From Candidatus Woesebacteria bacterium UBA1430 (GTDB lineage Bacteria; Patescibacteriota; Microgenomatia; UBA8517): 64,000 nucleotides of DNA. The position numbers and the translations under genes are program-made. Location of the stretch: contig DCTW01000004.1 of NCBI GenBank assembly GCA_002329465.1, positions 2,933 through 66,932 on the forward strand. The letters are read 5' to 3'. The notes beneath the pieces are model-generated. The model did not search any database. It saw only the letters and a program-made list of their open reading frames with translations, and was not told the DNA's origin. Below are positions 1 through 64,000 of this stretch, one piece after another. How positions within the stretch are numbered: the stretch's first letter is position 1; the number at the start of each line of letters is the position of its first letter.

Positions 1-923
1 AAAAAAATAACCACAGCGCCCTTTTTGTACTTTACGCCACCAAGGTAATCCATCACTTCAGGACTTCCCCCAAAATGCTTTCCCGTCCAAGCAGCAGGCC
101 CGGAATCGGCAATCGAAGCGACCAACGCTTTTCCATTTTCAGGATTTACAATCAACACCTTTCTGTATTTGTACCAATCCTTCAAATATTTCGCGCGCGT
201 ATTCCAATCCGGAAGATAAAGCGTCTGAACAACCGCATACCACTTTTCAACCTCACGAAGATCATCACTAAGCTTTTCCCTTGAAGGAGCAAAATATCCC
301 CACGCGCCAAGTCCGGGAGCAATGCCCTCCTTTACAATTTCTTGCGGGTTATCAGACCCGTACTCACCCTCTCGCGGCAGGTGATCAGCCAATCTATCCC
401 CAGGGTATCTTTTTAAATGCTGCTCCGCACCAATATACCCGTAAGTAGTATTAAGGTGCTCTCCCTCAAGCGTAGCCCGCGCAGGTACACCAATAATATC
501 CTCAAAAACCCGCTCCAAATATTTTTCCTCTATTCTTGATAAAGGTCGAGGTTTCTTTGGTAAAAGCTTTGAAAGCGCATCAACAACACTCTCCTCGGGC
601 ATGGCTATGGGCACGCTCTTTTCATCTCTAAGCCCTTCAATAACAAATTCTTCGGGATTTAGCCCGTCCTTCAAAGAAGTAGGGGGCGACAATAAGAGAG
701 AACCCGCAAGCGCCCCTGCACCAACAAGCTTTGCCGAATTTTCCCTAATCCTTGATATATCAAACCCCTTTGACTTTAAATAACTATCAGCTTTTGTATA
801 TTTCTCGCCAAAAGACTTTTTGGTATCAAAGCTTTTTAACTTTAATTTTTCCCGAATATTCTCAAAATCATACTTTACTATTTCATCCTTAACCTTAACA
901 ATCTCATTGTTTTTCTTTTTCAT
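1..923 (-). CDS. hypothetical protein, N-terminal 307 codons (3' end lies beyond window start)
   Basis: Absent from the ORF track because it has no stop in the window. I checked the minus-strand frame triplet by triplet from the ATG at 923-921 down to position 3 and found no stop. The ATG overlaps the gltX stop (ATGA). The product MKKKNNEIVKVKDEIV... has one hydrophobic segment (AGALAGSLLLSPP) and a SIADSGPAAWTGKHFGGSPEVMDYLG motif. No family can be assigned by eye. Confidence 0.6.
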   Translation of the reverse strand, partial: MKKKNNEIVKVKDEIVKYDFENIREKLKLKSFDTKKSFGEKYTKADSYLKSKGFDISRIRENSAKLVGAGALAGSLLLSPPTSLKDGLNPEEFVIEGLRDEKSVPIAMPEESVVDALSKLLPKKPRPLSRIEEKYLERVFEDIIGVPARATLEGEHLNTTYGYIGAEQHLKRYPGDRLADHLPREGEYGSDNPQEIVKEGIAPGLGAWGYFAPSREKLSDDLREVEKWYAVVQTLYLPDWNTRAKYLKDWYKYRKVLIVNPENGKALVASIADSGPAAWTGKHFGGSPEVMDYLGGVKYKKGAVVIF

Positions 924-2182
924 TTTAGCGACAAAGAAAGCCTCTCTAGCACCTCGTCCTTTCCAAGAATATAAATACAATCATTAATCGGTGGAGTCAC
1001 TCGACTTCCGGACAACGAAGCCCTTAAATCCATAAAAAAGTCTCCGGTCTTAAACCCTTCAGACTTAACTTTATTAATAAGACCCTCATCAATTGCTTGT
1101 CTTTCCCATTTTTTTATCCCGGAAAGAGCATCAAAAGCAGCCTTTATATGCCACTCAAAACTATCCGTTACTCTCAAGGGTTTTTTGCGTTCAAACATAA
1201 ATCCCGCCAACGATTCAAACTCAGTAAGATTCCTCATTCTGTTCTGAACCAAAGGAATTATCCTGCTAATCAACTCCTTCGGATATTTCCCTTTATAAAA
1301 TTCAAATATTTGGTTTTTTACTTTTGATTTCGGGATTTTCCTCAAGTATTCACCATTAATCCAATTAAGCTTCTCCGTATCAAAAATCGGCCCCGCTTTC
1401 CTAACTCTCTCAAGGTTAAAAAGCTCAACAAACTCACCCAAATCAAATATTTCCTTCTCCTTTGGGTGAGACCACCCAAGAAGACAGAGAAAATTTACCA
1501 AGGCTTGGGGCAAATATCCGTGAGATCTAAAAATCCTAAGGTCAACTGGATCCCTTCTTTTTGAAAGCTTTTTTTTGTCCTTATTTCTCAAAGTAGGAAG
1601 ATGGGCAAAAAAAGGCATTTTTTCCCCCAAAGCTTGATAAATTGCAATTTGCCTCGGAGTATTTGAAATATGCTCCTCTCCGCGAATTACATGAGTTATC
1701 TTCATCAAAATATCATCAATAACAACAGCAAAATTATAAGTAGGAAACCCGTCGGACTTAAAAATAACAAAATCGCCTATTTCTTCACCGGGAAAGGATA
1801 TTCTGCCTCGAACCTTATCATTCCAGGAAATCTCCGAGTTCGTATTCTTAAACCTTACCGCCCCCTCATCACGGTAAGCCATACCACTATCCAAAAGCCG
1901 CTCAATATACTGTTTATAAGTTTCAAGCCGTTCGGATTGTTTGTATGGCGCATATTTCCCGCCAATATCAGGTCCCTCATCCCAAGTTAAGCCAAGCCAG
2001 GTTAATCCCTCATAGATCGCCTTTTCAGCGCCCTCAACATTTCTTTTAATATCCGTATCCTCAAGCCGAAGCACAAATTTCCCGCCATTTTTTTTAGCAA
2101 AAGCATAATTAAACAAAGCAGTATAGGCAGTACCTACATGAGCAAATCCAGTTGGCGAAGGCGCTATCCTTACTCTTACCAT
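920..2182 (-). CDS. gltX: glutamyl-tRNA synthetase (short, 420 aa)
   Basis: N-terminus VRVRIAPSPTGFAHVGTAYTALFNYAFAKK carries a class I HIGH-type motif, and a KLSKR (KMSKS-type) motif is present. This is typical GluRS catalytic core sequence. Confidence 0.9.
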   Translation of the reverse strand: MVRVRIAPSPTGFAHVGTAYTALFNYAFAKKNGGKFVLRLEDTDIKRNVEGAEKAIYEGLTWLGLTWDEGPDIGGKYAPYKQSERLETYKQYIERLLDSGMAYRDEGAVRFKNTNSEISWNDKVRGRISFPGEEIGDFVIFKSDGFPTYNFAVVIDDILMKITHVIRGEEHISNTPRQIAIYQALGEKMPFFAHLPTLRNKDKKKLSKRRDPVDLRIFRSHGYLPQALVNFLCLLGWSHPKEKEIFDLGEFVELFNLERVRKAGPIFDTEKLNWINGEYLRKIPKSKVKNQIFEFYKGKYPKELISRIIPLVQNRMRNLTEFESLAGFMFERKKPLRVTDSFEWHIKAAFDALSGIKKWERQAIDEGLINKVKSEGFKTGDFFMDLRASLSGSRVTPPINDCIYILGKDEVLERLSLSLK

Positions 2183-2226
2183 TTCAATTGAATTCTACCA
2201 TCTGTTAAAGTTATACTCAAAGATAT

Positions 2227-3309
2227 ATGGCCACTAAATTAACAAATATTGCTATAAAAACAAGAAAATCAATAAGATACGGTATCTACTTCATGATTTT
2301 TATAATCATCGCACGATTTGCCATAAATACAGGCAATAACTTAAGACTCAAACTCTTCCCTCCCGCGCCTCCGCCGCCAACGGTTGGCTTCAGCCGCCTT
2401 CCACAAATACCATTCCCCGAAAAAGATGCTTCGATTCCCTCTCTCACCTTTACCGTAGAAACATCAACGGGCACTCTTCCTGATTTCCCTATCTCTATGC
2501 CCGTTTATTATATGCCCAAATCTTCGGCAAACCTAAACTCAGTTGACATCGCCAAAGAAAAAGCAAAAGCACTAGGCTTTAGCCCGAATCCAACGGAAAT
2601 AAGCTCCACACTCTATAGATTTAGCCACCCACAAGTACCGGCTTCAATGGAAATGAATATAATAACAGGCACCTTTTCCACAAGCTATAATTTAGCGGCA
2701 GACCCGTCTCCCTTAAACAACAAACCGCCATTTCCCGAAACTGCCCAAGATATAACAAAAAGCACATTAAGTAGAGCCGGCAGTCTTCCCGAAGATCTCA
2801 CTGTTTTTGGCAACGCACAATTTCTAAAACTGGAAAACCAAAAACTTGTAAGCGCCCTGTCTCTTTCGGAGGCAAACTTCGTCAAAGTAAACTTGTTTAG
2901 AAAATCATTCGGTCAAGAAGGGCAATACAAAAGCTTAACAAAAAATCCGCTCGAAGCAAACGTCTGGTTTATAATAAGCGGCGCAAGGGAAACTGAAAAA
3001 AGAATAATAGGTTCCGAATTCCACTACTATCCAATAGATGAAGAGCAAAACGAAACATACCCCATCAAAACAAGCCAGGAAGCACTTGATGATCTTAAAA
3101 ATGGCAAGGGCTATATCGCAAGCCTCGGCCTCAACAAAGAAGGCGTTATCACAATAAGAAATATTTATCTCGCATATTACGATCCAAACGTCCCCTCGCA
3201 ATTTTTCCAACCCATAGTTGTATTTGAAGGAGACGGAGGATTTGTAGGTTATGTTCCCGCTGTTAGCTCCGACTATTACGGCGAAATCGAAGCCGGAGCC
3301 GATGGATAA
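2227..3309 (+). CDS. hypothetical membrane-anchored protein
   Basis: 360-aa ORF with an N-terminal hydrophobic helix (YGIYFMIFIIIARFAI) followed by a proline run (PPAPPPPT). No recognisable catalytic motif. Its 3' end overlaps the convergent carboxypeptidase gene by 34 nt. Confidence 0.55.
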   Translation: MATKLTNIAIKTRKSIRYGIYFMIFIIIARFAINTGNNLRLKLFPPAPPPPTVGFSRLPQIPFPEKDASIPSLTFTVETSTGTLPDFPISMPVYYMPKSSANLNSVDIAKEKAKALGFSPNPTEISSTLYRFSHPQVPASMEMNIITGTFSTSYNLAADPSPLNNKPPFPETAQDITKSTLSRAGSLPEDLTVFGNAQFLKLENQKLVSALSLSEANFVKVNLFRKSFGQEGQYKSLTKNPLEANVWFIISGARETEKRIIGSEFHYYPIDEEQNETYPIKTSQEALDDLKNGKGYIASLGLNKEGVITIRNIYLAYYDPNVPSQFFQPIVVFEGDGGFVGYVPAVSSDYYGEIEAGADG

Positions 3310-4214
3310 ACCCATTTATAATTTTCAAATATAAACTCAATAAGCTCCCTCGTTTCTCCAAATCTATCCTGGCTGCCCATCAGTGAAATCAATACACGCC
3401 TGCCGTCACGATTTACATAAGTAACCAAATTCTCCCTTGCATTCTCCGTCCACCCTGTTTTTACTCCCAACACACCATCTACCTCTCCAAGAAGCTCGTT
3501 CAAATTAGTAAGTCTATGCACTACGGTTCCATCAATACTTGTAACAGTCTTTGACTCCGTAGAAACTATTTCCGAAAAAATAGGATTATCAAGAGCAAAC
3601 TCCGTTAAAGTAACAAGGTCGCGTGCCGTAGAAAAGTGGTTAACCTCATCCAACCCCGAAGGATTTGAAAAATAAGTATTTTTAAGCCCCAAGGCTTTTG
3701 CTCGCCTATTCATTTCATAAACAAATCCGTCTCTCCCGTTTGGAAAATGGTTTGCCAACGCCTCGGCAGCATCATTGCCGGAAAAAATCAAAAGTCCATC
3801 CAAAAGATCCCGCACAGCAATCTCCTCTCCCGCAATAAGTCCCATTTTTTGGCCGGGAATATATTCTCCGTTTATTCTGACTCGCTCACCTGTTGAATAA
3901 TTCTCAATCGCAACCAAAGCAGTCATTATCTTAGTTGTAGAAGCCGGAAAAAAGGCTATATCGGAATTCTTTTCAAAAAGAGAAATTCTGGAATCAAGAT
4001 CAATCGCGTAAACCCCCCACGCAGAAAGTACAGGAAAAGATACTTTACCTTTAAGCGTTGGTATCGGGCTAAGGTCATATCTCGGTTCATAAACAATCTC
4101 CCGATTTAGACTTTTTGCAAACGAACTGCTCGAAAACGCAAACGAAGCCACAAATATAAAAGAGGCCATAGAAAAATACAAAAGTTTATTCTTTAAATAT
4201 TGAAAAAACGTCAT
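3276..4214 (-). CDS. D-alanyl-D-alanine carboxypeptidase (serine-type, PBP5-like)
   Basis: Signal/anchor sequence at the N-terminus. Penicillin-binding motifs are present: SxxK (ASTTKIMTA), SxN (FSGND) and KTG (VKTGWT). Confidence 0.8.
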   Translation of the reverse strand: MTFFQYLKNKLLYFSMASFIFVASFAFSSSSFAKSLNREIVYEPRYDLSPIPTLKGKVSFPVLSAWGVYAIDLDSRISLFEKNSDIAFFPASTTKIMTALVAIENYSTGERVRINGEYIPGQKMGLIAGEEIAVRDLLDGLLIFSGNDAAEALANHFPNGRDGFVYEMNRRAKALGLKNTYFSNPSGLDEVNHFSTARDLVTLTEFALDNPIFSEIVSTESKTVTSIDGTVVHRLTNLNELLGEVDGVLGVKTGWTENARENLVTYVNRDGRRVLISLMGSQDRFGETRELIEFIFENYKWVYPSAPASISP

Positions 4215-5620
4215 TTTTCGGATTTTACTTCTATACCCAACTCAGATAATTGCTTCTCGTCCGCACCGCTTGGAGCATCCATTACGGCGGTTTGTCCTCC
4301 AGATGTAGCCGGAAAAGCTATAACCTCCCTGATACTCGGTTCACCCAAAGCAACATAAATAAACCTATCAATCCCCGGAGCAATCCCGCCATGTGGAGGC
4401 ACGCCGTAAGTAAAAGCCGTCAGCATATGCTCAAACTGATCCCGCTGCTTCTTGCTAAATCCAATAAGTTCAAACACCTTTTCCTGAATCTTTGCATCAT
4501 GAATTCGCACACTTCCTCCCCCCACCTCAAAACCGTTCAAAATCATGTCATGCTGCAGCCCTCTTACTCTCATTGGATCTTTATCCAAAAGGGTAAAATC
4601 ATCAGGATGAGGCGCCGTAAACATGTGATGGCTTGGAGCAAAGCGCGCTTCACCCGATCCGTAGAAATAATCATCCTCACTCTGTTTCGCAAACAAAGGA
4701 AAATCAACTATCCAGGCAAAAGCCAGCTCATCTTTATCCTCTTTGTTTTTTCTCAAATCAGGTTTATCACTCCCGTATTTTTCAATAGCTTCTTTATGGG
4801 AAATTCTAGGCCAAGGAAATTGAGTAATTTTTTTATGAGGAAATATTTTCTTCACTAATTGAGTAAATAACTCCTCCGTTAATCTTAAAATATCCTCCTG
4901 TTTAACAAAACTCATTTCTATATCAAGCTGTGTAAATTCGCCATATGCGCGATCTGCCCTAGGATCTTCATCGCGAAAACAGCGCGCAATCTGAAAATAC
5001 TTTTCAAAACCAGCAATCATCAAAAGTTGTTTATATTGCTGAGGAGACTGGGGTAAAGCATAAAACTTTCCAGGCTGAAGCCTTGAGGGAACCAAAAAAT
5101 CCCTTGCCCCCTCCGGAGTTGTCTTTGTCAATATCGGCGTCTCAACCTCCACAAACTCCCTTTCATGCAGCCATTCACGGATAAATTGCACTGCCTTTGA
5201 CCGCACTCTAATATTCCGAGCCATTCTTGCTCTTCGAAGATCCAAATACCGGTACTTCATCCTCACGGATTCGTCAATTTCATATCCATCGGTTGTTAAA
5301 GGAATAGGTATCTCACCGGCAGGAGATAAAACATTAATTTCTTTAACCTCTATCTCGATATCTCCCGTCTCAAGATTCGGATTTATTAATTTCTCAGGCC
5401 GCTTTTTAACTAATCCAGTAATCTCAATAACGCTTTCAAGAGTAATCTTTTGACTAAAATCCTTAGGATCTAACACACACTGTACTACCCCGCTCATATC
5501 CCTTAGATCGATAAAAACCACGCGCTTATGCTCCCTTATCTTATCCACCCACCCCATAAGTAGAACTTTTTTATCTTTTTTCGAAACGCTTCTTTTTACA
5601 AGTATTCTCTGCATATTCAC
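4211..5620 (-). CDS. aspS: aspartyl-tRNA synthetase, bacterial-type core lacking the GAD insertion domain
   Basis: N-terminal OB fold (VLLMGWVDKIREHKRVVFIDLRD) and class II motifs (FRDEDPRADR, GGGSVRIH, GIAPGIDR). Only about 10 residues separate SDKPDLR from AFAWIVDFPLF, the position where bacterial AspRS carries the GAD domain. Confidence 0.9.
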   Translation of the reverse strand: MNMQRILVKRSVSKKDKKVLLMGWVDKIREHKRVVFIDLRDMSGVVQCVLDPKDFSQKITLESVIEITGLVKKRPEKLINPNLETGDIEIEVKEINVLSPAGEIPIPLTTDGYEIDESVRMKYRYLDLRRARMARNIRVRSKAVQFIREWLHEREFVEVETPILTKTTPEGARDFLVPSRLQPGKFYALPQSPQQYKQLLMIAGFEKYFQIARCFRDEDPRADRAYGEFTQLDIEMSFVKQEDILRLTEELFTQLVKKIFPHKKITQFPWPRISHKEAIEKYGSDKPDLRKNKEDKDELAFAWIVDFPLFAKQSEDDYFYGSGEARFAPSHHMFTAPHPDDFTLLDKDPMRVRGLQHDMILNGFEVGGGSVRIHDAKIQEKVFELIGFSKKQRDQFEHMLTAFTYGVPPHGGIAPGIDRFIYVALGEPSIREVIAFPATSGGQTAVMDAPSGADEKQLSELGIEVKSEK

Positions 5621-5660
5621 CCAAGCTTCTTCCTGATTGTAAGTTTAGCGGCTCTCCGAG

Positions 5661-7139
5661 TCAATATTCCTTTTTAATGGCGCGTATAGCAGTATTAGTC
5701 ACCACAAAATCAAGCCACCTTTTATTTGGTTTACCGGGATTTTTTGCCTTAATTATTTCACAAACATCACCGCTTTTAAGCTCATAATCCAAAGCTACAA
5801 TATGGCCATTCACTCGGGCTCCCTTAATATATTTCCCCAAGCCGGTATGAACGGCGTATGCAAAATCTACAGGTGTCGCGCCACTAGGAAGATCATACAC
5901 ATCGCCCTTTGGAGAAAAAACAAAATTTCTGTGTTTGAAAAAATCAAGCTTCACAAAATTCAAAAATTCTTTACTATCTTTTACTTCTTCCTGCCACTTT
6001 GCAAGCTGCTTCACCCAAACAAGCTTATCCACTGGAACACTTACCCCATGCTTTTCTAAAACCTCATCCCGCGCTCCTTTTGCCTTTGCCTCAGAATACG
6101 CCCAATGAGCAGCCAAACCATACTCAGCCTGATAATTCATTCTTTTAGTTCTAATTTGCACTTCAACTATCCTTCCACCCGGACCGAATACTTTCGTGTG
6201 TATAGATCTATAGCCATTTGGCTTTGGTTGTGCGATAAAATCACTTACCCCGACATGAGGCACTGGCTTATAAATTGAATGAATTATTCCAAGCACCACA
6301 TAGCACGATGAAATAGTATCTACAATTACCCTCATCGCCACAATGTCATAAACCTTATCAAAATTCCAGTCAATCTCACGCCTCTCAAGCTTCTTCCATA
6401 AAGAATAAAGATGCTTCTTTCTCGCATGTATATCAACGTCTTCAATCCCAGCCCTTGCAAGCTCCTTTAATATCTCCCTCCTCATAGATTCGATATGCTT
6501 TTCCACCTTACGATAAAAAGGTTTTGATTTCTGAAAAACCTCCTTATATTCCTTAGGATAAACGTAAGGAAAAGCACAATCTTCAAGCTCTGCTTTTATC
6601 TCACCCATACCCAAACGCTCGGCAAGCGGAGCAAACACTTCAAGCGTCTCCGAAGCTATTTTAACCCTTTTACCATCAGGTAAAGGTTCCAATGTCCTCA
6701 TATTATGAACCCGATCGGCAAGCTTAAGAAGCACCACCCTCAAGTCTTTAGCCATTACTAAAAACATTTTTCTTAAATTCTCTACAAACTCCTGTTCATG
6801 GCTTCCCTTCAATCTAACATTGGAAACCTTTGTCACACCGTCAACTAAAAAGGCTACATCGCTACCAAACTCCTTCGATACCTCCTCAATCTTAATTCCA
6901 CAATCCTCGACAACATCATGCAAAACTCCGGCAACTATAGTATCCTGATCAAGCTTCCACTCACAAAGAAGCTTAGCCACCTCAACAACGTGCGAAACAT
7001 AGTCCTCTCCGGTTTTTCTTTTTTGCCCGTAATGGCTTATTTCGGCAAATTCATACGCCTTCTTTAGTACATCTAAGTCAATAGATATATCATTTTCCTT
7101 AACTTTATAAATCAAATCATCCAAATAGTTAATTTTCAT
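5661..7139 (-). CDS. spoT: RelA/SpoT homolog, (p)ppGpp synthetase/hydrolase (HD + synthetase + TGS only)
   Basis: HD hydrolase motifs (HYGQKRKTGEDYVSHV, LHDVVED), a synthetase core (YRSIHT, EVQIRT) and a TGS-like region (VFSPKGDVYDLPSGATPVDFAYAVH). The protein ends about 60 aa after TGS. Confidence 0.85.
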   Translation of the reverse strand: MKINYLDDLIYKVKENDISIDLDVLKKAYEFAEISHYGQKRKTGEDYVSHVVEVAKLLCEWKLDQDTIVAGVLHDVVEDCGIKIEEVSKEFGSDVAFLVDGVTKVSNVRLKGSHEQEFVENLRKMFLVMAKDLRVVLLKLADRVHNMRTLEPLPDGKRVKIASETLEVFAPLAERLGMGEIKAELEDCAFPYVYPKEYKEVFQKSKPFYRKVEKHIESMRREILKELARAGIEDVDIHARKKHLYSLWKKLERREIDWNFDKVYDIVAMRVIVDTISSCYVVLGIIHSIYKPVPHVGVSDFIAQPKPNGYRSIHTKVFGPGGRIVEVQIRTKRMNYQAEYGLAAHWAYSEAKAKGARDEVLEKHGVSVPVDKLVWVKQLAKWQEEVKDSKEFLNFVKLDFFKHRNFVFSPKGDVYDLPSGATPVDFAYAVHTGLGKYIKGARVNGHIVALDYELKSGDVCEIIKAKNPGKPNKRWLDFVVTNTAIRAIKKEY

Positions 7140-8758
7140 AAATCCGATACCCTCACGTCCTTTATATTTAGCTGTATTTCCTCATGTCCATTCCATGAAT
7201 TTTTTTCAATCCCGTACACCAAATCAATCTTTCCATCCTCGTCTATTTTTATATCACCAAATCCAAAAGCAATCGCGCTATACTCACGCCCGTCTCGGCC
7301 AAGCTTAAATTTTAAATGTTTTCCATCCTTGCCTACTGCCTTTTTCTCAACAATGCACACCTTTCGCGTCAAAAAGCTGGGCCTTGGATTTCCAAGTCCT
7401 AAAGGTTCGAAATCTTCAATTCTTTCCTGCAATTCCCAATTTATATCATCAAACCCTATCTCCAGATCAACCCTAAGCGTTTTTCGAAGTATATCATCAT
7501 TAAGAAAATCTTTTGCAAAATCATTAAACTCATCTATAAATTTGTCAACATCTTCGCTACGGATAGTAAACCCGGCAGCCATGGGATGCCCCCCACCCGA
7601 GACCAAATAATTATCAAATTTTCTAATACTCTCAATTATATTAAAACCTGCAATCGATCTCGCCGAAGCTTTTGAAAGTATTTTTCCCTTTGAAATAACA
7701 ATACTCGGCCTATAAAACTCTTCAACAAGATTGGAAGCAATAAGCCCAATTATTCCCTCATGAAAGCTCTCGTGAGAAACGGCAATTATTCCACCGGGAT
7801 CCAATGAAACCATTTCCTTTGCAACTGAGTATGATTCTTCCACAACTTTTTGCCTTTTCGTGTTCATCTCATTTAAAAGCATCGCCAAGCTCTTTGCTTT
7901 CTTGGAATCTTTTGTACAAATTAGCCTCAGCGAATCAAGCGAATGACTCATTCTACCCATAGCGTTTAACCTTGGAGCAATTATAAAACCCACATGGTAA
8001 GCGTTAATAGAATCAGTTTCAAGCGCCGCTTGCTCAAACAACGCAATAAGTCCTTCGCGTTTTGTCATAGAAAGATCGGCTAAGCCGTATTTAACAATAG
8101 ACCGGTTAACAGACAAAAGAGGCATTTGATCTGATATTGTACCAATGGCAGCAAGCTCAAGCCAATCACCTTTTATAAGTTTATTTGCCAAAACATAAGC
8201 CACCCCCGATCCACAAATTTTTGTACTGTGAACAAAAGAGTGTGCTTTAGGCTTCTTTTCTCCAGGCTGATGGTGATCTGTAACAATAACGTCAATCCCA
8301 TTTTCTTTTGCATAAGAAATAGCCTCATTTGCAGTAATTCCGTTGTCCACCGTTATTAATAATGATAAATCCGGATATTTCTTAAGCAAAATATCTATAC
8401 TAGACGTACTCATCCCATACCCTTCCGAAAATCTATCGGGTATATAAGGCATTACATTAGCACCCAGCTTGTAAAGAGCCTCCCAAACGATTGCAGTCGC
8501 GGCAATTCCATCCGCATCGTAATCTCCGAAAACGACAATTTTATCCTTTCTGAAAAGAGCCTTTTTAATTCGCTTAATTGCCTCCTCAAACATCACTGGA
8601 TCAATCCCATACTCTTCCAGAGTTATCTCGTCAGGATGTCTCGGTTTAAAAAATTCTTTCCTCTCCTTTTTTGTTTTTATACCCCTGTTATCAAGAAGAG
8701 CATCAACAATGTCATTAGATTTTGACTTATTGATCACCTCCCACTTATATTCCCCCAT
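7136..8758 (-). CDS. recJ: single-stranded-DNA-specific exonuclease RecJ
   Basis: DHH family motifs (VFGDYDADG, ITVDNG, VTDHHQP) plus a DHHA1-type GGGHPMAAG motif. Confidence 0.85.
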   Translation of the reverse strand: MGEYKWEVINKSKSNDIVDALLDNRGIKTKKERKEFFKPRHPDEITLEEYGIDPVMFEEAIKRIKKALFRKDKIVVFGDYDADGIAATAIVWEALYKLGANVMPYIPDRFSEGYGMSTSSIDILLKKYPDLSLLITVDNGITANEAISYAKENGIDVIVTDHHQPGEKKPKAHSFVHSTKICGSGVAYVLANKLIKGDWLELAAIGTISDQMPLLSVNRSIVKYGLADLSMTKREGLIALFEQAALETDSINAYHVGFIIAPRLNAMGRMSHSLDSLRLICTKDSKKAKSLAMLLNEMNTKRQKVVEESYSVAKEMVSLDPGGIIAVSHESFHEGIIGLIASNLVEEFYRPSIVISKGKILSKASARSIAGFNIIESIRKFDNYLVSGGGHPMAAGFTIRSEDVDKFIDEFNDFAKDFLNDDILRKTLRVDLEIGFDDINWELQERIEDFEPLGLGNPRPSFLTRKVCIVEKKAVGKDGKHLKFKLGRDGREYSAIAFGFGDIKIDEDGKIDLVYGIEKNSWNGHEEIQLNIKDVRVSDL

Positions 8759-8775
8759 ATCGTATAATTTAGCAT

Positions 8776-10119
8776 ATGAAGATATCTTTGCCAGATGAAG
8801 TTACAAAAATTCTACGTAAACTAGACTCAAAAGGCTTTGAAGTTTACATAGTCGGAGGAGCCGTTAGAGACATTTTAATGGGCAAGATGGTAAACGACTG
8901 GGATTTCACAACAAACGCCACACCAGACAAAATTCTTAAAATATTCAAAAACGCATTTTACGACAATAAGTTCGGAACAGTCGGCATCCCAGCAAAAGAC
9001 CCCGATCTTAAACCCCATGAAATAACTACATTTAGAACGGAGGAGGGCTATTCCGATTCCCGCCGTCCCGATAAAATCAAGTGGGGTAAAAGTCTCACCG
9101 AAGACCTTACCCGCCGCGACTTTACCATCAACGCCATGGCTATTGACCCAAATACCCTCTCAATTATTGATCCGTTTAACGGACAAAAAGACATTCAAAA
9201 AAAATTAATAAGAGCCGTAGGTGACCCAAACGAACGCATAAAAGAAGATGCCCTTAGGCTTCTGCGCGCACTGCGTATAGCATCGCAGCTTGGATTTTCA
9301 GTCGAAGACGAAACCCTCAATGCAATTAAATCATCCGCCGCTTTAATAAATAAAATCGCCAAAGAAAGAATAAAAGACGAACTTTTTAAAATTCTAATTT
9401 CACCGAACCCGATTCAGGGTATTACGCTTATGAGAAAAACAAATCTCTTAGAAGAAATCCTCCCGGAAGCAGAAAAAATGTTTGGTGTAGATCAGGTTTC
9501 TCCGCAAAGGCATCATATCTACGATGTAGGAACCCATGCTCTAATGTCCCTTAAAAACCTAAGATCAAGGGATCCGATTGTTGCCTTAGCCACTTTTATC
9601 CACGACATAGGAAAACCTCAAACCTACAAAAAAACAGATCAAGGGGTAATCACTTTCTATAATCATGAAATAGTCGGGGCTAAAATTGCGAAAAACATTT
9701 CATCAAGACTAAGGCTATCAAAAAAGGAAGAGGAAAAACTCTACAAACTTGTGCGCTATCACCAATTCACAGTTGACGAAAACCAAAGCGATAAAGCAAT
9801 AAAAAGATTTATAAAAAAAGTAGGACTCGAAAATGTCGAGGATATGCTTGAATTAAGAAGGGCAGACAGGCTAGGAAGTGGTGCCCGCGAAACCTCATGG
9901 CGCACGGAGGAATTTAAAAAACGCCTCATTGAAGTACAAAAAACTCCATTTACAATCCACGATCTAAAAATAACAGGTCACGACGTAATGAAAGAACTTG
10001 GTATAAAACCCGGCCCAAAAGTAGGTAAAATCTTAGAAACACTTTTCAAAGAAGTCGAAGACAAAAAACTTGACAACAAAAGGGGTGAGCTTCTAAAAAG
10101 ACTAAAAGAGCTTGCTTAG
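8776..10119 (+). CDS. cca: CCA-adding enzyme / tRNA nucleotidyltransferase with HD domain
   Basis: PolyA-polymerase-family head (YIVGGAVRDILMGKMVNDWDFTT, RRDFTINAMA) followed by an HD domain (HHIYDVGTHAL, FIHDIGKP). Confidence 0.8.
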   Translation: MKISLPDEVTKILRKLDSKGFEVYIVGGAVRDILMGKMVNDWDFTTNATPDKILKIFKNAFYDNKFGTVGIPAKDPDLKPHEITTFRTEEGYSDSRRPDKIKWGKSLTEDLTRRDFTINAMAIDPNTLSIIDPFNGQKDIQKKLIRAVGDPNERIKEDALRLLRALRIASQLGFSVEDETLNAIKSSAALINKIAKERIKDELFKILISPNPIQGITLMRKTNLLEEILPEAEKMFGVDQVSPQRHHIYDVGTHALMSLKNLRSRDPIVALATFIHDIGKPQTYKKTDQGVITFYNHEIVGAKIAKNISSRLRLSKKEEEKLYKLVRYHQFTVDENQSDKAIKRFIKKVGLENVEDMLELRRADRLGSGARETSWRTEEFKKRLIEVQKTPFTIHDLKITGHDVMKELGIKPGPKVGKILETLFKEVEDKKLDNKRGELLKRLKELA

Positions 10120-10125
10120 CACTTT

Positions 10126-12246
10126 TCATTCATTAAGTGTGCTAAACTCATGGTATGCATCATAAACATAATTTTTGTTCTGGCTCATTACTTCAAAATA
10201 ATATTTAGTTCCCGGCTCAAGGCCGTCTATCTTAAACTCATGGCGCCGGGCTCGCTCCTGGGAAATCACGTCTTGCCCGTAAGACAAATCTCTGCCATAA
10301 TTGATCTTATTGTTTTTTGTATAATGATTCGTCTCCCAAGTGATAACCACATAATCACGGCCCACCTCGGCCACCTTTACGCTTGAAATGACAGTTGGAT
10401 CTTCATCAAAAAGAATCTCGGCAATAGATGAAATCTTAACCTGCTGTCTATAAACAAATTGCCCCGCCGAATCAACCATTGGACTAAAATAACCGACAAC
10501 TCCCCAGCCAGTACTTGCAATAAGATCTGTCGTTGAATTAAATACGGAAGCTATCGCAGTGCCCGACCTTCCAAGCGCATTATTAAACGCCAACATTGCC
10601 CTGCCAACGACTCCCGGAGCTTTTTGCGTCAAAGAATTATAAGTACCGGCTAGAGTCTGCCCCGTCGCACTAATCTGCCTGCCGACAAACGCAAGCGATC
10701 TTTCATTTGCCTCGTGGACAAATCCACTATACCCCTTCCAAACCTGGGCAATAAAAGTAATACCTGACTTTGTAGTACCGACAATTCTCCAGTACACTCT
10801 GTTTACAAAACCACCAAGTTTGGCTAAAAAACCTTCCCCATCTTCAATTTCTTCAGGAATAGAAACTACCAAATCCTCCGCCTCTTTCTCACTTATCTTC
10901 TCTTTCTCTTTCTCAATTCCAATATCGGCCGTATCTTCCTCCTCTTTTTCTATAATTTCTCTGATTTTTTCTTCACCGACAATTTCCAAATTAAAAAATA
11001 TTTCGCTGCCCATATTTCCCGCCGAATCTTTACCCTTCAGACTAATCCTATATTTTCCTCTTGCAAAGTTTTCAGCCGGAGAAAAAGAAAAATCAGAATA
11101 TTTTGCATAAAGCTGTTTGCCGTTATCAATTATCTCCTCGTGCGTCTCAAGCCAGAACGACTTTGGAGTCTTTATATTTACCAAACTATGAATCTCATAT
11201 AAACCCGAAAAATTCTGTTTCTCGATTTTTATCTCAATTTCATTAGGGCCGGAGGCAACTTTGTTTTCATCTTTGTCTCCCGCCAAGTAGTCAATCAATC
11301 TTCCGGAAATAACAGGTCTTACATCGGGTGTTGCCAAGTTCGACGTATAACTTTTCTGGTTTACATACAATTCACCAATCGTTGGGGCTGTTAAGTCCAC
11401 AAAAAGCGTTCTTGTCTCAACCCGCTCATTACCATTTGAATCCTTAGCCTTAACTTTCCAAATGCGTTTTCCCTCCTTAAGCTCCCCGTCATTATTTTCT
11501 TGTACCCACTCGCTCGAAGAATGCGTATAAACGCTTATATAATTATTGTCTGTATCACTATCGGAAAACCCGCTGTATTTTGCCGTATATTTGGCAGTAA
11601 CCCAATCCTCCGTTCTCTCTGCCGGAATATTAGCAATCGAAAAATCACCACTGTCGCCGTTATCAACCTCCAGGCTATAAGAAGCAATATTAGTTAGTTC
11701 ATCACTCGTCGTCTTCCATCTATAAGTAGGTCGAGTATTTGTAGTATAAGTATCTCCCCCGGGGCTATCTAGAGAAAATCCCAATGGGGCAACCGTATCA
11801 AGTGTTATGCTATTTGTGTTCACACCAGGTTCAGAAAAATCAATCCACCCCAAGTCTTGAGAGAAAACATAACCACTAAAAACACCGCTACTTATATTAG
11901 CAGACACATTGGAATTATAATTTGTAAAATCCAAAATCCCGCTCGTTGCGGAAATCTCAGCGCTCCCGCTAACAACTCCACTCGCTAAATCAATAGTCAC
12001 CCCGCTAAAATCCACCCAGCCGATATCTTCTAAGAACGCGTAGCCGGAAAAATTCCCACCCTCGTTATCAACAGTCACGTTTGAATTGTAATTAGTAAAA
12101 TCAAGAAAGCCGTCTGTATTTATCACTCTTGCACGCCCCTTTACAGAAACCGAAGCCGCTGAAACAAAACCTACACTAACCACAAAAATAACGATCTCTA
12201 TTACTAAAGCAGTTAAAACCTTTTTCATTGCAACAAATCTATCCAC
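10126..12246 (-). CDS. large secreted/surface protein with internal repeats and a C-terminal FN3-like domain
   Basis: N-terminal signal/anchor (VLTALVIEIVIFVVSVGFVSA). The module LDFTNYNSNV...FSGY.F..D.GW.DFS is duplicated. An acidic EKEEEDTADIGIEKEKEKISEKEAED linker is present. The C-terminal segment ITWETNHYTKNNKINYG...LEPGTKYYFEV is fibronectin-III-like. Confidence 0.65.
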   Translation of the reverse strand: MDRFVAMKKVLTALVIEIVIFVVSVGFVSAASVSVKGRARVINTDGFLDFTNYNSNVTVDNEGGNFSGYAFLEDIGWVDFSGVTIDLASGVVSGSAEISATSGILDFTNYNSNVSANISSGVFSGYVFSQDLGWIDFSEPGVNTNSITLDTVAPLGFSLDSPGGDTYTTNTRPTYRWKTTSDELTNIASYSLEVDNGDSGDFSIANIPAERTEDWVTAKYTAKYSGFSDSDTDNNYISVYTHSSSEWVQENNDGELKEGKRIWKVKAKDSNGNERVETRTLFVDLTAPTIGELYVNQKSYTSNLATPDVRPVISGRLIDYLAGDKDENKVASGPNEIEIKIEKQNFSGLYEIHSLVNIKTPKSFWLETHEEIIDNGKQLYAKYSDFSFSPAENFARGKYRISLKGKDSAGNMGSEIFFNLEIVGEEKIREIIEKEEEDTADIGIEKEKEKISEKEAEDLVVSIPEEIEDGEGFLAKLGGFVNRVYWRIVGTTKSGITFIAQVWKGYSGFVHEANERSLAFVGRQISATGQTLAGTYNSLTQKAPGVVGRAMLAFNNALGRSGTAIASVFNSTTDLIASTGWGVVGYFSPMVDSAGQFVYRQQVKISSIAEILFDEDPTVISSVKVAEVGRDYVVITWETNHYTKNNKINYGRDLSYGQDVISQERARRHEFKIDGLEPGTKYYFEVMSQNKNYVYDAYHEFSTLNE

Positions 12247-12341
12247 CGTTCATCTCTTTACCATAACACATAATTTTACCCTTTTACAAATTATGTATAT
12301 ATTGATCCTTGAAAATAATTAACCAAAAAGTAAAATGAATT

Positions 12342-12656
12342 ATGGCAATAACAGATAAGGACATAAAAAAACTTAAAACCATTTTTGCTACTAAAGATGA
12401 TCTAAAAAGATTTGCTACTAAAGATGATCTAAAAAGATTTGCTACTAAAGATGATCTTGAAGACATAAAAGAAGAAATCAGACAAGAATTTCAGTTCTGG
12501 AGAAGCGAATTTTACGACAGAATTGATCCCATACTCAAAGAAGTCCAAGCAAGCCGAGAGGAACGAGTAATAATAAACCATCGTCTAGAAAAACACGACA
12601 ATATGCTTAAAAACCATCAAATACGTCTTCATCGCCTCGAGACGTCAAAGCCATAA
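12342..12656 (+). CDS. small coiled-coil protein with FATKDDLKR tandem repeats
   Basis: 104-aa ORF. The 27-bp unit repeated about 2.8 times encodes FATKDDLKR-FATKDDLKR-FATKDDLED, and the rest is heptad-like. No family assigned. Confidence 0.5.
   Translation: MAITDKDIKKLKTIFATKDDLKRFATKDDLKRFATKDDLEDIKEEIRQEFQFWRSEFYDRIDPILKEVQASREERVIINHRLEKHDNMLKNHQIRLHRLETSKP
12384..12460 (+). repeat. 27-bp in-frame tandem repeat, about 2.8 copies (tttgctactaaagatgatctaaaaaga)
   Basis: Copies at 12384-12410 and 12411-12437 are identical. The third copy (12438-12457) is identical for 20 nt and then diverges. Confidence 0.95.
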
Positions 12657-12687
12657 GTCAAAAATGTCAATAACCACTCCAGTAAAT

Positions 12688-12912
12688 ACACACACTACCA
12701 CAAACGAGTATATTTACAATGCCCAAGTTGTGCTGGCTGCTTGTCTTGCCTGCCTCCGACATAAAAGAACCACCATCAACGCTCTCGTCGAATTTAAACT
12801 AAATCTTGAAAGCAACTTGCTCACACTTTGACCGGCTTCCTGCTCCTGAAGAAATAGGTAAATGCTTAGTGGCTAATTAAGGTAGGCTCGTAACCAAGTT
12901 TCTAAAACATAA
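12688..12912 (+). pseudogene. decayed DGR copy: RT 5' stub fused to Avd 3' stub (about 1.3 kb internal deletion)
   Basis: 12688-12730 (acacacactaccacaaacgagtatatttacaATGcccaagttg) parallels 14745-14787 upstream of and into the intact RT. A shifted frame reads ACLRHKRTTINALVEFKLNLESNLL, compared with RT SCRKRKRNTINALKFEQNLEKNLV, and then hits a stop at 12829-12831. 12843-12912 parallels the last ~70 nt of avd (ggctcgtaaccaagtttctaaaaca is identical) but carries indels and an in-frame TAG. Confidence 0.75.
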
Positions 12913-12970
12913 GTCTCGGCGAACGCAACATGCATAGCGGCTCCCTGAATCCTTAGTATTGTTGTTCGTG
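12912..12970 (-). repeat. truncated template-repeat remnant (TR') of the decayed DGR
   Basis: It occupies the same position relative to the avd stop as the intact TR. On the minus strand it reads NNNTKDSGSRYACCVRRD with AAC/AAT-rich codons, against NNNTKDSASRYARCIRRD in the intact TR. It breaks off after 59 nt into spacer-homologous sequence. Confidence 0.7.
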
Positions 12971-12976
12971 AAAGCG

Positions 12977-13099
12977 AAACAGACTAATTTTTAAAAACTA
13001 TCTTCATCTCCCATTACCCCATTAGATAATACTCAAAACAAGATCAAATCTATCATTCAAGTACTATCTAACGGGGTTGAAAAGATAAAATCTTAGGCT
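12977..13099. repeat. copy of the DGR spacer element with an expanded hairpin
   Basis: 12977-13015 is identical (39/39) to 16485-16523, and 13073-13099 is identical (27/27) to 16532-16558. Between the cccc/gggg arms this copy carries 52 nt (13021-13072) where the intact locus has ttt. The insert has its own imperfect inverted arms, attagataatac and gtactatctaac. Confidence 0.85.
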
Positions 13100-13142
13100 T
13101 TTTCAGTGTAGCATATAAAACAACTGATTGGTATAATTTAAT

Positions 13143-13394
13143 ATGCTGCAAAAAATCATTAAACAAAAACCTTACTTGGCCTGGGATATCAAAAATGCGG
13201 GTAATTTATCTGACGAAAGCTCACTGGAGCACATCTTGGCTTATGGCGACTGGGACGATATTCAAGAGGCAGAAAAACTCATTGGGATTTCTGAAATGAA
13301 GAGTTTATTTGAAAAACTTATCCAGAAAAAGAGAAAAAACCTTAAACCGCGTACGATCTTATATTTTCAAAATTACTTTGCCAAATATGCATGA
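13143..13394 (+). CDS. small protein upstream of and overlapping the nucleotidyltransferase gene (putative cognate partner/antitoxin)
   Basis: 83-aa ORF whose stop overlaps the downstream ATG (ATGCATGA, 8-nt overlap). A TATAAT sits at 13132-13137. Function is inferred only from the operon context. Confidence 0.45.
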   Translation: MLQKIIKQKPYLAWDIKNAGNLSDESSLEHILAYGDWDDIQEAEKLIGISEMKSLFEKLIQKKRKNLKPRTILYFQNYFAKYA

Positions 13395-14004
13395 ATCTGT
13401 TTTATCAGATCAACAAAAAAAACTTCTGTCTTTAATTCGTAAATTTTCACCTGAATTTGGTTTGGTTGGAGGAACTGCAATTGCACTTCAAATCGGACAT
13501 AGAAAATCTATAGATTTTGATCTAGCTAAAACTGGCGAAATTAAAAACGACACAATAGCTGATACCATCCGCCAGTTTACACCAATAGAGCACACGCTGA
13601 TCGATGAACCAAACGAACTTACAGTTGTTGCCAACTCTGTTAAGCTGACTTTCTTCAAATATCCCTTTAAAATCAAATTTCAAAAACAGTTTAAACAATA
13701 TATTTCTATGCCGGATTTACTTACGCTTGGTTCCATGAAAGCGTACGCCTTAGGCAGGAGGGCAAAATGGAAAGATTATGTTGATTTATTTTTTATTTTG
13801 AAAAAGTATTCGTTATCAGATTTAGTTAAAAACACTAAAAATATTTTTAAAAACGAGTTTAATGAAAAATTTTTTAGAGAACAGCTTTCTTATTTCAAAG
13901 ATATAGATTACTCAGAACAGATTGATTATGTACAGGGTTATAAAGTAGAGAACAACCTTATTAAAAATAATCTAACTCATTTAAGTCTTCAAAAAACTCT
14001 ATAA
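13387..14004 (+). CDS. nucleotidyltransferase, AbiEii/AbiGii-toxin-like (DUF1814-type)
   Basis: The start is taken at the internal ATG 13387 (MHESVLSDQQKK...), because the ORF-track start at 13309 lies inside the upstream gene. The NTase motif GGTAIALQIGHRKSIDFDL (G-[GS]...DxD) and the overall size and pattern resemble short AbiEii-family proteins. Confidence 0.65.
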   Translation: MHESVLSDQQKKLLSLIRKFSPEFGLVGGTAIALQIGHRKSIDFDLAKTGEIKNDTIADTIRQFTPIEHTLIDEPNELTVVANSVKLTFFKYPFKIKFQKQFKQYISMPDLLTLGSMKAYALGRRAKWKDYVDLFFILKKYSLSDLVKNTKNIFKNEFNEKFFREQLSYFKDIDYSEQIDYVQGYKVENNLIKNNLTHLSLQKTL

Positions 14005-14009
14005 TTTAT

Positions 14010-14269
14010 CTAATAAACATCCTCATGTTTACCGATATGATAGATAAACTATTTCACGCTTAAACACGAGCAGAATTCGGATGCTTCTGTCTACAGATAT
14101 CGACCAGTATTCCTCGCCCCCCAGCTTGTGAAGCCTCAGAAACGGATGTTTGGGATTTTTAGTTATAAGATCAAGCTGCTTAATAACTTTCTTCTTTAAT
14201 GAAGTATTGCCTTTAGTGATTTTTACAAACTCTCGTTCAAAACTTTCTGTAAGCCGTAACTTAATGCAT
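14010..14269 (-). pseudogene. RelE/ParE-superfamily toxin, apparently disrupted by two frameshifts
   Basis: Not in the ORF track. The ATG at 14269-14267 is followed by CAT TAA. One nt out of frame it reads IKLRLTESFEREFVKITKGNTSLKKKVIKQLDLITKNPKHPFLRLHKLGGEEYWSISVDRSIRILLVFKREIVYLSYR, with a stop at 14031-14029. A third frame continues with the family-typical ending YHIGKHEDVY and a stop at 14012-14010. It lies directly downstream of the RHH antitoxin gene. Confidence 0.55.
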
Positions 14270-14271
14270 GC

Positions 14272-14538
14272 TTATCTCTCTAGAAGGTACTCTTTCAACT
14301 CTTTGATGTTTGTAAATTCGACGTATTTTTTTTCTTTGATTTCGCGTTTGGCATTATCCAAAAGCACCCCGTCTCTTGAAATAGAAGAAATAGCCTCAGA
14401 ACGAGAAAAATAGGTCGCCAATAGCATGCGGATAAAATCCTGCAGGGAAATACCAATTCTATCGGCTTCTTTTGCACTATTTTGCAATATACCCTCAGGG
14501 AGATTTATCTTTACTGTTGTTGAGCTTGGTTTACTCAT
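14272..14538 (-). CDS. ribbon-helix-helix type antitoxin
   Basis: 88-aa ORF. The N-terminal segment VKINLPEGILQNSAKEADRIGISLQDFIRMLLATYF follows a beta-strand/helix/helix pattern typical of RHH (RelB/DinJ/CopG-like) antitoxins. It lies immediately 5' of the RelE-like reading frame. Confidence 0.6.
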   Translation of the reverse strand: MSKPSSTTVKINLPEGILQNSAKEADRIGISLQDFIRMLLATYFSRSEAISSISRDGVLLDNAKREIKEKKYVEFTNIKELKEYLLER

Positions 14539-14617
14539 AGTACCAATATGGTACTAGTTGATACCATTGTCAAGTAACAAAGATATTGTGGGAAATACTA
14601 AATTTTAAATTACTCCC

Positions 14618-14634
14618 GTCCGCCTCTGGCGGAC
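14618..14634. other. GC-rich hairpin (gtccgcc-tct-ggcggac) just 3' of the VR' stub
   Basis: Perfect 7-bp stem with a 3-nt loop. In minus-strand sense it lies 12 nt after the stop codon of the remnant target gene. Confidence 0.6.
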
Positions 14635-14677
14635 AAATTCTATTTTAGTCTCGGCGAACGCAACACGCGTAACGACC
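14635..14677 (-). pseudogene. 3'-terminal stub of a deleted second DGR target gene (VR' remnant)
   Basis: 14635-14658 (aaattctattttagtctcggcgaa) is identical to 16600-16623 at the end of the intact target. The minus strand reads ...RYACCVRRD*, against RYARCIRRD* in the intact target. 14647-14665 is identical to TR' 12912-12930, not to the intact TR. Confidence 0.7.
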
Positions 14678-14729
14678 AATATTTTTGTTACAATAAATAA
14701 AATGCAAACACACTCGGGTAAGGAATATC

Positions 14730-14752
14730 CACACACACACACACACACACAC
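14730..14752. repeat. (CA)11 dinucleotide microsatellite in the RT leader
   Basis: Direct reading gives c-acacacacac-acacacacac-ac, ending 24 nt upstream of the RT ATG. The decayed copy has only (CA)3 at the homologous place (12688-12695). Confidence 0.95.
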
Positions 14753-14775
14753 TACCACAAACCAGCATATTTACA

Positions 14776-15900
14776 ATGCCCAAGTTGCTCTCTGCCTATA
14801 TCTCCTGCAGAAAGCGCAAACGAAACACCATAAATGCTCTTAAATTCGAACAAAACCTGGAAAAAAATTTAGTCGAACTTCAGCAAAAGCTTATAAATAA
14901 AACCTACTGTCCCAGTACTTCAATCTGCTTTGCCGTGACCAAGCCCAAGCTACGGGAAATCTTTGCCGCTGATTTTACGGACAGAGTTGTCCATCACCTC
15001 CTGGTAAAAGAAATAGAAGACTATTTTGAACGCCGATTTATTTACCACTCCTATGCTTGTCGAACAAAAAAGGGTACTCACTTAGCAGCAAAAAACCTAC
15101 AAAGGGCTATATTGAAAGTTACTCGTAACCAAACACAGCCTGCATATTTTGGTCAGTTTGACGTTAAAAGCTTTTTCACCTCCATCGATAAACCTATCTT
15201 ATTTAATATGCTTTCCCAAGAAATTCAAAAAATGAAAAAGCAAAAGCTTTGGCAACAAGAAATAAATTATTTGCTTCAAACCATTATTTTTCATAACCCA
15301 GCCGATAACTACAAAACGAAGGGGAATCTAAACCTATTTGATCGCATTCCCCCGCACAAATCTCTTTTCTATGCCGATAAGACCAAAGGTCTGCCCATCG
15401 GCAACTTAACATCACAGTTTTTCGCCAATGTCTATCTTAACCATCTCGATCAGTACATCAAGCACAAATTAAAAGTAAAGTTTTACTTGAGATACGCCGA
15501 TGACTTTGTGGTTTTATGCCAAGATAAATCTCAAATTTATAAATGGCGCGAGCAGATTAATTTCTTTTTACAAGAAAAGCTAAAACTAAAACTTCACCCA
15601 CAAAAGGATAAATACGGCTCCGTTTACCAAGGTATCGATTTTGTCGGCTATTTTGTAAAACCGGATTATATGCTTTGTCGCAAACGAATTGTCAACGCCT
15701 TGAAACAAAAGCTCTATTATTTCAATCAGAACGAAAATGCCGACCCCAAAATCATGATACAAACAGTCAACTCATATTTCGGCCATTTTAGACAAGGCGA
15801 TTGCTTCCAGCTCCGACAAAATATCTACCATCGCCGTGCCCAGAAACTAAAAAAATACGCCAAGCCAGCGCCTAAATATACCCATCTGACACTTCGGTGA
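14776..15900 (+). CDS. DGR reverse transcriptase
   Basis: 374 aa. RT motifs are present, including the DGR-typical IGxxxSQ (LPIGNLTSQFFANVYL) and the YADD catalytic box (LRYADDFVVL). It sits adjacent to an Avd-like gene and a TR/VR pair. Confidence 0.92.
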   Translation: MPKLLSAYISCRKRKRNTINALKFEQNLEKNLVELQQKLINKTYCPSTSICFAVTKPKLREIFAADFTDRVVHHLLVKEIEDYFERRFIYHSYACRTKKGTHLAAKNLQRAILKVTRNQTQPAYFGQFDVKSFFTSIDKPILFNMLSQEIQKMKKQKLWQQEINYLLQTIIFHNPADNYKTKGNLNLFDRIPPHKSLFYADKTKGLPIGNLTSQFFANVYLNHLDQYIKHKLKVKFYLRYADDFVVLCQDKSQIYKWREQINFFLQEKLKLKLHPQKDKYGSVYQGIDFVGYFVKPDYMLCRKRIVNALKQKLYYFNQNENADPKIMIQTVNSYFGHFRQGDCFQLRQNIYHRRAQKLKKYAKPAPKYTHLTLR

Positions 15901-16262
15901 ACAAAATCTCAAACCTACCGCTCTATCTAAAACTTTACAAACTTATTTTGTATTTGTATCAGTTAACAGGCAATCTTCCACGCACTTATAAATACACCCT
16001 CGGACAGAATATTCTGGATTTGGCCTGGCAAACTCTAGACCATATAATTTTAGCCAATAGCCTGCCTAACAACAAAAAGACAACGCAGATCATCAAAGCC
16101 TCAGCCAACTTTGACCAGCTAAAAACCCGCCTTCGCATGGCACACGAGCTTAAGCTTATTTCCCATAAACAACAAGCCCGCCTAATCGTCCAGAATGAAG
16201 AGATTGGTAAAATGCTCTCCGGCTGGCTAAGGTGGGCTCGTAACCAAGTTTCTAAAACATGA
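15897..16262 (+). CDS. avd: DGR accessory variability determinant (Avd-like four-helix-bundle protein)
   Basis: 121-aa basic helical protein that overlaps the RT stop by 4 nt. Its size, position and sequence pattern (LPRTYKYTLGQNILDLAWQTLDHIILAN) resemble the four-helix-bundle/Avd family. Confidence 0.8.
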   Translation: MNKISNLPLYLKLYKLILYLYQLTGNLPRTYKYTLGQNILDLAWQTLDHIILANSLPNNKKTTQIIKASANFDQLKTRLRMAHELKLISHKQQARLIVQNEEIGKMLSGWLRWARNQVSKT

Positions 16263-16400
16263 GTCTCGGCGAATACATCGAGCATACCTGGAGGCCGAAT
16301 CCTTAGTGTTGTTGTTCGTGTTGCCGTTGTTCAGGTTCACGTTCCAGGCATTGCTCTGGCTATTATAGTTCTCCGTACTGGACCAATGGTTGGCAGCATC
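16262..16400 (-). repeat. DGR template repeat (TR); adenine-bearing strand is the minus strand
   Basis: 139 nt align without gaps to 16612-16750. All 15 mismatches are at plus-strand T (minus-strand A) of this copy. On the minus strand it reads DAANHWSSTENYNSQSNAWNVNLNNGNTNNNTKDSASRYARCIRRD, with 12 AAY codons. Confidence 0.92.
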
Positions 16401-16427
16401 TTTTCACCAACTTCTTCTCTAATCTAC

Positions 16428-16457
16428 AACAAGCTGGTTTTTACAAAAAAGCTTGTT
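16428..16457 (+). terminator. hairpin (aacaagct-N14-agcttgtt) followed by tggtttt; possible RT-avd terminator
   Basis: Perfect 8-bp inverted repeat read directly from the sequence. A T-rich tract follows it on the plus strand. It lies 28 nt beyond the TR. Confidence 0.35.
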
Positions 16458-16484
16458 TGGTTTTAATGCCTTTAAGGCGTGGTA

Positions 16485-16558
16485 AAACAGACTAATTTTT
16501 AAAAACTATCTTCATCTCCCATTGCCCCTTTGGGGTTGAAAAGATAAAATCTTAGGCT
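16485..16558. repeat. conserved DGR spacer element with cccc-ttt-gggg hairpin
   Basis: Two blocks (39 nt and 27 nt) are identical to the decayed copy at 12977-13015 and 13073-13099. The hairpin is at 16525-16535. Confidence 0.85.
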
Positions 16559-16577
16559 ACTTCTAGCATAGCGTCAA
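16549..16577 (-). promoter_or_regulatory. candidate sigma70-like promoter for a minus-strand TR transcript
   Basis: Minus strand reads TTGACG (16577-16572), a 17-nt spacer, then TAAGAT (16554-16549). Based on hexamer match only. Confidence 0.25.
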
Positions 16578-16609
16578 AATTATAAAAAATAAATAGTTTA
16601 AATTCTATT

Positions 16610-17644
16610 TTAGTCTCGGCGAATACATCGAGCATACCTGGAGGCCGAATCCTTAGTGCTGATGATCGTGTAGCCGTAGATCAGGTCCACGCTCCAGGCA
16701 TAGCTCTGGCTAAAAAAGTACTCCGTACTGGACCAATGGCTGGCAGCAACATTGGGTAAATTGTTAGCCGCACCATTAATATACGCCTGCATCAGCTCTT
16801 TTTGGGTAGGCAGCCTCCAGTCTGTTTTGACACCACTGCCGTCGTCAAGAGAAAGGTTTAAGCAAAACTCAGCGGCCGAAACATCATCATCCTCCACATA
16901 GGCATTAAGTGGATCCTGATTATCACAGTACTGGTTTGCAGTTCCCAGCGAGTTAAAATTACACGACTCGACCCCCACACCCGGATCTACGCGATCAGCA
17001 CCGTTTACATATTTAAATTCGTTATCTACTTGCTCATTAGTTCTATCAGTCCAATAAAGCTTTGTCCAATTGTCTTGGTAAACCTTATTTGAAAGCAAAG
17101 ATACAGTAACCTCGGGAACACCCCCAGTCACACTGGCTGGAGTGCCCCCCGGGTCTGACACCAGAGTCCAAACCCCCTCCTCATCAATATACTCATAGTC
17201 ACCGCTGTCAATAGCACATGTTCCCTCTGCTTCCTGATTATTATTCGAACACCTATAATCATCATAAGCAATATTTGCCTGAAGCTCAAACATCGTACCC
17301 GTCTTAATAGTTCTATCCCCATTCCCCGCATAAAAAGTAAACCCGCTGGGAACATCACCGGCTGTCGCCGAGCCGTCCGGCTCCCAGGCAGCCGCCTCCA
17401 TTATTCTATTCCAATATGTTCCCCAATTATTAGTCGTACTATCCCAATCCGCTGCATCAGTCACACCATAGTTATCTCCCTTACCGACCAAAAAATCGTA
17501 AGCCTGTTTCAATCTGGAATCGGCTCCCGAAAAAACACCGCCATCCGGCCTTTCCTCGTCAGCAAAGACGCTCCAACGAGCCTGATAAAGCCCGAATATA
17601 CCCAAACTTAAACAAGCCAACAAAAAAAGAAATCTTCTTATCAT
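16610..17644 (-). CDS. secreted DGR target protein with C-terminal DUF1566/C-type-lectin-fold-like variable domain
   Basis: N-terminal signal/anchor (MIRRFLFLLACLSLGIFGLYQARWSVFA). The C-terminal segment WRLPTQKELMQAY...HWSST...AW.V......RYARCIRRD resembles DUF1566 (Lcl C-terminal-like) DGR targets. The VR occupies the last 46 codons. Confidence 0.88.
   Translation of the reverse strand: MIRRFLFLLACLSLGIFGLYQARWSVFADEERPDGGVFSGADSRLKQAYDFLVGKGDNYGVTDAADWDSTTNNWGTYWNRIMEAAAWEPDGSATAGDVPSGFTFYAGNGDRTIKTGTMFELQANIAYDDYRCSNNNQEAEGTCAIDSGDYEYIDEEGVWTLVSDPGGTPASVTGGVPEVTVSLLSNKVYQDNWTKLYWTDRTNEQVDNEFKYVNGADRVDPGVGVESCNFNSLGTANQYCDNQDPLNAYVEDDDVSAAEFCLNLSLDDGSGVKTDWRLPTQKELMQAYINGAANNLPNVAASHWSSTEYFFSQSYAWSVDLIYGYTIISTKDSASRYARCIRRD
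16612..16750 (-). repeat. DGR variable repeat (VR) at the 3' end of the target gene
   Basis: Counterpart of the TR. It encodes VAASHWSSTEYFFSQSYAWSVDLIYGYTIISTKDSASRYARCIRRD. 14 codons differ from the TR, each through A-position changes. Confidence 0.92.
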
Positions 17645-17676
17645 AGCTTCACTTTACAAAATCCCAATAGCAAAAG

Positions 17677-18561
17677 TCAACTTTGCTTCCTGAAACCCTT
17701 CCTTTTTCTAACAAGAAGAATAACTACCAAGATAGGAAGCCAAATAACGCCATAAACCCCAATCCAAATAAGTCCCTTACCGACTCCGATCAAACTTTTA
17801 ACTAGACTTCTCACCGCAAGCTTAAAGACAACGTTCGGCCTAAATTTATCGTCAGGTGTATATGGAAGCGAAAGCTCATCGGTTGATAAGTACAAAGTAA
17901 TCTTGGTTAACTCCACATTCTTTTCAATCGCCTCTTTCTGGCCGATCAACGCATCAATCTGATACTGCAAATTAGTAAGCTCCCTCGTTACCTGCAAAAT
18001 ATCATCTACTTCGCTTGCCTGATCCTGTATCTCTTCAAACTTAGCTTTCGTCTTTTCAAGCGTTTCCAATCTCTCTTCAATATTTACATACTCCTCAGTA
18101 ACATCCTCACCCATAAGCATTTCGTTAGTAACCTTTATCGAAAGGGATCGGAAATAAGCCATAGCCTCATCAAATCTCGATTTCGGCACCCGCACAGTAA
18201 TGGTCGCAAAAGCCGATTCATCCGGCCTGCTATAGCTCGAGCTTACCATAAAGCCGCCGATATTTTTTGCATAAGAAACCGCCTTGTCTCCAGCCTCACG
18301 CACATTACTTACAAGAAGAGACATACTAGAATTCTGAATAACCATTCCGCTCTCGGCGCTTGGCATTTTAATAAAATTATCAGAGGTAGAAGCAGTATCT
18401 CTCAAAGCTACTCCTCCCGATTCAGGCAAATAGCTACCGGCAAGTCCAAAGCTCTGCTTATTATACAAAAAGGGTCTAACCGATTTTGAGTACAAAAAAT
18501 ATGAAACAATAAGAAGAATTAAAAAACTCAAAACTTTATTTCTTTTGATCCAGTCAACCAT
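17677..18561 (-). CDS. DUF4349-like membrane protein
   Basis: N-terminal TM helix, a central coiled coil (EEYVNIEERLETLEKTKAKFEEIQDQ) and a C-terminal TM pair (GLIWIGVYGVIWLPILVVILLV). The architecture is typical of DUF4349. Confidence 0.55.
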   Translation of the reverse strand: MVDWIKRNKVLSFLILLIVSYFLYSKSVRPFLYNKQSFGLAGSYLPESGGVALRDTASTSDNFIKMPSAESGMVIQNSSMSLLVSNVREAGDKAVSYAKNIGGFMVSSSYSRPDESAFATITVRVPKSRFDEAMAYFRSLSIKVTNEMLMGEDVTEEYVNIEERLETLEKTKAKFEEIQDQASEVDDILQVTRELTNLQYQIDALIGQKEAIEKNVELTKITLYLSTDELSLPYTPDDKFRPNVVFKLAVRSLVKSLIGVGKGLIWIGVYGVIWLPILVVILLVRKRKGFRKQS

Positions 18562-18569
18562 CTCTCAAA

Positions 18570-19460
18570 TTATACTTTCTTATTATATACTCTCTTAAAC
18601 TTTTCAGCCACTTCTCCCCACGTAACCAAAAGGGGAACAGCCACAAAAGGAGAAGAATATGTTCCAAGAACAGTACCCACAAGAAGCGCCAGCGCAAACC
18701 AGCGAGTAGAAGTGCCGCCCAAAATAACAAGCGCCAAAAGCATAAGGATTATTGTAACAGAATTATTTATCGATCTTCTCATTGTTTCTGATATTGCCCT
18801 GTTTGCAATATCATCAAACTCACCACCCCTTTTTCTTCTGATCTCGCGTATCCTATCATAAACTACGATAGTATCATGCACCGAAAAAGAAAGAGTGGTC
18901 AAAAGTGCCGTAACAAACAAGAAATCAACCTCCATCCCAAAAAAATAGCCTAAAATCGAGCTACTGCCAACCAAAATAAAACTGTCATGAAACATCGCAA
19001 GTATAGCCGAAACGCCGAATCTCAAACTCCTAAACTGCAATGCAACCCAAATAAGTATCCCTCCGGCTGAAATAATTACGGCATAAACGGTCTTTTTTAT
19101 TAACTCTGGACCGATAGAAGGCCCCACGCTCTCGTAGCGAACTTCTGCTACTTCACCACCGTCCAATTCACCTAGAACCCCCTTAATCCTCTCACGCGAC
19201 TCCACATCTACTTCAGCAAGGCGAATCAAAATATTCCCGTCCCCAATGATCTGAACACTAGCTACATCAAACCCTTCTTCGTTTAGTGAACTTGAAACAT
19301 CCTCTGTTGACACATCCTCGGAAAATGAGTACTCGATCATAGCCCCGCCCAAAAAGTCAACGCCTAAATTGATACTCCACCTGATAATCCCATAAAAAGA
19401 CAGTGCAATCATGAAAACACTAAGAACTAAATAAAAAGGTCTGTATTTCATCCAATTCAT
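18570..19460 (-). CDS. secF: protein translocase subunit SecF
   Basis: LGVDFLGGAMIEYSF and a six-TM pattern. Overlaps secD by 4 nt. Confidence 0.9.
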   Translation of the reverse strand: MNWMKYRPFYLVLSVFMIALSFYGIIRWSINLGVDFLGGAMIEYSFSEDVSTEDVSSSLNEEGFDVASVQIIGDGNILIRLAEVDVESRERIKGVLGELDGGEVAEVRYESVGPSIGPELIKKTVYAVIISAGGILIWVALQFRSLRFGVSAILAMFHDSFILVGSSSILGYFFGMEVDFLFVTALLTTLSFSVHDTIVVYDRIREIRRKRGGEFDDIANRAISETMRRSINNSVTIILMLLALVILGGTSTRWFALALLVGTVLGTYSSPFVAVPLLVTWGEVAEKFKRVYNKKV

Positions 19461-20779
19461 TTGTTGTCACTCCCTTCTCTAATAAAATAACGAAGTAAAT
19501 TTCTGGACACAAAAATGCCGGTAAAAAGGCTTATCCCAATACCCAAAGCAAGGGTGATTGCAAAACCCCGCACAGGCCCTGACGTATGAAGAAAATTCCA
19601 ATTCAATGGATTTGCCAAAACAAAAGCAGTCAAAAGAGTAGCAATATTAGCATCCTTTATCGAATCCCAAGCGCGGTCAAACGAAGTCTCAAGCGCGTAA
19701 ATTATGTTTACCCCTCCTCTTCGCTCCTCACGAAATCTCTCAAAAATTAAAATATTTGAATCCACAGCCATACCTACAGACAACAAAAACCCAGCAATCC
19801 CAGGTAGCGTCAAAACAACCGGTATAAGCTTATAAAGAGAAAGCGTAATCAATCCAAATATTATTAAACCTATATCGGCAACTAATCCAAGCTTGCCGTA
19901 AAAAACCGCCATAAATACCAAAACAAATAAAAGCCCGACAACCCCTGCTCTAACGCTTTTTTCAACAGATTCTCTTCCCAAAGTAGCACCAACAGTCCTT
20001 TCGGAAATCAACTCAACGCTGGCAGGTAAAGCTCCTGCATTTAGCTGAATACTAAGATCTTTTGCTTCATCAAGAGTAAAATCTCCTGAAATCTGCGCAG
20101 TCCCTCCGTCAATCTTGTCTTGGACAACAGGCGCAGATATCACCTGTCCATCTAAAATAATAGGAAGCGGTTTATTAATATTTTTTTCAGTCAATTTCGA
20201 AAACTTTTCTTTCCCCTCATCGTTAAATCTAACTACTACCATGGGCTTTCCGCTTACCTGGTCAAAACCCACCTCAGAATCAATCAAATCTGCACCCGTT
20301 AAGTCGGTAATTGCCAAACTTGCTTCCTCTCCCTCCTCTGCGGGTTCAACAACCTCTGCAAAAGTCAGCTGAGCGGTTTTTCCGATTAATTCTATCGCTT
20401 CCTTAGTGTCTCGTACTCCCGGCAATTCAACAATTATTCTATCTCTTCCCTCAAACGAAGAAAGCTGAATATTAGGCTCGGCAATACCAAACAAGTTTAC
20501 CCTCTTTTCCATAACGTCTTTCAACGAGCTTAAAGCATCTGCGCGCTTCTCAAGGGAAATGTCCGAAGTATTCACCTCAAACACAAGATAGCTGCCGCCG
20601 ATCAAATCAAGCCCAAGCTTAAGATCATTAGCCAGAAATCTTTTTTTCAATACGGTATCTACTATACTTTTATCTTTATAATTAATTTTTACTGGAATTA
20701 TATTTGGAAGACTAATATAAAGCGATACTAATGTAATTATTAAAATTACGACAATACGTCTTCCGGTTTTTCTATACAT
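19457..20779 (-). CDS. secD: protein translocase subunit SecD
   Basis: LGLDLIGGSYLVFEV, a periplasmic domain, and a C-terminal six-TM block (MAVDSNILIFERFREE). Confidence 0.9.
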   Translation of the reverse strand: MYRKTGRRIVVILIITLVSLYISLPNIIPVKINYKDKSIVDTVLKKRFLANDLKLGLDLIGGSYLVFEVNTSDISLEKRADALSSLKDVMEKRVNLFGIAEPNIQLSSFEGRDRIIVELPGVRDTKEAIELIGKTAQLTFAEVVEPAEEGEEASLAITDLTGADLIDSEVGFDQVSGKPMVVVRFNDEGKEKFSKLTEKNINKPLPIILDGQVISAPVVQDKIDGGTAQISGDFTLDEAKDLSIQLNAGALPASVELISERTVGATLGRESVEKSVRAGVVGLLFVLVFMAVFYGKLGLVADIGLIIFGLITLSLYKLIPVVLTLPGIAGFLLSVGMAVDSNILIFERFREERRGGVNIIYALETSFDRAWDSIKDANIATLLTAFVLANPLNWNFLHTSGPVRGFAITLALGIGISLFTGIFVSRNLLRYFIREGSDNK

Positions 20780-20782
20780 TTC

Positions 20783-21367
20783 TTAACTTACTAAAAGCTC
20801 TTCATCCCCAATCACCATCACACGGCTGCCGGAAAGAACGCTTAATATAAACGGATCACGCCTTTTTTTACGAAATTCAAATTCCTCCCTGCTCATCACC
20901 GTATAATTAATTTCAACAGATCTTTTTGATTCTTCTACCCTTATTAAAGTAGCAAGCTCTGGAAGCACAATATCTCCAACCACCAAAACATCCACCTCAT
21001 CATCTCTTTTTCTTTCTTTATATCGTGCGAATCGCCCCGAAAACATAACAAACAAAGGCCTACCAATTTTTTTTCTGTTTTGAATTATCTGCGATCCAAG
21101 ACCAGTTGTTTTTGATATCATGGAAATCAAATCTCCATACATCAAATAATCATTTCTCAACCAATAGTAAACCCTGTTTCCCCTCGACTCTTTCCTAATC
21201 ATCCCTGCCGACTCAAGCCTGGCAAGCTCACGCCTTACCGCATTTATCTCCTCTTTAATCTCGCGTACAATACCTCTTACATGATACATTTCGGATGGAT
21301 TAGAAAATAGAAGCTCAAGTATCTTAACCCGCACTTTTGAAGTTATAAAATCTCCTAATCCCGACAT
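20783..21367 (-). CDS. winged-helix (ArsR-like) transcriptional regulator with C-terminal domain
   Basis: The N-terminal segment KVRVKILELLFSNPSEMYHVRGIVREIKEEINAVRRELARLESAGMIRK looks like a wHTH. The C-terminal half is unassigned. Confidence 0.55.
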   Translation of the reverse strand: MSGLGDFITSKVRVKILELLFSNPSEMYHVRGIVREIKEEINAVRRELARLESAGMIRKESRGNRVYYWLRNDYLMYGDLISMISKTTGLGSQIIQNRKKIGRPLFVMFSGRFARYKERKRDDEVDVLVVGDIVLPELATLIRVEESKRSVEINYTVMSREEFEFRKKRRDPFILSVLSGSRVMVIGDEELLVS

Positions 21368-21406
21368 ATTTAAGGGGAGTTTATACTAAATTAATACAAA
21401 TGTAAA

Positions 21407-22630
21407 CTAATTGTACTCGATATCATTTCCTCGAGGTACGGCTTCAATCCAAATTTTGCCTCTTACAAAACTAATTTCATCTCCGTTCTCATCATAAAAA
21501 ATAGTTCTTCCCGACGCCGAGTCTTTTTCCCAAGTCCCCTCAATTACATCTCCATTTTTAAAAATCAAAGCGTCTCCTTCATCAACGGTTTCGTAATACA
21601 TATGAAGCTCGCGATCAACCGGTCCTTTTTCAAAAACAAATTGGATAACTACATTCTTGGCATTAAGCTGAGGTTTATCAAACTCCCAATCGGTATGCGC
21701 CTCACCCCCGTTAAATCTTTTATAACTGTTAGAGGATGAGTCGTACTCCCAGCGGACGTTGTAATCCGGCTTGTTACTCCAAAACTCAAACTCTATTTCC
21801 GAGGCATTCACACCGGAAACAGGCGAGTCGTCCTCAAACTTCCACTGGACAAAACTAGAGTGCCAAGGCTCCCCATCTTGTTCATATCCAAAACCTCGTT
21901 CAATACCAAGATCAAACAAAAGATCGCTCGATCCAATAGCAGAGTGCTCCCATGCAGACACACCCCCAAGACGAGTTTGGTCTCTCTTTATAGCAGGATA
22001 GCTTACATTAGCACCACCATCCAGTGCATTGCCCCGCGAATGCCTCCACCCCATTTTTATCAAAGTCTCAAGCGCCATAACTTCAGGTGCCACCGTACCT
22101 CTTGGTTTTACCCCACCGGGGCAATCTCCACAAATATTATTAGCACCGCCAAAATGCACAAAAAGTGGGCTTTCTCCATATTCCGAAGCCCAATTAATAA
22201 GATAAGTCCTTGCGCTTCTAATCGGGCCAATAGTTATATCAGACGCAGAAGCCCCGCAATAAAAAATTCCCAAAAAACGGGTTATGCCACCTTCGGCAAC
22301 CACTTCGTAAACCACATCTGCGCGAGACAAACCGGACTGCGGCCGCGAATCCAAATGATTTTCAACTACAACAGCCATCGGTCTTCTCGTTTCCCAAATA
22401 TCCCGCTCGGCCTTACTAAACATCTCACCGTTTATAGGACACACTTCGGTTTTTGGAGCTTCAGATATTTTCGAACGATCTTTGGCAAGCCCGCTCAGGC
22501 TATCTCCACCGCCACTCGAATCCTTCGCCAAAAAACTAAAGGCGGCCCAAGAAAACCCTGTCGAAAGCATAAAAAGACCAAGCATACCAACCGTGGCTAA
22601 AAATTTTTTTGACTCAATAATATTCTTCAT
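21407..22630 (-). CDS. DUF3048 domain protein (YerB-like secreted protein)
   Basis: DSRPQSGLSRADVVYEVVAEGGITRFLGIFY is characteristic of DUF3048. The start is taken at ATG 22630 (MKNIIESKK) to avoid a 23-nt overlap with the upstream gene; the ORF-track start is 22657. Confidence 0.65.
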   Translation of the reverse strand: MKNIIESKKFLATVGMLGLFMLSTGFSWAAFSFLAKDSSGGGDSLSGLAKDRSKISEAPKTEVCPINGEMFSKAERDIWETRRPMAVVVENHLDSRPQSGLSRADVVYEVVAEGGITRFLGIFYCGASASDITIGPIRSARTYLINWASEYGESPLFVHFGGANNICGDCPGGVKPRGTVAPEVMALETLIKMGWRHSRGNALDGGANVSYPAIKRDQTRLGGVSAWEHSAIGSSDLLFDLGIERGFGYEQDGEPWHSSFVQWKFEDDSPVSGVNASEIEFEFWSNKPDYNVRWEYDSSSNSYKRFNGGEAHTDWEFDKPQLNAKNVVIQFVFEKGPVDRELHMYYETVDEGDALIFKNGDVIEGTWEKDSASGRTIFYDENGDEISFVRGKIWIEAVPRGNDIEYN

Positions 22631-22634
22631 ATTT

Positions 22635-23168
22635 TTAAGATTTTTTTGCCAAATCAAGCGCCTTTTTTTCTTCCTTCGAAAAATCGTATTCGCTCTTTCC
22701 TGCGCTTATAGGCTTAGCGTAAACACGCGTTCTGTCCCGGGTATGTAAACAGCTTATCATAAATCCATTTTCTTTGTTATCCAATAAACACAAAGAAAAA
22801 CTCTGATCTCCACCCGTTTCGTTAAAAGGGTTAAATCTGACAAGCCCGAGTTTTTGTATATGCTTTAAAGAATCTTTTTCAATCGTTGCTATCGCAGTCT
22901 TAACTTCATCAATCGCCTTTATGTTTGATTTCTCAATATCAACCAAGCCATCAATGACTTTGACAAGATTCCCAGATTTAACACCCCTCCCAAGTTTTTT
23001 ATAATGCACAAAAATCCAGTAAAATACAACAGTCAATCCAAAAAGCCAAAGTATAATACCTATTAATATTACCGGTAAAAGTTCTATTATCTGTTCAACC
23101 ACTTTAATTATGCTATCAAAGTCTAACTTAAAAGAAAATAAAATACAAAGGGTTTTTAGCGTTTTCAA
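22635..23168 (-). CDS. DUF4446-like membrane protein
   Basis: N-terminal TM followed by GLVRFNPFNETGGDQSFSLCLLDNKENGFMISCLHTRDRTRVYAKPI, which resembles DUF4446. The start is uncertain because its 5' end overlaps the divergent nth ORF by 59 nt. Confidence 0.5.
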   Translation of the reverse strand: MKTLKTLCILFSFKLDFDSIIKVVEQIIELLPVILIGIILWLFGLTVVFYWIFVHYKKLGRGVKSGNLVKVIDGLVDIEKSNIKAIDEVKTAIATIEKDSLKHIQKLGLVRFNPFNETGGDQSFSLCLLDNKENGFMISCLHTRDRTRVYAKPISAGKSEYDFSKEEKKALDLAKKS

Positions 23169-23739
23169 AAAAAATTACCAAGAAGTACCCCTCGAAATAT
23201 TCGGCAATAACCCTTACAAAACTCTTGTATCCACCCTCCTATCCTCACGCACCAATGACGACACCACCCTCGCCGCATCCAAACGTTTATTCTCCAAAGC
23301 CCCCAACCTCCAAAGTTTAGGTAAATTAGAGGAATTAGAAATTAAAAATTTGATATACCCTGTCGGCTTCTACAAAACCAAAGCAAAACATCTAAAAACC
23401 CTTGCAGAGATTATTTTGGATAAATACAAAGGAATCGTTCCCGACCAAAAAGAAAATCTGCTTAAACTTCCCGGAGTAGGAAATAAAACCGCAAACTTAG
23501 TCCTAAACAGAGCTTTTGGCAAACCGGCAATTGCCGTTGATACTCACGTCCACAGAATCAGCAATTTATTAGGTTTAGTTAACACCAAAAACCCGAATCA
23601 GACTGAAAAAGAACTCATAAAAATTATCCCCCAAAAAAAATGGAAAGACTTAAATCGCCTTTTTGTAAGCATCGGGAGGCAATACAAAAGCAAAAAAAAA
23701 CTTCTAGAATTCTTGCAAAAAAACAATCTTACAAACTAA
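23110..23739 (+). CDS. nth: endonuclease III-like HhH-GPD DNA glycosylase/lyase lacking the C-terminal Fe-S cysteine cluster
   Basis: HhH motif with catalytic Lys (LPGVGNKTANLVL) and the Asp context (AVDTHVHRI). There are no Cys residues in the C-terminal 60 aa. Confidence 0.7.
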   Translation: MLSKSNLKENKIQRVFSVFKKNYQEVPLEIFGNNPYKTLVSTLLSSRTNDDTTLAASKRLFSKAPNLQSLGKLEELEIKNLIYPVGFYKTKAKHLKTLAEIILDKYKGIVPDQKENLLKLPGVGNKTANLVLNRAFGKPAIAVDTHVHRISNLLGLVNTKNPNQTEKELIKIIPQKKWKDLNRLFVSIGRQYKSKKKLLEFLQKNNLTN

Positions 23740-24344
23740 TAAGCTGTTATAGCAACACCAAACCCGCTCTGTGCGTATATGCACCCCCAAACATACTCAC
23801 CGCCCGTCAAAAGCTTACTGTGCCCCAAAGTATTCTCCCAAGAAGAAACAGCCTCCTCGGCTGTACCGGCGCCCTGTATCAAAAACTCGGTCAAATTATA
23901 TGCCTCAAATATCCATCTTAAATCTTCTCTTCTTTCGGGCATATTACTAAAACCCTCGTGCGCGTCCAAAGATCCTATTTCAAGAAGCTCATTTAGCCTT
24001 ATAGAAGCAATTGTACAAAGCTCCGACCGGCTTGAAAGGGGATTAACTCCAAGTTCAGTTCTCCTTTTATTCACAGCCTCCCAAAGCTCAGGTCCTCCAA
24101 AACTAGGCGTGCTCTTTTTTGGATAAACAGGCCGTTCAATAACAATCGGAGTAGGGGAGGGAATTGTCGAAGAAATTTTCACCCCGGCTTCTTTCTCCTG
24201 CCCCATAAATCCGATTCGCAAAAAAGCATTATTAAAACCATGTAAATAACCGACAAAATATATACTCCCAATAAACACCACAAACAAAACACAAACAGCA
24301 CTCATCAAAAATACTCTCAATACTGTAGATAAAACCGCTCTCAT
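23736..24344 (-). CDS. CAP/SCP-domain secreted protein
   Basis: N-terminal TM, then VNKRRTELGVNPLSSRSELCTIASIRLNE...HEGF...GHSKLLTGGEYVWGCIY, which resembles the CAP (YkwD-like) family. Confidence 0.5.
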   Translation of the reverse strand: MRAVLSTVLRVFLMSAVCVLFVVFIGSIYFVGYLHGFNNAFLRIGFMGQEKEAGVKISSTIPSPTPIVIERPVYPKKSTPSFGGPELWEAVNKRRTELGVNPLSSRSELCTIASIRLNELLEIGSLDAHEGFSNMPERREDLRWIFEAYNLTEFLIQGAGTAEEAVSSWENTLGHSKLLTGGEYVWGCIYAQSGFGVAITAY

Positions 24345-24347
24345 TTA

Positions 24348-24815
24348 TTAATCATCAGTCTGCCTACCGGCAGGCGGGTCATTAGTCATCAATATCGTTA
24401 CCGGACCATCAAGTTCCAAATCAATATCCATATATTCACCAAATTCTCCGGTTTGTGTATAAACTCCGGCTTCAACAAGAAGGCTAATAAAATATTTATA
24501 TAAATCTCGGGCAACATCAGGCTTTGCAGCCTTTATAAAAGAAGGTCTATTGCCACGGCTCATATCTGCATAAAGTGTAAACTGCGATACAACAAGTATA
24601 GACCCCCCGGCCTCCTTAATATCAAGGTTCATTTTATCATTTGAATCAGCCATTACTCGAAGCTTAAGAAGTTTTTTAACAATCTCTTCGGCATTTTTTC
24701 TTGTATCACCCTCTCCTATACCCAAAAGTACAAAAAGCCCTTTATCGATTTCTCCCACAACCCGCTTTTGTGCTTCAACTTTCGCTTTATTCACCCTTTG
24801 CACAACTAAACGCAT
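24348..24815 (-). CDS. dtd: D-aminoacyl-tRNA deacylase
   Basis: MRLVVQRV... SQFTLYAD ... GNRPSF motifs. Confidence 0.9.
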   Translation of the reverse strand: MRLVVQRVNKAKVEAQKRVVGEIDKGLFVLLGIGEGDTRKNAEEIVKKLLKLRVMADSNDKMNLDIKEAGGSILVVSQFTLYADMSRGNRPSFIKAAKPDVARDLYKYFISLLVEAGVYTQTGEFGEYMDIDLELDGPVTILMTNDPPAGRQTDD

Positions 24816-24838
24816 AAGGGTATTTTATATGTTTTTTG

Positions 24839-25206
24839 CCTTGGAGGCTAGTAAGCCAGGTTCTGTTTCTCGGTGATCATCTGTCTCTCCCCGATATCTA
24901 TCGGGGACTCCCGAATCAATACGGGATGCCCTGTCTTCGTCCCGCCTCCTGATAAATCAGGATATGTAGAAGGCGTCTTCCCTGTACAAAACAGGGGCGG
25001 GACATTCGCAGGTTGCAGCGGGGAGGTTTTCCTCTTTTCACCCTCTTCCCGTATACCTTTAAAGTACACCGGTGAGTCGTTGTCTCTGTGGCACTATCTA
25101 GCGCTTACGCGTCCCCTTCATGATTACATGAACGAGGCACCCTGCCTTCTGCTGCCTGGACTTTCCTCTCCGATACAATATCGGAGTAATCACCCTTCCT
25201 CCAAGG
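24839..25206 (-). ncRNA. rnpB: RNase P RNA (bacterial type)
   Basis: The minus strand contains GAGGAAAGTCCAGGC (25168-25154, CR-I) and ACAGAACCTGGCTTAC (24866-24851, CR-V). The terminal P1 pairing is ccttggagg/cctccaagg. The region is locally GC-rich, and only short mutually overlapping ORFs cover it. Confidence 0.85.
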
Positions 25207-25239
25207 CGGATATATTATAGCATTTCGAGGCAAAAATAT

Positions 25240-26223
25240 CTAATTCTTATTAAACAAAAACTCATCAAAAAATACATGAAGCGTAATTACTACTGGTACG
25301 GACAAAAGCGCACCCACTACACCGGCAAGCTTAAGGCCGATGACCAACGATAAAAGCGTAATAATAGGATTTACACCAACCGATTTTTCCATTACCTTCG
25401 GCACCAATACATAGTTTTCAAGCTGCTGAATCAACACACTAAGCGATGCGACAGCCAAAGCAGTAACAGGGGACACACCAAACGCTACAATAATCGCCGG
25501 CACCGCAGCTATAACAGGGCCTATATTGGGAACTATCTCAAAAAGACCGGCTAAAAGAGCCAACGGTACTGCAAAAGGAAGACCTATGATTACAAAACCG
25601 ATGTAATGTGCAAGCCCCACAACCACCATAAGCACAATCTGGCCTCTAGCCCAGCCTCCAAGCCTTAATTCAAGCTTGTCAATCACCCTTTCAATTTTTT
25701 TCTCGTTCTTTTCGTTTTTAAAAAAGGCGCTTAATTGTTCATCAAGCCGCTCTCTAAAAATTAAAAAGTATAATGCAAAAATAAACACAGAAAAAATAGC
25801 TAAAACATTCGAAAATATTGCGATACTCATTTTTATAAGCTGAGAGGGGAGTCTTGCAAGCTGGCTTGTTGCCTCATTTGAGATTCCCTGTGCTACAAAT
25901 TCCGGAACTTTAAGCTCCTCCACATACTCCGGGATACTGTTTGCAAAACTACCCGTTTGCTCAATTAAAGGTGGAACAAGAAGCGCAAAAAAACTGATCA
26001 ATAAGCCAAAAACAATCAAATAAACAAAAATCACGGCGACTGTCCTTGGCATTTTTAGATTCCTATGAAGTTTACTAACCGTCGGATTAAGTATCGTCAT
26101 AATAAGCAAGGCCACAAAAATCTGTAAAATAACCTCTTTAATAAGATAAAGAAGCCACAAAAAAGTCAGGAAAAATACTGTAAAAACAATTGTTCTGTGA
26201 GATATTTCAATCTTCCTTGGCAT
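25240..26223 (-). CDS. AI-2E family (PerM/UPF0118) transporter
   Basis: Eight-TM pattern with a conserved C-terminal block FEIVPNIGPVIAAVPAIIVA...LIQQLENYVLVPKVM. Confidence 0.75.
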   Translation of the reverse strand: MPRKIEISHRTIVFTVFFLTFLWLLYLIKEVILQIFVALLIMTILNPTVSKLHRNLKMPRTVAVIFVYLIVFGLLISFFALLVPPLIEQTGSFANSIPEYVEELKVPEFVAQGISNEATSQLARLPSQLIKMSIAIFSNVLAIFSVFIFALYFLIFRERLDEQLSAFFKNEKNEKKIERVIDKLELRLGGWARGQIVLMVVVGLAHYIGFVIIGLPFAVPLALLAGLFEIVPNIGPVIAAVPAIIVAFGVSPVTALAVASLSVLIQQLENYVLVPKVMEKSVGVNPIITLLSLVIGLKLAGVVGALLSVPVVITLHVFFDEFLFNKN

Positions 26224-26225
26224 AT

Positions 26226-27215
26226 TTATACTTTATATTTATACCATCTTTTTACCTCTTTTTCTACCTGATTTCGTAATAAAGAAGAGCCACCATCAAA
26301 CCAGCGGATAAATTCTTGCTTTTTAAACCATGTTATCTGTCTCTTTGCGTACTTGCATTCCTCATTTATCCATCGGCAAATAGCATCTTCACGGCTTTCT
26401 GTACCTTCAAAATATCCCCTCCACTGCCTATAACCTAAAGCTTGCATAGACTGATCTTCCCACGAAACACCGGATTTCAAAAGCTTCTCAATCTCATTAA
26501 AAATCCCACTCCTTACGCGCTTTTGCACGCGTCTTTGTATTCTGTCTTTAAGCTTCTCCCTTTCCAATTTAATCCCAACGGTCAAAATTTGATAATTAGG
26601 CTTTCTTTCCAAACTTTCAATTTTGTGCTTACTTCGAGCTATTTCAATTGCCCTTATAAGGCGTCTTTTATTTTTTCTATCGCTATTATTCATTTCCAAT
26701 GCTTTTTTAGAATCAAGTTCTCTTAACAAGGAAAATATATAATCAGTGCTTTTATCAAAAAGTTTTTTTCGAAGCCTGAAGTTAGGACTAACTTGAAAAG
26801 TTTCCATCCCATAAATCAAAGCATTAATATAAAGCCCGCTTCCACCTACTATAATCGGAAGCCTGTCTCTCGCTAAAATATCAACAATTATTCTCTCCCC
26901 TATCTTTCGATATTGTGCGACGCTAAAATTCTTTTCTAAAAAATTGGTAGGATCAACGAGGTCATATCCCCAAATCCTCAAACCATCTACTTTATAATAT
27001 CCAACCACCTCCTTCCCCGCTTTAAAATTTGAAAGTTTGAATTTGGAATTTTTTGGAAGATCCTTGCCCGTTCCTATATCCATCCCCTTATAAACCTGCC
27101 TCGAATCCGCACTCACTATTTCTCCTTTAAACTTTTTAGCAAGATAAATCGCCAAATCGGTTTTCCCCGTCGCCGTCGGCCCGCAAACAATAAGAACCTT
27201 TTTATTTCCAATCAT
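26226..27215 (-). CDS. miaA: tRNA dimethylallyltransferase
   Basis: The start is taken at the internal ATG 27215 (MIGNKKVLIVCGPTATGKTDLAI, P-loop). The ORF-track N-terminal extension to 27350 overlaps the divergent gene and looks non-coding. Confidence 0.85.
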   Translation of the reverse strand: MIGNKKVLIVCGPTATGKTDLAIYLAKKFKGEIVSADSRQVYKGMDIGTGKDLPKNSKFKLSNFKAGKEVVGYYKVDGLRIWGYDLVDPTNFLEKNFSVAQYRKIGERIIVDILARDRLPIIVGGSGLYINALIYGMETFQVSPNFRLRKKLFDKSTDYIFSLLRELDSKKALEMNNSDRKNKRRLIRAIEIARSKHKIESLERKPNYQILTVGIKLEREKLKDRIQRRVQKRVRSGIFNEIEKLLKSGVSWEDQSMQALGYRQWRGYFEGTESREDAICRWINEECKYAKRQITWFKKQEFIRWFDGGSSLLRNQVEKEVKRWYKYKV

Positions 27216-27237
27216 TCCTATAGTATAATATAAAACA

Positions 27238-28158
27238 ATGAGTATTGAATACAGTTTATCGGTAAAAGAAGCCCAAGATATACTTAGCCAAACTCTTGGA
27301 TTTGCGGAAGAAAAAAGAGCCGCCGCGGGCGGTGAAATGGAAACAGCCAAAAAACAAAATTACCAAGATGTTCTTGGTATAGCAACCACAGCATTTAACG
27401 AAGCAACAGCTCTTTTATCAAGATCAAACGATCCCGACCAAGCCGACTCAACAATTCTAGTCGCCCTTTCCGCGCTTATGGCATCCGGCACCCTGGAAAG
27501 CATGGCAGCCCACACCTTAAAATCCGACGAAGAGCGAAATAGCGCTCTTGACCAAGCATTAGATTGGCTCGATAAACTAAACGCTTATTCAGATAGACTT
27601 GAAAACATAAACCGAACTCCACACGGACCAATCGTGTGGAATGCAGAAATAGCACGAAATATCGCAAGAACATATGAAAGAAGACCAAAAGTTTCAAAAA
27701 ACAATCTAAACCTCGCTCAGTATTACTACCAACAAGCGATAGAAATAGGCCAAAAAAAAGCAATTGAGGCAGGGAGAGAATCAAATCCATTACTTCTAAA
27801 CGCATCCCAAAGCGTATTAGCAGTAGCTCTTGGTGAACGGGCAAGGATAAAAGCGCTAAAAGTAATGCATGGTTTTGAAAACATTCCCGAAGAAGAAATC
27901 ATAAATGACTACCAAAAAAGCTGTGACACAATTTGGCAAACTCTTAATATCCCCAATCTCGACAGAGTGGATACTGTGCTTCAAAGATTTTATGTATATT
28001 TGTGCAAAAAAAATCTTCCTCCAAACAATCCCCAGATCCAAAAACTCGCAAAAATGTTTATAGAACTTGAAAAAATAGAAGCAGAACGTAATCTAGGCAA
28101 ACTGGTAAAAAAAAGAAACGAATCCCGAAAAAGCCAAAATCCAAAAAGCACTGGTTAA
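27238..28158 (+). CDS. hypothetical helical protein
   Basis: 306-aa ORF with no recognisable motif. TATAAT lies upstream at about 27224-27229. Confidence 0.5.
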   Translation: MSIEYSLSVKEAQDILSQTLGFAEEKRAAAGGEMETAKKQNYQDVLGIATTAFNEATALLSRSNDPDQADSTILVALSALMASGTLESMAAHTLKSDEERNSALDQALDWLDKLNAYSDRLENINRTPHGPIVWNAEIARNIARTYERRPKVSKNNLNLAQYYYQQAIEIGQKKAIEAGRESNPLLLNASQSVLAVALGERARIKALKVMHGFENIPEEEIINDYQKSCDTIWQTLNIPNLDRVDTVLQRFYVYLCKKNLPPNNPQIQKLAKMFIELEKIEAERNLGKLVKKRNESRKSQNPKSTG

Positions 28159-28943
28159 CTGCTCGCGCTGGTATAGCGCTTCAAAGCAACTCTCCAAAAC
28201 CTAAGCGATAAAAAAAACAAAATTACCCCCGCAAAAAAAGAAACTGCAACTACACCAAAGTCAATAACCCCCATCATAACCCTAGACGGAACCGTTATCA
28301 TCGTAAAAAGAGGAACTAAGTAAGTCAAAAAAGCCCTCATATTTCGGCCGAATATCTCTATTGGAAATCTCCCAAGATTAAGCGCATCTCTGTAAATCCA
28401 AATCAAATAATCAACCTCCAAAATAATTATTCCCAAAGCCATAACCAAAATATGAAATGCGCTTGCTATAAAAAGAGAGTTAACAACCAAAGCAGTATAA
28501 AGCACGACCTCCAAAACACCGGGGTCTAAAAACAACGCAAAATAAATAGTTAAAGAAAAGATAAAAGGTAGCGTAACAAAATCAATTACATCTGCCCCGC
28601 TCATCATGGATCGGAAAAGCGCGCTCTGCGGCTTAAGAAGCGTAAGGTCAAACTCGCCGGAAATTATCTTCGGCCTGAATCTGTACACATCCCGAAACAA
28701 AAACTGAGCTAAAATATCTACCAAATTAAATGTCAAAAATATAAAAATAGTTTGATGAAAATTATATCCGGCCAGGCTACCCGTTTCACGAATTAAATAA
28801 TAAACAAAAAGATAAAAAAACAAAAAACGAACAATCTTTCCTACCAAAAAAAGCGCAAGCACCTTCTTCTGCGACAAAACGGACAAAAAAGAGTTTTTCG
28901 TCATTATAATCCAGCTTAATAAATAATATTTTAGCTTCTTCAA
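28155..28943 (-). CDS. ABC-2 type transporter permease
   Basis: Six-TM protein in an operon with a second permease and an ABC ATPase. Confidence 0.6.
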   Translation of the reverse strand: MKKLKYYLLSWIIMTKNSFLSVLSQKKVLALFLVGKIVRFLFFYLFVYYLIRETGSLAGYNFHQTIFIFLTFNLVDILAQFLFRDVYRFRPKIISGEFDLTLLKPQSALFRSMMSGADVIDFVTLPFIFSLTIYFALFLDPGVLEVVLYTALVVNSLFIASAFHILVMALGIIILEVDYLIWIYRDALNLGRFPIEIFGRNMRAFLTYLVPLFTMITVPSRVMMGVIDFGVVAVSFFAGVILFFLSLRFWRVALKRYTSASS

Positions 28944-28944
28944 T

Positions 28945-29745
28945 TTACCTTCCCTCCGCTCTATAAACCCGGATTCCTGCTGCCCAAACCTTCTTCATAA
29001 AAAAGTTTAGTATCAAAATCCACAAAAAACCAACAAAAGCGCCTTTCAAAATCCCAAATAAGCCAATCTGGCCTAGATAAATTTTTATAGGGTAAAAAAG
29101 TAAATACGGAAAAGGTGTGAAAGAAAGTATATCCATAATTTGTCTCGGCAATATATCAAGAGGAAACAGCGCTCCGCTTAAAAACTCAGTAACAACGAAA
29201 ATCAAAACAAACTGAACTCCCCAACTAGCCTCAGGAGCCCAAAAAGGCACCAGTCCGGCAATAAAAACAATCATATAAAACAAAACTATTCCAATTATCA
29301 AAGATAGTAAAAATCCGATTATAGCTACCGGTTCAGTCTGTATAAAAAACGGGGGGCGAAGTATATAAAAAAGGGCTAAAAACTCAAAAAAAGAAAAAAA
29401 CAAATGAAGGAACTTAACCGCAATATCACGGTTAAACCAATAATAAAAATAATTAATGGGTTTAACTAGATAATTGGTCAAATCTCCGCGCGCTATCTCA
29501 CCAGCAACCTCTGTAGCACGCGTAGTTAATACCAAAGATCGAACAATAAGTATTCCAAATACATAAGTTAAAATTCTCGCCCTATCATAGCCAAAAAAAT
29601 CCTGCTCTTGAGAAAAAACGCTACTCCAAAGATAAAAAACCAAAAATATCTGAAACAAATTTCGCAATCGCGAAGTCAAAAAATTAGCGCGGTAGGCAAA
29701 CTCTTGCCGAAGTGCTACGCTGTAAAGCTTAAAATATTTATGCAT
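28945..29745 (-). CDS. ABC-2 type transporter permease
   Basis: Multi-TM protein. The start is chosen at ATG 29745 (MHKYFKLYS), which overlaps the ATPase stop by 8 nt. The alternative ORF-track start is 29775. Confidence 0.6.
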   Translation of the reverse strand: MHKYFKLYSVALRQEFAYRANFLTSRLRNLFQIFLVFYLWSSVFSQEQDFFGYDRARILTYVFGILIVRSLVLTTRATEVAGEIARGDLTNYLVKPINYFYYWFNRDIAVKFLHLFFSFFEFLALFYILRPPFFIQTEPVAIIGFLLSLIIGIVLFYMIVFIAGLVPFWAPEASWGVQFVLIFVVTEFLSGALFPLDILPRQIMDILSFTPFPYLLFYPIKIYLGQIGLFGILKGAFVGFLWILILNFFMKKVWAAGIRVYRAEGR

Positions 29746-30718
29746 TCGAGGAAAAAACTTTACCCACAATCTCATTTATCGGCTCCTCTTCAATCGTTAA
29801 ATCCGAAACAGGAAAACTAGAAAGAAGCTCTGATGCAGCTACCTTAGAAACAGACCTTGAAACATAAAGCTCATAATAAGGATATTTTGCAATTCCCACC
29901 CTTCCCACCTTAGCAAGCTTCTTGGTATCAATCTCCGAAGATACCGAAAACTTTATCACCTTCTCCTTAGCATGCCTAGCAATAAGATCCTTTAAATCTC
30001 CGTCAAAAACAATCTCCCCTTCATTAATTACAATTACACGCCTGCAAAGCTCAATCACATCATCCATGTTGTGCGACGTAAGAATAATTGTAGCCTTATG
30101 CTCTCTGTTGTACTTTTTAATAAAATCTCTAAGTTTCTTCTGTGCAATTACGTCAAGCCCAATCGTCGGCTCATCCAAAAAAACAACTTTTGGCTTATGT
30201 ATCAAAGCGGCAACAAGCTCAAGCCGCATTCTCTGACCCAAAGAAAGCCTTCTTACCTGCCTCTTCACATACTTCTCCACTCCAAGAAGATTAACAAGTT
30301 CACGCAAATTCTTCTGATAAGTCCTATCGGGAATGTCATATATCCTTCTATTCAGCTCAAAAGTGTCTGTTGCAGGAAGATCCCACCAAAGCTGGTTCTT
30401 CTGTCCCATAACCATGGATATTGTTTTAAGATAAGACTCTTTCCTTTCCCAGGGAGTGTATCCCATAACCTGAACAAAGCCGTGTGTCGGAAAAAGTATT
30501 CCAGAAAGTATCTTCAAAATAGTTGTTTTACCGGCTCCATTCGGACCGATTAACCCAATAAATTCTCCCTCTGAAACCGAAAAAGAAACATCCTTTAGAG
30601 CCTCAACTGTTTTTTTCTTCGGCTTAATCAAAGAGCCTAAAGCCTCCCAAAAACCCGCATTACGTTCGGTTACTTCAAAATTTTTAACCAAGCGTTCAAC
30701 AATTATCGCTCTCTCCAT
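29738..30718 (-). CDS. ABC transporter ATP-binding protein
   Basis: Walker A (GPNGAGKTT), ABC signature (LSLGQRMR) and Walker B (VVFLDEPT). Confidence 0.88.
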   Translation of the reverse strand: MERAIIVERLVKNFEVTERNAGFWEALGSLIKPKKKTVEALKDVSFSVSEGEFIGLIGPNGAGKTTILKILSGILFPTHGFVQVMGYTPWERKESYLKTISMVMGQKNQLWWDLPATDTFELNRRIYDIPDRTYQKNLRELVNLLGVEKYVKRQVRRLSLGQRMRLELVAALIHKPKVVFLDEPTIGLDVIAQKKLRDFIKKYNREHKATIILTSHNMDDVIELCRRVIVINEGEIVFDGDLKDLIARHAKEKVIKFSVSSEIDTKKLAKVGRVGIAKYPYYELYVSRSVSKVAASELLSSFPVSDLTIEEEPINEIVGKVFSSNA

Positions 30719-30746
30719 CTAAAAAATTATAGCATTTATGAAGATT

Positions 30747-31022
30747 CTATCGCGCAACTTTTCTTTTGAGGGCCTTACCGGGAGTAAATCTCGGAAGTCT
30801 ATGAGATTTAACCGTTACAAACTTTTCGGTATTAGGGATCTTTACTGTTTTTCCCACCATTCTTTTAACTTTAAACGTCCCAAATCCCGAAAGAACAACC
30901 TTTTCACCTTTTGCAAGAACCCTACCGACTTCATCAAGAAATACATCTACAGCTTCTGAAGCAGCCCTTTTGGGCAAATGTGCCTTTCTGGCAACCTGAT
31001 CTATAAGCTGTCTCTTTGTCAT
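30747..31022 (-). CDS. hup: HU family DNA-binding protein
   Basis: MTKRQLIDQVA... GFGTFKVK ... RLPRFTPGKALK follows the typical HU/IHF pattern. Confidence 0.88.
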   Translation of the reverse strand: MTKRQLIDQVARKAHLPKRAASEAVDVFLDEVGRVLAKGEKVVLSGFGTFKVKRMVGKTVKIPNTEKFVTVKSHRLPRFTPGKALKRKVAR

Positions 31023-31063
31023 ATTCTAAAAAAATCATAAACCAATTAACCCAAATTGTCAAG

Positions 31064-32242
31064 CTATTTGGCACTTGTTGTCTCAGAAGCTTTTGTTTCT
31101 CTCAAAACAGTCACTTTTATCTGTCCTGCATAATTTGCTTCTTTCTCAAGGCTCTTTGCAATATCTCTCGCAAGTATCGTCAACTTATCGTCATCAACCT
31201 CCTCCGGATTAACAATTACCCGCACGTCCCTGCCAGCCTGAAACGCAACAGCCTCAACTACCCCCTCAAATCGCGAAGCTATCTCCTCTATAGCCTTCAT
31301 GCGTTTCACATAGTCTTCATGAGGCTCATAACGGGCACCCGGTCTTGAACCCGAAATCGCATCGGCTATCCAAACTATCACCGATTCAATAGAAGAAAAA
31401 GGCCTATCTTCATGATGCTCGGCAATTATTGACACAACTTTTTTGGGTATTCCAAATTTTTTAGCAATCTCAACACCCTTTTGTATATGATTCCCTTCAT
31501 CATCAGTAACCACCTTTCCGATATCGTGCAAAAGCCCACCAAGACGCACAGATTCCAAATCAGCATTAAGTTCGCGAGCGATAGCCATACCAATCTTCGT
31601 CTCTTCAATAGTGTGAATCGCTAGATTCTGGCCGTAAGAAGTTCTAAATCTAAATCTTCCAATCAATCTAATTAGTTCCAGAGAAAGCCCGTATTCGCCA
31701 ACCGCTTCCACAATCTTTTTTCCTTCCTCCAAAAGCACATCATCCATACCAGCCCTTACCCGCTCAACTACCTCTTCAATTCTCGATGGCTGTATTCTCG
31801 TATCTTTAATCAAGATCTCCAAAGCACGCTTTGCAATTTCACGTCTGATTGGATCAAAACTTGAAAGTTTTATTTCATTGCCCTCGTCAAGATCTATTTC
31901 AACTCCGCTTGCCCTCTCAAAAGCTCTAATATTCCTGCCTTCTTTACCGATTATTCTTCCCTTAGCCTCCTCATTAGGCAAAGCCACGGACGAAAGCGTA
32001 TACTCAGCCACATAGTCGGTAGCACCGTGTTTCATTGCATCCACAAGTATCTCTCGAGCTTTTTCGTTTGCCTCTTGTTTTATTCTGTCCTCGGCATTTC
32101 TTATTCTTTTTGCAATCTCGGAAGTAAGTTCATTTTGAACTTCTGCCAAAAGCTGCTTTTTTGCCTCCTCGCGACTCATGCGGGACACATCTTCAAGTTT
32201 TTTAATAAGCTCTTCTTTTAATTTTTCTTCACTTTTAACCAT
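31064..32242 (-). CDS. rny: ribonuclease Y (KH + HD domains, no N-terminal membrane helix)
   Basis: KH motif (IIGKEGRNIRAFE) and HD domain (LLHDIGK, EHHED). The N-terminus starts directly in the charged coiled coil. Confidence 0.85.
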   Translation of the reverse strand: MVKSEEKLKEELIKKLEDVSRMSREEAKKQLLAEVQNELTSEIAKRIRNAEDRIKQEANEKAREILVDAMKHGATDYVAEYTLSSVALPNEEAKGRIIGKEGRNIRAFERASGVEIDLDEGNEIKLSSFDPIRREIAKRALEILIKDTRIQPSRIEEVVERVRAGMDDVLLEEGKKIVEAVGEYGLSLELIRLIGRFRFRTSYGQNLAIHTIEETKIGMAIARELNADLESVRLGGLLHDIGKVVTDDEGNHIQKGVEIAKKFGIPKKVVSIIAEHHEDRPFSSIESVIVWIADAISGSRPGARYEPHEDYVKRMKAIEEIASRFEGVVEAVAFQAGRDVRVIVNPEEVDDDKLTILARDIAKSLEKEANYAGQIKVTVLRETKASETTSAK

Positions 32243-32358
32243 AATTTATTAAATAAAAACCAAACGAAGGAAAAACCGTATTTTCTTAACTTCCGGCCTG
32301 CAAAAATGATGGAGACTTAAATCTAAAATCTTCCCCCATAATCTTTCCTTCGTCTATA

Positions 32359-32387
32359 ATTTTACTCTCTAAAAACATATTTTTCAA
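32359..32387 (-). promoter_or_regulatory. candidate promoter for rny
   Basis: Minus strand reads TTGAAA (32387-32382), a 17-nt spacer, then TAAAAT (32364-32359). The -35 overlaps the recX stop. Confidence 0.3.
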
Positions 32388-32839
32388 CCGCTTACCTTCT
32401 TAATTACCTCCCAAGAATACCCCTGTCTGCTCAAAAATTCTCCTATTTTTCTCTTTTTGTCACGCTCACCAAGCCTTTCCCAACGATAAGAATTCTTTTC
32501 TATAATTTTTTTTGCCAAGCTAACTTCATCAAAATCTATCGTTTTCAAAACTTCTTCAACCAGCTCTCTTTTAATGCCTTTTTGGGAAAGCTCATAAATA
32601 AGTCCTCTTCTGGATCGTGGACGAAACTCCATTCTCTGCGTTATCCACCATTCACAAAACTCACGATCATCCAAAAGTCCGAAATCACGAAGTTTCTTTT
32701 TTAAACTTTGAACCAAAACCTTTTCAATATTTTTCTTCTCAAACCAATAGTCAAGCTCTTTTTCACTCCGTGGCCTTAAAGTAGCAAACTTTACACACTT
32801 TTCCCAAAAAAGATCAAACTCATTATCATTCTTTTTCAT
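32384..32839 (-). CDS. recX: recombination regulator RecX
   Basis: Sits directly after recA and shows the three-repeat helical pattern ([16 protein letters not shown]...). The start is taken at ATG 32839 (MKKNDNEF), which overlaps the recA 3' end by 14 nt. Confidence 0.75.
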
Positions 32840-33911
32840 CACCCAGCTCTTTAGGCAAATCTTTACCGGAAACAAGAACCTCTCTAATTTTTCTTTCTAT
32901 CTCATCACAAATCTTTTTATTTGCCTTCAAGTATTCCTTCGCCGCTTCCTTTCCCTGGGCAAAAGTTTTTCCGTTATAAGAATAAAACGAGCCCTTTTTT
33001 TCAACAATCCCCATTTCCACTCCAACATCCAAAATTCCACCCAGCTTTGAAATGCCCTCATCATTTACAATGTCAAACTCAGCAACACGAAGCGGAGGGG
33101 CAACTTTATTTTTAACAACTCTAACTCTGTGCCTCGAACCAAAAACCTGATCTCCTTCCTTAAGAGTCTCAATCCTTCTGATATCAAGCCTGACCGATGA
33201 ATAAAATTTTAATGCAAGCCCACCAGGCGTTGTCTCGGGATTCCCAAACATCACACCTATCTTTTGTCTAATCTGATTTGTAAAAATAAGAATCGTCTTA
33301 CTCTTATTAATTGCGCCCGTAAGCTTTCTTAGTGCCTGGCTCATAAGCCTTGCCTGAAGCCCAATCACGGCATCACCCATCTCACCCTCAAGTTCAGCCC
33401 TCGGAACTAATGCGGCAACCGAATCAACAATCACCACATCCAAAGCTCCCGATCTTACTAGAGTCTCAGTTATTTCAAGAGCCTGCTCTCCTGTATCCGG
33501 CTGGCTTAAAAGCAAATCGTCAAGATTAACACCTATAGTCTCAGCTCTTGTAGGATCTAACGCATGCTCCGCATCTACAAAAGCACACTGCCCGCCCCGT
33601 TTCTGAGCCTCGGCAACAACATGCAAAGCCAGAGTAGTCTTCCCCGAAGCCTCGGGTCCGTAAATTTCAACTATTCTGCCTCTCGGAAGCCCGCCTACTC
33701 CAAGAGCCAAATCAAGAGCAATAGACCCCGTCGGAATTGTATCAACATCCTTAAGCTGTCTGGCGCGCTCTCCAAGCCTCATAATTGATCCTCGTCCATA
33801 CTGCTTCTCGATCTGCTCCATCGCAAGCTTTATAGCGGCAAGTTTCTGAGAAGATCCGGAAGAAGAATCCGATTTCACTTTTTCCTCTTTTTTATTCTTA
33901 CCCCTTGGCAT
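32826..33911 (-). CDS. recA: recombinase RecA
   Basis: [15 protein letters not shown], Walker [10 protein letters not shown], and the L1/L2 regions ([20 protein letters not shown]). Confidence 0.96.
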
Positions 33912-33956
33912 TTGGCTTTACTTTTAGCACATACTAAAGGATAATACAAGCATCAA

Positions 33957-34538
33957 ATGGACTCAAAAAACCTGGATAACCAAAAAATTGTAAAACTCTT
34001 AAGAGAAGGAAAAATAGGTATTCTTCCGACAGACACAATCTACGGGATTCATGCAAGCGTCTTTATCCCGGAAGCAATTGAAAAAATATACAAAATCAAA
34101 AAAAGAGACAGCCATAAACCTTTCGTTATCCTTATTTCATCTCCTCTTGATCTTGCAATCTTTAAAATTGGCACGTCCCCCAAAATTAAAAAATTTTTAG
34201 ATAAAGTTTGGCCGGGAAAAATAAGCGTAATCTTGCCTGCCAAAGAAAACCTTTTCAAATACCTTCACAAAGGAACAAAAAGCCTAGCCATTAGAATCCC
34301 GGATAAACCGGATCTAAGAAAACTTCTGGAAAAAACAGGTCCCTTAATATCTACATCGGCAAACCCCGAAGGAAAAAAGCCTGCAACAACTATGGAAGAA
34401 GCAGAAAACTATTTTGGAAACAATGTGGATTTCTATGTAAACGAAGGATTTCTAAATGGCGAACCGTCAACTGTAGTTAAAGTAGTAGGAGACAAAATAA
34501 GACTCATTCGAAAAGGAGCAGTTAAATTAAAAAATTAA
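33957..34538 (+). CDS. tsaC: L-threonylcarbamoyladenylate synthase (YrdC/TsaC domain)
   Basis: GILPTDTIYGIHA ... KIKKRDSHKPFVILIS ... STSANPEG motifs of the YrdC/Sua5 family. Confidence 0.8.
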   Translation: MDSKNLDNQKIVKLLREGKIGILPTDTIYGIHASVFIPEAIEKIYKIKKRDSHKPFVILISSPLDLAIFKIGTSPKIKKFLDKVWPGKISVILPAKENLFKYLHKGTKSLAIRIPDKPDLRKLLEKTGPLISTSANPEGKKPATTMEEAENYFGNNVDFYVNEGFLNGEPSTVVKVVGDKIRLIRKGAVKLKN

Positions 34539-34560
34539 TCTGATAAAATATCAGTGTCAA

Positions 34561-34631
34561 CGGGGTATAGTTTAAAGGTAGAATGGGCGCATGGGGTGCG
34601 TCCGGTCCAGGTTCAATTCCTGGTACCCCGA
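34561..34631 (+). tRNA. tRNA-Pro (anticodon GGG)
   Basis: Hand-folded cloverleaf. The acceptor stem is cggggta/taccccg. U8 is present and the D loop contains GG. The anticodon stem is ggcgc/gcgtc, and the anticodon loop is A-U-GGG-G-U. The T arm is ccagg-ttcaatt-cctgg. The discriminator base is A, and no CCA is encoded. Confidence 0.85.
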
Positions 34632-34649
34632 CTGAATTTCTTCAAATTC

Positions 34650-34690
34650 AAAAACCCCGCAGGTTAGCTCCAACGGGGCTTTTGTTTTTT
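34650..34690. terminator. bidirectional rho-independent terminator
   Basis: aaaaaccccg...cggggcttttgtttttt. The stem ccccg/cgggg is flanked by an A-run and a T-run, so it can serve the tRNA on the plus strand and the convergent small ORF on the minus strand. Confidence 0.55.
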
Positions 34691-34704
34691 AGTAAGCTTC
34701 AATC

Positions 34705-34920
34705 TTACTTTTCGGGGCAACTCAGGCTGTCCCAAGCATCTTTGCTTACAAATTTAGTAAGTTTGCTCCCGTCAACTTCTGCTTTTACAGCATACCTTAC
34801 TTGCATCCCACCGTCTTTAGTCTGTCTCTCGTATTTAGTCTTCCAGCATTGACTTACCGGGACATCTACCTTCGCACGCTTTTTAACATCATAAAACTGT
34901 ACCGAATTCATTAATATCAC
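34705..34920 (-). CDS. small basic hypothetical protein (possible nucleic-acid-binding)
   Basis: 71-aa ORF (MNSVQFYDVKKRAKVDVPVSQCWKTKYERQTKDGG...) followed by the terminator. No confident family. The true start may be the ATG at 34911. Confidence 0.45.
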   Translation of the reverse strand: MILMNSVQFYDVKKRAKVDVPVSQCWKTKYERQTKDGGMQVRYAVKAEVDGSKLTKFVSKDAWDSLSCPEK

Positions 34921-35042
34921 CCCCTCTCGATTTTTGCTTAGACTAAGCTAAAAATAATCTACCTCACCCCAGCTTGTCAAGAAGTAGCCAAATTTTATAA
35001 GTTTACCAAAGCGCATAAATAGACTATTATTAAACCAATAAT

Positions 35043-35732
35043 ATGGCTATAACCCTCTTTACAAGCTTAACAAAAAACGACAAAACTGAGGCTGTAGATA
35101 GGCTAATTAAAGGCAGCACTCCAAGCCAGGACTTTTTTTTAATGATAGTCCTGTCAATATTAACAGCCACATTCGGCCTACTTCAAAATAACGTTTCCGT
35201 AATAATCGGAAGCATGCTGATAGCCCCAATACTCTACCCCATTCTCTCCCTATCTCTGGGTATTACAATTGCCGATTTCAAACTGATCTCAAGATCATTC
35301 TGGACATTAGTTAAATCCATAGCACTTGCCATAACAGTAGCGAATATATCAACGCTCCTCTTCTCAACACAGTTTACAAGCATCACACAAGAAATCGTCT
35401 CCAGAGCGCATCCGACTCTCTCTTATGCAATCATTGCTCTTATTGTAGGCTTTGCCGGATCTTTTGCTTTAGTAAAACCCCAACTAAACGAAACACTCCC
35501 TGGTATAGCAATTTCTGTAGCAATAATTCCTCCTCTGGCAACTACCGGCATAGGTATAGCTAAATTCAACTGGGACTTAATAAGCGGATCTTTTCTTTTG
35601 TTTCTTGTAAACACAACAGGCGTTATATTTGCAAGCATGATTACATTCTCGCTAATGAACTTCTATACCGAAAAAAGCGAAGCCAAAAAAACAGTAAAAG
35701 CAGAAGATAATAAAATCAAAAATACTAGATGA
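35043..35732 (+). CDS. DUF389-like integral membrane protein
   Basis: Six or more TM segments, and the pattern IIGSMLIAPILYPILSLSLG resembles the DUF389/TIGR00341 family. Confidence 0.55.
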   Translation: MAITLFTSLTKNDKTEAVDRLIKGSTPSQDFFLMIVLSILTATFGLLQNNVSVIIGSMLIAPILYPILSLSLGITIADFKLISRSFWTLVKSIALAITVANISTLLFSTQFTSITQEIVSRAHPTLSYAIIALIVGFAGSFALVKPQLNETLPGIAISVAIIPPLATTGIGIAKFNWDLISGSFLLFLVNTTGVIFASMITFSLMNFYTEKSEAKKTVKAEDNKIKNTR

Positions 35733-36226
35733 TAAATGCCCAAAAAAAAGAGTCTTATATAAGAAACTTTGTTTTCGGGGTAGAAGATAGCTTAGTCTCA
35801 ACGCTAGGATTACTCTCTGGTGTAGCAACGGCAGGTCTACATAAAAACGAAATTTTCTTAACAGGTGTTGTTTTAATATTCGTAGAAGCAACTTCAATGG
35901 GCATAGGAAGCTATCTGTCACAAGATATTTCTGAAGATTTCCTCAAAACAAAAAATTCTCAAAAAAGCTCCGTACAAGGAGCAATTATTATGCTTCTTGC
36001 GTATTTTTTTTCAGGATTCATTCCACTCATTCCGTATCTGGTCTTTAATCCGTCAAAAGCGCTCCTAATTTCAATAGCCGTATCCTTAACCAGCCTTTTT
36101 TCTCTTGGGTTAATAAGCGCCAAGTTTCTAAAAATCAATTCTCTTAAACACGCAATAAAAATGTTTCTTCTCGGCGGAACAGCCGTATTAATTGGAATAA
36201 CTGTAGGTAAAATATTCAAATATTAA
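35729..36226 (+). CDS. VIT1/CCC1-family iron/manganese transporter (short form)
   Basis: FVFGVEDSLVSTLGLLSGVA and the C-terminal TM block resemble the VIT family. Overlaps the upstream gene by 4 nt. Confidence 0.65.
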   Translation: MINAQKKESYIRNFVFGVEDSLVSTLGLLSGVATAGLHKNEIFLTGVVLIFVEATSMGIGSYLSQDISEDFLKTKNSQKSSVQGAIIMLLAYFFSGFIPLIPYLVFNPSKALLISIAVSLTSLFSLGLISAKFLKINSLKHAIKMFLLGGTAVLIGITVGKIFKY

Positions 36227-36639
36227 CGCTTTGGAGACTGCTTTTTTCTTCTCGCCTTCCCTCCTGTGCCCACCATTCTTCTTTGCCTTATACGCGCATC
36301 GCGGCTTAAAAGCCCCTGCTTTTTAAGTAGAGGCTTATACTTTTCAGTATCAAGCTTACTAAATGCGCGGGAAATAGCAAGAACAAGTGCGTCAAGCTGC
36401 CCCTTTTTCCCACCACCAACTATTTTTGCACTAATATAATATTTTCCTAAAGTCCCGGTAGCCTCAAAAGGTCTAAGCCAAGCCTTTCTCATAACCTCAC
36501 CTGGAAAATACTTACCAATTACCTCTCCGTTTACAACGCTTTCTTTATCTCCCTTAAATAAGCGCACCCTACAAGAAGCAGATCTTCTTCTCCCAACGGC
36601 GTAAACATAGTTCCTTTTGGTTTTTCCCTTAGCTGGCAT
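36223..36639 (-). CDS. rpsI: 30S ribosomal protein S9
   Basis: YVYAVGRRRSASCRVRLF ... ends KKQSPKR. The start is taken at ATG 36639, because the ORF-track start at 36693 lies inside rplM. Confidence 0.92.
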   Translation of the reverse strand: MPAKGKTKRNYVYAVGRRRSASCRVRLFKGDKESVVNGEVIGKYFPGEVMRKAWLRPFEATGTLGKYYISAKIVGGGKKGQLDALVLAISRAFSKLDTEKYKPLLKKQGLLSRDARIRQRRMVGTGGKARRKKQSPKR

Positions 36640-37069
36640 TGTTTTTCTCCCCCTTTCCAAATTTTTCTTTATAAACATGCTCACTTCCAGCAAACACCTT
36701 TAATCTGCCCATACGAACGCTCTGAAGCCTATTTTTAGGAAGCATGCGGGATACAGCAAGTTCAATTATTCTCTCAGGCCGCTCTTTTTTTAACTTTGCG
36801 TACGAAACTTCTTTAAATCCTCCCGGATATCCCGAATGTTTGTAATAAATCTTTTGGGATTCTTTCCTTCCTGTAACTTTGATATCCTTTGAATTAATTA
36901 CCACCACCCAATCACCCATATCAATATGGTTCGCATAGACTCTCTTATGCTTACCCATAAGAAGATTCGCCACACGCGTTGCAAGTCTGCCAAGAACTAC
37001 ATCTTTAGCATCTATCAAGTGCCACTTACGAACAACATCTTTACTTTTTGGCTGGTACGTCTTTTTCAT
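36629..37069 (-). CDS. rplM: 50S ribosomal protein L13
   Basis: KWHLIDAKDVVLGRLATRVANLLMGKHK signature, upstream of rpsI. Confidence 0.93.
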   Translation of the reverse strand: MKKTYQPKSKDVVRKWHLIDAKDVVLGRLATRVANLLMGKHKRVYANHIDMGDWVVVINSKDIKVTGRKESQKIYYKHSGYPGGFKEVSYAKLKKERPERIIELAVSRMLPKNRLQSVRMGRLKVFAGSEHVYKEKFGKGEKNNAS

Positions 37070-37484
37070 CCTTTCCTTTCTTTATACTCTTTTTAACCCT
37101 CTTTTTTTTCTCACTCTCTAAAGAGCCTACGCTCCTTGACCACTCAAGCATCGCCATTTCGGCATTATCACCGCTTCTGGAAGACAGGTGGGTAAGTTTC
37201 GTAAACCCAGACACTTTGTCTTTCATAAACTTGCTCACCTTATAAAGCTCGTCTGTTGTAAACCTGTCGTTTCCCAATCTTGAATAAACCGACCTCCTGG
37301 AAGAAACCGTCTCTTGCTTTAAAAGGCCAATCATTTTATCCACTTCGGGCTGAACCGCCTTGGCCTTTGCCAAAGTAGTCTTAATTCTTCCGTTTTTTGC
37401 CAAAGAACGGATTAAAGATCTAAAAAGCGCCGTTCTTGATCTTCGTGATCTATTTAGCTTTCTTCCGTAAACCCTCTTACGCAT
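37041..37484 (-). CDS. rplQ: 50S ribosomal protein L17
   Basis: RKLNRSRRSRTALFRSLIRSLAKNGRIKTT, following rpoA. Confidence 0.92.
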   Translation of the reverse strand: MRKRVYGRKLNRSRRSRTALFRSLIRSLAKNGRIKTTLAKAKAVQPEVDKMIGLLKQETVSSRRSVYSRLGNDRFTTDELYKVSKFMKDKVSGFTKLTHLSSRSGDNAEMAMLEWSRSVGSLESEKKKRVKKSIKKGKDEKDVPAKK

Positions 37485-38391
37485 TAAACTCTACTCCCTT
37501 CTCCTTTAAAGCAGCGTTAATTATCTTTATCGACTTATCACCAAGATTTCTAACCTTCGTCAATTCAGACGGATCTGCCTTTACAAGCTTTTCTACAGTT
37601 TCATAACCAGCTTTACTCAAAGCGTTGGCTACACGAGTAGGAAGGCCTATCTCCTCAACCGAAAGCTTACCTACCATTCCAAGTCCGTCATCTTTTATCT
37701 CGCTCTCTTTTTTCTCTACCTTTTTAGGATTAACAATCTGATTAAAATAAGCAACCAATATCTCGGCAGCCGAACGTAAAGCAAACTCAGGCTCTATTGT
37801 TCCATCAGTCCAAATCTCAACAGTCAACTTATCATAGTTAGTTACCCTACCCACACGGGTTTCTTCAACTTTATAGCTCACGCGCAAAACAGGGGAAAAA
37901 CTGGCATCCAAAGGTATTATTCCAATAGCTTTATCCTCATCTCGTTCATCAGCCGAAAGATATCCGACACCGCTTTTAATCTCCATCTCAACGTCAAGCT
38001 TAGCGCCCTTTGAAAGATTAGCCAAAACAAGATCCGGATTTGCTATCTTCGCATCTCCAGAAATTTTAATATCCGAAGCTTTTACCTCACCCGCATCTCT
38101 TGCGCTTAATGTCGCCTTTAAAGGCTTATCTCCGTCATAAGAAACACTCACCCTTTTAAGATTCAATAAAAAATCCAAAACATCCTCTTTCATTCCCTTA
38201 AGAGTAGAAAACTGATGCTTAACTCCTGAAATCTTTACATTTGTAATTGCAGCTCCTTTTAAGCTGGATAAAAGCACTCTTCTTAAAGAGTTCCCCAATG
38301 TATATCCATAGCCTTCTTTCAAAGGGCTCAAAACAAACTTTGCGTAGTTTTCTTGGCTTTTTTCTTCTTTAATCTCAAACAATGGCTCCAT
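37477..38391 (-). CDS. rpoA: DNA-directed RNA polymerase subunit alpha
   Basis: NTD (GYGYTLGNSLRRVLLSSL) and CTD (LSVEEIGLPTRVANALSKAGYETVEKL). Confidence 0.95.
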   Translation of the reverse strand: MEPLFEIKEEKSQENYAKFVLSPLKEGYGYTLGNSLRRVLLSSLKGAAITNVKISGVKHQFSTLKGMKEDVLDFLLNLKRVSVSYDGDKPLKATLSARDAGEVKASDIKISGDAKIANPDLVLANLSKGAKLDVEMEIKSGVGYLSADERDEDKAIGIIPLDASFSPVLRVSYKVEETRVGRVTNYDKLTVEIWTDGTIEPEFALRSAAEILVAYFNQIVNPKKVEKKESEIKDDGLGMVGKLSVEEIGLPTRVANALSKAGYETVEKLVKADPSELTKVRNLGDKSIKIINAALKEKGVEFNA

Positions 38392-38415
38392 TATGCGTCA
38401 CCTCCTCGCTCAATT

Positions 38416-39018
38416 TTATCTGGAATAAAACTCAATTATATCTGCCTCATTAAAAGGCTCATTAACATCATCTCTAACAGGTTCACGATCAATCTTGCCC
38501 GCGGCTCCTTTTTTCTTTAACCAACCGGGAATCTTTAAATCCTTCTCCTTCAAAAGCTTGGCAACCGACGGTATTTCAATAGCCTTCGAAGAAAGGGCTA
38601 TTGTATCACCTTTTTTAACCAAATACGACGGGATATTTACTTTCTTGCCGTTTACCAATACGTGTCTGTGGCTTACAAGCTGTCTGGCCTGCGCTCTTGT
38701 ATTTGCAAACCCCAATCTGGCAACAACGTTATCAAGTCTTTTTTCCAATATCGAAAACAATGCATCCGAAGTATTACCCTTTGTTTTCAAAGCTTGAGCC
38801 ATATATCTTTTAAACTGTCTCTCATAAAGGCCGTAAAATCTCTTTACTTTTTGCTTTTCCCTAAGCTGTCTTCCATATTGGGAAGCAGCTCTACGAGTAC
38901 CCTTCGGGCCGTGCACGCCTGGTGTAACATTTACGCGGGTAAGCTTAGAACCTTTTGAAAAAAGATCAAAACCCTCTCTTCTTGATAATCTGTCTTTAGG
39001 ACCCGTGTACCTTCCCAT
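38416..39018 (-). CDS. rpsD: 30S ribosomal protein S4
   Basis: MGRYTGPKDRLSRREG ... and an S4 RNA-binding domain (RLDNVVARLGFANTRAQARQLVSHRHV). Confidence 0.95.
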   Translation of the reverse strand: MGRYTGPKDRLSRREGFDLFSKGSKLTRVNVTPGVHGPKGTRRAASQYGRQLREKQKVKRFYGLYERQFKRYMAQALKTKGNTSDALFSILEKRLDNVVARLGFANTRAQARQLVSHRHVLVNGKKVNIPSYLVKKGDTIALSSKAIEIPSVAKLLKEKDLKIPGWLKKKGAAGKIDREPVRDDVNEPFNEADIIEFYSR

Positions 39019-39021
39019 GTT

Positions 39022-39402
39022 TTAAACCCTCCTTTTCTTCTTTGGCCTCGGCCCATCATGGGGCATAGGTGTAACATCAGCAATCATATTAATCTTAATT
39101 CCCGCAGCCTTTATTGCCCTTAGGGAAGCCTCTCTTCCCGGACCAGGCCCTTTTATATAAACATCCGCATCACTCATACCGTATTCTTCAACTGCTTTTC
39201 GAACCACCTGCTCAACCGCCAAAGTAGCTGCATAAGGAGTTGCCTTTCTCGTGCCTTTAAAACCACTCTTTCCCGAAGAACCCCAACAAATAGCAGCACC
39301 TTCTTCGTCTGTTATTGTTATCAGAGTATTATTAAAACTTGCGGAAATATAAATTTTTCCGGTTTTAACTACTTTTGTTCCCCCTTTTTTTGATTTAGCC
39401 AT
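39022..39402 (-). CDS. rpsK: 30S ribosomal protein S11
   Basis: GKIYISASFNNTLITITDEEG ... PHDGPRPKKKRRV. The start is taken at ATG 39402, because the ORF-track extension overlaps rpsM. Confidence 0.93.
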   Translation of the reverse strand: MAKSKKGGTKVVKTGKIYISASFNNTLITITDEEGAAICWGSSGKSGFKGTRKATPYAATLAVEQVVRKAVEEYGMSDADVYIKGPGPGREASLRAIKAAGIKINMIADVTPMPHDGPRPKKKRRV

Positions 39403-39403
39403 T

Positions 39404-39811
39404 TTACTTTTCCTCCTTCTTGGTCGGACCCATCTTTGCAAGAGCCTCTTTCTTAAATGCACCCACTGTTCTTCTCTTCCCCCTCTTAGTTCTCGCATTA
39501 GATTTCGTCCTCTGCCCTCTAGCCGGCAAACCCTGTGTGTGTCTTATTCCCCGATAGCTTCCAATAGATTTTAATCTCTGAATATCCTCCCTTACCTTTC
39601 TTAACAAATCTCCCTCAACAGCATATTCTTCAAGCTTACCTGCAATCCTGGTCAAATCTTCGTTTGAAAGATCCTTCACACGAAGACTCGGATCAAGCTT
39701 AAGCGAACTTACAACCTCATCCGATCTGCTCCAGCCTATTCCTTTAATTTTTGTAAGGGCGAAACCCACTCTCCAACTGTCCTGTAAATCTATTCCTGCA
39801 ATTCTAGCCAT
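39404..39811 (-). CDS. rpsM: 30S ribosomal protein S13
   Basis: MARIAGIDL ... GSYRGIRHTQGLPARGQRTKSNART. Confidence 0.95.
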   Translation of the reverse strand: MARIAGIDLQDSWRVGFALTKIKGIGWSRSDEVVSSLKLDPSLRVKDLSNEDLTRIAGKLEEYAVEGDLLRKVREDIQRLKSIGSYRGIRHTQGLPARGQRTKSNARTKRGKRRTVGAFKKEALAKMGPTKKEEK

Positions 39812-39813
39812 TT

Positions 39814-39927
39814 TTATCCTTGACGTTGTTTATGCTTGGGGTTTGTACAAATAACATACAAAACACCCTTTCTTTTTACTATTTTGCAATTATTGCATAT
39901 TTTCTTTATAGATGATCTAACTTTCAT
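39814..39927 (-). CDS. rpmJ: 50S ribosomal protein L36
   Basis: Too short for the ORF track. My translation is [37 protein letters not shown] (37 aa). The ATG overlaps the infA stop (ATGA). Confidence 0.9.
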
Positions 39928-40154
39928 GAATCCTCCTTTTTTCCAAGCTTATAAACAATTCTTCCCCTGTTCTCATCATATGGAGTTACCTCAACCTTTA
40001 CCTTATCTCCGGGCATAACTCGCATAAAACCTCTCCTCATCTTTCCTGAAGGCACGGCCAATATCAAACGCCCATCGTCAAGCTTAATTCTAAACATAGT
40101 ATTCGGCAAAAGCTCGGTTACTTCACCAATTAAAATTGTATTTTTTAATACCAT
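39924..40154 (-). CDS. infA: translation initiation factor IF-1
   Basis: 76 aa with an S1-like OB pattern ([25 protein letters not shown]...[17 protein letters not shown]). Confidence 0.93.
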
Positions 40155-40160
40155 AATTAT

Positions 40161-40916
40161 TTATTCAGTCAAAACAACATGACCGTTGCCATAAACGGCC
40201 ACGGTCTCTTCAAAAAGCGCTGATATTTTAGCATCTTTTGTGCTTATTGTCCAACCGTCACCCATTGTAACCAGCTCATCTCTGCCCATTGTATACATTA
40301 CCTCAACCGCCAAAGCCATACCCTCCTTAATCTCCACAAACTCATCCGGCGTCCCGGCCAAAATACAAGGTATCCTCGGGTCCTCATGCAAACGCCTACC
40401 TATTCCATGTCCGGTTAACGAACTAAGGGGAGTATAACCGAATGAAGTTATGGTTTTTTCAATTGCATAAGAAATGTCCCCTATCTTGCCACCCAATTTA
40501 ATTGAAGAAATTGCTCCCGAAAGAGCTGTTCTTCCCGCTTCTAAAAACTTCTCTTTCTCCAAATTATCACCTATCAATAAAGACACAGATGTATCTGTAT
40601 GAAACCCCTTATAAAAAATCCCAAGATCAATACTTACAACATCTCCGTCCCTAAAAATAACATCCTTTTTAGGAATCCCATGGACAACTCCCTCATTCAC
40701 ATTAACACATGTCGACCATTTATATCCCGGAACCATCTTAAAAGAAGGCTCACAGCCAAGCTTTTCTATATAATTTGTAGCAGCTTCTTCAATCTCATAA
40801 GCACTTACACCAGAGCGAACAAGGCTCGAAACCTCATGCTTCACCCTCGAAAGCTTTCTGCCACCCTCTCTCATAATATCTAATTCCTTTTTACTTTTTA
40901 TACTCAATTTATTCAT
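40161..40916 (-). CDS. map: methionine aminopeptidase type I
   Basis: GDVVSIDLG, HGIGRRLHE and FEETVAV metal-site contexts. Confidence 0.92.
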   Translation of the reverse strand: MNKLSIKSKKELDIMREGGRKLSRVKHEVSSLVRSGVSAYEIEEAATNYIEKLGCEPSFKMVPGYKWSTCVNVNEGVVHGIPKKDVIFRDGDVVSIDLGIFYKGFHTDTSVSLLIGDNLEKEKFLEAGRTALSGAISSIKLGGKIGDISYAIEKTITSFGYTPLSSLTGHGIGRRLHEDPRIPCILAGTPDEFVEIKEGMALAVEVMYTMGRDELVTMGDGWTISTKDAKISALFEETVAVYGNGHVVLTE

Positions 40917-41556
40917 TTTTAACCTTTTCTATAGCATTTTTAATATCCAAAAAAATCTCTTCAATCGGACGTTCTCCATCAATTTCGATCAAAATCCCAT
41001 CTTTTTCTATCTCCGAAATAAGTGGTTTGGTTTCTCTTTTAAACAAACTAAGCCTCTTTTTAATAGTCTCCTTTTTATCATCGGCTCTTTGCACCAAACG
41101 CCCCCCGCATTTACATCTACCCGGATTACTCGGAGGATTAGTAATAAGATTATAAACAGTTCCACACTTAACACAGGTTCTTCTGGCAGAAAGCCTTTTA
41201 ACCGTCTCCTCCTCGCTTATATTAATATAAACAACAAGATCAATCCTCTGATTAATCTTGGATAACCACCTCTTCAAAATCGAATATTGGCTTTTGGTTC
41301 TAGGGAACCCGTCAAAAACTTTCCGTTTTTTTAGAGAATTATTTGCCTTCAAATCTTGAGCAATCAAATTAAGCGTATTCTCATCAGGATAAAGCTCACC
41401 CTTTTTGTAAATAAGCTCGTAAACTCCACTATCCCTCTGCGCTAATTCTCGCAAAAGTTTTCCGCTTTCAATATGATAAAATCCCATTCGTTCAGACAAA
41501 AGATCAGCCTGTGTTCCTTTTCCCGAGCCCTGAGGCCCCATTATTATTAAATTCAT
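40909..41556 (-). CDS. adk: adenylate kinase (Cys4 lid)
   Basis: P-loop [10 protein letters not shown]. The lid contains CVKCG...CKCGG. Confidence 0.93.
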
Positions 41557-42842
41557 TTTCTTAATATTCCCTCATATTTGCGCATCACAAGCTGAGCTTC
41601 AAGATCTCGAGTCACCTCAAGTACCACAGAAACAACAATAAGTATCCCTGTGCCTCCGATAACAAGATTCGATATTCCTAAAAAAGCTTGCATCAAAGAA
41701 GGTAGAATGGCCACAAGTCCCAAAAACACGGCACCAACCAAAGTAATTCTATTAAGCACGTAGTTCAAATATTTGACAGTATGGCTTCCTGGCCTTATTC
41801 CCGGAATAAACGCGCCATTTTTTTGTAAATTTTCCGAAATTTTTTCTGGGTTAAAAACTACCGAAGTATAAAAATAAGTAAAACCAACAACCAAAAGAAA
41901 ATAAAACGCATTATACAAAAAAGATTGCGGATCAAAAAGCGTAACCAGTCGATTTGCAAAACTTGAAACACCCGGATTTTCTACCGCACCTAAAAATTGC
42001 CCTAACATAGAAGGTATTAAAACTAAAGAAACCGCAAAAATAATCGGTATTACCCCGGCTTGATTAACACGCAAGGGAATATAGGTTGAATTAATACCGC
42101 TAACAACCCGTCTCGACTGCCTGGCATAATTTATAGGAATCTTTCTTGTAGCCTCATTTACAAAAACAATAAGAGCTATTGTAACTACAGAAAGTGCGGC
42201 AAAAATCAATAAACTAAATAAATTCTGGGATTGGTAAGTAGAAAAAGATCTACCCACAGAAACCGGAAGCCTGGCAACTATGCCCGCAAATATCAAAAAA
42301 GATACCCCGTTCCCAACACCGTACTCTGTAATAAGCTCGCCCATCCAAATAGCAAGCATCGTGCCCGCCACCATGGTAACAACGAGCGCAACCAAGGAAA
42401 GAGCAGAAAGCCCCTGAATTACCCCCTGGCTTTTAAGAAGCATGTACATTCCAAATGCCTGAAAAACCGAAAGCGGAATCGTAATAAATCTTGTGTATTG
42501 ATTAATCTTTTCCTGCCCAAACTCACCCTCCTTTGAAAGCTCTTCAAATCGAGGCACCACAAAAGTAAGCAATTGCATAATAATCGACGCATTAATATAA
42601 GGCGTAAGACCCAAAGCCATTATTGAAAAATTAGCAAGCGTTCCTCCAGAAAATACATCTAATAGAGAAAGCAAAGCACTTCCCCCAAAAAGAATCCTCA
42701 GAGAAGTCCTATCTATCCCGGCAGCAGGAATATGAGCTGCAAATCTAAAAAAAACAAGAACCACCGCAGTAATCAATATCTTTTTCCTTACTGCGGGAGA
42801 CTTAATGCTTTTAGAAAAAAAGTCTGTAATTTTTGATATCAT
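41553..42842 (-). CDS. secY: preprotein translocase subunit SecY
   Basis: Ten-TM protein located between rplO and adk, with a conserved [15 protein letters not shown]-type segment ([15 protein letters not shown]). Confidence 0.95.
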
Positions 42843-43276
42843 TTAACGCTTCCCCCAGCCTGCTTTATTATTTCAACAGCACGCTTCGAAGCCGGCAATT
42901 CCAAAATAAATTTCTTTTCAAGCTTATCCCCTCCGGCTAATATCTTAACCCCGCCTTTCCCGATCTTCTTCTCATCAACAAGTTTTGCATCAGATAAAGC
43001 TTTTATGCTTAAAGTAGTTCCGCTTTTCAATTTGTTAAGCTCACCGGTCTTAATAACAACAGGTTTATCTTTTGCTTTGAATTTACCTTTCCCCCTGGAA
43101 ATGGGAAGCCTCCTTAATAAAGATTTTTTGACCTTTACCCCCTCAAAAAGAATGCCTATCTTCCCTCTGGATTTCTGTCCCTTGGTTCCACGGCCACTGG
43201 TATGCCCGCCTTTTCCGCTTCCGTAACCCTTCCCCCTTCTTTTTTTGCTTTTATTCACTATTTTTGGCAAATCCAT
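42839..43276 (-). CDS. rplO: 50S ribosomal protein L15
   Basis: [25 protein letters not shown]. Confidence 0.93.
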
Positions 43277-43279
43277 TCT

Positions 43280-43732
43280 TCACTTCTCCTCCCTTCTTTT
43301 TGACAATCTGGACAAATCTTTCAATGCCTCAAGTGTCGCATTTACATTAGCGTTCTTGTTTTTTGTTCCCAAAATTTTCCCCGAAGCATTCAAAATTCCT
43401 GCCGACTCCAAAACCACTCTCATCGGCCCACCAGCAATTATTCCGCTTCCGGGAGGAGCCGGGCGAAGAATAATATGTGCCGCACCAAATTTTTTTTCTA
43501 TTTCAAAAGGGATGGTCTTACCCCTAATCGGAACCTCAAACATGTGCTTTCTTGCATAAGAAAAGGCTTTTTGTATTGCCCCTCTCACATCCAAGGCTTT
43601 AGAATGCCCTGCACCTACTTTTCCCTTTTTATCACCAACCACCACCAAAGCGTTAAAACGAATCGTATTCCCGCCTTTTGTTTTCTTTGATATGCGATTA
43701 ATCTCAACTACTTTTTCGTCAAATTCATCCAT
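43280..43732 (-). CDS. rpsE: 30S ribosomal protein S5
   Basis: VVEINRISKKTKGGNTIRFNALVVVGDKKGKVGAGHSKA ... The next gene, rplO, starts 3 nt downstream, which leaves no room for rpmD. Confidence 0.94.
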   Translation of the reverse strand: MDEFDEKVVEINRISKKTKGGNTIRFNALVVVGDKKGKVGAGHSKALDVRGAIQKAFSYARKHMFEVPIRGKTIPFEIEKKFGAAHIILRPAPPGSGIIAGGPMRVVLESAGILNASGKILGTKNKNANVNATLEALKDLSRLSKRREEK

Positions 43733-44046
43733 TATAATTTAACCCCTCCTTCCCTCAACGTCTCTGCAATTTTTTTAACATTTCCATGATATTTGTATCC
43801 GCCCCTATCAAAAACAGCCTGCTTTATCTTCTTTTTTAACATAAGCTCAAGCATTTTTTTACCTGTTTTCACAGGATCTTTGCCAAAAACATGCGCTAAG
43901 GTCTTACTCTTTTCATCATTTATTAATTGCAAATAGAAATACTTATTCGATCGAAAAATACTAATTCTGGGTCTATCCGAACTCCCCGATATTCTCGATC
44001 TTACTTTTCTTTTTCTTCTATATCTTTTTTCTAGCTTGCTTTTCAT
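43732..44046 (-). CDS. rplR: 50S ribosomal protein L18
   Basis: RPRISIFRSNKYFYLQLINDE ... VFDRGGYKYHGNVKKIAETLREGG. Confidence 0.93.
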   Translation of the reverse strand: MKSKLEKRYRRKRKVRSRISGSSDRPRISIFRSNKYFYLQLINDEKSKTLAHVFGKDPVKTGKKMLELMLKKKIKQAVFDRGGYKYHGNVKKIAETLREGGVKL

Positions 44047-44048
44047 AA

Positions 44049-44600
44049 TTAACCGGCTCCCGCCTTTGCTGCCTGCTTTCCAGGCTTTCTTCGAACAACT
44101 TCATCTATATATCTTATTCCAGTACCCTTATATGGTTCAGGTTTTCTAGCTGCCCTAATTTTAGCAGCAAAACCACCAACCAAGTCTTTGTCAATTCCTT
44201 CAAGATTAATTATCGACTTCTCAATCGTCACCTGAATTCCATCAGGAACCTCAAATTCAACAGGATGAGAGTAGCCCACAGTTAATACCAAAGTCTTTCC
44301 CCTCAATTCAACCCGATACCCGGCTCCCACTACCTCTAAAGACCTTTTCCACCCTTCAGTCACTCCATAAACCATATTCCTTATATGAGCCTTCACAGTG
44401 CCTTGCAGCGCATCAAAAAATTTCCCTTTCTTTCGTTTTTCAACAACTATACTATTGTTATCAATTATATTGACATCAACTCCATTCGGAATAGTTCGTG
44501 CAATACTTCCCCTTGGCCCACTAATCAAAATCTCAGAGCCGCTAATATCAACCTTAACGTTCTCTCCGAATTCAACTGGTAATCTACCAAATCTTCCCAT
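44049..44600 (-). CDS. rplF: 50S ribosomal protein L6
   Basis: MGRFGRLPVEFGENVKV ... GYSHPVEFEVP ... KGTGIRY. The start is taken at ATG 44600; the ORF-track start at 44627 would overlap rpsH. Confidence 0.92.
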   Translation of the reverse strand: MGRFGRLPVEFGENVKVDISGSEILISGPRGSIARTIPNGVDVNIIDNNSIVVEKRKKGKFFDALQGTVKAHIRNMVYGVTEGWKRSLEVVGAGYRVELRGKTLVLTVGYSHPVEFEVPDGIQVTIEKSIINLEGIDKDLVGGFAAKIRAARKPEPYKGTGIRYIDEVVRRKPGKQAAKAGAG

Positions 44601-44610
44601 TTTTTTAAAT

Positions 44611-44988
44611 TTACCAAACTTCCGCAATTACTTCGCCTCCCACCGCGGACTTTAACGCCTCTTTTGACGACATTACTCCTTTCGGCGTACTAATTATCAA
44701 AAAAGACGCCCCCTTTCTCTTGGAAAGCTCATCAAAATTAATATAAGTCCGAAGGCCGGGTCTAGAAACAAGTTTAAGATTAATAAGCACAGGCTCTTTT
44801 TTATGAAAAGCAAGAACTACCCGTAAAATATTATCCTTTTTTTTGACTTCTTCTAAATATCCAAGCTTTTTTAATACATTGGCAACAGATACAATAAAAT
44901 TGGTCGCAACCACCTCAACCTCACGGTTTCCGGACATTGCCGCATTTTTAATTTTTATCAAAAAATCTCCTATTGGATAATTTGTCAT
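44611..44988 (-). CDS. rpsH: 30S ribosomal protein S8
   Basis: PIGDFLIKIKNAAMSGNREV ... ISTPKGVMSSKEA...GGEVIAEVW. Confidence 0.94.
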   Translation of the reverse strand: MTNYPIGDFLIKIKNAAMSGNREVEVVATNFIVSVANVLKKLGYLEEVKKKDNILRVVLAFHKKEPVLINLKLVSRPGLRTYINFDELSKRKGASFLIISTPKGVMSSKEALKSAVGGEVIAEVW

Positions 44989-44989
44989 T

Positions 44990-45175
44990 TTACCAACTCG
45001 CTTTCTTTACCCCGGGAATTTCACCCTTATGAGCCAATTCTCTAAAACAAATCCTGCAAAGACCGAATTTTCTCATATATCCGCGCGAACGTCCACATTT
45101 TCGACATCTATTTGTATATCTTGTCTTATATTTTAATTTTTTTGTCTCTCTTACGACTTTTGATTTCTTTGCCAT
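44990..45175 (-). CDS. rpsN: 30S ribosomal protein S14 (short zinc-ribbon type)
   Basis: 61 aa, with [38 protein letters not shown]. Confidence 0.94.
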
Positions 45176-45177
45176 AT

Positions 45178-45732
45178 TTACTCCTTTTCAAAAGGCATAC
45201 CCATCAAAGAAAGCATCCTCTCCGATTTTTTCTTGTCGGAATTCTTAACAACAAGTGTTATTTCTATCCCCTGCATTTTATCTGTTTTCCCAATGCCAAT
45301 CTCGGGAAAAACGGAATACTCTTCAAGCCCTATTGTGTAATTTCCATCCCCATCAAAACTGCTTTTAGATAGTCCCTTAAAATCCCTAAGTCTCGGCAAA
45401 ACTATGGTTATAAGTCTTGCCAAAAAATCATACATCTTCTGTCTTCTTAAAGTAACGCTCAAACCAACAGGATTTCCCTCTCTAATACCAAACCCAGCAA
45501 CCGATATCCGAGCGCGCCTTACAAACGGTTTTTGTCCGCACATTAAAGATATATCTTTCACAAGCCTTTCCATAATCTCCTTATTTTTCAAAAGCTCGCC
45601 TGTTCCCATATTTACAACTATTTTGGAAACATAAGGTGTAGCCATCTTGTTTTTAATTCCAAACTCATCCATCAGCTTCGAACGAACCTCGCTCTCATAA
45701 ACCTCTTTTAAATTTAATCTGTTTTGCTTCAT
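45178..45732 (-). CDS. rplE: 50S ribosomal protein L5
   Basis: [10 protein letters not shown] ... [20 protein letters not shown]. Confidence 0.94.
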
Positions 45733-45736
45733 ATTT

Positions 45737-46057
45737 TTATTTCTTGTCTACAATCACACCGGACTTTTTACTAATTCTCAGTTTTTTTCCACCCTCTACT
45801 TTAAAACCTATCCTTGTTGGCTTACTGCTTTTGGAATCAACAACCATTAACTTTGATAAATCAATAGGTCTTGGTATCTCATAAATACCTCCCTTGCCGT
45901 CTCTTGCCAAAGCTTTCTTAACATGTTTTTTGTAAATATTTACATCACTCACAATAGCAACTCCTTTTTTTGGATAAATTCTTTCAATACTACCCTCACG
46001 CCCTTTATCTTTCCCGCTAATTACTACCACTTTATCTCCAACTTTATACTTCAACAT
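45737..46057 (-). CDS. rplX: 50S ribosomal protein L24
   Basis: KOW motif KVGDKVVVISGKDKGREGSI. Confidence 0.93.
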   Translation of the reverse strand: MLKYKVGDKVVVISGKDKGREGSIERIYPKKGVAIVSDVNIYKKHVKKALARDGKGGIYEIPRPIDLSKLMVVDSKSSKPTRIGFKVEGGKKLRISKKSGVIVDKK

Positions 46058-46058
46058 A

Positions 46059-46424
46059 TTAAACTACCTCCTTGGCTAACGAAACTATTTTTGTATATCC
46101 GGCATCCCTTACTTCCTTTGCAATAGGTCCCAAAACTCGCGTTCCCCGAGGAAGACCTTGCTTGTCAATAATTACAGCAGCATTATCATCAAACCTTATA
46201 TAACTTCCGTCCTCTCTTCTTACTTCTTTCTTTGTCCGAACAATCACAGCGTTCACAAGTTCACGGTTTGAAACAACACCCGCAGGATCCGCCTTTTTTA
46301 CAACACAACGCACAACATCACCAATTGTTGCCTTTTTGCCGATCTTTGTAGAAACTCCAATTACATGAAGCATTTTAGCTCCAGAGTTATCTGCCAAATT
46401 CAAATTACTTCTTAGCTGTACCAT
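46059..46424 (-). CDS. rplN: 50S ribosomal protein L14
   Basis: [24 protein letters not shown] ... The start is at ATG 46424. The ORF-track N-terminal extension overlaps rpsQ and is not L14-like. Confidence 0.94.
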
Positions 46425-46662
46425 CTTCTTTATCCTTTCTAACAACCTCAAGTATTTTCCATTTCTTTGTTTTACTGTAAGGTCTGCTGTCGGAAAAATT
46501 AACAATATCCCCCTCAGATACCCCAATGTCATCATGCACAAAATATTTTTTTATTCTTCTAAACCTTTTTTTGTAAACAGGATGCACAAACACACGATCT
46601 ACACTTACACATGCGGTCTTAGGCATCTTGGTTGATACAACTTTACCTGTAAATATTTTCAT
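46405..46662 (-). CDS. rpsQ: 30S ribosomal protein S17
   Basis: [39 protein letters not shown]. Confidence 0.93.
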
Positions 46663-46889
46663 TTTTCTCCTTTCTTTTTCTCACTCTCTTTCTGTCTTTG
46701 CTTTTCTGATATTATAGTCATAATTTGGGCAATATCTAAAGCAAGCACTTTTTTCGATTTCAGATTTTTCTCCTCACCAGATGATATTTTAACACTTCTT
46801 TTCAAAGCATCCTTCTTAAGCTTAAAAACCTTTTCTTTAAGCTCTTTAATCGTGCTTTTTCTAATATCGCTAAGTTCTCTTTTCTTCAT
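46659..46889 (-). CDS. rpmC: 50S ribosomal protein L29
   Basis: Small helical protein in the canonical position between rplP and rpsQ (IKELKEKVFKLKKD...). Confidence 0.85.
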   Translation of the reverse strand: MKKRELSDIRKSTIKELKEKVFKLKKDALKRSVKISSGEEKNLKSKKVLALDIAQIMTIISEKQRQKESEKKKGEK

Positions 46890-47305
46890 TTAAGTCTATC
46901 CTCTTTTGCAACAATCCTTGTTTTAAAAGGCATCTTGTCTCCCGCTTTGGAAATCGCGCTTTTTACAACTTCTTCATTAGGCCCTGTTACCTCATAAATT
47001 ATCCTCCCGGGCTTAATCACGGCAACATAAGTATCAATATCGCCTTTCCCCTGACCCATTCTTTGTCCTGCTGGACGAGACGTTATGGGCTTATCGGGAA
47101 ATACCCTAATCCACACCCTACCTTTTCTTTTCAAAGTATTTGTTATTGCTCGCCTTCCCGCCTCGATCTGCTTAGACTTAAGCCATCCCCGCCCCATAGC
47201 CTTAAGACCAAATTCACCGAAACTAAGGCTGCTTCCTCTTTGAGAAAGACCCTTTCTTCTTCCTCTAAAATCCTTTCTGTATTTTCTTCTTTTCGGTTGC
47301 AACAT
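46886..47305 (-). CDS. rplP: 50S ribosomal protein L16
   Basis: MLQPKRRKYRKDFRGRRKG ... RMGQGKG. Confidence 0.95.
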   Translation of the reverse strand: MLQPKRRKYRKDFRGRRKGLSQRGSSLSFGEFGLKAMGRGWLKSKQIEAGRRAITNTLKRKGRVWIRVFPDKPITSRPAGQRMGQGKGDIDTYVAVIKPGRIIYEVTGPNEEVVKSAISKAGDKMPFKTRIVAKEDRLK

Positions 47306-47310
47306 TTTAT

Positions 47311-47967
47311 TTACTCCTTATCTTCGGATTTATAAATCCAAACCTTTACTCCAACATAACCTCTTTTCAAAAGTGCCGGAACTTGAGCATAATCAACATT
47401 CTTTCTCAAAGTTTGCGTAGGTATAGAACCCTCATAATATTTCTCGGATCGTGCTATTTCGGCCCCTCCTATCCTTCCGGAAAGTACTATCTTTACCCCC
47501 AAAGCTCCGGATTGCATAACCCGCTCTATGCTTTTGGCAACCACCCTCCTGTGAGGAAGCCTTCTTTCAAGCTCGGATGCTATTCTTCCGGCAACCAAAT
47601 GAGCAGACAGCTCCGGATTCTTAATCTCTGTAACCTGCAAATCCACCCTCAAATCTTTTGGATACTCTCCTCTAACATTTTTTATTATTTCAATTATTTT
47701 TTTCTTTAAATCTTCTATGCCCGTTCCACCCCTTCCGATCACTACACCGGGTCTTGAAACAGTAAGAGAAATAGCTATACTTTTTGGCAACCTTTCAATA
47801 TCCACCCTACTTATACCGGCGGTTTTAAGTCTTTCCATCAAAAATCCACGGATTTTAATATCCTCTATCAAAAAATCTTTAAATCGCTTGTCGTCCGAAA
47901 ACCATCTTGATTTCCAATTAACAAATCTTCCTGTCCTAAAACCTACGGGGTTAACTTTTTGTCCCAT
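47311..47967 (-). CDS. rpsC: 30S ribosomal protein S3
   Basis: MGQKVNPVGFRTG ..., a KH domain, and GRIGGAEIARSEKYYEGSIPTQTLR. Confidence 0.95.
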   Translation of the reverse strand: MGQKVNPVGFRTGRFVNWKSRWFSDDKRFKDFLIEDIKIRGFLMERLKTAGISRVDIERLPKSIAISLTVSRPGVVIGRGGTGIEDLKKKIIEIIKNVRGEYPKDLRVDLQVTEIKNPELSAHLVAGRIASELERRLPHRRVVAKSIERVMQSGALGVKIVLSGRIGGAEIARSEKYYEGSIPTQTLRKNVDYAQVPALLKRGYVGVKVWIYKSEDKE

Positions 47968-48301
47968 TATTTTTCTCTCCTTTCAGAACTACTCTTATAT
48001 GGCTTGTCCTTTTTAAAATAGGATGCCACTGCCCTCTTGAAACGGCCCTGCCGCGCTTAAGCGTCGGCCCCTCGTTTATCTCTATCTCTTTAAAAACCAA
48101 ATCTTTCTCCACAAGCCCCTTAACTTTAGCGTTTGCAACCGCGCTTTTTATCGCCTTATATAAAGGTTTAGCCGCCCTCTTTCTCAAAAAAGGCAGCATC
48201 TCCAAAGCTTGTACGGGAGTCATTTCGCGCACAACATCCGCAACAAGCCTAATCTTCCTCGGCGATGTTCGAATAAATTTTTCTTTCGCAATTACTTCCA
48301 T
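47951..48301 (-). CDS. rplV: 50S ribosomal protein L22
   Basis: IRTSPRKIRLVADVVREM ... RGRAVSRGQWHPILKRTSHIRVVL. Confidence 0.93.
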   Translation of the reverse strand: MEVIAKEKFIRTSPRKIRLVADVVREMTPVQALEMLPFLRKRAAKPLYKAIKSAVANAKVKGLVEKDLVFKEIEINEGPTLKRGRAVSRGQWHPILKRTSHIRVVLKGEKNNGTKS

Positions 48302-48302
48302 A

Positions 48303-48584
48303 TTAAGTTTTCTCTATAATTCTCTTAACCACTTGACCATGTCCTCTAAAAGTTCTTGTTGGCGCAAATTCACCGAATCTATGGCCAACCATATCTTCTG
48401 ACACAAAAACATCTATAAACACTCTGCCGTTATGAACCTTAAAGTATTTACCCACAAATTCAGGTGCTATCTGAGAACTTCGTGCCCAAGTTTTTATGGG
48501 GCTTGCTTTTTCACCCATTCCACTGGCAACCTTCTTTAATATTCTCTCATCTACATACGGTCCTTTTTTAATGCTTCTACTCAT
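48303..48584 (-). CDS. rpsS: 30S ribosomal protein S19
   Basis: [12 protein letters not shown] ... [33 protein letters not shown]. Confidence 0.95.
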
Positions 48585-48589
48585 TTTTT

Positions 48590-49342
48590 TTAACTACCAT
48601 GTTTGCCGGGCTTTCGCCTCTGAACAATCAATCTATCCGAATACTTTCCCTTTTTTCGCGTTCTTCCGACAGCAGACTTGCCGTAAGGAGTTTTGGGGTA
48701 TTTAAGACCAACTCCGCTTCTTCCTTCCCCTCCTCCATGCGGATGAGAACCAGGGTGCTGCGCAGTCCCCCTGACCGTAGGTCTAATACCACGCCTTCTT
48801 TTTGTACCTGCTTTCGGGATTCTTATACTTCGGAAATCGGCATTGCCAACTTGTCCAATAGTAGCATAACACAATGGATCAAATCTTCTAATCTCACTTG
48901 AAGGAAGCCGCACTAATACAAAATCTTTCTCCTTACCCTGAACCACAGCCGAAGAACCGGCACTCTTTACAATTTGAGCACCCTTACCAGGCCTTATTTC
49001 TATATTATGTATGCTCGTACCCACAGGGATCTTCGAAAGCGGCAACGCATTACCAACCTCAATAGGAGCCTCAGCAGATGAAATCACCTTCTGTCCCTTA
49101 ATCAAACCAACCGGTGCAATTATATATCTTCTCTCCCCGTCCTTATAAAGAAGCAAAGCCACGTTCGCATTCCTGTTTGGATCATATTCAACGCGTTCAA
49201 CTGTAGCCCAAACATCTTTTTTATCACGTTTAAAATCTATTTTTCTCAAATACCTTTTATGTCTCCCACCTTGATGTCTTACAGTAACTTTACCGCGAGA
49301 TCGCCCCGACTTTTTTGGTAAAATTTGAATCAACTTACTCAT
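48590..49342 (-). CDS. rplB: 50S ribosomal protein L2
   Basis: [19 protein letters not shown] ... [19 protein letters not shown]. Confidence 0.95.
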
Positions 49343-49632
49343 TTTTTCTTCTTCTCCTCCCCTGCAAAAAGGTCAATTTTGTCCTTGCCCTTTAGCACAA
49401 CAACCGCTTTTTTTCTAGCAGGTTGGACCGTCTTTCTCCTTCTCCACATACTAGTTTTAACAACACTTTTGTAATTCATTACCGAAACAGTCTTAACAGA
49501 AACTCCAAAAATCTCACCAATAACCTTCTTTATCTTCGGCTTATTAAGCCCGCGGGGAACCCAAAATGTATATTTGCCATTCTTCGCATCGGCAATACTC
49601 TTTTCTGTTAATACCGGCTTTATTTTTATCAT
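49339..49632 (-). CDS. rplW: 50S ribosomal protein L23
   Basis: IKPVLTEKS...KYTFWVPRGLNKPKIKKVIGEIFGVSVKTV. Confidence 0.92.
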   Translation of the reverse strand: MIKIKPVLTEKSIADAKNGKYTFWVPRGLNKPKIKKVIGEIFGVSVKTVSVMNYKSVVKTSMWRRRKTVQPARKKAVVVLKGKDKIDLFAGEEKKKK

Positions 49633-50261
49633 TTCTTCTTCTCCTCTTTCTTTTCTGCCTTAAACACATCGGCATCAAACAAAAGCAAACCGCCATAAAA
49701 TACACTGTATGCATTAAGACTTTCAAAAACCAAAACGGATAAATTATCAATATTTCTAAAAAACTTTGCCTTATCCTTATTTTTCATCGATAAAACTACG
49801 GTTGTTCTTGCCATTTTATCCCCCGCTATTCGTCGGACAAGCTCATACGACTCCTTTGTCTTTTTAATCTTTGCCACTCCGTCAATAAGAAATATTTTTT
49901 TATCTTTCAGTTTCCTATTTAAAACAATCGCAAGAGCTTTTCTCTTCATCTTCAAAGGCAGTTCAAGCTCTCTTTTAATACCTCTCGGACCGTGTGCTTT
50001 GCCGCCGCCCACAAATATAGGGGCTGATTTTGCCCCATGTCTTGCTCTCCCAGTCCCTTTCTGTCTATACCACTTGGATTTAGTCAGTAAAACCTCGCCT
50101 CTTGTTTTAACTTTAGACAAAGCTTTATAGGCCCTGTTTGTATAAACACGCATAGCTTGAGCAACCAAATAATCATTCTCTTCTTTTTCGAATAAGTCCA
50201 AAGGGATCTCGCCTATTGACTTCGCTTTTACACCAACCGCGTATTTATCAACTTTCGGCAT
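49629..50261 (-). CDS. rplD: 50S ribosomal protein L4
   Basis: WYRQKGTGRARHGAKSAPIFVGGGKAHGP. The start is taken at ATG 50261 (MPKVDKY). Confidence 0.93.
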   Translation of the reverse strand: MPKVDKYAVGVKAKSIGEIPLDLFEKEENDYLVAQAMRVYTNRAYKALSKVKTRGEVLLTKSKWYRQKGTGRARHGAKSAPIFVGGGKAHGPRGIKRELELPLKMKRKALAIVLNRKLKDKKIFLIDGVAKIKKTKESYELVRRIAGDKMARTTVVLSMKNKDKAKFFRNIDNLSVLVFESLNAYSVFYGGLLLFDADVFKAEKKEEKKK

Positions 50262-50925
50262 TTTCCTCTCCTTTCTTGGGAACACCCTCACCCGATGAAA
50301 TCTTTTTAATTATCAAAGGAGTCATTTTTGAACCGGGAAGAGAACCTGATAAATAAACCTCTCCCCTTTCGGAATCAAGTTTAATAACCTTCAAATTTTT
50401 AACGGTAACCCTATCCTGTCCCATTCTTCCGGCCATTTTCTTGCCCTTTCTTACACGACCAGGGTCTGTTCCCTGTCCTATAGACCCCGGCGCACGATGT
50501 CTGTCAGACTGCCCGTGAGTTTTAGGACCCCCCGCAAATCCCCATCTTTTTACTACTCCTGCAAAACCTTTTCCTTTAGATTTGCCTGTTACGGAAACCA
50601 GATCTCCCTCCGAAAGCACTTGATTTAACTCTATCTTGTCACCAACTTTAAATTCTGGCTTTTCATCAACTCTTATCTCCACCAAAAAAGAAGGCGCTTT
50701 CTTGCCTTCAAAAGCGCCTTTTAAGTGTCCTCTCATTGGTTTTGTAATATTTTTTACCTTTTTTTCACCAAAACCAAGCTGAACACCCCAATATCCGTCC
50801 CGCTTTAAATTCTTTATCTGCGTAACCACACAAGGTCCCGCTTTCACCACGGTCACGGGAACTCTAGCATTCTCAACAAATGCCTGTAACATTTTTGTTT
50901 TTTGTCCCAAAATAGTATTTAACAT
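50248..50925 (-). CDS. rplC: 50S ribosomal protein L3
   Basis: ILGQKTKMLQAF ... GKGFAGVVKRWGFAGGPKTHGQSDRHRAPGSIG. Confidence 0.95.
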   Translation of the reverse strand: MLNTILGQKTKMLQAFVENARVPVTVVKAGPCVVTQIKNLKRDGYWGVQLGFGEKKVKNITKPMRGHLKGAFEGKKAPSFLVEIRVDEKPEFKVGDKIELNQVLSEGDLVSVTGKSKGKGFAGVVKRWGFAGGPKTHGQSDRHRAPGSIGQGTDPGRVRKGKKMAGRMGQDRVTVKNLKVIKLDSERGEVYLSGSLPGSKMTPLIIKKISSGEGVPKKGEENAES

Positions 50926-50939
50926 GGCTTTTATGCATT

Positions 50940-50961
50940 AAAAAAAGCGCCAGAGGCGCCC
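50940..50961 (-). terminator. terminator-like hairpin in the leader 14 nt upstream of rplC
   Basis: Minus strand reads gggcgcc-tct-ggcgc followed by TTTTTTT, with the stem at 50947-50959. It lies downstream of the tlyA-like stop and of a TATAAT at 51028-51023. Confidence 0.45.
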
Positions 50962-51043
50962 AATCTCGGCTCTCCGACCAGTTTCTAGAGGTCTATATCA
51001 AAACCACCTCCATGTGAGGCTGATTATATCAAATAGCCGTTAA

Positions 51044-51592
51044 TCAAGCAAGAAGAGCTAAAAATTCCCGATTGCCGGCGCGTCCTCCGGTAATCGGAGA
51101 TTCAATAATCTTAGAAACACAAATTCCAAGCATCTCAACGTTGAGTTTTGCGGCAGAAAGCACTTGTTCAACGCTCTCATCAGAAAGCCTACCTTTACGA
51201 ATCAAGCTGGGATTAGCTTCATAATGAGGTTTAATCAAAGTTATAATCAACCCATTCTTTTTTAAATTCTTTAGAGCATTTGGAATAATTTTTTCTTGTC
51301 TAGTCCAACCGGTATCAATCACAATTATATCTACCTTTTCAGGTAAAATTACGTGCATTGCATTAGTCCGCTCCTTCACAACAACTCGCGGATCATTCCT
51401 AAGCTTCCAGTGAAGCTCACCATAAGATGTATCAACTGCATATACTCGTAAAACGCCATTTTGCAAAAGGCAATCTGTAAACCCACCCGTTGAAGCACCA
51501 AAATCAGCAGCTATTAAACCGTCGGAATTAATATTAAAAGCTTCCAAAGCCGCTTGAAGCTTTTCTCCACCTCTTGAGACAAAACTCCCCAT
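51044..51592 (-). CDS. tlyA: TlyA-family rRNA 2'-O-methyltransferase (FtsJ-like domain only, no S4 domain)
   Basis: FVSRGGEKLQAALEAFNI...AADFGASTGGFTDCLLQNGVLRVYAVDTSYGELHWKLRNDPRVVVKERTNA matches the TlyA methyltransferase core. The ATG overlaps the rpsJ stop by 1 nt (TAATG). Confidence 0.8.
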   Translation of the reverse strand: MGSFVSRGGEKLQAALEAFNINSDGLIAADFGASTGGFTDCLLQNGVLRVYAVDTSYGELHWKLRNDPRVVVKERTNAMHVILPEKVDIIVIDTGWTRQEKIIPNALKNLKKNGLIITLIKPHYEANPSLIRKGRLSDESVEQVLSAAKLNVEMLGICVSKIIESPITGGRAGNREFLALLA

Positions 51593-51900
51593 TACATCTT
51601 AATCTCAACCGAAACTCCTGCTGGAAGATCTAAATTAGATAAAGAATCGATAGTTCTTTCTGTAGGTTCAAGAATATCAATAAGCCTTTTATGAACCAGG
51701 ATTTCAAAATGCTCCTGCGCGTCTTTATGCTTAAACGGAGATTCAAGAACAGGTATAATAGTTCTTTTTGTAGGAAGCGGCGTAGGGCCTGCTATCTTTG
51801 CCCCGCTTGCCATGGCCGTATCCAATATCTTAGAAGCAGCTTCATCAATTACTCGATGGTCATAACTCTTAAGTTTCACCCTAATGCGTCCTATAGCCAT
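51592..51900 (-). CDS. rpsJ: 30S ribosomal protein S10
   Basis: IRVKLKSYDHRVIDEAASKILDTA...GPTPLPTKRT...HKDAQEHFE. Confidence 0.95.
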   Translation of the reverse strand: MAIGRIRVKLKSYDHRVIDEAASKILDTAMASGAKIAGPTPLPTKRTIIPVLESPFKHKDAQEHFEILVHKRLIDILEPTERTIDSLSNLDLPAGVSVEIKM

Positions 51901-51921
51901 TTTAATTAAAGTGCGAAGATT

Positions 51922-53121
51922 TTATTTTATTATTTTGGTGATTACTCCTGCACCAACCGTCTTTCCACCCTCACGAACCGCAAATCTTAGCCCCTCCTCC
52001 ATTGCAACCGGAGTAATAAGCTTAACCTTCATTTTAGCGCTATCACCCGGCATAACCATCTCAATTCCCTCAGGAAGGGTAACTTCGCCGGTAACGTCCG
52101 CAGTTCGTACAAAAAACTGCGGCTTATATCCGGTAAAGAATGGCGTATGCCTTCCCCCCTCATCTTTGGATAAAATATAAACTTCCGCCTCGAACTCGGT
52201 ATGAGGAGTTACAGATCCGGGTTTTGCAATTACCTGGCCTCTCTCAATCTGATCTTTCTCAATTCCTCTTAGTAAAACCCCTACGTTGTCTCCCGCTTGG
52301 GTTTCATCCAAAGTTTTTCTAAACATCTCAAGTCCGGTAACAACAGTCTTTTGAGTATCCCTTATACCGACAATCTCAACTTCCTCATTAACAGTAAGCT
52401 TCCCTCTCTCAACACGTCCCGTGGCTACTGTTCCTCGTCCTTTAATAGAAAATACGTCTTCAACATGCATCAAAAAAGGCTTATCAGTCTCTCTCTTGGG
52501 ATCGGGAATATACTCATCAACTATCTTCATAAGCTCCAAAATTTGCTTTTCAGCCTCTGGGTCACCTTCATAAGCTTTTAGAGCGGATCCGCGAATAACA
52601 GGAACTTCATCACCTGGGTATTCGTACTTCTTAAGAAGCTCCCGTACGTCATCCTCAACTAAATCAATAATCTCAGGATCATCAACCGTATCAACCTTGT
52701 TTAGAAACACAATCAAAACAGGAACATTAACTTGTCGTGCCAAAATAACATGCTCCTTCGTTTGAGGCATGGGTCCATCAGCAGCGGATATAACCAAAAT
52801 AGCTCCGTCCATCTGGGCCGCGCCCGTAATCATGTTTTTAATATAATCGGCGTGACCAGGAGCATCGATGTGAGCATAATGTCTCTTTTCCGTTTCGTAT
52901 TCAATATGAGTTATATTTATTGTTACTCCTCTTTCTTTCTCCTCAGGAGCATTATCAATATCTTCAAATTTAAAAGGTTTAGTGCTGTTGCCGGGCTGCT
53001 TTGAAAGAACGTTGGTAATTGCAGCAGTTAAAGTGGTTTTACCGTGATCAACATGCCCTATAGTGCCGACGTTTACATGCGGCTTGTTTCTTTCAAACTT
53101 TTGTTTTGTATCTGATGCCAT
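51922..53121 (-). CDS. tuf: elongation factor Tu
   Basis: [31 protein letters not shown]. The start is taken at ATG 53121 ([11 protein letters not shown]). Confidence 0.96.
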
Positions 53122-53170
53122 GATAGTTAATTTATTATATCTTTTAAACTTTTTCAAGCCCCAATTTTAG

Positions 53171-53199
53171 GCGAAAAATCACTTCCGCCTTTTGCGGAA
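53171..53199 (-). terminator. weak hairpin plus T-run between fusA and tuf (attenuator/terminator candidate)
   Basis: Minus strand reads ttccgc-aaaag-gcggaa, then gtgattttt. Confidence 0.3.
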
Positions 53200-53233
53200 A
53201 TTAAGCGTATTATTACAATGCCGCCAAGCCTTG

Positions 53234-55399
53234 TCAAGAGGCAGATCCCCTGCCGGACTGAGAAACAATATTTACAGAAATATTTGCCGGCACTTCTTCA
53301 TAATGGCTTGGTTCAATATAAGCACTCGCCCTTCCTTGCGATAGCGACCTAAGTCTTGTTGCGTAACCCGAAAGCTCAGCCAAAGGAGCCATTGCATTAA
53401 TTACGGACAAACCAGCTCTTTCTTCAGTACCCTGTATTTGGGCTCTCCTACTCGAAAGATCGCCAATCACATCTCCCATAAATTCATCCGGTGTGGTAAC
53501 CTCAACCTTAACAATAGGCTCCAAAAGCACTAAATCCGCCTGTTTCACAGCCTCCTCAAGCGCTAAAGATCCGGCAATTTTAAAGGCAATCTCGGAAGAA
53601 TCTACATCATGGAAACTCCCGTCGTAAACAGCAACCTTCAAATCAACCACAGGATATCCCGCAAGTATACCTGCCTCAAGCTTCTCCTTAACACCTTTTT
53701 CAATAGCAGGTATAAACTCGGAAGGAATCGCGCCACCCTTTATCTCAGATACAAAATCAATCCCCTCGCCCCTTCCCAAAGGCTCAACTCTAAGAAAACA
53801 ATGTCCATATTGTCCGCGCCCACCCGTCTGTCTTATATATTTACCCTCACCGGTCGCAACTCTCTTAACAGTTTCTTTATAAGCAACCTGTGGAGCTCCC
53901 GTCTTTGCATCAACGTTAAATTCCCTTTTCATTCTATCAACAAGAATTTCAAGCTGAAGCTCGCCCATCCCGGATATAATCGTTTGACCGGTTTCATGGT
54001 TTGTTTTTATTCTAAAAGTAGGATCCTCATCCGAAAGCTTATTTAAAGCAAGGCTCATTCTCTCTTGATCGGCCTTTGTTGCAGGCTCAATCGCAAGGGA
54101 TATAACAGGATCCGGAAAAGAAATCGACTCAAGCACTATTGGGCTGCGCGGATCACATATCGTGTCTCCCGTTGTTAAATCACGGCTTCCCACCACAGCC
54201 ACAATCTCTCCACAATAAGCTTCATCAATAAGCTCTCTTTGATCAGCATGCATAAGCACAAGCTTTCCTATTCTTTCAGTTGTTTGTTTACTCGAGTTAT
54301 AAACCGATTCTCCCGCCTTAAGCTTACCTGAATAAACTCTTACATATACAAGCCTCCCCACATGCGGATCCGTAACCACCTTAAAAGCAAGAGCGGAAAG
54401 CGGTGTTTCCAAATTTTTCTCCCGAGTTTCCTCTTTTCCTGTTTTAGGATTAACACCGGCAACGGGTGGAAGATCAATAGGAGAGGGTAAATATTCAACT
54501 ACGCTATCAAGGAGCGTTCTTACAGTCACCATTCTATTATCTCCTCCAAGAATTGGGAAAAATTTACCCATAATCACTCCCGCACGTATGGCTTTTTTTA
54601 TATCTTTAGGCTCCAGCTCCTGACCTTCAAGATATTTCTCAAGTACACCGTCATCATACTCTGCAACAGCCTCAATAAGTTCATCTCTATAATGTTTGGC
54701 CTTTTCCTTCAAATCAGCAGGAAATTCTTCCTCAATAAGCTTATTATCATCCACTCCCTTATATGTGTAAGCCTTCATGTTTATAATATCAATCACGCCT
54801 CGCAAACCGTGCTCTATGCCAATAGGCATCTGTATAGGAAGCGCATTTGCACCAAGCCTGGTTCTTATAGATTTAATACTTCCTTCAAAATCAGCGCCTA
54901 TTAAATTAAGCTTGTTCAAAATACAAATTCGAGGTACTTGATATCTATCGGCTTGTCTCCAAACGGTCTCTGATTGCGATTCAACTCCGGTTCTACCGTC
55001 AAAAACCATTACCGCCCCATCCAAGACCCTCAAAGACCTTTCAACCTCGGCAGTAAAATCAATATGTCCCGGAGTATCTATAATGTTGACGCGGTAATGT
55101 CCATTCTCTACGGAAGAGTCAGATTGAAGATCCCAAAAAGTTGTTATTGCAGCGCTCACAATAGTAATCCCGCGCTCCCTTTCCTGCTCCATCCAATCAG
55201 TTACCGTAGTCCCCTCATCTACCGAACCGTGCTTATAAGTTTTTCCTGTTTCAAAAAGAATTCTCTCTGTAGTCGTAGTCTTTCCTGCATCAATATGCGC
55301 AATAATCCCAATATTTCTAATCTCTTCTAAAGGAACCTCACGATTCTCAGTTACAATAGACGCAAGAGAAGCCTTTTTCTTAGTTTGTTGTACAGCCAT
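53234..55399 (-). CDS. fusA: elongation factor G
   Basis: NIGIIAHIDAGKTTTTE, DTPGHIDF, and domains II-V are recognisable (GELQLEILVDRMKREF). Confidence 0.96.
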   Translation of the reverse strand: MAVQQTKKKASLASIVTENREVPLEEIRNIGIIAHIDAGKTTTTERILFETGKTYKHGSVDEGTTVTDWMEQERERGITIVSAAITTFWDLQSDSSVENGHYRVNIIDTPGHIDFTAEVERSLRVLDGAVMVFDGRTGVESQSETVWRQADRYQVPRICILNKLNLIGADFEGSIKSIRTRLGANALPIQMPIGIEHGLRGVIDIINMKAYTYKGVDDNKLIEEEFPADLKEKAKHYRDELIEAVAEYDDGVLEKYLEGQELEPKDIKKAIRAGVIMGKFFPILGGDNRMVTVRTLLDSVVEYLPSPIDLPPVAGVNPKTGKEETREKNLETPLSALAFKVVTDPHVGRLVYVRVYSGKLKAGESVYNSSKQTTERIGKLVLMHADQRELIDEAYCGEIVAVVGSRDLTTGDTICDPRSPIVLESISFPDPVISLAIEPATKADQERMSLALNKLSDEDPTFRIKTNHETGQTIISGMGELQLEILVDRMKREFNVDAKTGAPQVAYKETVKRVATGEGKYIRQTGGRGQYGHCFLRVEPLGRGEGIDFVSEIKGGAIPSEFIPAIEKGVKEKLEAGILAGYPVVDLKVAVYDGSFHDVDSSEIAFKIAGSLALEEAVKQADLVLLEPIVKVEVTTPDEFMGDVIGDLSSRRAQIQGTEERAGLSVINAMAPLAELSGYATRLRSLSQGRASAYIEPSHYEEVPANISVNIVSQSGRGSAS

Positions 55400-55405
55400 A
55401 ATAAT

Positions 55406-55885
55406 TTACCACCTAAAATGCGAGAAAGCCTTGTTCGCTTCGGCAATTCTTTCTACCTCCTGCTTCTTTTTGATAGCAACGCCCTCACCGTTTGAGGCTT
55501 CAACAAGCTCGGTAGCAAGTTTTTCGGCATAAGTATGAAACTCACTATTTGGCCTACTTCTTGCGGCAGTAATTAACCACCGTATAGCAAGAGAATCCTG
55601 ACGGCTACCTCTCACAGGCATGGGCACCTGATAAGCAGCGCCTCCTACTCTTCTCGGACGTACCTCCATAGTAGGCCTCATATTCTCAAGCGCCCTTTTG
55701 AATACTTCCAAAGGATTCTCTTTAGTCCGCTCCTTTATAATCTCAAAAGCTCTATAAACTTGTTTTTGAGAAACAGACTTTTTTCCGTCCTTCATCGATC
55801 TATTAATAAGCTTAGCCACCATAAAATCATTGTATAAAGGATCGAGCTCAACTTTTTTTTGTTTTATATAACCTCGTCTAGGCAT
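55406..55885 (-). CDS. rpsG: 30S ribosomal protein S7
   Basis: MPRRGYIKQKKVELDPLYN ... ends AFSHFRW. Confidence 0.95.
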   Translation of the reverse strand: MPRRGYIKQKKVELDPLYNDFMVAKLINRSMKDGKKSVSQKQVYRAFEIIKERTKENPLEVFKRALENMRPTMEVRPRRVGGAAYQVPMPVRGSRQDSLAIRWLITAARSRPNSEFHTYAEKLATELVEASNGEGVAIKKKQEVERIAEANKAFSHFRW

Positions 55886-55894
55886 AATGTTTCT

Positions 55895-56350
55895 TTACTC
55901 CTCTCCTCCTTCAGCATTAGAGCTCCCCCCGCCAGTTGCTATTCCCTGCTTTTTAGTACCATATCTTGATCTGGAAGTTTTCCTTCCCACCACTCCTCTT
56001 GCATCATATTTACCTCTAACAACCTGATACCTTACTCCGGGCAAGTCCTTAACACGTCCCGATCTAACCAAAACAATAGAGTGCTCCGATATCTCATGTC
56101 CCTCACCCGGAATATATGCTGTTACCTCCTGTTTATTCGAAAGCCTTACACGAGCAACTTTACGCAAAGCGGAGTTTGGCTTTCTTGGCGTCATTGTCCT
56201 TACAGACAAAACAACACCCCGCTTAAACGGCGAAGAATAAACCTTATAAATTCTATCCTTCGCGTTAAACCACTTCTTCAAGGCTACGCTTCTAGCCTTT
56301 TTAATTTGTTTTTTTCTGGGTTTTCGTACTAATTGAGAAACTGTTGGCAT
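55895..56350 (-). CDS. rpsL: 30S ribosomal protein S12 (with internal insertion and acidic C-terminal tail)
   Basis: [12 protein letters not shown] ... [17 protein letters not shown] ... [11 protein letters not shown]. At 151 aa it is longer than the usual ~125. Confidence 0.94.
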
Positions 56351-56362
56351 ATTAATTAAAAT

Positions 56363-59300
56363 TTAAAGCATCGCCCTTTCAGGCGAAACAGGTATAAGCC
56401 TACCAATAATTACATTTTCTTTCAAGCCAATAAGCTTATCAGTTCTACCCATTAATGCCGAATCGGAAAGTACATCTGTCGTTTGCTGAAAACTTGCTGC
56501 AGAAAGCCAGCTCTCGGTATACATCGCCCTTCTGGTAATCCCAAGTATTATCTGTGAAGCAGTAGCAGCCTCTCCTCCTGCCGCCAAAACTCTCTCGTTT
56601 TCCTCTTCAAATTTTGCCTTCTCAGTTTGTTCACCAGGAAGAAGATCAGTATCTCCCGCAGTAATTATCTTAACCTCATCACTCATTTTTCTAACTATCA
56701 CCTCAAAATGTCTGTCATTGATTGGTATTCCCTGTGATTCATAAACAGCTTGAAGCTCTGTTACTAAATATTCCTGTGCCGCCTTAAGCCCTTTAATTAA
56801 CAAAATTTCCTTAATATCAAGGTATCCACTTGAAAGCTGGACTCCCACTTCCACGTTCTCTCCGTCCTCTACCATCAACTTCTGGGTTTTAGGAACAAAA
56901 TACTCTCTCTCTTCAGGTGGCTTTGCACCGGAATTTCTAATAATCACATTCCACCCGACTTCTGTCTCCTCAATCTTAACTTTCCCGGAAATTTCAGCCA
57001 AAGAAGATTGAATCTTAGGGTTTCTCGATTCAAAAAGCTCTTCAACTCTAGGCAAACCTTGCGTAACGTCAACTCCCACTACACCACCGCTATGCTTAGT
57101 TCTCATAGTAAGCTGCGTACCAGGCTCACCGATAGACTGAGCCGCCAGAACTCCCACCGGAGTACCAATATCAACAAGCTTCTTGGTAGATAAATCCCAT
57201 CCGTAACATTTTCTGCAAACGCCATATCTTGAATTACAAGTCAATGGAGAATAAATAGAAACCTGTGAAATATCGGCCTTTTCAATATCCGAAAGCTTTG
57301 TTTCCTCAATAATTTCACCCTTTGCAACTATAACTTTACCCTTTGCATCCTTTATATCGTTAGCGGCTACTCTTCCGACGATCCTTCTCAAAAACACCTT
57401 TGGCCTAGAAGATCTTGTAACCAAAAGTCCCTCTTCCGCACCACAGTCTTCCTCCCTTACAATGACATCGTGGGCAACATCTACAAGCCGGCGTGTAAGA
57501 TATCCTGCATCAGCAGTCTTAAGAGCAGTATCAGTCAGCCCTTTTCTTGCTCCACGGCTTCCGTTTACATACTCATACACAGAAAGTCCCTCTCTAAAAT
57601 TAGACTTAACAGGAAGCTCAACCACCTTTCCCAAAGGATCTACAACAAGACCGATCATTCCGGAAAGCTGCTTAATCTGCTCTCTGGAAGTTCTACCCAC
57701 TTTAGCATCAATCACCATCCTAATAGACCCAATAGGATCAACAAGGTCCCAAGTTTTATCAGCTATCTCCTCTGTAGTCTCAATCCAAATACTCTCTGTT
57801 AGCCTCTTTTTCTCCTCACGGGTTATAAGCCCCTGAGCAAAATTGCTCTCCACGTCGGAAACACGCTTATTTGCCCTCTCAATAATTTTATCCTTTTCTG
57901 GATGAACTATCGCATCGGTAATTCCAAAAGAAAGTCCGGATATTGTCCCTCCCATAAAACCAAGGTCTTTAATATCGTCAATCATTCCGACAAGCTCCTC
58001 GTGAGTCACCTTACTAAAAGCATCATCAATAATTCTTTTAATAACATCCGAGCTTACATTTTCGTTAACATAATCAAATTGAGGCGGTAATATCTCATTA
58101 AACAAAATTCTTCCAGGCGTAGTTTCAATAATTTTTCCATTGTATCTTACCGATATCTTCTGTCTAAGATTAACTTTTGAAAGCCCATAAGCCAAAATCA
58201 CCTCATTAAAATCAGAAAAGATAACATTAGATTTGGTAATACGCTCGTCAAGGCTGGTCAAGAAATAAAGTCCAAGAGCTATTTCTTTAGAGGCAGGAGC
58301 AGCCATCGGGGACCCATCTGCCGGTCTTAACATATTCTTATCCGACATCATAAGCTCAATAGACTCGCGTATAGCATTTTTTGATAAAGGCAAATGAACA
58401 GCCATCTGATCCCCGTCAAAATCGGCGTTGTAGCCTTTACACACCGCCGGGTGCAAACGTATCGCATTACCCTCAATAAGTACCGGATAAAAAGATTGAA
58501 AACCAAGCTTATGAAGAGTCGGCGCCCTGTTCAAAAGAACTGGATGGTTCTTCGTTATTTCCTCAAGTATATCAAAGACTTCGGAAGGTCTCCTCTCAAG
58601 CATATTTTTTGCACTCTTCACGTTCGGGGCTATACCTCTTGAAATCATTTCACGAAGAACAAATGGTTTTGCTATCTCCAAAGCCATCTCTTTTGGAATA
58701 CCGCACTGATTTAGTTTAAGCTCAGGACCTACGACAATAACACTTCTACCCGAATAATCAACCCGCTTACCCAATAAATTTTGTCGAAATCTTCCTTGCT
58801 TACCACGAAGCATATCGGACAACGATCTCAAGGGCTGTCTTCCCCTGCCTCTTCTGGTTGCTTTTCTCTGCGATGCGTCAATCAAAGAATCTACAGATTC
58901 CTGAAGCATCCTTTTTTCATTCCTCAAAATAATCTCAGGCGCTCCAAGAGAAATAAGATGCTTAAGCCTATTATTTCTATTAATCACCCTTCGATAAAGA
59001 TCGTTCAAATCGCTCGTCGCAAACCTACCTCCTGAAAGCTGAACCATAGGCCTCAAATCCGGAGGTAAAACAGGAAGAACCTTAAGAATCATCCAAGACG
59101 GATCTATCTTTGCATCTCTCATTCCGTCAATTATCTTAAGCCGCTTTGTTAATTTTACGTATCTAGGGCCTTTACCTTTAATTTCTTTGAGTTCTTTTCT
59201 TATTTCCTTAGAAAGCTCTTCAAGATTAATGCTCTTAAGCACCTCAAGCACGGCCTCGGCACCCATCTTCACTTCAACAAAATCGGCAACGCCGTATCCA

Positions 59301-62300
59301 TAAAGCTTGTCATATTCATCCTCCGTCAAAAATCCATACTTTTTAATATCTTTAATAAGCTGTTTAATTTTCTGAAAAAGGTCATCTGTCTTCTCAATCG
59401 AACTTTTTTCTTCCTCAGCAATTGAAGTTGTCTTCTTTCGCAATCCCAAATCCACCTCACCCAACGCCAAAGCGAGCTGGTCCTTGTCTTTAACTCTGGA
59501 CTTAACACGCTCTTTTCGCTCCTTTGCATCTGTTTCTACAATCTGCTTTTGATCTCGGTATATATCTCTTATCTCCTTTATCTTCTCAACATGAATATTT
59601 TCAATATTCTTAAGCGCCTCTTTTCTCAATTCCTCATCAACACTCATAACCATATATCTGGCAAAATAAACAACCTGTTCAACCGCCCGAGGCGGAAGCC
59701 CAAGAAGAAGTGAAACTTTCGATGGTGCACCTTTAAAGTACCAAACATGGACAACCGGTGCCGCAAGTTCAATATGGCCCATTCTTTCTCTTCTAACCCT
59801 AGACTCTGTTACTTCAACACCGCACTTATCACATACAACACCTTTGTATCTGATTCTTTTATATTTACCGCAATAACATTCATAATCCTTTGTAGGACCG
59901 AATATTCTCTCGTCAAAAAGACCGTCTTTTTCAGGCTTTAACGTTCTATAGTTAATAGTCTCGGGTTTTATAACTTCACCCCTAGACCAAGCTCTTATTT
60001 CCTCAGGTGAAGCAAGTTTAATCTGTAAAGAAGTAATATCATCCAAGCTCTTAAGTACAGCCAAAGGGTCCATTTTTTGGTCACTTTTTATCTCCATACT
60101 TTCCAATTCCCGGCCATTTTCCTCTTCACCTTCCTCTTTCATTGCAACTCTTCCCTCAATATTCACGGACAATCCAAGTGAATTAAGCTCCCTAATCAAT
60201 ACTTTAAAGCTCTCAGGAACCCGTGCCTCAGGAATAGGCTCGCCCTTCACTATTGCACCAAAAGCCTGGGCACGCCCAATAATGTCATCTGACTTAATTG
60301 TAAGCATCTCTTGCAAAGCATAAGCAGCCCTATGAGCTTCAAGCGCCCAAACCTCCATCTCACCAAGTCTTTGTCCACCCATTTGTGCCTTTCCGCCTAA
60401 AGGCTGTTGTGTCACTAGCGAATATGGTCCTGTCGAACGAGCATGGGTTTTATCCTCAATCATGTGCTTAAGTTTAAGGATATAACCCACACCGACCACA
60501 GTATTCTCCTCAAAAGCTTCACCTGTCCTACCGTCAAAAAGCTTTGCTTTACCGTCAACCGGAAGCCCCGCTGATTTAAGCTCTTTTGTAATTACATCCT
60601 CGGATATACGGTCAAAAACCGGTATCGCGCCTTTCTCGCCCTTTTTGCTCAAAGCCCATCCAAGATGAGCTTCAAGAAGCTGTCCCAAATTCATACGAGC
60701 CAACACAGATAATGGAGAAATAATTATGTCAACCGGAGTTCCGTCTTCCAAATATGGCATATCCTCCTCTGGAAGAATACGTGCAATCACACCTTTATTT
60801 CCATGCCTACCGGCTAATTTATCTCCAACCATCACCTTTCTAAGCTGCGCAACTTTTACGATCACGCTTTTTATCACCCCTGGACCCAGCTCGTCACCCT
60901 TATCTTTATCTAAAATATTCACATCAACAACTATACCGCCTTCTCCATGTGGAACTCTCAAAGAAGTGTCCCTAACTTCACGAGCCTTCTCTCCAAAAAT
61001 AGCTCTTAGAAGCCTCTCTTCTGAGGTTAATTCCGTCTCACCTTTAGGCGCAATTTTTCCAACCAGAATATCGTTCGGCCCCACCTCAGCACCTATCACA
61101 ACAATCCCGTCCTCAGCAAGATTAGCGAGCTCCTGCTCGGCAACGTTTGGAATATCCCGAGTCAACTCCTCAGGACCCAATTTAGTTTCTACAACATCCG
61201 CTTGATATTCCTTAATATGAACCGATGTCAAAAGATCATCCTTTACAAGTTTGCTGGAAACCAAAATTGCGTCCTCAAATCCATATCCTTCAAAACTTGC
61301 ATAAGCTACAACCAAATTCTGCCCCAAAGCAAGCTCTCCCGATTCGCAAGAAGGTCCGTCTGCTAAAAGATCTCCCTTTTTAACCTTCGCTCCAACATTT
61401 ACTACTGCCTTCTGATTATAAGACGTTGACTGCGAAGTTCTCTTAAACTTAGTCAAAAAATAAGTTATCTTTTTACCGCCGTCGCTTATCTCAATATTAG
61501 CTCCATAATTTCCATTACTCTCAATTTTCTTTTCAAGCTTCACATCAATCCGCTCAGCATCAACATGCGTTACCGTCCCGGGATAAAAAGCCCTTATTAC
61601 CCTACCCATCGCTCCGGCCACAATCTCCTCCATACCTGTACCCACAACTGGCGAGGAAGGTCTGATCAAAGGAACGGCCTGACACTGCATATTGCTACCC
61701 ATAAGAGCTCTATTCCCATGGTCATTTGGCAAAAATGGAATCAAGGCAGCAGAAGCGCCAAACACCTGCCTGGGGGTCAAATCAATTAAATCAACCAGAC
61801 TGGAAGGCCCCTCCACAAAAGTCCCTTTATACCTATAAGCAAGTCTTTTTTCTTGGATAAACCCACGCTTATCAAACGTGACATCTGAATGAGTAATGTG
61901 ATAATTCTCTTCATCATCAGCCGTTAAATAAACCGTCTCATCAGTTACCCTTACCTCGGTTTTTCCTTTTACCTTTACCTTTTCTGCTTTTCTATAAGGA
62001 GATTCAATAAAACCATATTCATTTATATGAGCATATAAAGCAAGATATGTAACAAGTCCAATATTCGGGCCCTCAGGACTTCTTACAGGATCAATCCTTC
62101 CATATTGGGAAGAATTAATATCACGTATTGAAAACGAAGCCCTTTCTCGATTTATACCCCCAGGACCCAAAACCGATACGCGCCTGAGATTATCAATCTC
62201 GCTTAAAGGATTTGTGTCATCAAGTATCGTCGAAAGTTGATTTGACCTAAAAAACTCGTTAATTGAAGCAATCAAAGGTCTTGCATTAATAAGATTCTGA

Positions 62301-63391
62301 GGCTGAGGTTTATCGTCTGGTGAAATAAGGCTCATCTTCTCCTTAACGGATCTTTCAAGCCTCAAAAGTCCCACTCTAAATGCATGAGTAGCTACAAGCT
62401 CGCCAACTCTTCTTAATCTTCTATTCGCAAGGTGATCAATATCGTCAATTTCACCCACACCGTTTTGAAGACCGACCAAATAAGATATTGTGTTTACAAA
62501 GTCCTCTTTTATCAAAACCCAATTTTGTTCATCATTCGGAACATCCTGCCCAAGCTTCTTGTTTATCTTATATCTCCCCACACGACCCAGGTCATACCTT
62601 CTGTGATCAAAAAACAAACTATTAAACAAACCCTCGGCATTTTCCAAAACAGCCGGCTCACCCGGTCTTAACTTCCTGTAAATTTCCAAAAGCGCTTCTT
62701 CGCGAGTCGAAGATAAATCTTTTGCCAAAGTTGTTTTTATGTACTGATGTTCTTTGTTTGTATCTACATCCGTAAATAAATTCAAAATATCCTTGTTATT
62801 TTCATAACCAAGTGCACGAAGAATTGTAGCCGCATTTATTTTTCTTCTTTTATCAATTCTTGCCCATATAACATCGTTTTTATTTATTTCAAACTCAAGC
62901 CAACTACCACGAAGAGGCCTTACTTCAGCCATATAAAGCATCCTCCCGGAAGTTGTATCCTGTTCTCCCGAAAAATAAACACCGGAGGATCTTACAAGCT
63001 GATTAATGACGGTTCTTTCTATGCCGTTTATAATAAACGTCCCGGAAGCCGTCATTTGGGGGAGATTGCCCAAGAACACCTCTTGGTCAATCCTCTCACC
63101 GGTATTTTTATTAATCAGACTCGTCTGAATCTTAAACGGAGCCGAATATGTCAAACCTTTTTCAATAGCACTCTTTGGAGTAATTTCAGGCTCCTCAAGC
63201 GTATGCTCGCCCAAAACAAGCTGCCAATTCTTTCCGGTAAAATCGTCAATAGGACTTATGTGAGAAATTTCAGAAGCAATTCCCTCCGACAAAAACCACT
63301 GCCAGCTCTCTCTCTGAATAAGAGATAGATCAAGCTCTGGCAGGTTTTTCTCCTCTTTACCAAAATTACGCCGCTTATTGTTATCCGCCAT
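56363..63391 (-). CDS. rpoBC: fused DNA-directed RNA polymerase beta-beta' subunit (RpoB-RpoC single ORF, 2342 aa)
   Basis: Single uninterrupted ORF. Residues 1 to ~1080 are RpoB-like (GNRALMGSNMQCQAVPL, GEMEVWALEAH). A linker RVAMKEEGEEENGRELESMEIKSDQK is encoded at 60151-60074. Residues 1107-2342 are RpoC-like (zinc motif CYCGKYKRIRYKGVVCDKCGVEVT, catalytic NADFDGDQM). Confidence 0.9.
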   Translation of the reverse strand: MADNNKRRNFGKEEKNLPELDLSLIQRESWQWFLSEGIASEISHISPIDDFTGKNWQLVLGEHTLEEPEITPKSAIEKGLTYSAPFKIQTSLINKNTGERIDQEVFLGNLPQMTASGTFIINGIERTVINQLVRSSGVYFSGEQDTTSGRMLYMAEVRPLRGSWLEFEINKNDVIWARIDKRRKINAATILRALGYENNKDILNLFTDVDTNKEHQYIKTTLAKDLSSTREEALLEIYRKLRPGEPAVLENAEGLFNSLFFDHRRYDLGRVGRYKINKKLGQDVPNDEQNWVLIKEDFVNTISYLVGLQNGVGEIDDIDHLANRRLRRVGELVATHAFRVGLLRLERSVKEKMSLISPDDKPQPQNLINARPLIASINEFFRSNQLSTILDDTNPLSEIDNLRRVSVLGPGGINRERASFSIRDINSSQYGRIDPVRSPEGPNIGLVTYLALYAHINEYGFIESPYRKAEKVKVKGKTEVRVTDETVYLTADDEENYHITHSDVTFDKRGFIQEKRLAYRYKGTFVEGPSSLVDLIDLTPRQVFGASAALIPFLPNDHGNRALMGSNMQCQAVPLIRPSSPVVGTGMEEIVAGAMGRVIRAFYPGTVTHVDAERIDVKLEKKIESNGNYGANIEISDGGKKITYFLTKFKRTSQSTSYNQKAVVNVGAKVKKGDLLADGPSCESGELALGQNLVVAYASFEGYGFEDAILVSSKLVKDDLLTSVHIKEYQADVVETKLGPEELTRDIPNVAEQELANLAEDGIVVIGAEVGPNDILVGKIAPKGETELTSEERLLRAIFGEKAREVRDTSLRVPHGEGGIVVDVNILDKDKGDELGPGVIKSVIVKVAQLRKVMVGDKLAGRHGNKGVIARILPEEDMPYLEDGTPVDIIISPLSVLARMNLGQLLEAHLGWALSKKGEKGAIPVFDRISEDVITKELKSAGLPVDGKAKLFDGRTGEAFEENTVVGVGYILKLKHMIEDKTHARSTGPYSLVTQQPLGGKAQMGGQRLGEMEVWALEAHRAAYALQEMLTIKSDDIIGRAQAFGAIVKGEPIPEARVPESFKVLIRELNSLGLSVNIEGRVAMKEEGEEENGRELESMEIKSDQKMDPLAVLKSLDDITSLQIKLASPEEIRAWSRGEVIKPETINYRTLKPEKDGLFDERIFGPTKDYECYCGKYKRIRYKGVVCDKCGVEVTESRVRRERMGHIELAAPVVHVWYFKGAPSKVSLLLGLPPRAVEQVVYFARYMVMSVDEELRKEALKNIENIHVEKIKEIRDIYRDQKQIVETDAKERKERVKSRVKDKDQLALALGEVDLGLRKKTTSIAEEEKSSIEKTDDLFQKIKQLIKDIKKYGFLTEDEYDKLYGYGVADFVEVKMGAEAVLEVLKSINLEELSKEIRKELKEIKGKGPRYVKLTKRLKIIDGMRDAKIDPSWMILKVLPVLPPDLRPMVQLSGGRFATSDLNDLYRRVINRNNRLKHLISLGAPEIILRNEKRMLQESVDSLIDASQRKATRRGRGRQPLRSLSDMLRGKQGRFRQNLLGKRVDYSGRSVIVVGPELKLNQCGIPKEMALEIAKPFVLREMISRGIAPNVKSAKNMLERRPSEVFDILEEITKNHPVLLNRAPTLHKLGFQSFYPVLIEGNAIRLHPAVCKGYNADFDGDQMAVHLPLSKNAIRESIELMMSDKNMLRPADGSPMAAPASKEIALGLYFLTSLDERITKSNVIFSDFNEVILAYGLSKVNLRQKISVRYNGKIIETTPGRILFNEILPPQFDYVNENVSSDVIKRIIDDAFSKVTHEELVGMIDDIKDLGFMGGTISGLSFGITDAIVHPEKDKIIERANKRVSDVESNFAQGLITREEKKRLTESIWIETTEEIADKTWDLVDPIGSIRMVIDAKVGRTSREQIKQLSGMIGLVVDPLGKVVELPVKSNFREGLSVYEYVNGSRGARKGLTDTALKTADAGYLTRRLVDVAHDVIVREEDCGAEEGLLVTRSSRPKVFLRRIVGRVAANDIKDAKGKVIVAKGEIIEETKLSDIEKADISQVSIYSPLTCNSRYGVCRKCYGWDLSTKKLVDIGTPVGVLAAQSIGEPGTQLTMRTKHSGGVVGVDVTQGLPRVEELFESRNPKIQSSLAEISGKVKIEETEVGWNVIIRNSGAKPPEEREYFVPKTQKLMVEDGENVEVGVQLSSGYLDIKEILLIKGLKAAQEYLVTELQAVYESQGIPINDRHFEVIVRKMSDEVKIITAGDTDLLPGEQTEKAKFEEENERVLAAGGEAATASQIILGITRRAMYTESWLSAASFQQTTDVLSDSALMGRTDKLIGLKENVIIGRLIPVSPERAML

Positions 63392-63479
63392 GAGGTATAT
63401 AATATTCCTTTTTTTTGGGAGTAAATAAAATGCCCGCCGCCGCGAGCCAATTTAGCCTACTCCAGTACGCCTAGTCTGA

Positions 63480-63507
63480 ATTATACTAAAGACAAATTAC
63501 ATGTCAA
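63480..63507 (-). promoter_or_regulatory. near-consensus sigma70-type promoter upstream of rpoBC
   Basis: Minus strand reads TTGACA (63507-63502), a 16-nt spacer, then TATAAT (63485-63480), about 90 nt upstream of the ATG. Confidence 0.5.
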
Positions 63508-63527
63508 GTACAAACTATAAGTTACCA

Positions 63528-64000
63528 TCAACGTAAATATTTGTCTACATTGTCATTATGCTCTTCAAGCGTCTTTGCAAAATGTATATTTCCCTCTAAA
63601 TCATGAACATAAAACCAATACTCATTATCTCTATAATTTAAAACCGCCTCCAAAGAAGAAAGACCGGGATTCGCAATCGGAGAAGGAGGAAGCCCCGCAT
63701 ATTTATATGTATTGTAAATCGACAAAGAACCCAAATCTTCTTTGGTTAATGGCCTTGGCCACCAATCACAATCTTCTAACTCCCGCCCTCTACAACGTTC
63801 GCTGGCAACGGCATACTGAACGGTCGCATCAGCATCCAAAGTCCAGCCGGATTCAATCCTTTTCATATAAACACCGGCAACATCTTCCCGTTCGTCGAAA
63901 TTCCGGGTCTCTCTTTCAACAATAGAAGCCAGAGTAACAATTTCATCTAAACTAAGCTTCGTTGAATGCGTACCTATGTCAAACTTTTTATCAAAAGTAT
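63528..64000 (-). CDS. mltG: endolytic murein transglycosylase MltG (YceG-like), C-terminal part; 5' end beyond window
   Basis: LASIVERET ... DATVQYA ... YNTYKYAGLPPSPIANPG motifs. I confirmed that the reading frame stays open upstream of the listed Met through to position 64000. Confidence 0.85.
   Translation of the reverse strand, partial: TFDKKFDIGTHSTKLSLDEIVTLASIVERETRNFDEREDVAGVYMKRIESGWTLDADATVQYAVASERCRGRELEDCDWWPRPLTKEDLGSLSIYNTYKYAGLPPSPIANPGLSSLEAVLNYRDNEYWFYVHDLEGNIHFAKTLEEHNDNVDKYLR

Follow-up and report, generated by a model that had tools for sequence, protein, structure and literature searches.

A probable remnant of a second diversity-generating retroelement unit, with toxin-antitoxin genes in its remains, upstream of a live unit in a Candidatus Woesebacteria genome

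Background

The prototype of the diversity-generating retroelements (DGRs) is that of Bordetella phage BPP-1, and DGRs with DUF1566/Lcl_C targets are found in Patescibacteria/CPR. As surveys score intact cassettes, there is little documentation of DGR gain, duplication and loss. What are the broken DGR-like pieces that lie directly upstream of a live DGR in Candidatus Woesebacteria bacterium UBA1430, and what is their present effect? The locus lies in a 64-kb stretch of DNA (the window, from whose first letter all positions are counted), for which a first-pass annotation had proposed a decayed DGR with toxin-antitoxin (TA) genes in its remains. Our analysis supports this reading, and the structural claims attached to it held, some of them with refined boundaries. 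We consider it very probable that positions 12688-14679 represent what is left of a second DGR unit, no longer functional and arranged head-to-tail upstream of a live unit of the same architecture.

The live unit

The live unit (14776-17644), used as reference, starts with a reverse transcriptase (RT) gene (14776-15900, plus strand; RVT_1, E 2e-17) whose translation displays the IGNLTSQ and YADD motifs. It is followed by avd (15897-16262, plus strand; bAvd PF22296, E 6e-21), the template repeat (TR; 16262-16403, minus strand), a spacer element with a short CCCC-TTT-GGGG hairpin (16485-16570) and the target gene (16610-17644, minus strand; Lcl_C PF07603, E 1e-12), recognised also by its TR/VR repeat, with the variable repeat (VR) at 16612-16753. 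In the 142-nt TR/VR pair every difference falls at a template adenine, the 16 mismatches all lying at a plus-strand T, that is, a minus-strand A. In five related strains, 10-18 VR sites depart from TR, at most one of them per strain lying outside a template A, and VRs differ from strain to strain. Harboring an RT, an Avd and an adenine-specific TR/VR pair at the 3' end of its target, the unit is a bona fide DGR that appears to have been recently active. In both units the 3' end of avd adjoins TR, and the adenine strand of TR is antisense to RT and avd.

Collinear remnants of a second unit

A BLASTN comparison of 12600-14780 with 14700-17700 gave five matches, all collinear, on the same strand and repeating the element order of the live unit, as first annotated: 12688-12785 to 14745-14840 (76.5% identity, E 1.8e-15), 12847-12970 to 16196-16320 (80%, E 7e-27), 12977-13023 to 16485-16531 (95.7%, E 4e-17), 13073-13115 to 16532-16570 (86%, E 6e-9) and 14635-14658 to 16600-16623 (24/24, E 2.5e-7). 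These five matches make the remnant both homologous to and syntenic with the adjacent bona fide DGR. No further copies of these segments are present elsewhere within the 64-kb window. A low-complexity artefact was rejected, none of the matches being low-complexity and a (CA)n tract making up the first few bases of one.

The left part begins with the leader of a dead RT gene, i.e. its upstream region (12688-12718, plus strand), 12688-12730 being 95% identical to 14745-14787. The leader continues into the first ~37 codons of this gene (RT'; 12719-12831, plus strand, ATG at 12719), which align with 14776-14886 and are damaged by a 2-nt insertion at ~12731-12732 and ended by a TGA at 12829-12831, refining the ~35 frameshifted codons originally described. 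Three-frame translation gives MPKL in one frame and LAACLACLRHKRTTINALVEFKLNLESNLLTL followed by the stop in another; the RT' peptide reads LAACLACLRHKRTTINALVEFKLNLESNLL. Next come the last ~27 codons of a second avd (avd'; ~12832-12912, plus strand), 80% identical to 16196-16262 (E 7e-27). The earlier description of an avd tail with indels and a stop proved correct, with its start now placed at ~12832 and two in-frame stops seen: a TAA (12874-12876) and a TAG (12883-12885), in addition to a 1-nt deletion in an A run (12860-12861). The sequence between RT' codon ~37 and avd' codon ~94 is absent, as expected from the ~1.3-kb RT-avd deletion proposed at first.

The 59-nt TR' was correctly placed at 12912-12970 and corresponds to the 3'-terminal part of a second template repeat, most of which is lost. 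Its adenine strand is the minus strand, and it includes an AAC-rich stretch, TTGTTGTT. Of the 59 positions of TR', 13 differ from the live TR, and 10 of these differences are not at T. The second spacer (spacer'; 12977-13115), whose right end was moved by BLASTN from 13099 to 13115, shares pieces of 96% and 86% identity with the live spacer and has a conserved outer stem and a long apical hairpin (13017-13076), longer than that of the live spacer by 49 nt (13024-13072). On the minus strand it folds with -42.6 kcal/mol (z -6.5). A 27-nt block, GGGGTTGAAAAGATAAAATCTTAGGCT (13073-13099), is identical in both spacers. The long hairpin gave the sole Rfam match, to a microRNA model and below threshold, which was taken as chance, and in a promoter and terminator scan promoter-like sites were no commoner than shuffled expectation.

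At the right end, only a 12-nt 3' flank, the stop codon and the last ~10 codons of the target gene of this unit (target') are left (14635-14679, minus strand; 24/24 identical to 16600-16623), in line with the loss of the rest of target' claimed previously. The VR' stub proper covers 33 nt (14647-14679; stop codon at 14645-14647), and the proposal that its partner is TR' and not TR holds on these 33 nt only, 26 of which match TR' as against 20 for the live TR. Only part of the seven VR'/TR' differences lie at A sites. VR' encodes GRYACCVRRD followed by a stop, TR' SRYACCVRRD, and the live TR/VR SRYARCIRRD, so that two diagnostic residues are common to VR' and TR'. The 19-mer shared by TR' and VR' is AGTCTCGGCGAACGCAACA. 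In the target sense, the VR' stop is followed after 10 nt by a GC-rich 7-bp hairpin (14618-14634).

The RT of this unit is reduced to ~37 frameshifted and stop-ended codons. With 59 nt of TR', 33 nt of VR' and no target ORF, TR' and VR' are a homologous pair that no longer works. The gutting of the unit would involve three deletions: one of ~1.3 kb from RT' into avd', one of ~164 nt that took the 5' part of TR' and the stretch after it, and one of the target' body. Stops and small indels would then have accumulated by point decay, and the resulting remnant would perform no mutagenesis.

Toxin-antitoxin genes between spacer' and VR'

Two convergent TA-type cassettes (TA1 and TA2) occupy a 1.5-kb block between spacer' and VR', the counterpart of which in the live unit is a 29-nt AT-rich gap. 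Their location inside the remnant was as first annotated, but the assignment of an AbiEii-like and a RelE-like pair stood only in part. In TA1, an ORF for an 83-aa protein (13143-13394, plus strand), also called in two related loci (L003 and L016), overlaps by 8 nt a gene for a 205-aa AbiEii-family nucleotidyltransferase (13387-14004, plus strand). The latter matches PF08843 above threshold (E 5e-8, 33.6 bits vs a cutoff of 22.5), in the N-terminal motif region of the model only. The 83-aa partner is not a classical AbiEi: it does not qualify as an AbiEi-type wHTH protein, gives a weak DUF6922 match only (E 0.094), and has nothing above Pfam/NCBIfam threshold.

In TA2, an intact 88-aa ORF (14272-14538, minus strand) encodes a putative RHH (CopG/BrnA-like) antitoxin, both family matches being below curated cutoffs (CopG_antitoxin, E 1.2e-4, 23.2 bits vs 28; BrnA of NCBIfam, E 5.6e-5, 23.2 bits vs 60). 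The YafQ/RelE-like toxin gene (14010-14269, minus strand) is a pseudogene with two frameshifts. Its homologs are 85-87 aa long, begin with M-x-KLRLT and end with YHIGKHEDVY, one of them being named YafQ by JGI; compared with eight of these, the window has the ATG, the body and the C-terminus in three different frames. No intact toxin was recognised with TIGR00053 (E 0.014, far below cutoff), the only Pfam match was a sub-threshold Mre11_2nd (E 0.046), and a PDB sequence search was without matches. One of the cassettes in the gap has itself lost its toxin, and the remaining TA genes are presumably active.

Related loci and loss of the live unit

Related genomes supplied eleven loci for comparison, which fall into three or four states. 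L016, from another sample and an independent assembly, is 100% identical to the window over 12986-16291 (spacer' to TR). L003, also from another sample, spans the same interval but has an RT core that is mosaic and is shorter by two CA repeats. Both reproduce the order spacer'-TA1-TA2-VR'-RT-avd-TR. As both contigs begin at 12986, the join between the TR' stub and spacer' is supported by the window contig together with the state-A assemblies. Seven other loci (L004-L006 and L011-L014) contain the same wreck with 99.7-100% identity, and the related genomes assigned its stubs to no unrelated element. When metagenome contigs were scanned with the DUF4349 protein encoded nearby, a single close contig turned up, breaking off 400 nt into the target; three others were distant and had no target gene.

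State A comprises five loci, L004 in a complete 0.9-Mb genome and L011-L014. In these, the remnant is 99.7-99.9% identical through 13099 and is directly followed by the flank, VR and target. This junction lies inside the 27-nt block common to both spacers, the crossover site, indicating that RT-avd-TR were deleted there. Of the 18 sites at which the state-A VR departs from the live TR, 17 are at T, whereas the adjacent TR' stub differs from that VR at 16 of 59 positions, 9 not at T; an intact-type TR therefore once served the state-A genomes. State B (L005 and L006) has flanks with 99-100% identity to the window, and 12875 to ~16401 (avd' through TR) is replaced by 718 nt with a DUF433 and Mut7-C/DUF5615 pair. 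The VRs of both states differ from the live TR almost solely at adenine-template sites. These seven loci are probably further deletion derivatives of the two-unit locus, and a trans-acting DGR may exist elsewhere in their genomes.

The main present effect of the remnant would be to repeat, in direct orientation, parts of the live unit, namely its spacer, its VR flank and the first 12 nt of VR. Homologous recombination across these repeats would delete RT-avd-TR and leave a 'frozen' diversified target. We infer that the two-unit state is ancestral and that events followed this order, the change between this state (D) and state A being probably a deletion rather than an insertion.

Origin of the second unit and alternative readings

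No intact copy of the second unit was found in any related genome compared, and none of the 7,443 RT homologs in 5.8 billion proteins had 60%-90% identity to the live RT. Its former completeness is accordingly read from the stubs alone. An exact look-up of the live RT sequence returned no record, and a genome contig scan with it gave only 38%-identical relatives, in unrelated genomes. The reconstructed 36-aa N-terminus of RT' is 61% identical to the live RT and ~68% to other members of the clade (best candidates 61-69%). Being no nearer to the live RT than these are, it does not establish an in-place duplication, and the second unit may have originated either in this way or by capture of a diverged allele.

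The insertion of a module could produce the same arrangement. State A, a gutted single unit, would then be ancestral, and a module made of TA1, TA2, the VR' stub, RT, avd, TR and spacer would have inserted at the 27-nt block, so that the live DGR and TA genes would be a cassette moving between strains and the wreck its landing pad. The direct spacer repeats do bound such a module, the 100%-identity tract shared with the otherwise 88-96% identical L004 lineage stops exactly at the spacer' junction, and the target body and RT are mosaic among strains, which indicates frequent DNA exchange at the locus. However, an intact-type TR had already served as template for the state-A VRs (17 of their 18 differences lie at T), so an intact-type unit was present earlier in any case. 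Moreover, the VR' stub of the module pairs with a TR' stub outside it, which is simplest if both once formed one unit in place, and the module was not found free or at an ectopic site. We regard this insertion as unlikely.

It is quite unlikely that the two spacer copies act as a reversible recombination site, from which the RT-avd-TR core and the TA genes pop out and in and pass between strains. If true, hypermutation would be a presence/absence polymorphism in which a strain diversifies, freezes and re-arms, with the dead unit as landing pad and the TA genes penalising loss.

That the tandem is an assembly chimera of two allelic versions of one locus from co-existing strains is very improbable. 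Several alleles of the locus co-occur in public data, and the breaks of two short-read contigs coincide with the 30-nt exact repeat (12986) and with the TR/VR repeat. Nevertheless, the joins of the VR' stub with RT and of spacer' with TA1 recur in two other samples, that of the TR' stub with spacer' in the complete genome and four other contigs, the repeat at the sole unreplicated link is 30-47 nt, below ordinary read length, and state B independently joins left parts of the remnant to right parts of the live unit. Finally, it is extremely improbable that the remnant is kept because it still functions, for instance as a second template of reduced length or by giving a regulatory RNA that acts on the live DGR or the TA genes: identity is indeed higher in the leader, spacer and VR flank (95-100%) than in the coding stubs (76-80%) and the spacer hairpin is kept in three different sequence versions, but no VR' is left as recipient, TR' lacks its 5' two-thirds, lesions are still accruing (the 1-nt avd' deletion in the window is absent from L006), most of the remnant is gone in state B, and gene conversion with the live copy equally explains the spacer conservation.

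Significance and comparison with known systems

Read as the decayed member of a tandem, the locus supplies base-level breakpoints for one DGR unit, and the eleven related loci point to a concrete route of loss via short repeats between dead and live units. This route would leave a target whose VR keeps the scars of adenine mutagenesis, and TA cassettes appear to fill the vacated space at the locus repeatedly.

The live unit resembles known DGRs in its RT, bAvd, adenine-specific TR/VR and an Lcl_C gene carrying VR at its 3' end, an order repeated by the remnant, which unlike them is devoid of any catalytic part. The closest RT relatives (L017 and L018) have avd on the other strand, unlike both units here. 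The 205-aa protein of TA1, above the AbiEii threshold and translationally coupled to a small upstream gene, recalls the AbiE (AbiEi/AbiEii) type IV TA systems; it departs from them in that its 83-aa partner is not a classical AbiEi and the N-terminal part of the AbiEii model alone is matched. TA2 is similar to the YafQ-DinJ/RelE type II systems in having a putative RHH-type antitoxin gene followed by a small toxin gene, but its toxin has two frameshifts and its family matches are all below curated cutoffs. A degraded DGR is already a known kind of element, and no new mechanism is present here. Degraded DGR cassettes and orphan TR-VR homology are described in cyanobacteria (Anabaena sp. 90; Nostoc PCC 7120 all3226), where the diversification machinery was proposed to be removed after a variant is selected (PMC7517822), an idea that the loss route outlined here would support. 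In both cases DGR parts are lost while a once-diversified target persists; what differs here is that wreck and live unit form a tandem, with breakpoints at base level and a probable recombination route in sister genomes.

An intact DGR unit and the remains of a second one

The window contains a complete DGR (14776-17644), with an RT gene (14776-15900, plus strand; RVT_1 match, IGNLTSQ and YADD motifs), bAvd (15897-16262, plus strand), a 142-nt TR (16262-16403), a structured spacer (16485-16570) and, on the minus strand, a target gene with an Lcl_C domain (16610-17644) whose 3' end holds the VR (16612-16753). All 16 TR/VR mismatches correspond to T on the plus strand of TR, placing the template adenines on the minus strand, in the sense orientation of the target gene and antisense relative to both RT and avd; RNA 3' of TR would therefore be antisense avd. 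In this lineage avd has the same direction as RT and its 3' end abuts TR (15897-16403). In the closest RT relatives, L017 (4424-4943; 60% RT identity) and L018 (7171-7524; 55%), avd is encoded opposite to RT, whose 3' end it overlaps.

The first-pass annotation had described a gutted second DGR unit directly upstream, with the element order of the intact one, and this description is borne out. BLASTN of 12600-14780 against 14700-17700 gave five same-strand, collinear matches (E 2e-7 to 7e-27), far beyond chance, and no further copies of these segments are present elsewhere in the 64-kb window; the region 12688-14679 is what is left of a second DGR unit. Read at the base level, the RT' stub keeps its upstream leader and an ATG at 12719; a 2-nt insertion comes after this ATG, and a TGA at 12829-12831. 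Of avd' the last ~27 codons survive, damaged by a 1-nt deletion and two stops in frame, and of TR' the 3'-terminal 59 nt, including an AAC-type stretch. The junction after TR' measures 6 nt, versus 164 nt at the same place in the intact unit, and the apical hairpin of spacer' is longer by 49 nt. At the right end, 1.5 kb further on, a GC hairpin and a 12-nt VR flank precede the stop codon and 33 nt of VR'. As also proposed initially, this VR' stub pairs with TR' (26/33 identical) and not with the intact TR (20/33), and VR' and TR' share two diagnostic residues (GRYACCVRRD and SRYACCVRRD, respectively, versus SRYARCIRRD). The dead unit is still decaying, as the 1-nt avd' deletion is missing from the related locus L006.

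Some other features are present in this region. Live and dead units agree in all 26 nt adjoining TR. A 15-nt inverted repeat (14574-14588 and 14677-14691; 14/15 bases complementary), unique in the window with 0.2 matches expected by chance, exactly brackets the GC hairpin, VR flank and VR' stub; its right arm starts where VR'/TR' homology stops, right at the target' deletion junction. The repeat may be a footprint of fold-back or template switching, or serve the TA2 promoter as an operator. A (CA)11 microsatellite (14730-14751) lies directly upstream of the conserved RT leader and is ~(CA)4 in the dead unit. Finally, three 27-nt tandem repeats (12384-12464) lie inside a 104-aa gene beside the remnant, where several short-read contigs break.

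Mutagenic homing begins at the IMH, a sequence at the VR end. Downstream of it, many DGRs have an inverted repeat (PMC5758913). Three sequence versions of the spacer hairpin exist, all with the stem kept; on the minus strand a U run follows, so that the hairpin may represent either a target-gene terminator or such an inverted repeat.

TA cassettes within the dead unit

Two TA-type cassettes lie between spacer' and the VR' stub. In TA1, an 83-aa gene with only a faint DUF6922 match overlaps by 8 nt the gene of a 205-aa protein above the Pfam AbiEii threshold. TA2 has an intact 88-aa RHH-type ORF (CopG/BrnA matches sub-threshold) and, behind it, a YafQ/RelE-like gene; compared with eight homologs (85-87 aa), the start, the body and the C-terminus of this toxin gene are each in a different frame, and it is a pseudogene. 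The bin covering TA1 and the remnant (12001-14000) is the G+C minimum of the window (34.5%, 2-kb bins).

Related loci and replication in other assemblies

Eleven related loci were found through the 90% cluster of the target protein. In five of them (state A: the complete 901,682-bp genome L004, and L011-L014), the 104-aa gene and the entire remnant, as far as 13099, match the window at 99.7-99.9% identity, and the remnant passes straight into flank, VR and full target, with the junction inside a 27-nt block, GGGGTTGAAAAGATAAAATCTTAGGCT, common to both spacers. Between the state-A VR and the intact TR there are 18 differences, 17 of which fall on template adenines; between this VR and the adjacent TR' stub, 16 of 59 sites differ, nine not at T. 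An intact-type TR was thus once present and RT-avd-TR was lost, most simply by recombination between spacer' and spacer. In two others (state B: L005, L006), with flanks 99-100% identical to the window, the RT' and avd' stubs are kept as far as 12874, followed by 718 nt with a DUF433 and Mut7-C/DUF5615 pair, then by everything from ~16402 onward, with the right junction no more than ~3 nt from the TR boundary. State B therefore joins the left end of the dead unit to the right end of the live one and, like state A, implies a two-unit ancestor. L015 harbors a live-type avd-TR-spacer-VR-target.

The state-B pair (L005 11243-11932; PIN-like) is a third TA-type pair, replacing avd'-through-TR and without counterpart in the window. 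The tract 10154-13099 is 100% identical to L004, a genome otherwise 82-97% identical, indicating a recent exchange between lineages; it takes in the gene of a 706-aa surface protein (Fn3/Ig-like), then the 104-aa gene, and finally the DGR remnant up to the spacer' junction. Outside VR, the target body of L005 shows only 85-95% identity to that of the window (16610-17650) despite the 99-100% flanks; L004, L005 and L011 have one and the same second allele, and L015 is a mosaic of both.

Window 12986-16291 is covered by two short-read contigs from other samples, both ending at exact repeats in common with the live unit: L016 is 100% identical, and L003 is identical save two fewer CA repeats ((CA)9, 1745-1762) and a mosaic RT core. 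The spacer'-to-TA1 and VR'-to-RT joins are therefore real. The L003 core (1971-2556; window 14960-15545) is 80.5% identical between ~100% flanks, and its codon changes are synonymous in 61 cases and non-synonymous in 36; a third, functional RT allele has thus recombined in.

Origin and comparison with known cases

Identity between the two units is 76-80% in coding stubs and 95-100% in leader, spacer and flank, and the 36-aa RT' N-terminus resembles the live RT no more closely than it does other members of the clade. The pair may derive either from an old in-place duplication whose noncoding parts underwent gene conversion or from a diverged allele that was captured. An intact version of the dead unit was not found in the data searched. 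Which of the window's two-unit arrangement (state D) and state A gave rise to the other is a matter of inference. In practice the remnant now supplies direct repeats that allow deletion of the live core. A DGR may act in trans in state-A and state-B genomes; no RT of the 901-kb genome is among the 120 best matches. The locus is a hotspot for both recombination and the turnover of TA genes.

In cyanobacteria, earlier work described degraded DGR cassettes and orphan homology between TR and VR, and suggested that the diversification machinery is removed after a variant has been selected (PMC7517822). The present locus is a well-resolved new example of the same kind, which involves no new mechanism and adds a population-level reconstruction.

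Follow-up and report, generated by a model that had tools for sequence, protein, structure and literature searches.

Can a diversity-generating retroelement (DGR) whose TR is antisense to its own enzyme genes be an intact and recently used system, and if so, how might its template RNA be organised? This is the question raised by a locus in a 64,000-nt stretch of DNA (the window) from the Candidatus Woesebacteria bacterium UBA1430 (contig DCTW01000004.1). Our reading, to which we give a probability of roughly 0.85, is that of an intact, recently active Patescibacteria (CPR) DGR that diversifies the tip of a lectin-like lipoprotein, including the template-RNA mechanism proposed below. The main parts of the cassette, in window coordinates, are as follows.

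14776-15900, plus strand: DGR reverse transcriptase (RT), 374 aa (motifs LPIGNLTSQ and YADD; Pfam RVT_1, 2.2e-17)
15897-16262, plus strand: avd, 121 aa (Pfam bAvd; PHROG 'Avd protein of DGR')
16262-16403, minus strand: TR (gap-free alignment to the VR; identical copy in strain L087)
16309-16404, minus strand: adenine-mutagenised part of the TR (per-base mismatch classification)
16262-16308, minus strand: invariant, IMH*-like 3' block of the TR (identity of TR and VR)
16612-16753, minus strand: VR (the last 47 target codons plus the first base of the target stop codon)
16610-17644, minus strand: target gene, 344 aa (Pfam Lcl_C, 1e-12, residues 188-342)

The RT reading frame (14776-15900) is full length and carries LPIGNLTSQFF and RYADDF. 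Its best relative in the PDB is bRT of the Bordetella phage DGR (8ub7_A, 128.9 bits, 2.6e-36), compared to 55 bits for the group II protein LtrA and about 47 bits for retron-type RTs, and it matches PHROG 1423 at 2e-104. The neighbouring Avd protein is recognized by Pfam bAvd (6.1e-21, 75.4 bits against a cut-off of 40) and by the PHROG Avd family (1.4e-25), while the NCBIfam equivalog DivGenRetAVD reaches 75.2 bits, 4.8 below its cut-off of 80. Both protein assignments in the preliminary description, a DGR-type RT and a 121-aa Avd-like protein, are thus borne out. The GTG start of avd overlaps the RT stop codon (GTGA), as read from the sequence, which suggests that the two genes may be translationally coupled.

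Could the feature be something other than a DGR, that is, a duplication with a chance bias, or the RT of a group II intron, a retron or a defence system? An NCBIfam profile search of the RT gave no DGR-RT match, and its top match was a group II intron RT/maturase model (114 bits). That match lies far below the 300-bit cut-off and was discarded, the retron model reached 58 bits of the 235 required, and bRT leads the other solved relatives by more than 70 bits. Moreover, Rfam finds only a tRNA in the window (no intron, retron or leader RNA match), Avd is adjacent, and the probability of the adenine restriction described below arising by chance is about 5e-9. The non-DGR reading is effectively refuted.

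The wider family points the same way. Searching through the RT recovered 84 loci, 77 of which have an Avd homologue and 58 an adenine-biased TR/VR pair, and the RT homologues are labelled as Patescibacteria or Microgenomates MAGs. A scan of genome contigs with the RT gave two distant loci only (38% identity), with the leader RNA discussed below in neither.

The repeat pair itself is very regular. TR (16262-16403) and VR (16612-16753) give a gap-free pairwise alignment in which every VR position lies 350 nt beyond its TR counterpart. Over the 139 nt from 16262 to 16400, all 15 mismatches have a plus-strand T (minus-strand A) on the TR side; carrying the repeat on to 16404 brings the count to 17 of 17 on a plus-strand T of the TR (P 9e-10). 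Within the 92 nt from 16309 to 16400, 15 of 34 T differ and none of the 58 other bases does. The preliminary description had reported the same gap-free alignment and the same counts; our recount agrees with it, and per-base classification of the realigned intervals showed no mismatch at a non-adenine TR position. Its chance figure of about 3e-7 was right in direction and wrong in size, the hypergeometric probability of all mismatches falling on T being smaller (2.8e-8 for 92 nt, 4.7e-9 for 139 nt).

The remaining 47 nt (16262-16308) are identical in TR and VR, as had also been claimed, and include 10 adenines, all unchanged. At the neighbouring rate of 15/34, sparing all 10 has a probability of about 0.003, so the protected 3' block is real. 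It marks the 3' limit of mutagenesis, and calling it IMH-like, as the preliminary description did, is a reasonable if putative label. The putative IMH equals IMH* across the whole block, a situation described for other cases by Wu et al. 2018 (PMC5758913); discrimination between donor and recipient must therefore sit outside the repeat, in the flanks. The TR ends at 16262, a base that it shares with avd as the A of that gene's stop codon. In the reading frame of the target, 10 of the 47 TR codons are AAC and 2 are AAT, in line with the AAC/AAT richness noted earlier; the TR adenines are distributed 22/22/3 over codon positions 1/2/3, and 15 of the 16 mismatches inside in-frame codons are at position 1 or 2. 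There is no GC-rich inverted repeat within about 70 nt past 16612 on the minus strand, after the active VR; about 34% of DGRs have such a repeat next to the VR on its downstream side, and membership does not depend on it.

The VR is carried by the C-terminal DUF1566/Lcl_C C-type-lectin-like domain of the target, whose N-terminus has a signal or lipoprotein-like sequence (MIRRFLFLLACLS...). The AlphaFold model of the target (pLDDT 80.9) has as its best fold match the Legionella Lcl C-terminal domain, followed by C-type lectin domains, with weak E-values. The diversified part is thus predicted, from sequence and model, to be the C-type-lectin-like C-terminal tip of a surface lipoprotein.

RT and avd lie on the plus strand, and TR, VR and target on the minus strand, convergent with them. 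Since the mutagenised adenines are on the minus strand, the TR is antisense to its own enzyme genes. A plus-strand TR RNA mutagenised at U was considered and ruled out: the VR is in frame on the minus strand, the minus-strand adenines fall at codon positions 1 and 2, and the leader covaries on the minus strand. The order is target-VR, leader, TR, (avd), (RT), with both avd and RT inverted relative to the TR. This arrangement recurs, as the TR is on the strand opposite the RT in 16 related loci; the exact layout (RT plus, avd plus, TR minus, VR minus) is found again in L005, L008 and L020, and L003, L006 and L007 are compatible with it. That TR and RT may be on different strands was reported by Wu et al. 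2018 (PMC5758913). The opposite-strand placement of TR, VR and target, the structured 208-nt spacer between TR and VR, and a decayed second cassette were all absent from the preliminary description.

Has this DGR been used recently? In a strain series the answer comes from L087, which is 97.4% identical to the window over 7.8 kb. Its TR is 100% identical, its spacer has one difference and its avd is almost unchanged, yet its VR differs at 18 positions (13%), 18 of 18 of them at TR adenines. Across five strain versions of the VR there are 27 variable positions, 26 of which are TR adenines. An identical TR combined with 18 adenine-only VR differences supports recent activity, in the sense of activity since the strains split and not of activity today. 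The earlier statement that the system looks recently active is upheld, on better grounds than the distance between TR and VR on which it relied. A literature search for a related complete genome (CP055307 / GCA_013374835) found no paper naming CP055307.

These differences between TR and VR and between strains could also be the legacy of past activity in a cassette that looks intact but is now dead. The locus does decay readily: L088-L091 keep only a truncated cassette, in L085 and L086 toxin-antitoxin genes replace TR, avd and RT, and the window itself has a dead second cassette, in two parts upstream of the intact one (12688-13104 and 14618-14671).

12688-13104, plus strand: decayed second cassette, lacking the RNA core and most of the TR
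12688 to about 12830, plus strand: RT 5' fragment
12847-12911, plus strand: avd 3' fragment
12912-12971: truncated TR'
12977-13104: spacer'
14618-14671, minus strand: orphan VR-end remnant and hairpin region

The VR-end remnant (14635-14671) resembles TR' more than TR and adjoins a GC-rich hairpin, GTCCGCC-TCT-GGCGGAC (14618-14634), and the covariance model R1 of the leader RNA (see below) has no match in the decayed cassette. The intact cassette presents a different picture. Its RT and Avd frames are full length with catalytic motifs, TR, spacer and avd have hardly changed between the window and L087 while the VR has moved at adenines alone, and its RNA core still scores 51.6 bits with R1. 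We therefore regard a fossil DGR as quite unlikely.

With an intact and recently active DGR as the preferred reading, the next issue is the template RNA. The spacer between VR and TR holds a structured leader, which we describe on the minus strand.

16398-16491, minus strand: structured RNA core abutting the TR 5' edge (covariance model R1)
16487-16480 with 16409-16402, minus strand: helix P1 (covariation)
16478-16475 with 16471-16468, minus strand: hairpin P2 (covariation)
16457-16451 with 16434-16428, minus strand: hairpin P3 (part of the RNA core)
16489-16507, minus strand: 5' strand of the proposed helix P0 (RNAduplex)
16247-16266, minus strand: 3' strand of the proposed helix P0 (coordinates from the duplex output)
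16514-16545, minus strand: upstream hairpin (single-sequence fold; motif conservation in alignment A2)
16549-16577, minus strand: promoter-like site TTGACG-17-TAAGAT (consensus scan only)

The core is the sole R1 match in the window (E 1.3e-8). In 564 kb of sequence R1 has 47 matches, nearly all of which abut the TR 5' edge on the TR strand. At least 14 of the matched loci are absent from the seed; the P1 seed sequences were picked by a helix-finding heuristic, and these non-seed matches are the only independent check. The proposed pairs of P1 and P2 covary: 92.5% of cells are paired in a MAFFT alignment (score 0.809) and 96% in 43 distinct model matches (score 0.821), and the controls give 0.27 in shuffles and 0.11-0.18 with slid partners, compared to 0.81-0.82. 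Whatever the cassette layout within the RT clade, P1 and P2 sit immediately 5' of the TR and on its strand, and P2 is followed by an invariant AU and an A-rich stretch.

Other approaches did not pick up this structure. Folding the spacer as a single sequence gave no significant result (z = -1.48), and RNAalifold predicted no pairs when 12 loci were aligned with MAFFT over the full RNA, from leader through TR to tail. The latter result arises because the helix strands are misaligned in the whole-RNA alignment, so P1 and P2 were retested on the shorter alignment and the covariance model, and P0 on duplex energies. A search of Rfam 15 gave no leader match in the window or in 20 related loci (at gathering thresholds and, for 7 of these loci, also at E-values up to 1), and no conserved structure on the 5' side of the TR is described in the DGR papers that we consulted. 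We did not adopt a perfect alternative helix of 10 bp between UAUCUUUUCA (about 16546-16537) and UGAAAAGAUG, which adjoins the TR, since L005 and L008 lack a counterpart; the RNA could take it up as a second conformation.

Helix P0 would connect the leader to the far end of the TR. Within its 5' strand, 16493-16489 (AGUCU) would bind the final 5 nt of the TR and 16507-16497 the flank 3' of the TR, which leaves a single base, G16488, between P0 and P1. The 3' strand is made up of those 5 TR nt and a further 15 nt that are antisense to the stop and final codons of avd, and it would set the minimum 3' extent of the template RNA. In the window P0 is weak (-14.1 kcal/mol), whereas the duplexes at the same position are strong in L005 (-28.5) and L008 (-27.7) by RNAduplex. 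Across loci, cognate duplexes average -19.4 kcal/mol versus -13.3 for non-cognate ones (P = 2.5e-10), and pairing with the TR side exceeds pairing with each locus's own VR flank (-19.6 versus -15.5, P = 9e-4); the AT-rich P0 of the window barely beats its VR-flank pairing (-14.1 versus -12.8 kcal/mol). The idea of a priming nucleotide supplied by an internal loop in P0 was dropped, as the loop is not conserved.

Further upstream there is a conserved AAGAU motif and then the predicted upstream hairpin, in which 16545-16538 pairs with 16520-16514 and encloses CCCC (16535-16532) paired with GGGG (16528-16525) in the single-sequence fold. The second hexamer of the promoter-like site coincides with a motif conserved in L005 and L008. 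Lying about 35 nt upstream of P0, this site may be where the template RNA starts.

Taken together, these elements suggest the following mechanism. A minus-strand RNA of about 300 nt would be made from the promoter-like site (16577-16549) or by read-through from the target gene, and would contain the structured leader, then the TR, and then no fewer than 15 nt that are antisense to the last part of avd. RT and Avd would bind the structured leader, and P0 would place the TR 3' end beside P1, so that the TR forms a loop between neighbouring duplexes, as it does in the Bordetella phage RNP. Synthesis of cDNA would begin near G16267, misincorporate opposite adenines and end at P1 (about 16404-16409). 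The cDNA would then replace the VR, homing through the identical 47-nt 3' block.

How does this compare with the only DGR studied biochemically? In BPP-1, a strand located downstream of the TR first binds the TR 3' end, on the primer side, next enters the stop duplex beside the TR 5' end, and finally leads into a short stem-loop and unpaired adenosines that are conserved (10.1101/2023.10.23.563531). The present locus shares with BPP-1 the RT family, Avd and adenine-specific mutagenesis, and apparently also the looping of the TR between a pair of adjacent duplexes, the second of which leads into a short stem-loop and unpaired adenosines. The organising strand of BPP-1 (Sp 47-81), however, lies 3' of the TR, while the strand that we take as equivalent would lie 5' of it. 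BPP-1 (mtd-avd-TR-brt) is also unlike this locus in its target fold partner, Mtd, and in its phage context. By this analogy, the template RNA in the Patescibacterial DGR lineage may be a circular permutation of the Bordetella phage DGR RNA, a tentative proposal to which we give slightly less than even odds. If true, cDNA would be primed from a nucleotide of the 5' leader (about 16488-16489), with G16267 as the first templated base.

An alternative is that the RNA is of the Bordetella type after all, with a functional Sp 3' of the TR (here antisense avd) and a 5' structure that is merely a promoter, leader or stability element. The Bordetella Sp does lie 3' of the TR and primes cDNA synthesis, putative stem-loops were found downstream of the TR in 207 of 278 DGRs, CPR members included (both 10.1101/2023.10.23.563531), and L005 has a 7-bp stem just 3' of the TR. 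In the window, we found no Bordetella-type structured spacer 3' of the TR; the covarying structure is 5' instead. What follows the TR on its 3' side changes among relatives with the 5' domain (the RT start and coding region in some, and antisense avd, the antisense RT 3' end or sense avd in others), so no common 3' element could be conserved across them. Typical relatives have only about 20-70 nt from TR to RT start, compared to about 200 nt from avd to TR, and the 5' strand follows the Bordetella order (TR-3'-end pairing, a 1-nt linker, pairing just upstream of the TR, a short stem-loop, unpaired A-rich bases). We consider the Bordetella-type organisation rather unlikely. Under the proposed permuted organisation, the organising strand would be 5' of the TR and the sequence 3' of it would be free to vary, which would explain why RT and avd are tolerated on the other strand.

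With its RT motifs, an adenine-confined TR/VR pair, a VR at the 3' end of a lectin-fold target gene, and Avd, the locus is confirmed as a further instance of the well-known DGR class, in a tiny-genome CPR/Patescibacteria bacterium. The Legionella pneumophila DGR, ordered target-avd-TR-RT, keeps all its parts on a single strand, and its homing is efficient only with a GC-rich hairpin behind the VR; the present cassette is convergent and has no such hairpin after its active VR. The resemblance to that system (LdtA; category 'd' / CLec2, Wu et al.) is in the short lipoprotein-like target, the VR in a C-terminal DUF1566-type lectin fold, and Avd. Known CPR DGRs (the CPR set of Wu et al. 2018, PMC5758913; DGR clade 2 of Roux et al. 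2021, PMC8144416) are likewise chromosomal with a single adjacent target and Avd, and show little or no non-adenine change; they differ in that here avd and RT are both inverted relative to the TR. The leader can be set beside the RT-associated RNA motifs RT-1 to RT-19 (Weinberg et al. 2017, PMC5737381), structured RNAs next to bacterial RT genes, some proposed to serve DGRs, of which RT-10 lies between TR and RT in BPP-1; it differs from them in being without any Rfam 15 match.

CPR DGRs have already been catalogued in the hundreds, and one more instance alone is routine. The strain series at a single site (an intact cassette with a changing VR, a stump, and a toxin-antitoxin replacement) is useful for the rates at which hypermutation is gained, used and lost. 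The 5' RNA domain, with its apparently permuted connectivity, makes a testable prediction about DGR priming and stopping beyond the Bordetella model, and is relevant to a recent proposal that even distantly related DGRs have downstream spacer elements in common. The design of compact engineered DGRs could also draw on it, with the template kept apart from the enzyme genes as a unit of its own.

TR (16262-16403, minus strand) and VR (16612-16753, minus strand) form a direct repeat, gapless in pairwise alignment, with an offset of 350 nt. The preliminary description had reported 15 mismatches over 139 nt (16262-16400), all on minus-strand adenines, and realignment gives the same result: the TR copy has a plus-strand T (minus-strand A) at each of them. 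A recount of the 92-nt variable window also agrees, with changes at 15 of the 34 minus-strand adenine positions and at none of the 58 other bases. By chance, mismatches would be confined to a single base class with a probability of 2.8e-8 (92-nt window) or 4.7e-9 (139 nt); when the repeat is extended to 16404, 17/17 mismatches are on TR adenines. The 3′-proximal 47 nt (16262-16308), described earlier as invariant, are indeed identical in TR and VR. Since the 10 adenines in this block are all kept (P ~0.003 at the neighbouring rate), the block is truly exempt from mutagenesis. The putative IMH and IMH* (the invariant 3′ blocks of VR and TR) are identical here; a difference between them is an optional DGR feature. 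Read in the frame of the minus-strand ORF 16610-17644, TR has 10 AAC and two AAT among its 47 codons. Its adenines are spread over codon positions 1/2/3 as 22/22/3, and 15/16 in-frame mismatches are at position 1 or 2.

The target protein’s 90%-identity cluster has six members, and their differences concentrate at codons with a TR adenine. In particular, the related locus L087 is collinear with window positions 23641-15867 at 97.4% identity. Its TR is identical over 142 nt, with one difference in the spacer and two in avd, and its VR differs at 18/139 positions, all of them TR adenines. Across five strain versions, 26/27 positions deviating from TR are TR adenines. Such a pattern is characteristic of mutagenic retrohoming after the strains had separated. 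The earlier suggestion of recent activity is therefore borne out, on stronger evidence than the TR-VR distance originally cited.

The protein components are those expected from the preliminary description, which had noted an RT with DGR-type motifs and an Avd-like protein. The RT ORF (14776-15900, plus strand) carries LPIGNLTSQ and YADD. Among solved structures its best match is the Bordetella phage DGR RT (8ub7_A, 128.9 bits, E 2.6e-36), compared with 55 bits for the group II intron protein LtrA and ~47 bits for retron-type RTs. NCBIfam gave no DGR-RT match, its top model being a group II RT/maturase at 114 bits against a cut-off of 300. The GTG start of the avd ORF (15897-16262) overlaps the RT stop codon. 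On profile matches, the product of this ORF is Avd: it scores 75.4 bits with Pfam bAvd (cut-off 40), 1.4e-25 with the PHROG ‘Avd protein of DGR’ and 75.2 bits with the NCBIfam equivalog (cut-off 80). The target protein combines a hydrophobic, lipoprotein-like N-terminus with a C-terminal Lcl_C/DUF1566 domain (Pfam). Its AlphaFold model (pLDDT 80.9) retrieves the Legionella Lcl C-terminal domain at the top, followed by C-type lectin domains, with weak E-values. DUF1566 targets constitute category ‘d’ (CLec2), whose type example is the Legionella lipoprotein LdtA (Wu et al. 2018, PMC5758913), and a target of this kind is common to the Legionella DGR and the element described here. The RT start codon is preceded, at a distance of 24 nt, by a (CA)11 microsatellite (14730-14751), which is (CA)9 in L003 (1745-1762), a related locus with a 90% identical RT. 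Slipped-strand changes at this repeat could switch RT expression.

The plus strand encodes RT and avd; TR, VR and target are on the minus strand. Only there are the mutable bases adenines, so the template would have to be an RNA of the minus strand, converging on avd. TR ends on the A of the avd stop codon. We gathered 84 loci via RT similarity and scanned them for A-biased repeats and for Avd, finding a TR/VR pair in 58/84 and Avd in 77/84. TR and VR are downstream of RT on the opposite strand in 16 of the 84. The exact layout (RT+ avd+ TR- VR-) recurs in loci L005, L008 and L020, and L003, L006 and L007 are compatible with it. Other relatives show RT+ TR- avd- VR- or RT+ avd- TR- VR-, and the one-strand order avd-TR-RT is that of more distant relatives. 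The opposite-strand layout is not peculiar to one contig, and Wu et al. (2018) had already noted DGRs whose TR and RT lie on different strands.

Conserved blocks appear in the TR-VR spacer when the window, L005 and L008 are aligned. In most loci, a segment ending 8-13 nt before TR forms a helix of ~8 bp (P1) with a segment ~90-130 nt farther upstream, and a short hairpin (P2) directly follows the upstream strand. Nineteen such regions were aligned with MAFFT. P1 and P2 together have 12 pairs, which are 92.5% paired in this alignment and all show both-side changes. Covariation is 0.809, compared with 0.27 after shuffling and 0.12-0.18 with partners slid. As these seed regions were picked and trimmed with a helix-finding heuristic, a covariance model built from them (R1) was run as an independent check over both strands of the 564 kb of collected sequence. 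This yielded 47 matches at E < 1; nearly all of them abut the TR 5′ edge on the TR strand, and among them are at least 14 loci that the seed did not contain. The only match in the window is at 16398-16491 (minus strand, 51.6 bits). The 43 distinct matches are 96% paired, with a covariation of 0.821; P2 is followed by an almost invariant AU and an A-rich stretch, and an invariant AAGU precedes the P1 3′ strand. No Rfam 15 family covers this 5′ RNA, whether in the window or in any of 20 related loci, and a literature search of limited reach found no description of this domain.

Just 5′ of P1, a further set of bases is complementary to the last bases of TR and its 3′ flank (helix P0). The sequences vary by locus, for example CAUCAUG/CAUGAUG, CAUCAUC/GAUGAUG, GAUCACU/AGUGAUC and AACCACU/AGUGGUU. 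Duplex energies average -19.4 kcal/mol for 30 cognate pairs versus -13.3 kcal/mol for 870 non-cognate pairs (Mann-Whitney P = 2.5e-10). Per locus, pairing with the TR side is also favoured over the locus’s own VR flank (-19.6 vs -15.5 kcal/mol, Wilcoxon P = 9e-4). In the window, duplex prediction places P0 as follows:

16507-16497 with 16257-16247, minus strand, predicted P0 pairing
16493-16489 with 16266-16262, minus strand, predicted P0 pairing

At -14.1 kcal/mol, this AT-rich helix is weak and gains only 1.3 kcal/mol over pairing with the VR flank, so its support here comes mainly from homology with L005 and L008, where P0 is a strong helix of 15-16 bp (-28.5 and -27.7 kcal/mol, respectively).

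From 5′ to 3′, the leader strand is predicted to pair first with the 3′ end of TR and, after a single base (G16488), with the segment just upstream of TR; it then continues into a short stem-loop and conserved unpaired A-rich bases. The same succession of paired segments, stem-loop and A-rich bases is found in the Bordetella phage RNA. There, Sp 47-81 forms a template:primer duplex with TR 117-129, a two-base linker and a ‘cPRT Stop’ duplex with the segment upstream of TR, followed by a short stem-loop and adenosines docking in the duplex, with TR looped out between the duplexes (Handa et al., bioRxiv 10.1101/2023.10.23.563531). However, the organising strand is 3′ of TR in the phage and 5′ of TR in this lineage, which makes the order of parts a circular permutation. 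We infer functional equivalence with Bordetella Sp from topology and covariation. That the 5′ module works in this way, as a permuted form of the phage RNA, is a tentative reading to which we give slightly less than an even chance (about 0.45). On its 3′ side, TR may be followed in different relatives by the RT start codon, by avd in antisense or sense orientation, or by the antisense RT end; this free variation fits the permuted order. Handa et al. scanned other DGRs from 40 nt upstream to 100 nt downstream of TR (10.1101/2023.10.23.563531), and a 5′ domain would have escaped so short an upstream scan. In the avd-leader-TR-RT relatives (L027, L058, L050, L071 and others), the RT start codon falls within the P0 3′ strand, and the TR end carries a purine-rich, ribosome-binding-like stretch; template RNA folding might therefore also gate RT translation in these one-strand loci.

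As for the start of the template RNA, a promoter-like TTGACG-17-TAAGAT is found on the minus strand at 16577-16549, some 35 nt before P0. The second of its two hexamers falls on a motif that L005 and L008 conserve. No terminator-like site was found between the target gene and the leader, so the candidate promoter and read-through from the target are equally possible origins. A weak terminator-like hairpin with a T run occurs inside the RT 3′ end (15857-15871, minus strand), ~390 nt past TR; if used, it would make the template RNA antisense through all of avd.

The locus also records a history of decay and loss. Upstream of the intact cassette, a decayed second one (12688-13104) retains fragments of the RT 5′ end and the avd 3′ end, a truncated TR (TR′, the last 60 nt of TR) and a spacer that is interrupted. 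Its spacer pieces share 94-96% identity with 16485-16563, whereas the coding fragments reach only ~70-80% identity; the R1 scan found no RNA core in this stump. In L020 (2006-2845), a cassette of the window type has a second RT gene starting right behind its target gene, so tandem cassettes also occur in other members of the RT clade. Between stump and intact RT lie an AbiEii-like gene (13309-14004), a CopG-like gene (14272-14538, minus strand) and, within 14618-14671, an orphan VR end of 37 nt. The latter is closer to TR′ than to the active TR, keeps the VR-type flank AAAATAGAATTT and lies next to a GC-rich hairpin (GTCCGCC-TCT-GGCGGAC). A downstream GC hairpin is an optional DGR feature, and none accompanies the active VR. 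In loci L088-L091, among them the complete genome CP055307.1 (901,682 bp), target and VR are joined at window 16532 directly to a stump 99.85% identical to window 13099-12428, and RT and avd are absent. VR is identical in these four samples, which may come from one strain sampled repeatedly and hence are no proof of a frozen VR. L085 and L086 are collinear with the window as far as the TR 5′ edge (16403) and no farther; from there to 12874, a DUF433/DUF5615 pair (L085 7243-7932) takes the place of the window sequence, and TR-avd-RT is lost. These states at the same site, in strains 88-98% identical, make the DGR a presence/absence polymorphism in the population. Toxin-antitoxin-like genes sit within the DGR locus (window 13143-14538) or in its place (L085). 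Elsewhere in the window, three tandem 27-nt repeats (12384-12464, two identical) encode FATKDDLKR in a 104-aa ORF (12342-12656), and a very long ORF of 2342 aa spans 56363-63391 (minus strand).

Altogether, the defining DGR features that could be tested were found, the two exceptions (the downstream GC hairpin and an IMH differing from IMH*) being optional. The element has a Legionella-like DUF1566 target and belongs to an already catalogued Patescibacterial DGR lineage; public databases already contain identical RT and target proteins from a 162-kb contig. What might surprise a specialist is the 5′ position of the RNA module and the permuted order of its parts.

Follow-up and report, generated by a model that had tools for sequence, protein, structure and literature searches.

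DGRs are especially common in Patescibacteria with small genomes. To our knowledge, everything that is known about the mechanism of the DGR RNA comes from a single phage element, in which the spacer follows the template. The element described here lies in a stretch of 64,000 nt from Candidatus Woesebacteria bacterium UBA1430 (contig DCTW01000004.1, hereafter the window). Its template repeat (TR) is located on the strand opposite the reverse transcriptase (RT) gene and ends on the stop codon of avd. This layout raises the question which RNA accompanies a TR that is read against the RT operon, and how cDNA synthesis on such an RNA could be positioned.

Organization of the element

The element comprises the following genes and repeats (positions in the window):

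14776..15900, plus strand, DGR reverse transcriptase gene (374 aa; RVT_1 at 2e-17)
15897..16262, plus strand, avd, accessory variability determinant (121 aa; bAvd PF22296 at 6e-21, residues 12-112)
16262..16403, minus strand (sense), TR, rich in AAC codons and mismatched to the variable repeat at minus-strand adenines
16612..16753, minus strand, variable repeat (VR), the repeat of the TR at the 3' end of the target gene
16610..17644, minus strand, target gene (344 aa; C-terminal Lcl_C/DUF1566 domain, Lcl_C at 1e-12)

The RT carries the marks of the DGR clade, an intact YxDD box (YADD) and an [ILV]GxxxSQ motif (IGNLTSQ), both invariant across an alignment of 33 sequences, and thousands of homologs are present in Patescibacteria. 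The bAvd domain identifies the DGR accessory gene; the C-terminal tail of this protein past GW.xW differs among relatives. The target protein begins with a hydrophobic segment, and the VR is located at the 3' end of its Lcl_C/DUF1566 ORF, with variation in codon positions 1 and 2.

TR and VR form a direct repeat, 350 bp apart and 89% identical. All 16 mismatches in the 142-nt BLAST alignment fall on minus-strand adenines of the TR, and within 16262-16399 each of the 15 differences is a T on the plus strand of the TR (A on the minus strand). The exchanges are confined to TR adenines, as is characteristic of DGRs. Read in the target frame, 15 of the 16 affect the first or second base of their codon, and AAC/AAT codons account for 12 of the 16; translation of the TR in this frame gives ...NVNLNNGNTNNNTK... 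The initial annotation had assigned the mutable adenines to the minus strand, i.e. to the sense of the target gene and opposite to RT and avd, and every difference fits this assignment. The template RNA must be minus-sense and is therefore antisense to RT-avd, a claim of the same annotation that the adenine positions support.

The alignment also confirmed that the homology stops at 16262, where the avd TGA has its last base; on the VR side it ends at 16612, inside the target TAA. Over the 3'-terminal 47 nt of the repeat (16262-16308), TR and VR do not differ. The VR is followed by a weak AT-rich hairpin (-2.4 kcal/mol). A search for a conserved hairpin downstream of the VR, which could correspond to the IMH-associated repeat, gave hairpins that were weak and not consistent. 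According to the relevant passages of Wu et al. 2018 (PMC5758913), a GC-rich inverted repeat after the IMH is found in only 34% of DGRs.

Taken as a whole, the locus is probably an intact Patescibacteria-type DGR composed of two convergent units, RT-avd on the plus strand and a template cassette on the minus strand.

Inverted layout among relatives

With TR and VR on the strand of the target gene and opposite to the RT, the element corresponds to the inverted DGRs as they are defined in the relevant section of PMC3521204. We gathered relatives by an alignment-based metagenome scan; a single-protein scan of genome contigs yielded only two loci, both distant and canonical. TR and VR lie opposite the RT in 15 of the 57 related loci that have a TR/VR pair, and the inverted layout is thus a trait of the lineage. 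In a neighbor-joining (NJ) tree of the RTs without support values, the inverted loci stand apart from the canonical same-strand ones, two same-strand loci (L008 and L009) nest among the inverted ones, and types B and C form one clade. In most close homologs (L084-L091), avd is flipped. The only near-identical relative (L003, RT 90% identical) has a sequence that ends within the TR.

The inverted layout itself is already known (Schillinger 2012, Wu 2018), as the initial annotation had pointed out; the passages concerned are those on Group 4 in PMC3521204 and on inverted elements in PMC5758913. [quoted passage not shown] The published elements are gammaproteobacterial (Shewanella, Vibrio, Photobacterium) or appear only in supplementary tables, whereas the window element keeps avd together with the RT and falls in an RT clade of Patescibacteria. 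The layout by itself answers nothing new. Concrete handles come from a conserved leader upstream of the TR, which shows covarying pairing with the TR 3' boundary.

A structured leader RNA upstream of the TR

Covariation analysis and structure prediction of the minus-strand RNA, which had been proposed as a check, revealed a conserved four-helix leader and a long-range pairing. The leader has these parts:

16397..16554, minus strand, structured leader RNA directly 5' of the TR (about 158 nt; RNAalifold consensus)
16548-16537 with 16521-16511, minus strand, leader helix P1
16487-16480 with 16409-16402, minus strand, leader helix P2, enclosing P3 and P4
16478-16475 with 16471-16468, minus strand, leader helix P3
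16456-16444 with 16436-16424, minus strand, leader helix P4

The RNAalifold consensus of nine loci contains 37 pairs in the four helices, and 27 of them show compensatory changes. In these nine loci 92.6% of the leader cells are paired, against 34-50% when the partners are slid, and none of 500 shuffles reached the observed values. The consensus fold is more stable in the minus sense than in the plus sense (-30.5 versus -23.8 kcal/mol). An early candidate, a pairing of the TR 5' end with the adjacent upstream sequence (AAGTTGG/CCAAC), was replaced by the better-supported helix P2.

A covariance model of the leader, to which the window sequence scores 117.7 bits, locates it right next to the 5' end of the TR, on the strand of the TR, whether the locus is same-strand, avd-flipped or RT-flipped, and the leader was directly upstream of the TR in every architecture found. 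One locus (L088) has a leader but has lost its TR, and was left out of the analysis. Searches of Rfam 15 returned no family at E<=5 for the active cassette (about 14600-17650) and none at E<=1 for the leaders of five relatives; within 12000-18000 of the window there were three matches only, all of them in a decayed copy of the cassette and far below the gathering scores.

Judging from the sequence, transcription of the template RNA most likely begins in the 210-nt spacer between VR and TR, at its far end, in agreement with the initial annotation, which had placed the start in this spacer. The corresponding feature is:

16549..16577, minus strand, candidate promoter region of the leader-TR transcript (a pattern match)

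This region holds the proposed TTGACG-N17-TAAGAT (16577-16549) and an alternative -10 element, TATGCT (16570-16565). Relatives carry TTGACA-N17/18-TAGTAT 10-16 nt upstream of the leader; the window candidate is weaker than these promoters and ambiguous in position. The proposed promoter is thus present, but patterns of this kind are not enriched (6 versus 3.4 +/- 2.1 in shuffles), and its -10 hexamer coincides with the conserved first bases of the leader, which in relatives fall downstream of the TTGACA-N17/18-TAGTAT-type promoters. In the predicted fold, transcription from TAAGAT would cut helix P1 short. Scans for sigma-70 promoters and for terminators gave nothing beyond the shuffled expectation.

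Predicted pairing across the TR

Two further segments complete the predicted structure:

16488..16508, minus strand, E, single-stranded leader segment between P1 and P2, which pairs with F
16246..16267, minus strand, F, the last 5-6 nt of the TR, forming its 3' boundary, and 16 nt of 3' flank; complementary to E

F consists of the last TR bases, the avd stop and the last five avd codons, read antisense. Cognate E:F duplexes have energies of -14 to -28 kcal/mol (z of -2.5 to -4.9 against shuffles), and duplexes formed across non-cognate sequence classes are much weaker. The pairing covaries across at least six sequence classes, L092 being a further one. The duplex of the window (-14.1 kcal/mol; z of -2.5 to -3.0) is AU-rich and the weakest of the set, being matched by 4-8 of 300-500 shuffles. 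In the full-length fold of the window RNA, it comprises two helical segments with pair probabilities of 0.87 or more, separated by a three-base internal loop with values of 0.23-0.34. Unconstrained folds of the RNAs of about 340 nt formed E:F in full in eight of nine loci and in part in the ninth (L087, 9 of 18 E bases). E favours the TR flank over the VR flank by 3-18 kcal/mol. The complementarity was not significant in the distant loci L018, L022, L026 and L055, where the model alignment of E is less reliable.

E:F includes the last bases of the TR, and the 3' end of E faces the interior of the TR, which is a primer-like polarity. By analogy with the TR:Sp duplex of Bordetella, E:F may position the 3' end of the TR for cDNA initiation, the pairing strand being supplied from upstream of the TR and not from a downstream spacer. 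The explanation of the locus that we favour, and hold to be the probable one, builds on this analogy with a single characterised system. The minus-strand template cassette would be made up of a promoter, located where the spacer between VR and TR is farthest from the TR, the leader (16554-16397), the TR (16403-16262) and F, which runs 16 nt into antisense avd. Pairing of E (16508-16488) with F (16267-16246) would close the TR into a loop of about 230 nt and set the 3' end of E on the last TR bases, in the geometry of the BPP-1 template:primer duplex. RT-Avd would bind this leader-TR-F RNA, adenine-mutagenic cDNA synthesis would begin near G16267, just within the TR 3' end, and its product would then replace the VR.

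Leader and pairing could also be real and E:F serve another purpose, either as a closing helix that resembles the avd:Sp duplex of Bordetella (cPRT Stop) or as a processing or stability element that sets where the TR RNA ends on its 3' side, with priming elsewhere or in trans. Bordetella does have a second long-range duplex, which is essential and joins sequences on either side of the TR, and duplexes of this kind have been predicted in 207 of 278 DGRs. E:F is also longer (18-20 bp) than the 10-pair template:primer duplex of Bordetella, and a helix at the 3' end of the RNA could shield it from exonucleases. However, the primer-like polarity of E, with the last TR bases included in the duplex, speaks against such a role. 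Moreover, the Bordetella stop duplex is located at the 5' side of the TR and E:F at the 3' side, while the 5' side of the TR is closed by P2, the more natural counterpart of a stop element. We regard this alternative as unlikely.

The junction of avd and TR

In L004, L005 and L092 the avd stop is followed by the TR at a distance of 0-2 nt, and in L007 TR and avd overlap by 12 nt; in type C relatives the TR overlaps the start of avd and not its end. The tight junction, which had been called unusual, is thus normal in this lineage. The position of F shows that it travels with the TR and not with avd, since it lies outside avd in L006, about 70 nt past the stop, and at the avd start in type C loci. 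Conservation of the TR 3' flank in relatives extends over about 16 nt only. Farther out, the flank consists of either avd or RT sequence, each of them sense in some loci and antisense in others, and we found no motif common to the TR 3' flanks across all architectures. A recurring AAAGCCCAA beside the TR in L004-L007 was considered as a feature of the Avd tail; this reading was rejected because the sequence is outside avd in L006 and its complement sits in the leader.

Close homologs lacking the junction had been named as an argument against a constraint on it. In part they do argue this way: the junction as such is not conserved, since avd is flipped in most close homologs (L084-L091) and F is displaced in L006. 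The E:F complementarity, however, is conserved, and constraint on the avd-3'/TR junction at the nucleotide level is supported.

These observations bear on the model of the initial annotation, in which a long antisense avd segment is the counterpart of the Bordetella spacer, the sense/antisense overlap is regulatory and the RT-avd mRNA terminates at the plus-strand hairpin at 16428-16457. The abutment of TR and avd stop in the window and in L004, L005 and L092, together with the overlap in L007, would suit this model, as would the nearly identical junction block in the decayed copy and a weak minus-strand terminator-like site past avd (15871-15857). This last site, however, is within chance expectation, the TR 3' flanks share no sequence past about 16 nt, the closest members of the clade are mostly avd-flipped, and F is separate from avd in L006. 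Only about 16 nt of avd (the part of F at 16246-16261) are used, and the conserved structure is located 5' of the TR. The hairpin at 16428-16457 does exist, but it is the reverse complement of leader helix P4 and was not called by the terminator scan. Because P4 is kept, with compensatory changes, irrespective of how RT or avd is oriented in a relative, and also in relatives where RT-avd termination at this place is impossible, the hairpin provides no evidence for termination of the RT-avd mRNA. We therefore consider a long antisense-avd spacer improbable.

It is very improbable that the junction and the E/F inverted repeat play no role in the template RNA, the abutment being due to genome compaction and the repeat having its function in the plus strand or in the DNA itself (such as that of a terminator or stabiliser of the RT-avd mRNA, or of a recombination site): the genomes are compact, their genes often touch or overlap their neighbours (type C loci have 36 nt common to RT and avd), and any RNA helix can form on the complementary strand, where the duplex is only moderately weaker, but E:F and leader are fixed relative to the sense strand of the TR whatever the orientation of RT and avd, G-U pairs stabilise the minus sense (E:F is more stable in this sense in six of seven loci, as is the leader consensus), and complementarity has been kept through at least six sequences, for which compaction alone offers no explanation.

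Comparison with known DGR RNAs

The DGR RNA of BPP-1 has the order avd 3' end, TR, Sp (PMC6182149; bioRxiv 10.1101/2023.10.23.563531), and its template:primer duplex is formed by TR117-129 and Sp47-56 (bioRxiv 10.1101/2023.10.23.563531). The RNA predicted here would be similar in several respects: an essential non-coding RNA flanks the BPP-1 TR, the 3' end of which is paired with a remote segment of the RNA and the other end of which is closed by a further helix, and the avd coding region contributes about 20 nt to the RNA. In silico, the window has a duplex of the TR 3' end with a distal strand whose 3' end faces the TR interior. It has no structured spacer 3' of the TR that could provide the priming strand, the flank there being conserved for those 16 nt or so. 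BPP-1 has a structured Sp of 140 nt 3' of the TR and a sense avd piece 5' of it, whereas the window has a structured RNA of about 158 nt 5' of the TR and an antisense avd piece 3' of it. Since the structured RNA and the avd piece swap sides of the TR, the order of the parts is permuted relative to BPP-1. No sequence or Rfam similarity was seen between the BPP-1 RNA and the window leader.

Rfam contains the structured RNAs RT-1 to RT-19, which are found by bacterial RT genes and include the BPP-1 spacer (RT-10); some of these motifs have been proposed as DGR components (Weinberg et al. 2017, PMC5737381). Their covariance models matched neither the window nor the leaders of five relatives. In the passages of PMC3521204 and PMC5758913 retrieved by term searches (including section 22 of the latter), no leader RNA or E:F pairing is described. 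The same parts of Wu et al. [quoted passage not shown] This CPR-specific arrangement resembles the window in having avd on the strand opposite the TR; as drawn there, however, TR and RT share a strand and avd is reversed, while in the window it is TR and target that are reversed, RT and avd being on one strand.

Implications

A large Patescibacteria DGR clade may use a permuted RNA, with the binding and priming RNA upstream and paired across the TR to its 3' boundary; this generalization is tentative, and the odds lean somewhat against it. If it were true, promoter, leader, TR and F would form a portable cassette, able to function in both orientations with respect to RT and avd. This would explain the repeated flips of RT and avd in the lineage and the constraint that the antisense strand imposes on a few terminal avd codons.

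The defined RNA of about 340 nt (16560-16222, minus strand) provides a handle for reconstitution with RT-Avd, and the E:F and leader pairs are specific handles for mutation and restoration. The leader covariance model can be used to annotate TRs and their strand even without an assembled VR. The leader also cautions against surveys that seek DGR RNA elements only downstream of the TR; one published survey of such elements gives, in the passage on its search range, 40 nt upstream and 100 nt downstream as the sequence examined.

A decayed second copy

The window contains remnants of a further cassette:

12664..13105, no strand assigned, decayed cassette copy (repeat families D2, D5, D6 and D9)

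What is left are a 5' stub of the RT, the 3' end of avd together with F' and a stub of TR' (12860-12970), and a minus-strand remnant of the leader (12961-13095) that matches the covariance model at E=1e-6. The sequence 12860-12970 shows an 80% match with 16210-16320. That the avd 3' end is kept in this copy, hinting at a constraint, had been noted before and holds: the block 12886-12922 differs from 16236-16272 at a single position, the middle base of the stop codon.

Organization of the DGR and sense of its template

The window contains a complete DGR, with the following components:

14776-15900, plus strand: RT ORF (RVT_1 match, 2e-17)
15897-16262, plus strand: avd ORF (bAvd match, 6e-21)
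16262-16403, sense strand minus: template repeat (TR), first copy of a 142-nt direct repeat
16612-16753, minus strand: variable repeat (VR), second copy of this repeat
16610-17644, minus strand: target ORF, 344 aa, with a C-terminal Lcl_C/DUF1566 domain (Lcl_C, 1e-12)

The two repeat copies are 89% identical, and all mismatches correspond to a plus-strand T in the TR (15/15 within 16262-16399, 16/16 over the BLAST alignment). The minus-strand translation of the TR in the target frame is ...AWNVNLNNGNTNNNTKDSASRYARCIRRD; 15 of the 16 differences affect codon position 1 or 2, and 12 fall in AAC or AAT codons. Because of this mismatch pattern and the minus-strand reading in the target frame, 16262-16403 was assigned as TR with minus as its sense strand, which is the strand of the target and opposite to RT and avd. 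TR/VR identity ends at 16262, the final base of the avd TGA, and on the VR side at 16612, within the target TAA. Gene calls, repeat ends and mismatch strand thus agree with the initial annotation, which had described an inverted TR abutting the avd stop codon. Its core inference of a template RNA antisense to RT-avd is also right, though already known for DGRs.

Distribution of the inverted layout

Schillinger et al. 2012 (PMC3521204) describe 'inverted' DGRs, in which TR, VR and target share a strand opposite to that of the RT, and conclude that RT mRNA and template RNA are not necessarily a single transcript. The same conclusion appears in Wu et al. 2018 (PMC5758913), who list many CPR-specific arrangements. 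Inverted cases are termed rare by myDGR; in general, the layout is not unusual.

The window RT has thousands of homologs in Patescibacteria. We retrieved 80 metagenome loci and scanned them with a custom script for repeats with adenine-biased mismatches; related loci carry handles such as L003. TR and VR both lie opposite to the RT strand in 15 of the 57 loci with a TR/VR pair, and within this RT family the inverted layout is a lineage trait. Placing avd by an iterated HMM yielded four layouts:

Type A (canonical): target-avd-TR-RT on a single strand
Type B (window layout): RT and avd share a strand, with TR and target opposite (L003, L004, L005, L006, L007/L019, L092)
Type C: gene order of type B with avd flipped; target-TR-avd on one strand, converging on RT (L012, L024, L084-L091)
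Type D: target-avd-TR, converging on RT

A neighbor-joining tree of the RTs, built without support values, unites types B and C in a single clade, within which C branches among B; the sister of this clade is type D, and type A is separate.

Among type B loci, the TR lies 0 nt (L004, L005), 2 nt (L092) or ~90 nt (L006) past the avd stop, or overlaps avd by 12 nt (L007/L019). In type C, the 3' end of the TR touches or overlaps the avd start; in type D, it faces the RT 3' end; in type A, the TR ends 20-40 nt before the RT start or within it. Tight junctions are therefore normal in the lineage, with a variable partner gene. Close homologs thus lack the avd-3'/TR junction in part, which the initial annotation had named as counting against its idea.

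A structured leader RNA upstream of the TR

Compared in minus-strand reading, the VR-TR spacers from nine loci of types B and C share the start (A/U)AGAUUUU, followed by several helices. RNAalifold arranged these as P1, then P2 enclosing P3 and P4, with compensatory changes in 28 of 50 pairs. Shifting partners by 1-3 columns lowers the share of paired cells in an alignment restricted to this leader from 92.6% to 34-50%; in this alignment, 27 of 37 pairs are altered on both sides, and none of 500 shuffles equaled the observed values. These alignments show a leader with conserved structure and covariation. Its consensus fold energy is -30.5 kcal/mol in the minus sense versus -23.8 kcal/mol in the plus sense. 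The window has these elements, where E and F denote segments that can pair over a long range:

16554-16397, minus strand: leader
16456-16444 with 16436-16424, minus strand: helix P4
16508-16488, minus strand: E, UAGUUUUUAAAAAUUAGUCUG
16267-16246, minus strand: F, GAGACUCAUGUUUUAGAAACUU

P4 is the reverse complement of a plus-strand hairpin that the initial annotation had read as suggesting an RT-avd mRNA running across the TR; belonging to the leader on the opposite strand, it does not serve as evidence for a terminator.

R1, a covariance model built from the leader (162 positions, 37 pairs), matched every training locus as well as L092, L089, L090, L088 and a decayed copy in the window (12961-13095, E=1e-6), with partial matches in L005 and L003. 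Weaker matches were found in types A and D (L018, L009, L030/31, L020/21, L022/42, L026, L055, L066, L079). In every locus with a detected TR/VR pair, the best match lies on the same strand as the TR and stops at its 5' end (at most ~40 nt off, in L020); a small number of other matches (E > 0.1) fall elsewhere and are chance-like. A further layout occurs in L015 (1250-2039): RT on the plus strand, a minus-strand TR and leader (the latter at 1477-1641) and a plus-strand avd past the leader, with no VR on the contig.

Leaders from the window and five relatives matched no Rfam 15 family, RT-1 to RT-19 included; RT-10 is the Bordetella spacer (Weinberg et al. 2017, PMC5737381). The screen of Handa et al. 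was limited to 40 nt on the upstream side of the TR and 100 nt on the downstream side. To the extent that Rfam and the searchable literature show, the conserved leader 5' of the TR is new, together with its covarying clamp at the 3' boundary of the TR.

Long-range pairing of the leader with the TR 3' boundary

E is an unpaired leader segment between P1 and P2. The complementary F comprises the last 5-16 nt of the TR and the following 5-18 nt; in the window, it covers the end of the TR, the avd stop and codons 117-121 of avd in antisense. The predicted energy of the cognate duplex is -14.1 kcal/mol for the window and lies between -18 and -28 kcal/mol for relatives; z-scores against dinucleotide shuffles are -2.5 to -4.9. 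E:F sequences differ between groups, namely the window, L004/L006/L007 (AGCCCAA...), L084-L090 (GGGCAUAAAG...), L012, L024 and L092 (GGCUUCAUUAUCAGUCC), and non-cognate duplexes between groups are far weaker than cognate ones. As judged from these comparisons, E:F is a covarying 18-20-bp helix across ~230 nt. Unconstrained MFE folds of ~340-nt RNAs recovered most of it in 8 of 9 loci and half in L087 (9/18 E bases). Pair probabilities in the window are 0.87-0.99 in two helical segments and 0.23-0.34 at a three-base internal loop. E favors the TR flank over the VR flank by 3-18 kcal/mol.

In 6 of 7 loci, the minus sense gives the more stable duplex. A role of the module on the plus strand or at the DNA level is unlikely, since its position relative to the TR sense strand stays fixed when RT and avd change orientation, and G-U pairs favor the minus sense.

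F lies outside avd in L006 and within the avd 5' region in type C; it is therefore part of the TR cassette, and in type B the variable Avd tail merely accommodates it. The Avd match to Pfam stops at residue 112 of 121, and tail length varies among relatives. The decayed copy has kept E' and, with one change at an unpaired position, F', which explains the identity at its avd 3' end pointed out in the initial annotation. The suggestion made there that antisense avd replaces the Bordetella spacer fails beyond 16 nt: the conserved RNA is the 5' leader, and F resides in the TR cassette.

Comparison with the Bordetella phage DGR

In the Bordetella phage BPP-1 DGR, the spacer RNA (Sp) 3' of the TR pairs with TR117-129 to form a template:primer duplex, and an avd segment on the 5' side of the TR takes part in a second duplex; Sp A56 acts as primer and TR G117 as first template base (bioRxiv 10.1101/2023.10.23.563531). 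E:F resembles this geometry, as it sits on the TR 3' end with the E 3' end facing the TR interior, and the next template base would be G16267. P2 closes the TR 5' end (16409-16402) in the window clade. Unlike in Bordetella, RNA upstream of the TR supplies both partner strands. The leader may thus be a functional counterpart of the Bordetella spacer in permuted order, with E:F positioning the initiation site, and we infer that RT-Avd would bind there and prime. The main alternative is that E:F acts as a closing, stop-type or stabilizing helix and that priming occurs elsewhere.

Transcription of the leader and TR

L084, L086 and L087 carry TTGACA-N17/18-TAGTAT (or TATTAT), whose -10 hexamer ends 10-16 nt before the first leader base, and L006 has TATAAT at the corresponding place. 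Judging by these promoter-like motifs, the leader-TR unit appears to be independently transcribed. The TAAGAT (16554-16549) initially proposed as -10 hexamer coincides with the conserved first bases of the leader, and a start 7 nt downstream would cut away half of P1. By position, TATGCT (16570-16565) is a better candidate, though without a good -35; promoter-like patterns in this AT-rich stretch of the window do not exceed chance expectation. A minus-strand start near 16555-16575 is likely, and read-through from the target gene is a possible source of leader-TR RNA.

In type C loci L084-L087 and L089-L091, RT and avd converge with 3' ends overlapping by 36 nt (e.g. L084 4424-4459). Leader, TR and avd form a single minus-strand unit there, so that the TR RNA would be the 5' UTR of the avd mRNA. 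In L088 (3925-4334), no TR separates the leader (4177-4334, 102 bits) from a truncated avd (83 aa), and the two abut directly; this element, with a serine recombinase gene upstream of its RT, appears degenerate.

A decayed cassette and the neighborhood of the DGR

Remains of a second DGR cassette precede the active one:

12664-13105: decayed cassette
12664-12831: RT 5' stub, 55-aa ORF
12860-12970: avd 3' end with TR' stub
12961-13095: leader remnant

An insertion of ~45 nt in the inner P1 hairpin of the leader remnant lengthens the stem (CCCC...GGGG) and does not break it. L003, with an RT 90% identical to that of the window, begins with the same remnant, which hence predates their split. Some 100 nt before the RT start lies an orphan VR 3' end with downstream flank (14635-14671), which shares 84% identity with 16600-16636 and 70% with the TR' stub (12900-12936); it looks like a remnant of the lost target gene of the decayed cassette. 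A (CA)n microsatellite of ~11 units (14735-14757) lies ~20 nt upstream of the RT start codon, with only ~4 units at the matching position of the decayed copy (12688-12695); slippage could alter the RT upstream region.

Toxin-antitoxin-like genes lie between the decayed cassette and the active RT (13143-14538), namely an 83-aa ORF, an AbiEii-type nucleotidyltransferase (13393-14004, 5e-8) and a CopG-antitoxin-like ORF (14272-14538, minus strand; 1e-4, under the Pfam cut-off). L003 has the same arrangement. Three 27-nt tandem repeats (12384-12464, two identical) encode FATKDDLKR repeats in a 104-aa ORF (12342-12656) without Pfam match.

The sequence (U)AGAAUUU is common to 16598-16611 and the VR 3' flanks of L004, L084, L086 and L087, at most ~15 nt downstream of the VR or target stop and with weak AT-rich hairpins only; it may be a homing-site or terminator element.

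Upstream of the DGR, 10126-12246 (minus strand) encodes a surface-type protein of 706 aa that carries Big_13, fn3 and Pur_ac_phosph_N domains. In type C loci L085, L086 and L087, the upstream region encodes a homologous Big_13/Pur_ac_phosph_N surface protein on the opposite strand, and this shared position indicates a syntenic chromosomal locus, not a mobile element.

Follow-up and report, generated by a model that had tools for sequence, protein, structure and literature searches.

One gene for the β and β′ subunits of RNA polymerase in a clade of Patescibacteria

Does this locus encode the β and β′ subunits of RNA polymerase in one gene, and if so, is the fusion genuine, what would it produce and how did it arise? 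In the 64 kb stretch of DNA analysed here (the window), the initial annotation had described rpoB and rpoC as one 2342-codon ORF. The ORF list, the uninterrupted translation, the order of Pfam and NCBIfam domains and the homologues bear out this description. The gene and its parts are as follows.

56363..63391, minus strand: rpoBC, a single ORF of 2342 codons plus stop for a β-linker-β′ polypeptide (ORF list, translation and Pfam/NCBIfam order)
60152..63391, minus strand: β (RpoB) part, aa 1-1080 (NCBIfam PRK00405 match and E. coli alignment)
60074..60151, minus strand: acidic linker of 26 residues, aa 1081-1106, RVAMKEEGEEENGRELESMEIKSDQK, with no counterpart in E. coli β or β′
56363..60073, minus strand: β′ (RpoC) part, aa 1107-2342 plus stop (TIGR02386 match)

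The ORF starts with the ATG at 63391 and its translation contains no internal stop. Pfam domains of the β type lie in canonical order between aa 65 and 1078 (Rpb2_1, PF04563; Rpb2_2, PF04561; Rpb2_3, PF04565; external-1, PF10385; Rpb2_6, PF00562; Rpb2_7, PF04560), followed by the β′-type domains Rpb1_1, Rpb1_2, Rpb1_3 and Rpb1_5 at aa 1118-2272. Against the RpoB equivalog NF001616/PRK00405 the protein scored 1397 bits (cut-off: 896), with aa 6-1079 matching profile positions 2-1095 of 1096. The second RpoB model, TIGR02013, gave 1399.7 bits (cut-off: 801), which identifies the first half as RpoB. The RpoC model TIGR02386 gave 1513 bits (cut-off: 963.5), with aa 1122-2335 matching positions 2-1138 of 1147. 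The RpoC hallmarks are present in the translation, namely the zinc motif CYCGKY...CDKCG and the catalytic, Mg2+-binding NADFDGDQM; the motif-bearing stretches are KGYNADFDGDQMAVHLPL and a second stretch of 25 residues.

We aligned the two halves with separate RpoB and RpoC, a check that had been proposed at the outset, using β and β′ of E. coli K-12 (locus L084) as reference. The β half was 51% and the β′ half 49% identical to E. coli, and both the boundaries and the missing inserts could be mapped. The last β-homologous residues are ...SLGLSVNIEG (aa 1080) and the first β′-homologous ones DPLAVLKSL (aa 1108). The boundaries given initially (RpoB end at ~1080, linker at nt 60151-60074, Met1107 at nt 60073) thus proved exact. 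An open frame of 7 kb across two essential genes is beyond chance. The locus therefore has a natural β-β′ fusion architecture, a complete β followed by a complete β′ in one uninterrupted ORF, which is conserved in relatives.

The junction had been characterized as an acidic linker of 26 residues with no stop codon, Shine-Dalgarno (SD) sequence or intergenic gap, and the window sequence together with the E. coli alignment agrees. No stop codon or frame change was present at the junction in the window sequence, and no GGAGG-like motif was found 5-10 nt 5′ of Met1107. To place the linker among its homologues, we counted its length up to the residue preceding the DPL motif, which gives 27 aa for the window protein. 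By this count, the 63 main-clade members compared had linkers of 4 to 56 aa, with a median of 22. In the same members the linkers contained 26% D+E compared with 15% for the whole protein, were rich in E and K and did not share a single conserved position. The flanks, in contrast, were nearly invariant, with ...LGLxIxIEG before and DPLxxLxxLxDFxSLxIKLASP after the linker. An AlphaFold model of a 232-aa junction fragment showed the linker without secondary structure, and pLDDT fell below 50 at fragment residues 98-112 (protein aa ~1086-1100), in a model that was itself of low confidence (mean pLDDT 59.9). The linker is thus predicted to be disordered or coil, mainly from its composition and variability, to which the model adds a little. 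The existence of 4-residue linkers shows that the β C-terminus and the β′ N-terminus must be close together in the folded enzyme. That a synthetic fusion works in E. coli (cited in 10.1101/2021.11.05.467461) agrees with this.

A survey of related genomes for the same fusion had also been suggested. Our homologue search, which covered ~5.8 billion protein clusters, returned full-length fused homologues in at least 66 clusters (90% identity), with 2304-2366 aa, 59-97% identity and 99-100% query coverage. They derive from independent NCBI, JGI, ENA and Logan assemblies, and the frame was open through the junction in all of them, despite differing length and sequence of the linker. The closest one (P0001; 97% identical, 2342 aa) is encoded on CP055307.1 (GCA_013374835.1), a closed genome of 901,682 bp, and on an independent Logan contig; the gene context on both is sortase-ruvX-x-yceG-rpoBC-rpsL-rpsG-fusA-tuf. 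The 90% cluster of the window protein itself has members from NCBI, JGI, ENA and Logan. Source names of the fused homologues include 'Candidatus Woesebacteria bacterium' and 'Patescibacteria group bacterium'. These names, a G+C content of ~40% and genomes of ~0.9 Mb place the host in the Woesebacteria/Microgenomates (Patescibacteria/CPR). An Rfam scan of the 64 kb window found one tRNA and no rRNA. We conclude that the fusion is genuine and conserved across a clade that has diverged to 59% identity.

What does the gene produce? The α subunit is encoded separately within the window.

37477..38391, minus strand: rpoA, α subunit gene, 304 aa (Pfam RNA_pol_L, RNA_pol_A_bac and RNA_pol_A_CTD)

In our view it is highly probable that the one rpoBC gene yields a single β-linker-β′ chain which forms a normal core with α2, and that it originated by a frame change at the rpoB/rpoC junction. 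Translation from the ATG at 63391 would give a polypeptide of ~260 kDa, in which the C-terminus of a complete β would be joined to the N-terminus of a complete β′ through an acidic, flexible linker whose length varies. Together with the separately encoded α dimer, this chain would constitute a bacterial RNA polymerase core that is ordinary in all other respects. The tether would fix the β:β′ ratio at 1:1 and would render the last assembly step (α2β + β′) intramolecular.

Alternatively, two proteins might be made from the fused ORF, either by internal initiation at Met1107 or by proteolysis in the exposed linker. Met1107 does lie exactly where the ancestral rpoC start would have been, and a linker predicted to be unstructured would be accessible to proteases. 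Moreover, many genes of the window have no obvious SD sequence, which means that the lack of one ahead of Met1107 does not settle the matter by itself. However, a methionine precedes the DPL motif in only two of the 63 clade members, the others carrying T, V, S, A, N and further residues, and internal initiation is thus not a conserved feature. The sole upstream GGAG is 18 nt from the Met1107 ATG and too distant, and a consensus scan detected no promoter-like site near the junction that was better than chance. Whatever the length of the linker, from 4 to 56 aa, every homologue has kept the frame, as selection for read-through predicts. The Helicobacter precedent, too, is a single polypeptide: passages of PMC1557499 and PMC3294249 that cite Zakharova et al. 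(1998, 1999) describe the Helicobacter/Wolinella enzyme as made in one piece. Taken together, these observations make two separate products improbable and conserved internal initiation of a separate β′ unlikely. We infer from sequence and from analogy that the product probably remains a single chain.

The fused gene might also be a decaying or redundant copy, with functional rpoB and rpoC as separate genes elsewhere in the genome, of which 64 kb were inspected. The surroundings of rpoBC bear on this question.

63480..63507, minus strand: promoter-like site TTGACA-16-TATAAT (12/12 in the consensus scan), ending ~89 nt upstream of the rpoBC ATG
63432..63447, minus strand: attenuator-like element of the rpoBC leader, a GC-rich hairpin with a T-rich tract behind it (predicted, terminator-like match)
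55895-56350, minus strand: rpsL, ORF of 151 aa, starting 12 nt after the rpoBC stop
55406-55885, minus strand: rpsG, ORF of 159 aa
53234-55399, minus strand: fusA, ORF of 721 aa

A 97%-identical locus (L082) and an unfused relative (L086) share both promoter-like hexamers upstream of rpoB(C), and the leader stem is kept in both with sequence changes. The downstream str-operon block rpsL-rpsG-fusA occupies 53234..56350 on the minus strand, and L082 carries ORFs of identical length with Pfam S12, S7 and EF-G domains. The fused gene thus occupies the canonical site upstream of rpsL-rpsG-fusA-tuf, behind a conserved promoter-like site, which argues against a redundant copy. So do halves that score far over the curated equivalog cut-offs, with intact hallmark motifs and about half of their residues identical to E. 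coli (51% for β, 49% for β′). Conservation within the clade down to 59% identity indicates purifying selection, and genomes of ~0.9 Mb seldom retain duplicates. A decaying or redundant gene is therefore very improbable. An assembly, sequencing or gene-calling artefact, such as a 1 nt indel error deleting the rpoB stop, would need just one wrong base at an overlapping rpoB/rpoC junction like that of L086, but we regard its likelihood as practically negligible given the same length of P0001 in a closed NCBI genome and a separate Logan assembly, the other members of the 90% cluster from JGI and ENA, 65 further diverged homologues from many samples that are all fused with different linker lengths, and the stops that the same test detected in 78 of 80 other genomes.

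Both halves (~1080 and 1236 aa) had been called short in the initial annotation, which attributed this to the loss of lineage-specific insertions. They are indeed shorter than in E. coli, but a loss does not follow. The E. coli residues absent from the window protein are β 225-343, 938-1037 and 1123-1176, β′ 943-1131 and the β′ C-terminal tail. The passages of PMC2939025 on lineage-specific inserts of E. coli list βi4 (119 aa), βi9 (99 aa), βi11 (54 aa) and β′i6 (188 aa). The absent stretches coincide with these four inserts, and β lacks only βi4, βi9 and βi11. The size gap thus shows gains in E. coli and not losses here. In a PDB search, solved Firmicutes- or cyanobacteria-type chains had 1100-1193 aa for β and 1161-1199 aa for β′. 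The two halves are of ordinary size for Firmicutes- and cyanobacteria-type enzymes.

The β′ part carries an insert of its own.

59369..59647, minus strand: 93-residue lineage-specific insert in β′ domain 1, aa 1249-1341, charged and helical-looking (E. coli alignment)

It follows the position of E. coli β′ residue 146, and Pfam Rpb1_1 accordingly covers 422 aa here compared with 312 profile positions. In the PDB search, mycobacterial β′ chains aligned with this region in one stretch, whereas the matches of Firmicutes chains were split. The position is probably the site of the actinobacterial β′ insert.

To trace the origin of the fusion, we examined unfused relatives, which were found by a search with the β′ N-terminal 340 aa; the matches were mostly fragments at contig ends. 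These relatives are 60-63% identical, and some are named Woesebacteria or Curtissbacteria. Their RpoC starts with a methionine placed directly at the motif (MEPLANLRTLTDFQSL...; pattern M-E-P-L-x-x-L), and the Met1107 boundary proposed initially corresponds exactly to this start. In L086 the gene order is sortase-ruvX-x-yceG-rpoB-rpoC, as in fused loci; the 1122-aa RpoB has an acidic C-terminal tail (...GGAYEDGEIEEAEVEEGAEKKEAEVLTEVSPEEGEEKENGTTSKS*), and the end of its gene and the rpoC start, read in different frames, overlap by 23 nt. In another relative (L087), rpoB has 1125 aa and its stop lies 2 nt before the rpoC ATG. The acidic rpoB tail of the closest unfused relatives is ~40 residues long. 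Homology of 'EEGEEENG' in the window linker to 'EEGEEKENG' in the L086 RpoB tail was considered and rejected, both being low-complexity acidic sequence.

Junctions that overlap or abut next to an acidic β tail point to an ancestral state, partly shown by these relatives, in which rpoB and rpoC were tightly coupled and overlapping and β already ended in an acidic tail. Loss of the stop or a minor indel at the junction would have brought rpoB and rpoC into one frame. The former β tail would then have become the linker, and the former rpoC start methionine an internal residue, where Met1107 now sits. The whole clade would have inherited the fusion, and the linker would have drifted freely in length and sequence while the frame was never broken.

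We next asked how often such fusions have arisen. In a neighbour-joining tree of 300 residues of β′ from 77 fused and 80 unfused sequences, the main fused clade was monophyletic and next to unfused MEPL-type sequences; bootstrap support for its monophyly from this 300-residue segment was 59/100. A second fused group in Microgenomates (P0064-P0066, ~2305 aa) joined the main clade in none of 100 bootstrap trees. Its β′ has a short-type N-terminus without the DPLxxLxxL helix, as in its own unfused neighbours, and the context of P0065 (sortase-ruvX-x-yceG-rpoBC-rpsL-rpsG) is the same as in the window clade. A third type (P0067/P0124), with ~2250 aa and a very short junction, occurs in a Candidatus Paceibacterota genome (L041). 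It also has the short-type β′ N-terminus without the DPLxxLxxL helix and never grouped with the window clade (0/100). Most likely, the second and third types are fusion events separate from that of the window clade, and β-β′ fusions most likely have at least three origins within the Patescibacteria.

The fusion had further been called rare. Among 80 control loci, taken from arbitrary bacteria via the universal motifs LQEMLTIK and PETINYRT and thus not a random sample, 78 had separate genes and two were fused (L041 and L055, the latter from Helicobacter muridarum). That rpoB and rpoC shared a frame in all 78 separate loci is a selection effect of the survey. Separate rpoB and rpoC were also seen in six further Patescibacteria genomes of this set. 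An exhaustive HMMER search with aa 507-1706 as query against 1.84 billion representatives (50% identity clusters) yielded, among the matches listed, over 20 different clusters of β-β′ fusions with lengths of 2031-2859 aa. Rarity thus holds per genome (two fused in 80) but not overall, considering these clusters and the at least three origins in Patescibacteria; β-β′ fusion is rare per genome, yet has arisen many times.

Natural fusions are known from Helicobacter/Wolinella and from Wolbachia. The Helicobacter/Wolinella fusion likewise encodes β, linker and β′ in this order within a single ORF, and its short linker, which is not conserved, runs from the C-terminus of β to the N-terminus of β′; H. 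muridarum (L055) showed the same fused architecture in the control-set test. The evolutionary setting is parallel as well, as the fusion marks a clade whose relatives have overlapping rpoB and rpoC, Campylobacter there and L086 here; for Campylobacter the overlap is indicated by the title of Zakharova 1999, as cited in PMC1557499 and PMC3294249. However, the Helicobacter protein has ~2890 aa with proteobacterial inserts, which the window protein (2342 aa) does not have, and the linkers are unrelated sequences from different phyla. Against the Helicobacter-type model NF007172/PRK09603, the window protein scored 2112 bits in six stretches, far below the cut-off of 5372. The single polypeptide has been demonstrated in the cell for Helicobacter only (Zakharova 1998, cited in PMC3294249), whereas in the window lineage it is read from genes.

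The Wolbachia-type fusion shares the single-ORF β-β′ architecture and likewise occurs in a reduced-genome bacterium. Its profile spans ~2839 positions and belongs to an alphaproteobacterial lineage, and the window protein reached 1974 bits against this model (NF011417/PRK14844; cut-off: 4632). Scores so far below both NCBIfam fusion cut-offs argue against common descent, and the sequences thus indicate that the window fusion is independent in origin from the Helicobacter and Wolbachia fusions. The other Patescibacteria fusions (P0064-P0066; P0067/P0124/L041) share both architecture and superphylum with the window clade.

A synthetic rpoB-rpoC fusion is functional in E. coli, according to passages of bioRxiv 10.1101/2021.11.05.467461 and the work of Severinov et al. 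1997, also cited in PMC2939025. The engineered protein is artificial, with a designed linker, and was not naturally selected, but it demonstrates that an enzyme whose β C-terminus is tied to the β′ N-terminus can still assemble and work. The natural fusion can therefore be read as a working enzyme. No fused chain was among the best 60 PDB matches, and full-text literature searches did not find an rpoB-rpoC fusion in CPR, Patescibacteria or Woesebacteria. The Patescibacteria fusion is apparently undescribed, while its architecture is known from Helicobacter and Wolbachia and involves no new mechanism.

What the fusion confers is a separate question. It may make assembly robust, and stoichiometry or stability are further candidates for the benefit. 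It could also be nearly neutral, since the split H. pylori RNA polymerase is said to have been found viable by Raudonikiene in 1999. Splitting the H. pylori fusion yielded urea-sensitive cells according to a passage of PMC3927596 that cites Dailidiene 2007. A broader proposal is that β-β′ tethering is a recurrent, selected adaptation of the ultra-small Patescibacteria, with at least three origins from overlapping junctions, and not a neutral accident. We put this forward as a tentative idea that is rather doubtful at present. Tethering may in that case compensate for a reduced capacity for assembly or proteostasis, for instance where the ω subunit is weak or absent or chaperones are scarce.

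Our findings matter for annotation, for phylogeny and for the biology of these bacteria. Public records label the fused proteins of 2300 aa as 'subunit beta' or "subunit beta'" alone. The fused proteins match two single-copy marker models together (TIGR02013 and TIGR02386), and neither fusion model recognises them. As a clean and infrequent genomic change, the fusion is a marker for one clade in the poorly resolved Woesebacteria/Microgenomates. A compact, naturally tethered enzyme without the E. coli inserts could suit structural and assembly studies of CPR transcription. With repeated tethering from overlapping junctions, the scenario known from Campylobacter/Helicobacter now applies to a further region of the bacterial tree. 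If the tentative idea of a recurrent, selected adaptation were true, it would, together with the metagenomic single-chain α-β-β′ proteins, suggest a general route towards single-polypeptide multisubunit RNA polymerases.

In the window (63392-64000) and in L082 (the locus of a 97%-identical fused relative), L086 (an unfused relative) and L089, the genes preceding rpoB(C) were sortase, ruvX, a small ORF and yceG (mltG). The rplKAJL cluster, which usually lies ahead of rpoB, did not precede rpoB(C) at any of these four loci. This upstream context was common to the fused and unfused Microgenomates that were examined. Directly upstream of and within the fused protein, three features were located:

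63507-63480, minus strand: sigma-70 consensus TTGACA-16-TATAAT, a perfect match (12/12)
63447-63432, minus strand: GC-rich hairpin with a T-rich tail, within the rpoBC leader and downstream of the TTGACA-16-TATAAT site
59369-59647, minus strand: highly charged 93-residue insert (EELRKEALKNIENIHVEKIKEIRD...) in β' domain 1, aa 1249-1341 of the fused protein

Both the promoter-like site and the leader hairpin are conserved ahead of rpoB(C) in two relatives, the fused L082 and the unfused L086, although the stem sequence differs. Together they look like an attenuator, and the arrangement resembles that of E. coli, in which an attenuator lies upstream of rpoB.

The 93-residue insert has no counterpart in the β' subunits of E. 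coli and Firmicutes and was found across the whole fused clade as well as in unfused relatives. Its position is presumably that of the clamp insert of actinobacterial β'.

At the scale of the whole window (1-64000), GC skew was strongly negative in all 2-kb bins (-0.13 to -0.40). The minus strand held nearly all long ORFs, among them those of the rpoBC-str-S10-spc-alpha ribosomal protein operons, which form one contiguous block between ~37 kb and 63 kb. Skew and gene orientation were strongly co-directional.

In one unfused relative, rpoC was called in two pieces:

L087 (ENA contig_48318), 6001-9715: two rpoC ORFs, 495 and 749 aa long, that overlap

The probable cause is a frameshift error in a long-read assembly, not a β' split like that of cyanobacteria.

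Outside the window, the representative search returned four metagenomic proteins that include α-type domains as well:

P0143: 2241 aa, locus L088, 45-6770
P0147: 2309 aa
P0155: 2031 aa
P0164: 1948 aa

Each carries an RpoA N-terminal domain (Pfam RNA_pol_L and RNA_pol_A_bac) at aa ~15-230, followed in the same chain by β (Rpb2) and then β' (Rpb1) domains. P0143, the sole gene of a 7-kb Logan contig, has a second match, to RNA_pol_L_2, at aa 234-301. These proteins look like natural single-chain α-β-β' RNA polymerases of much reduced size.
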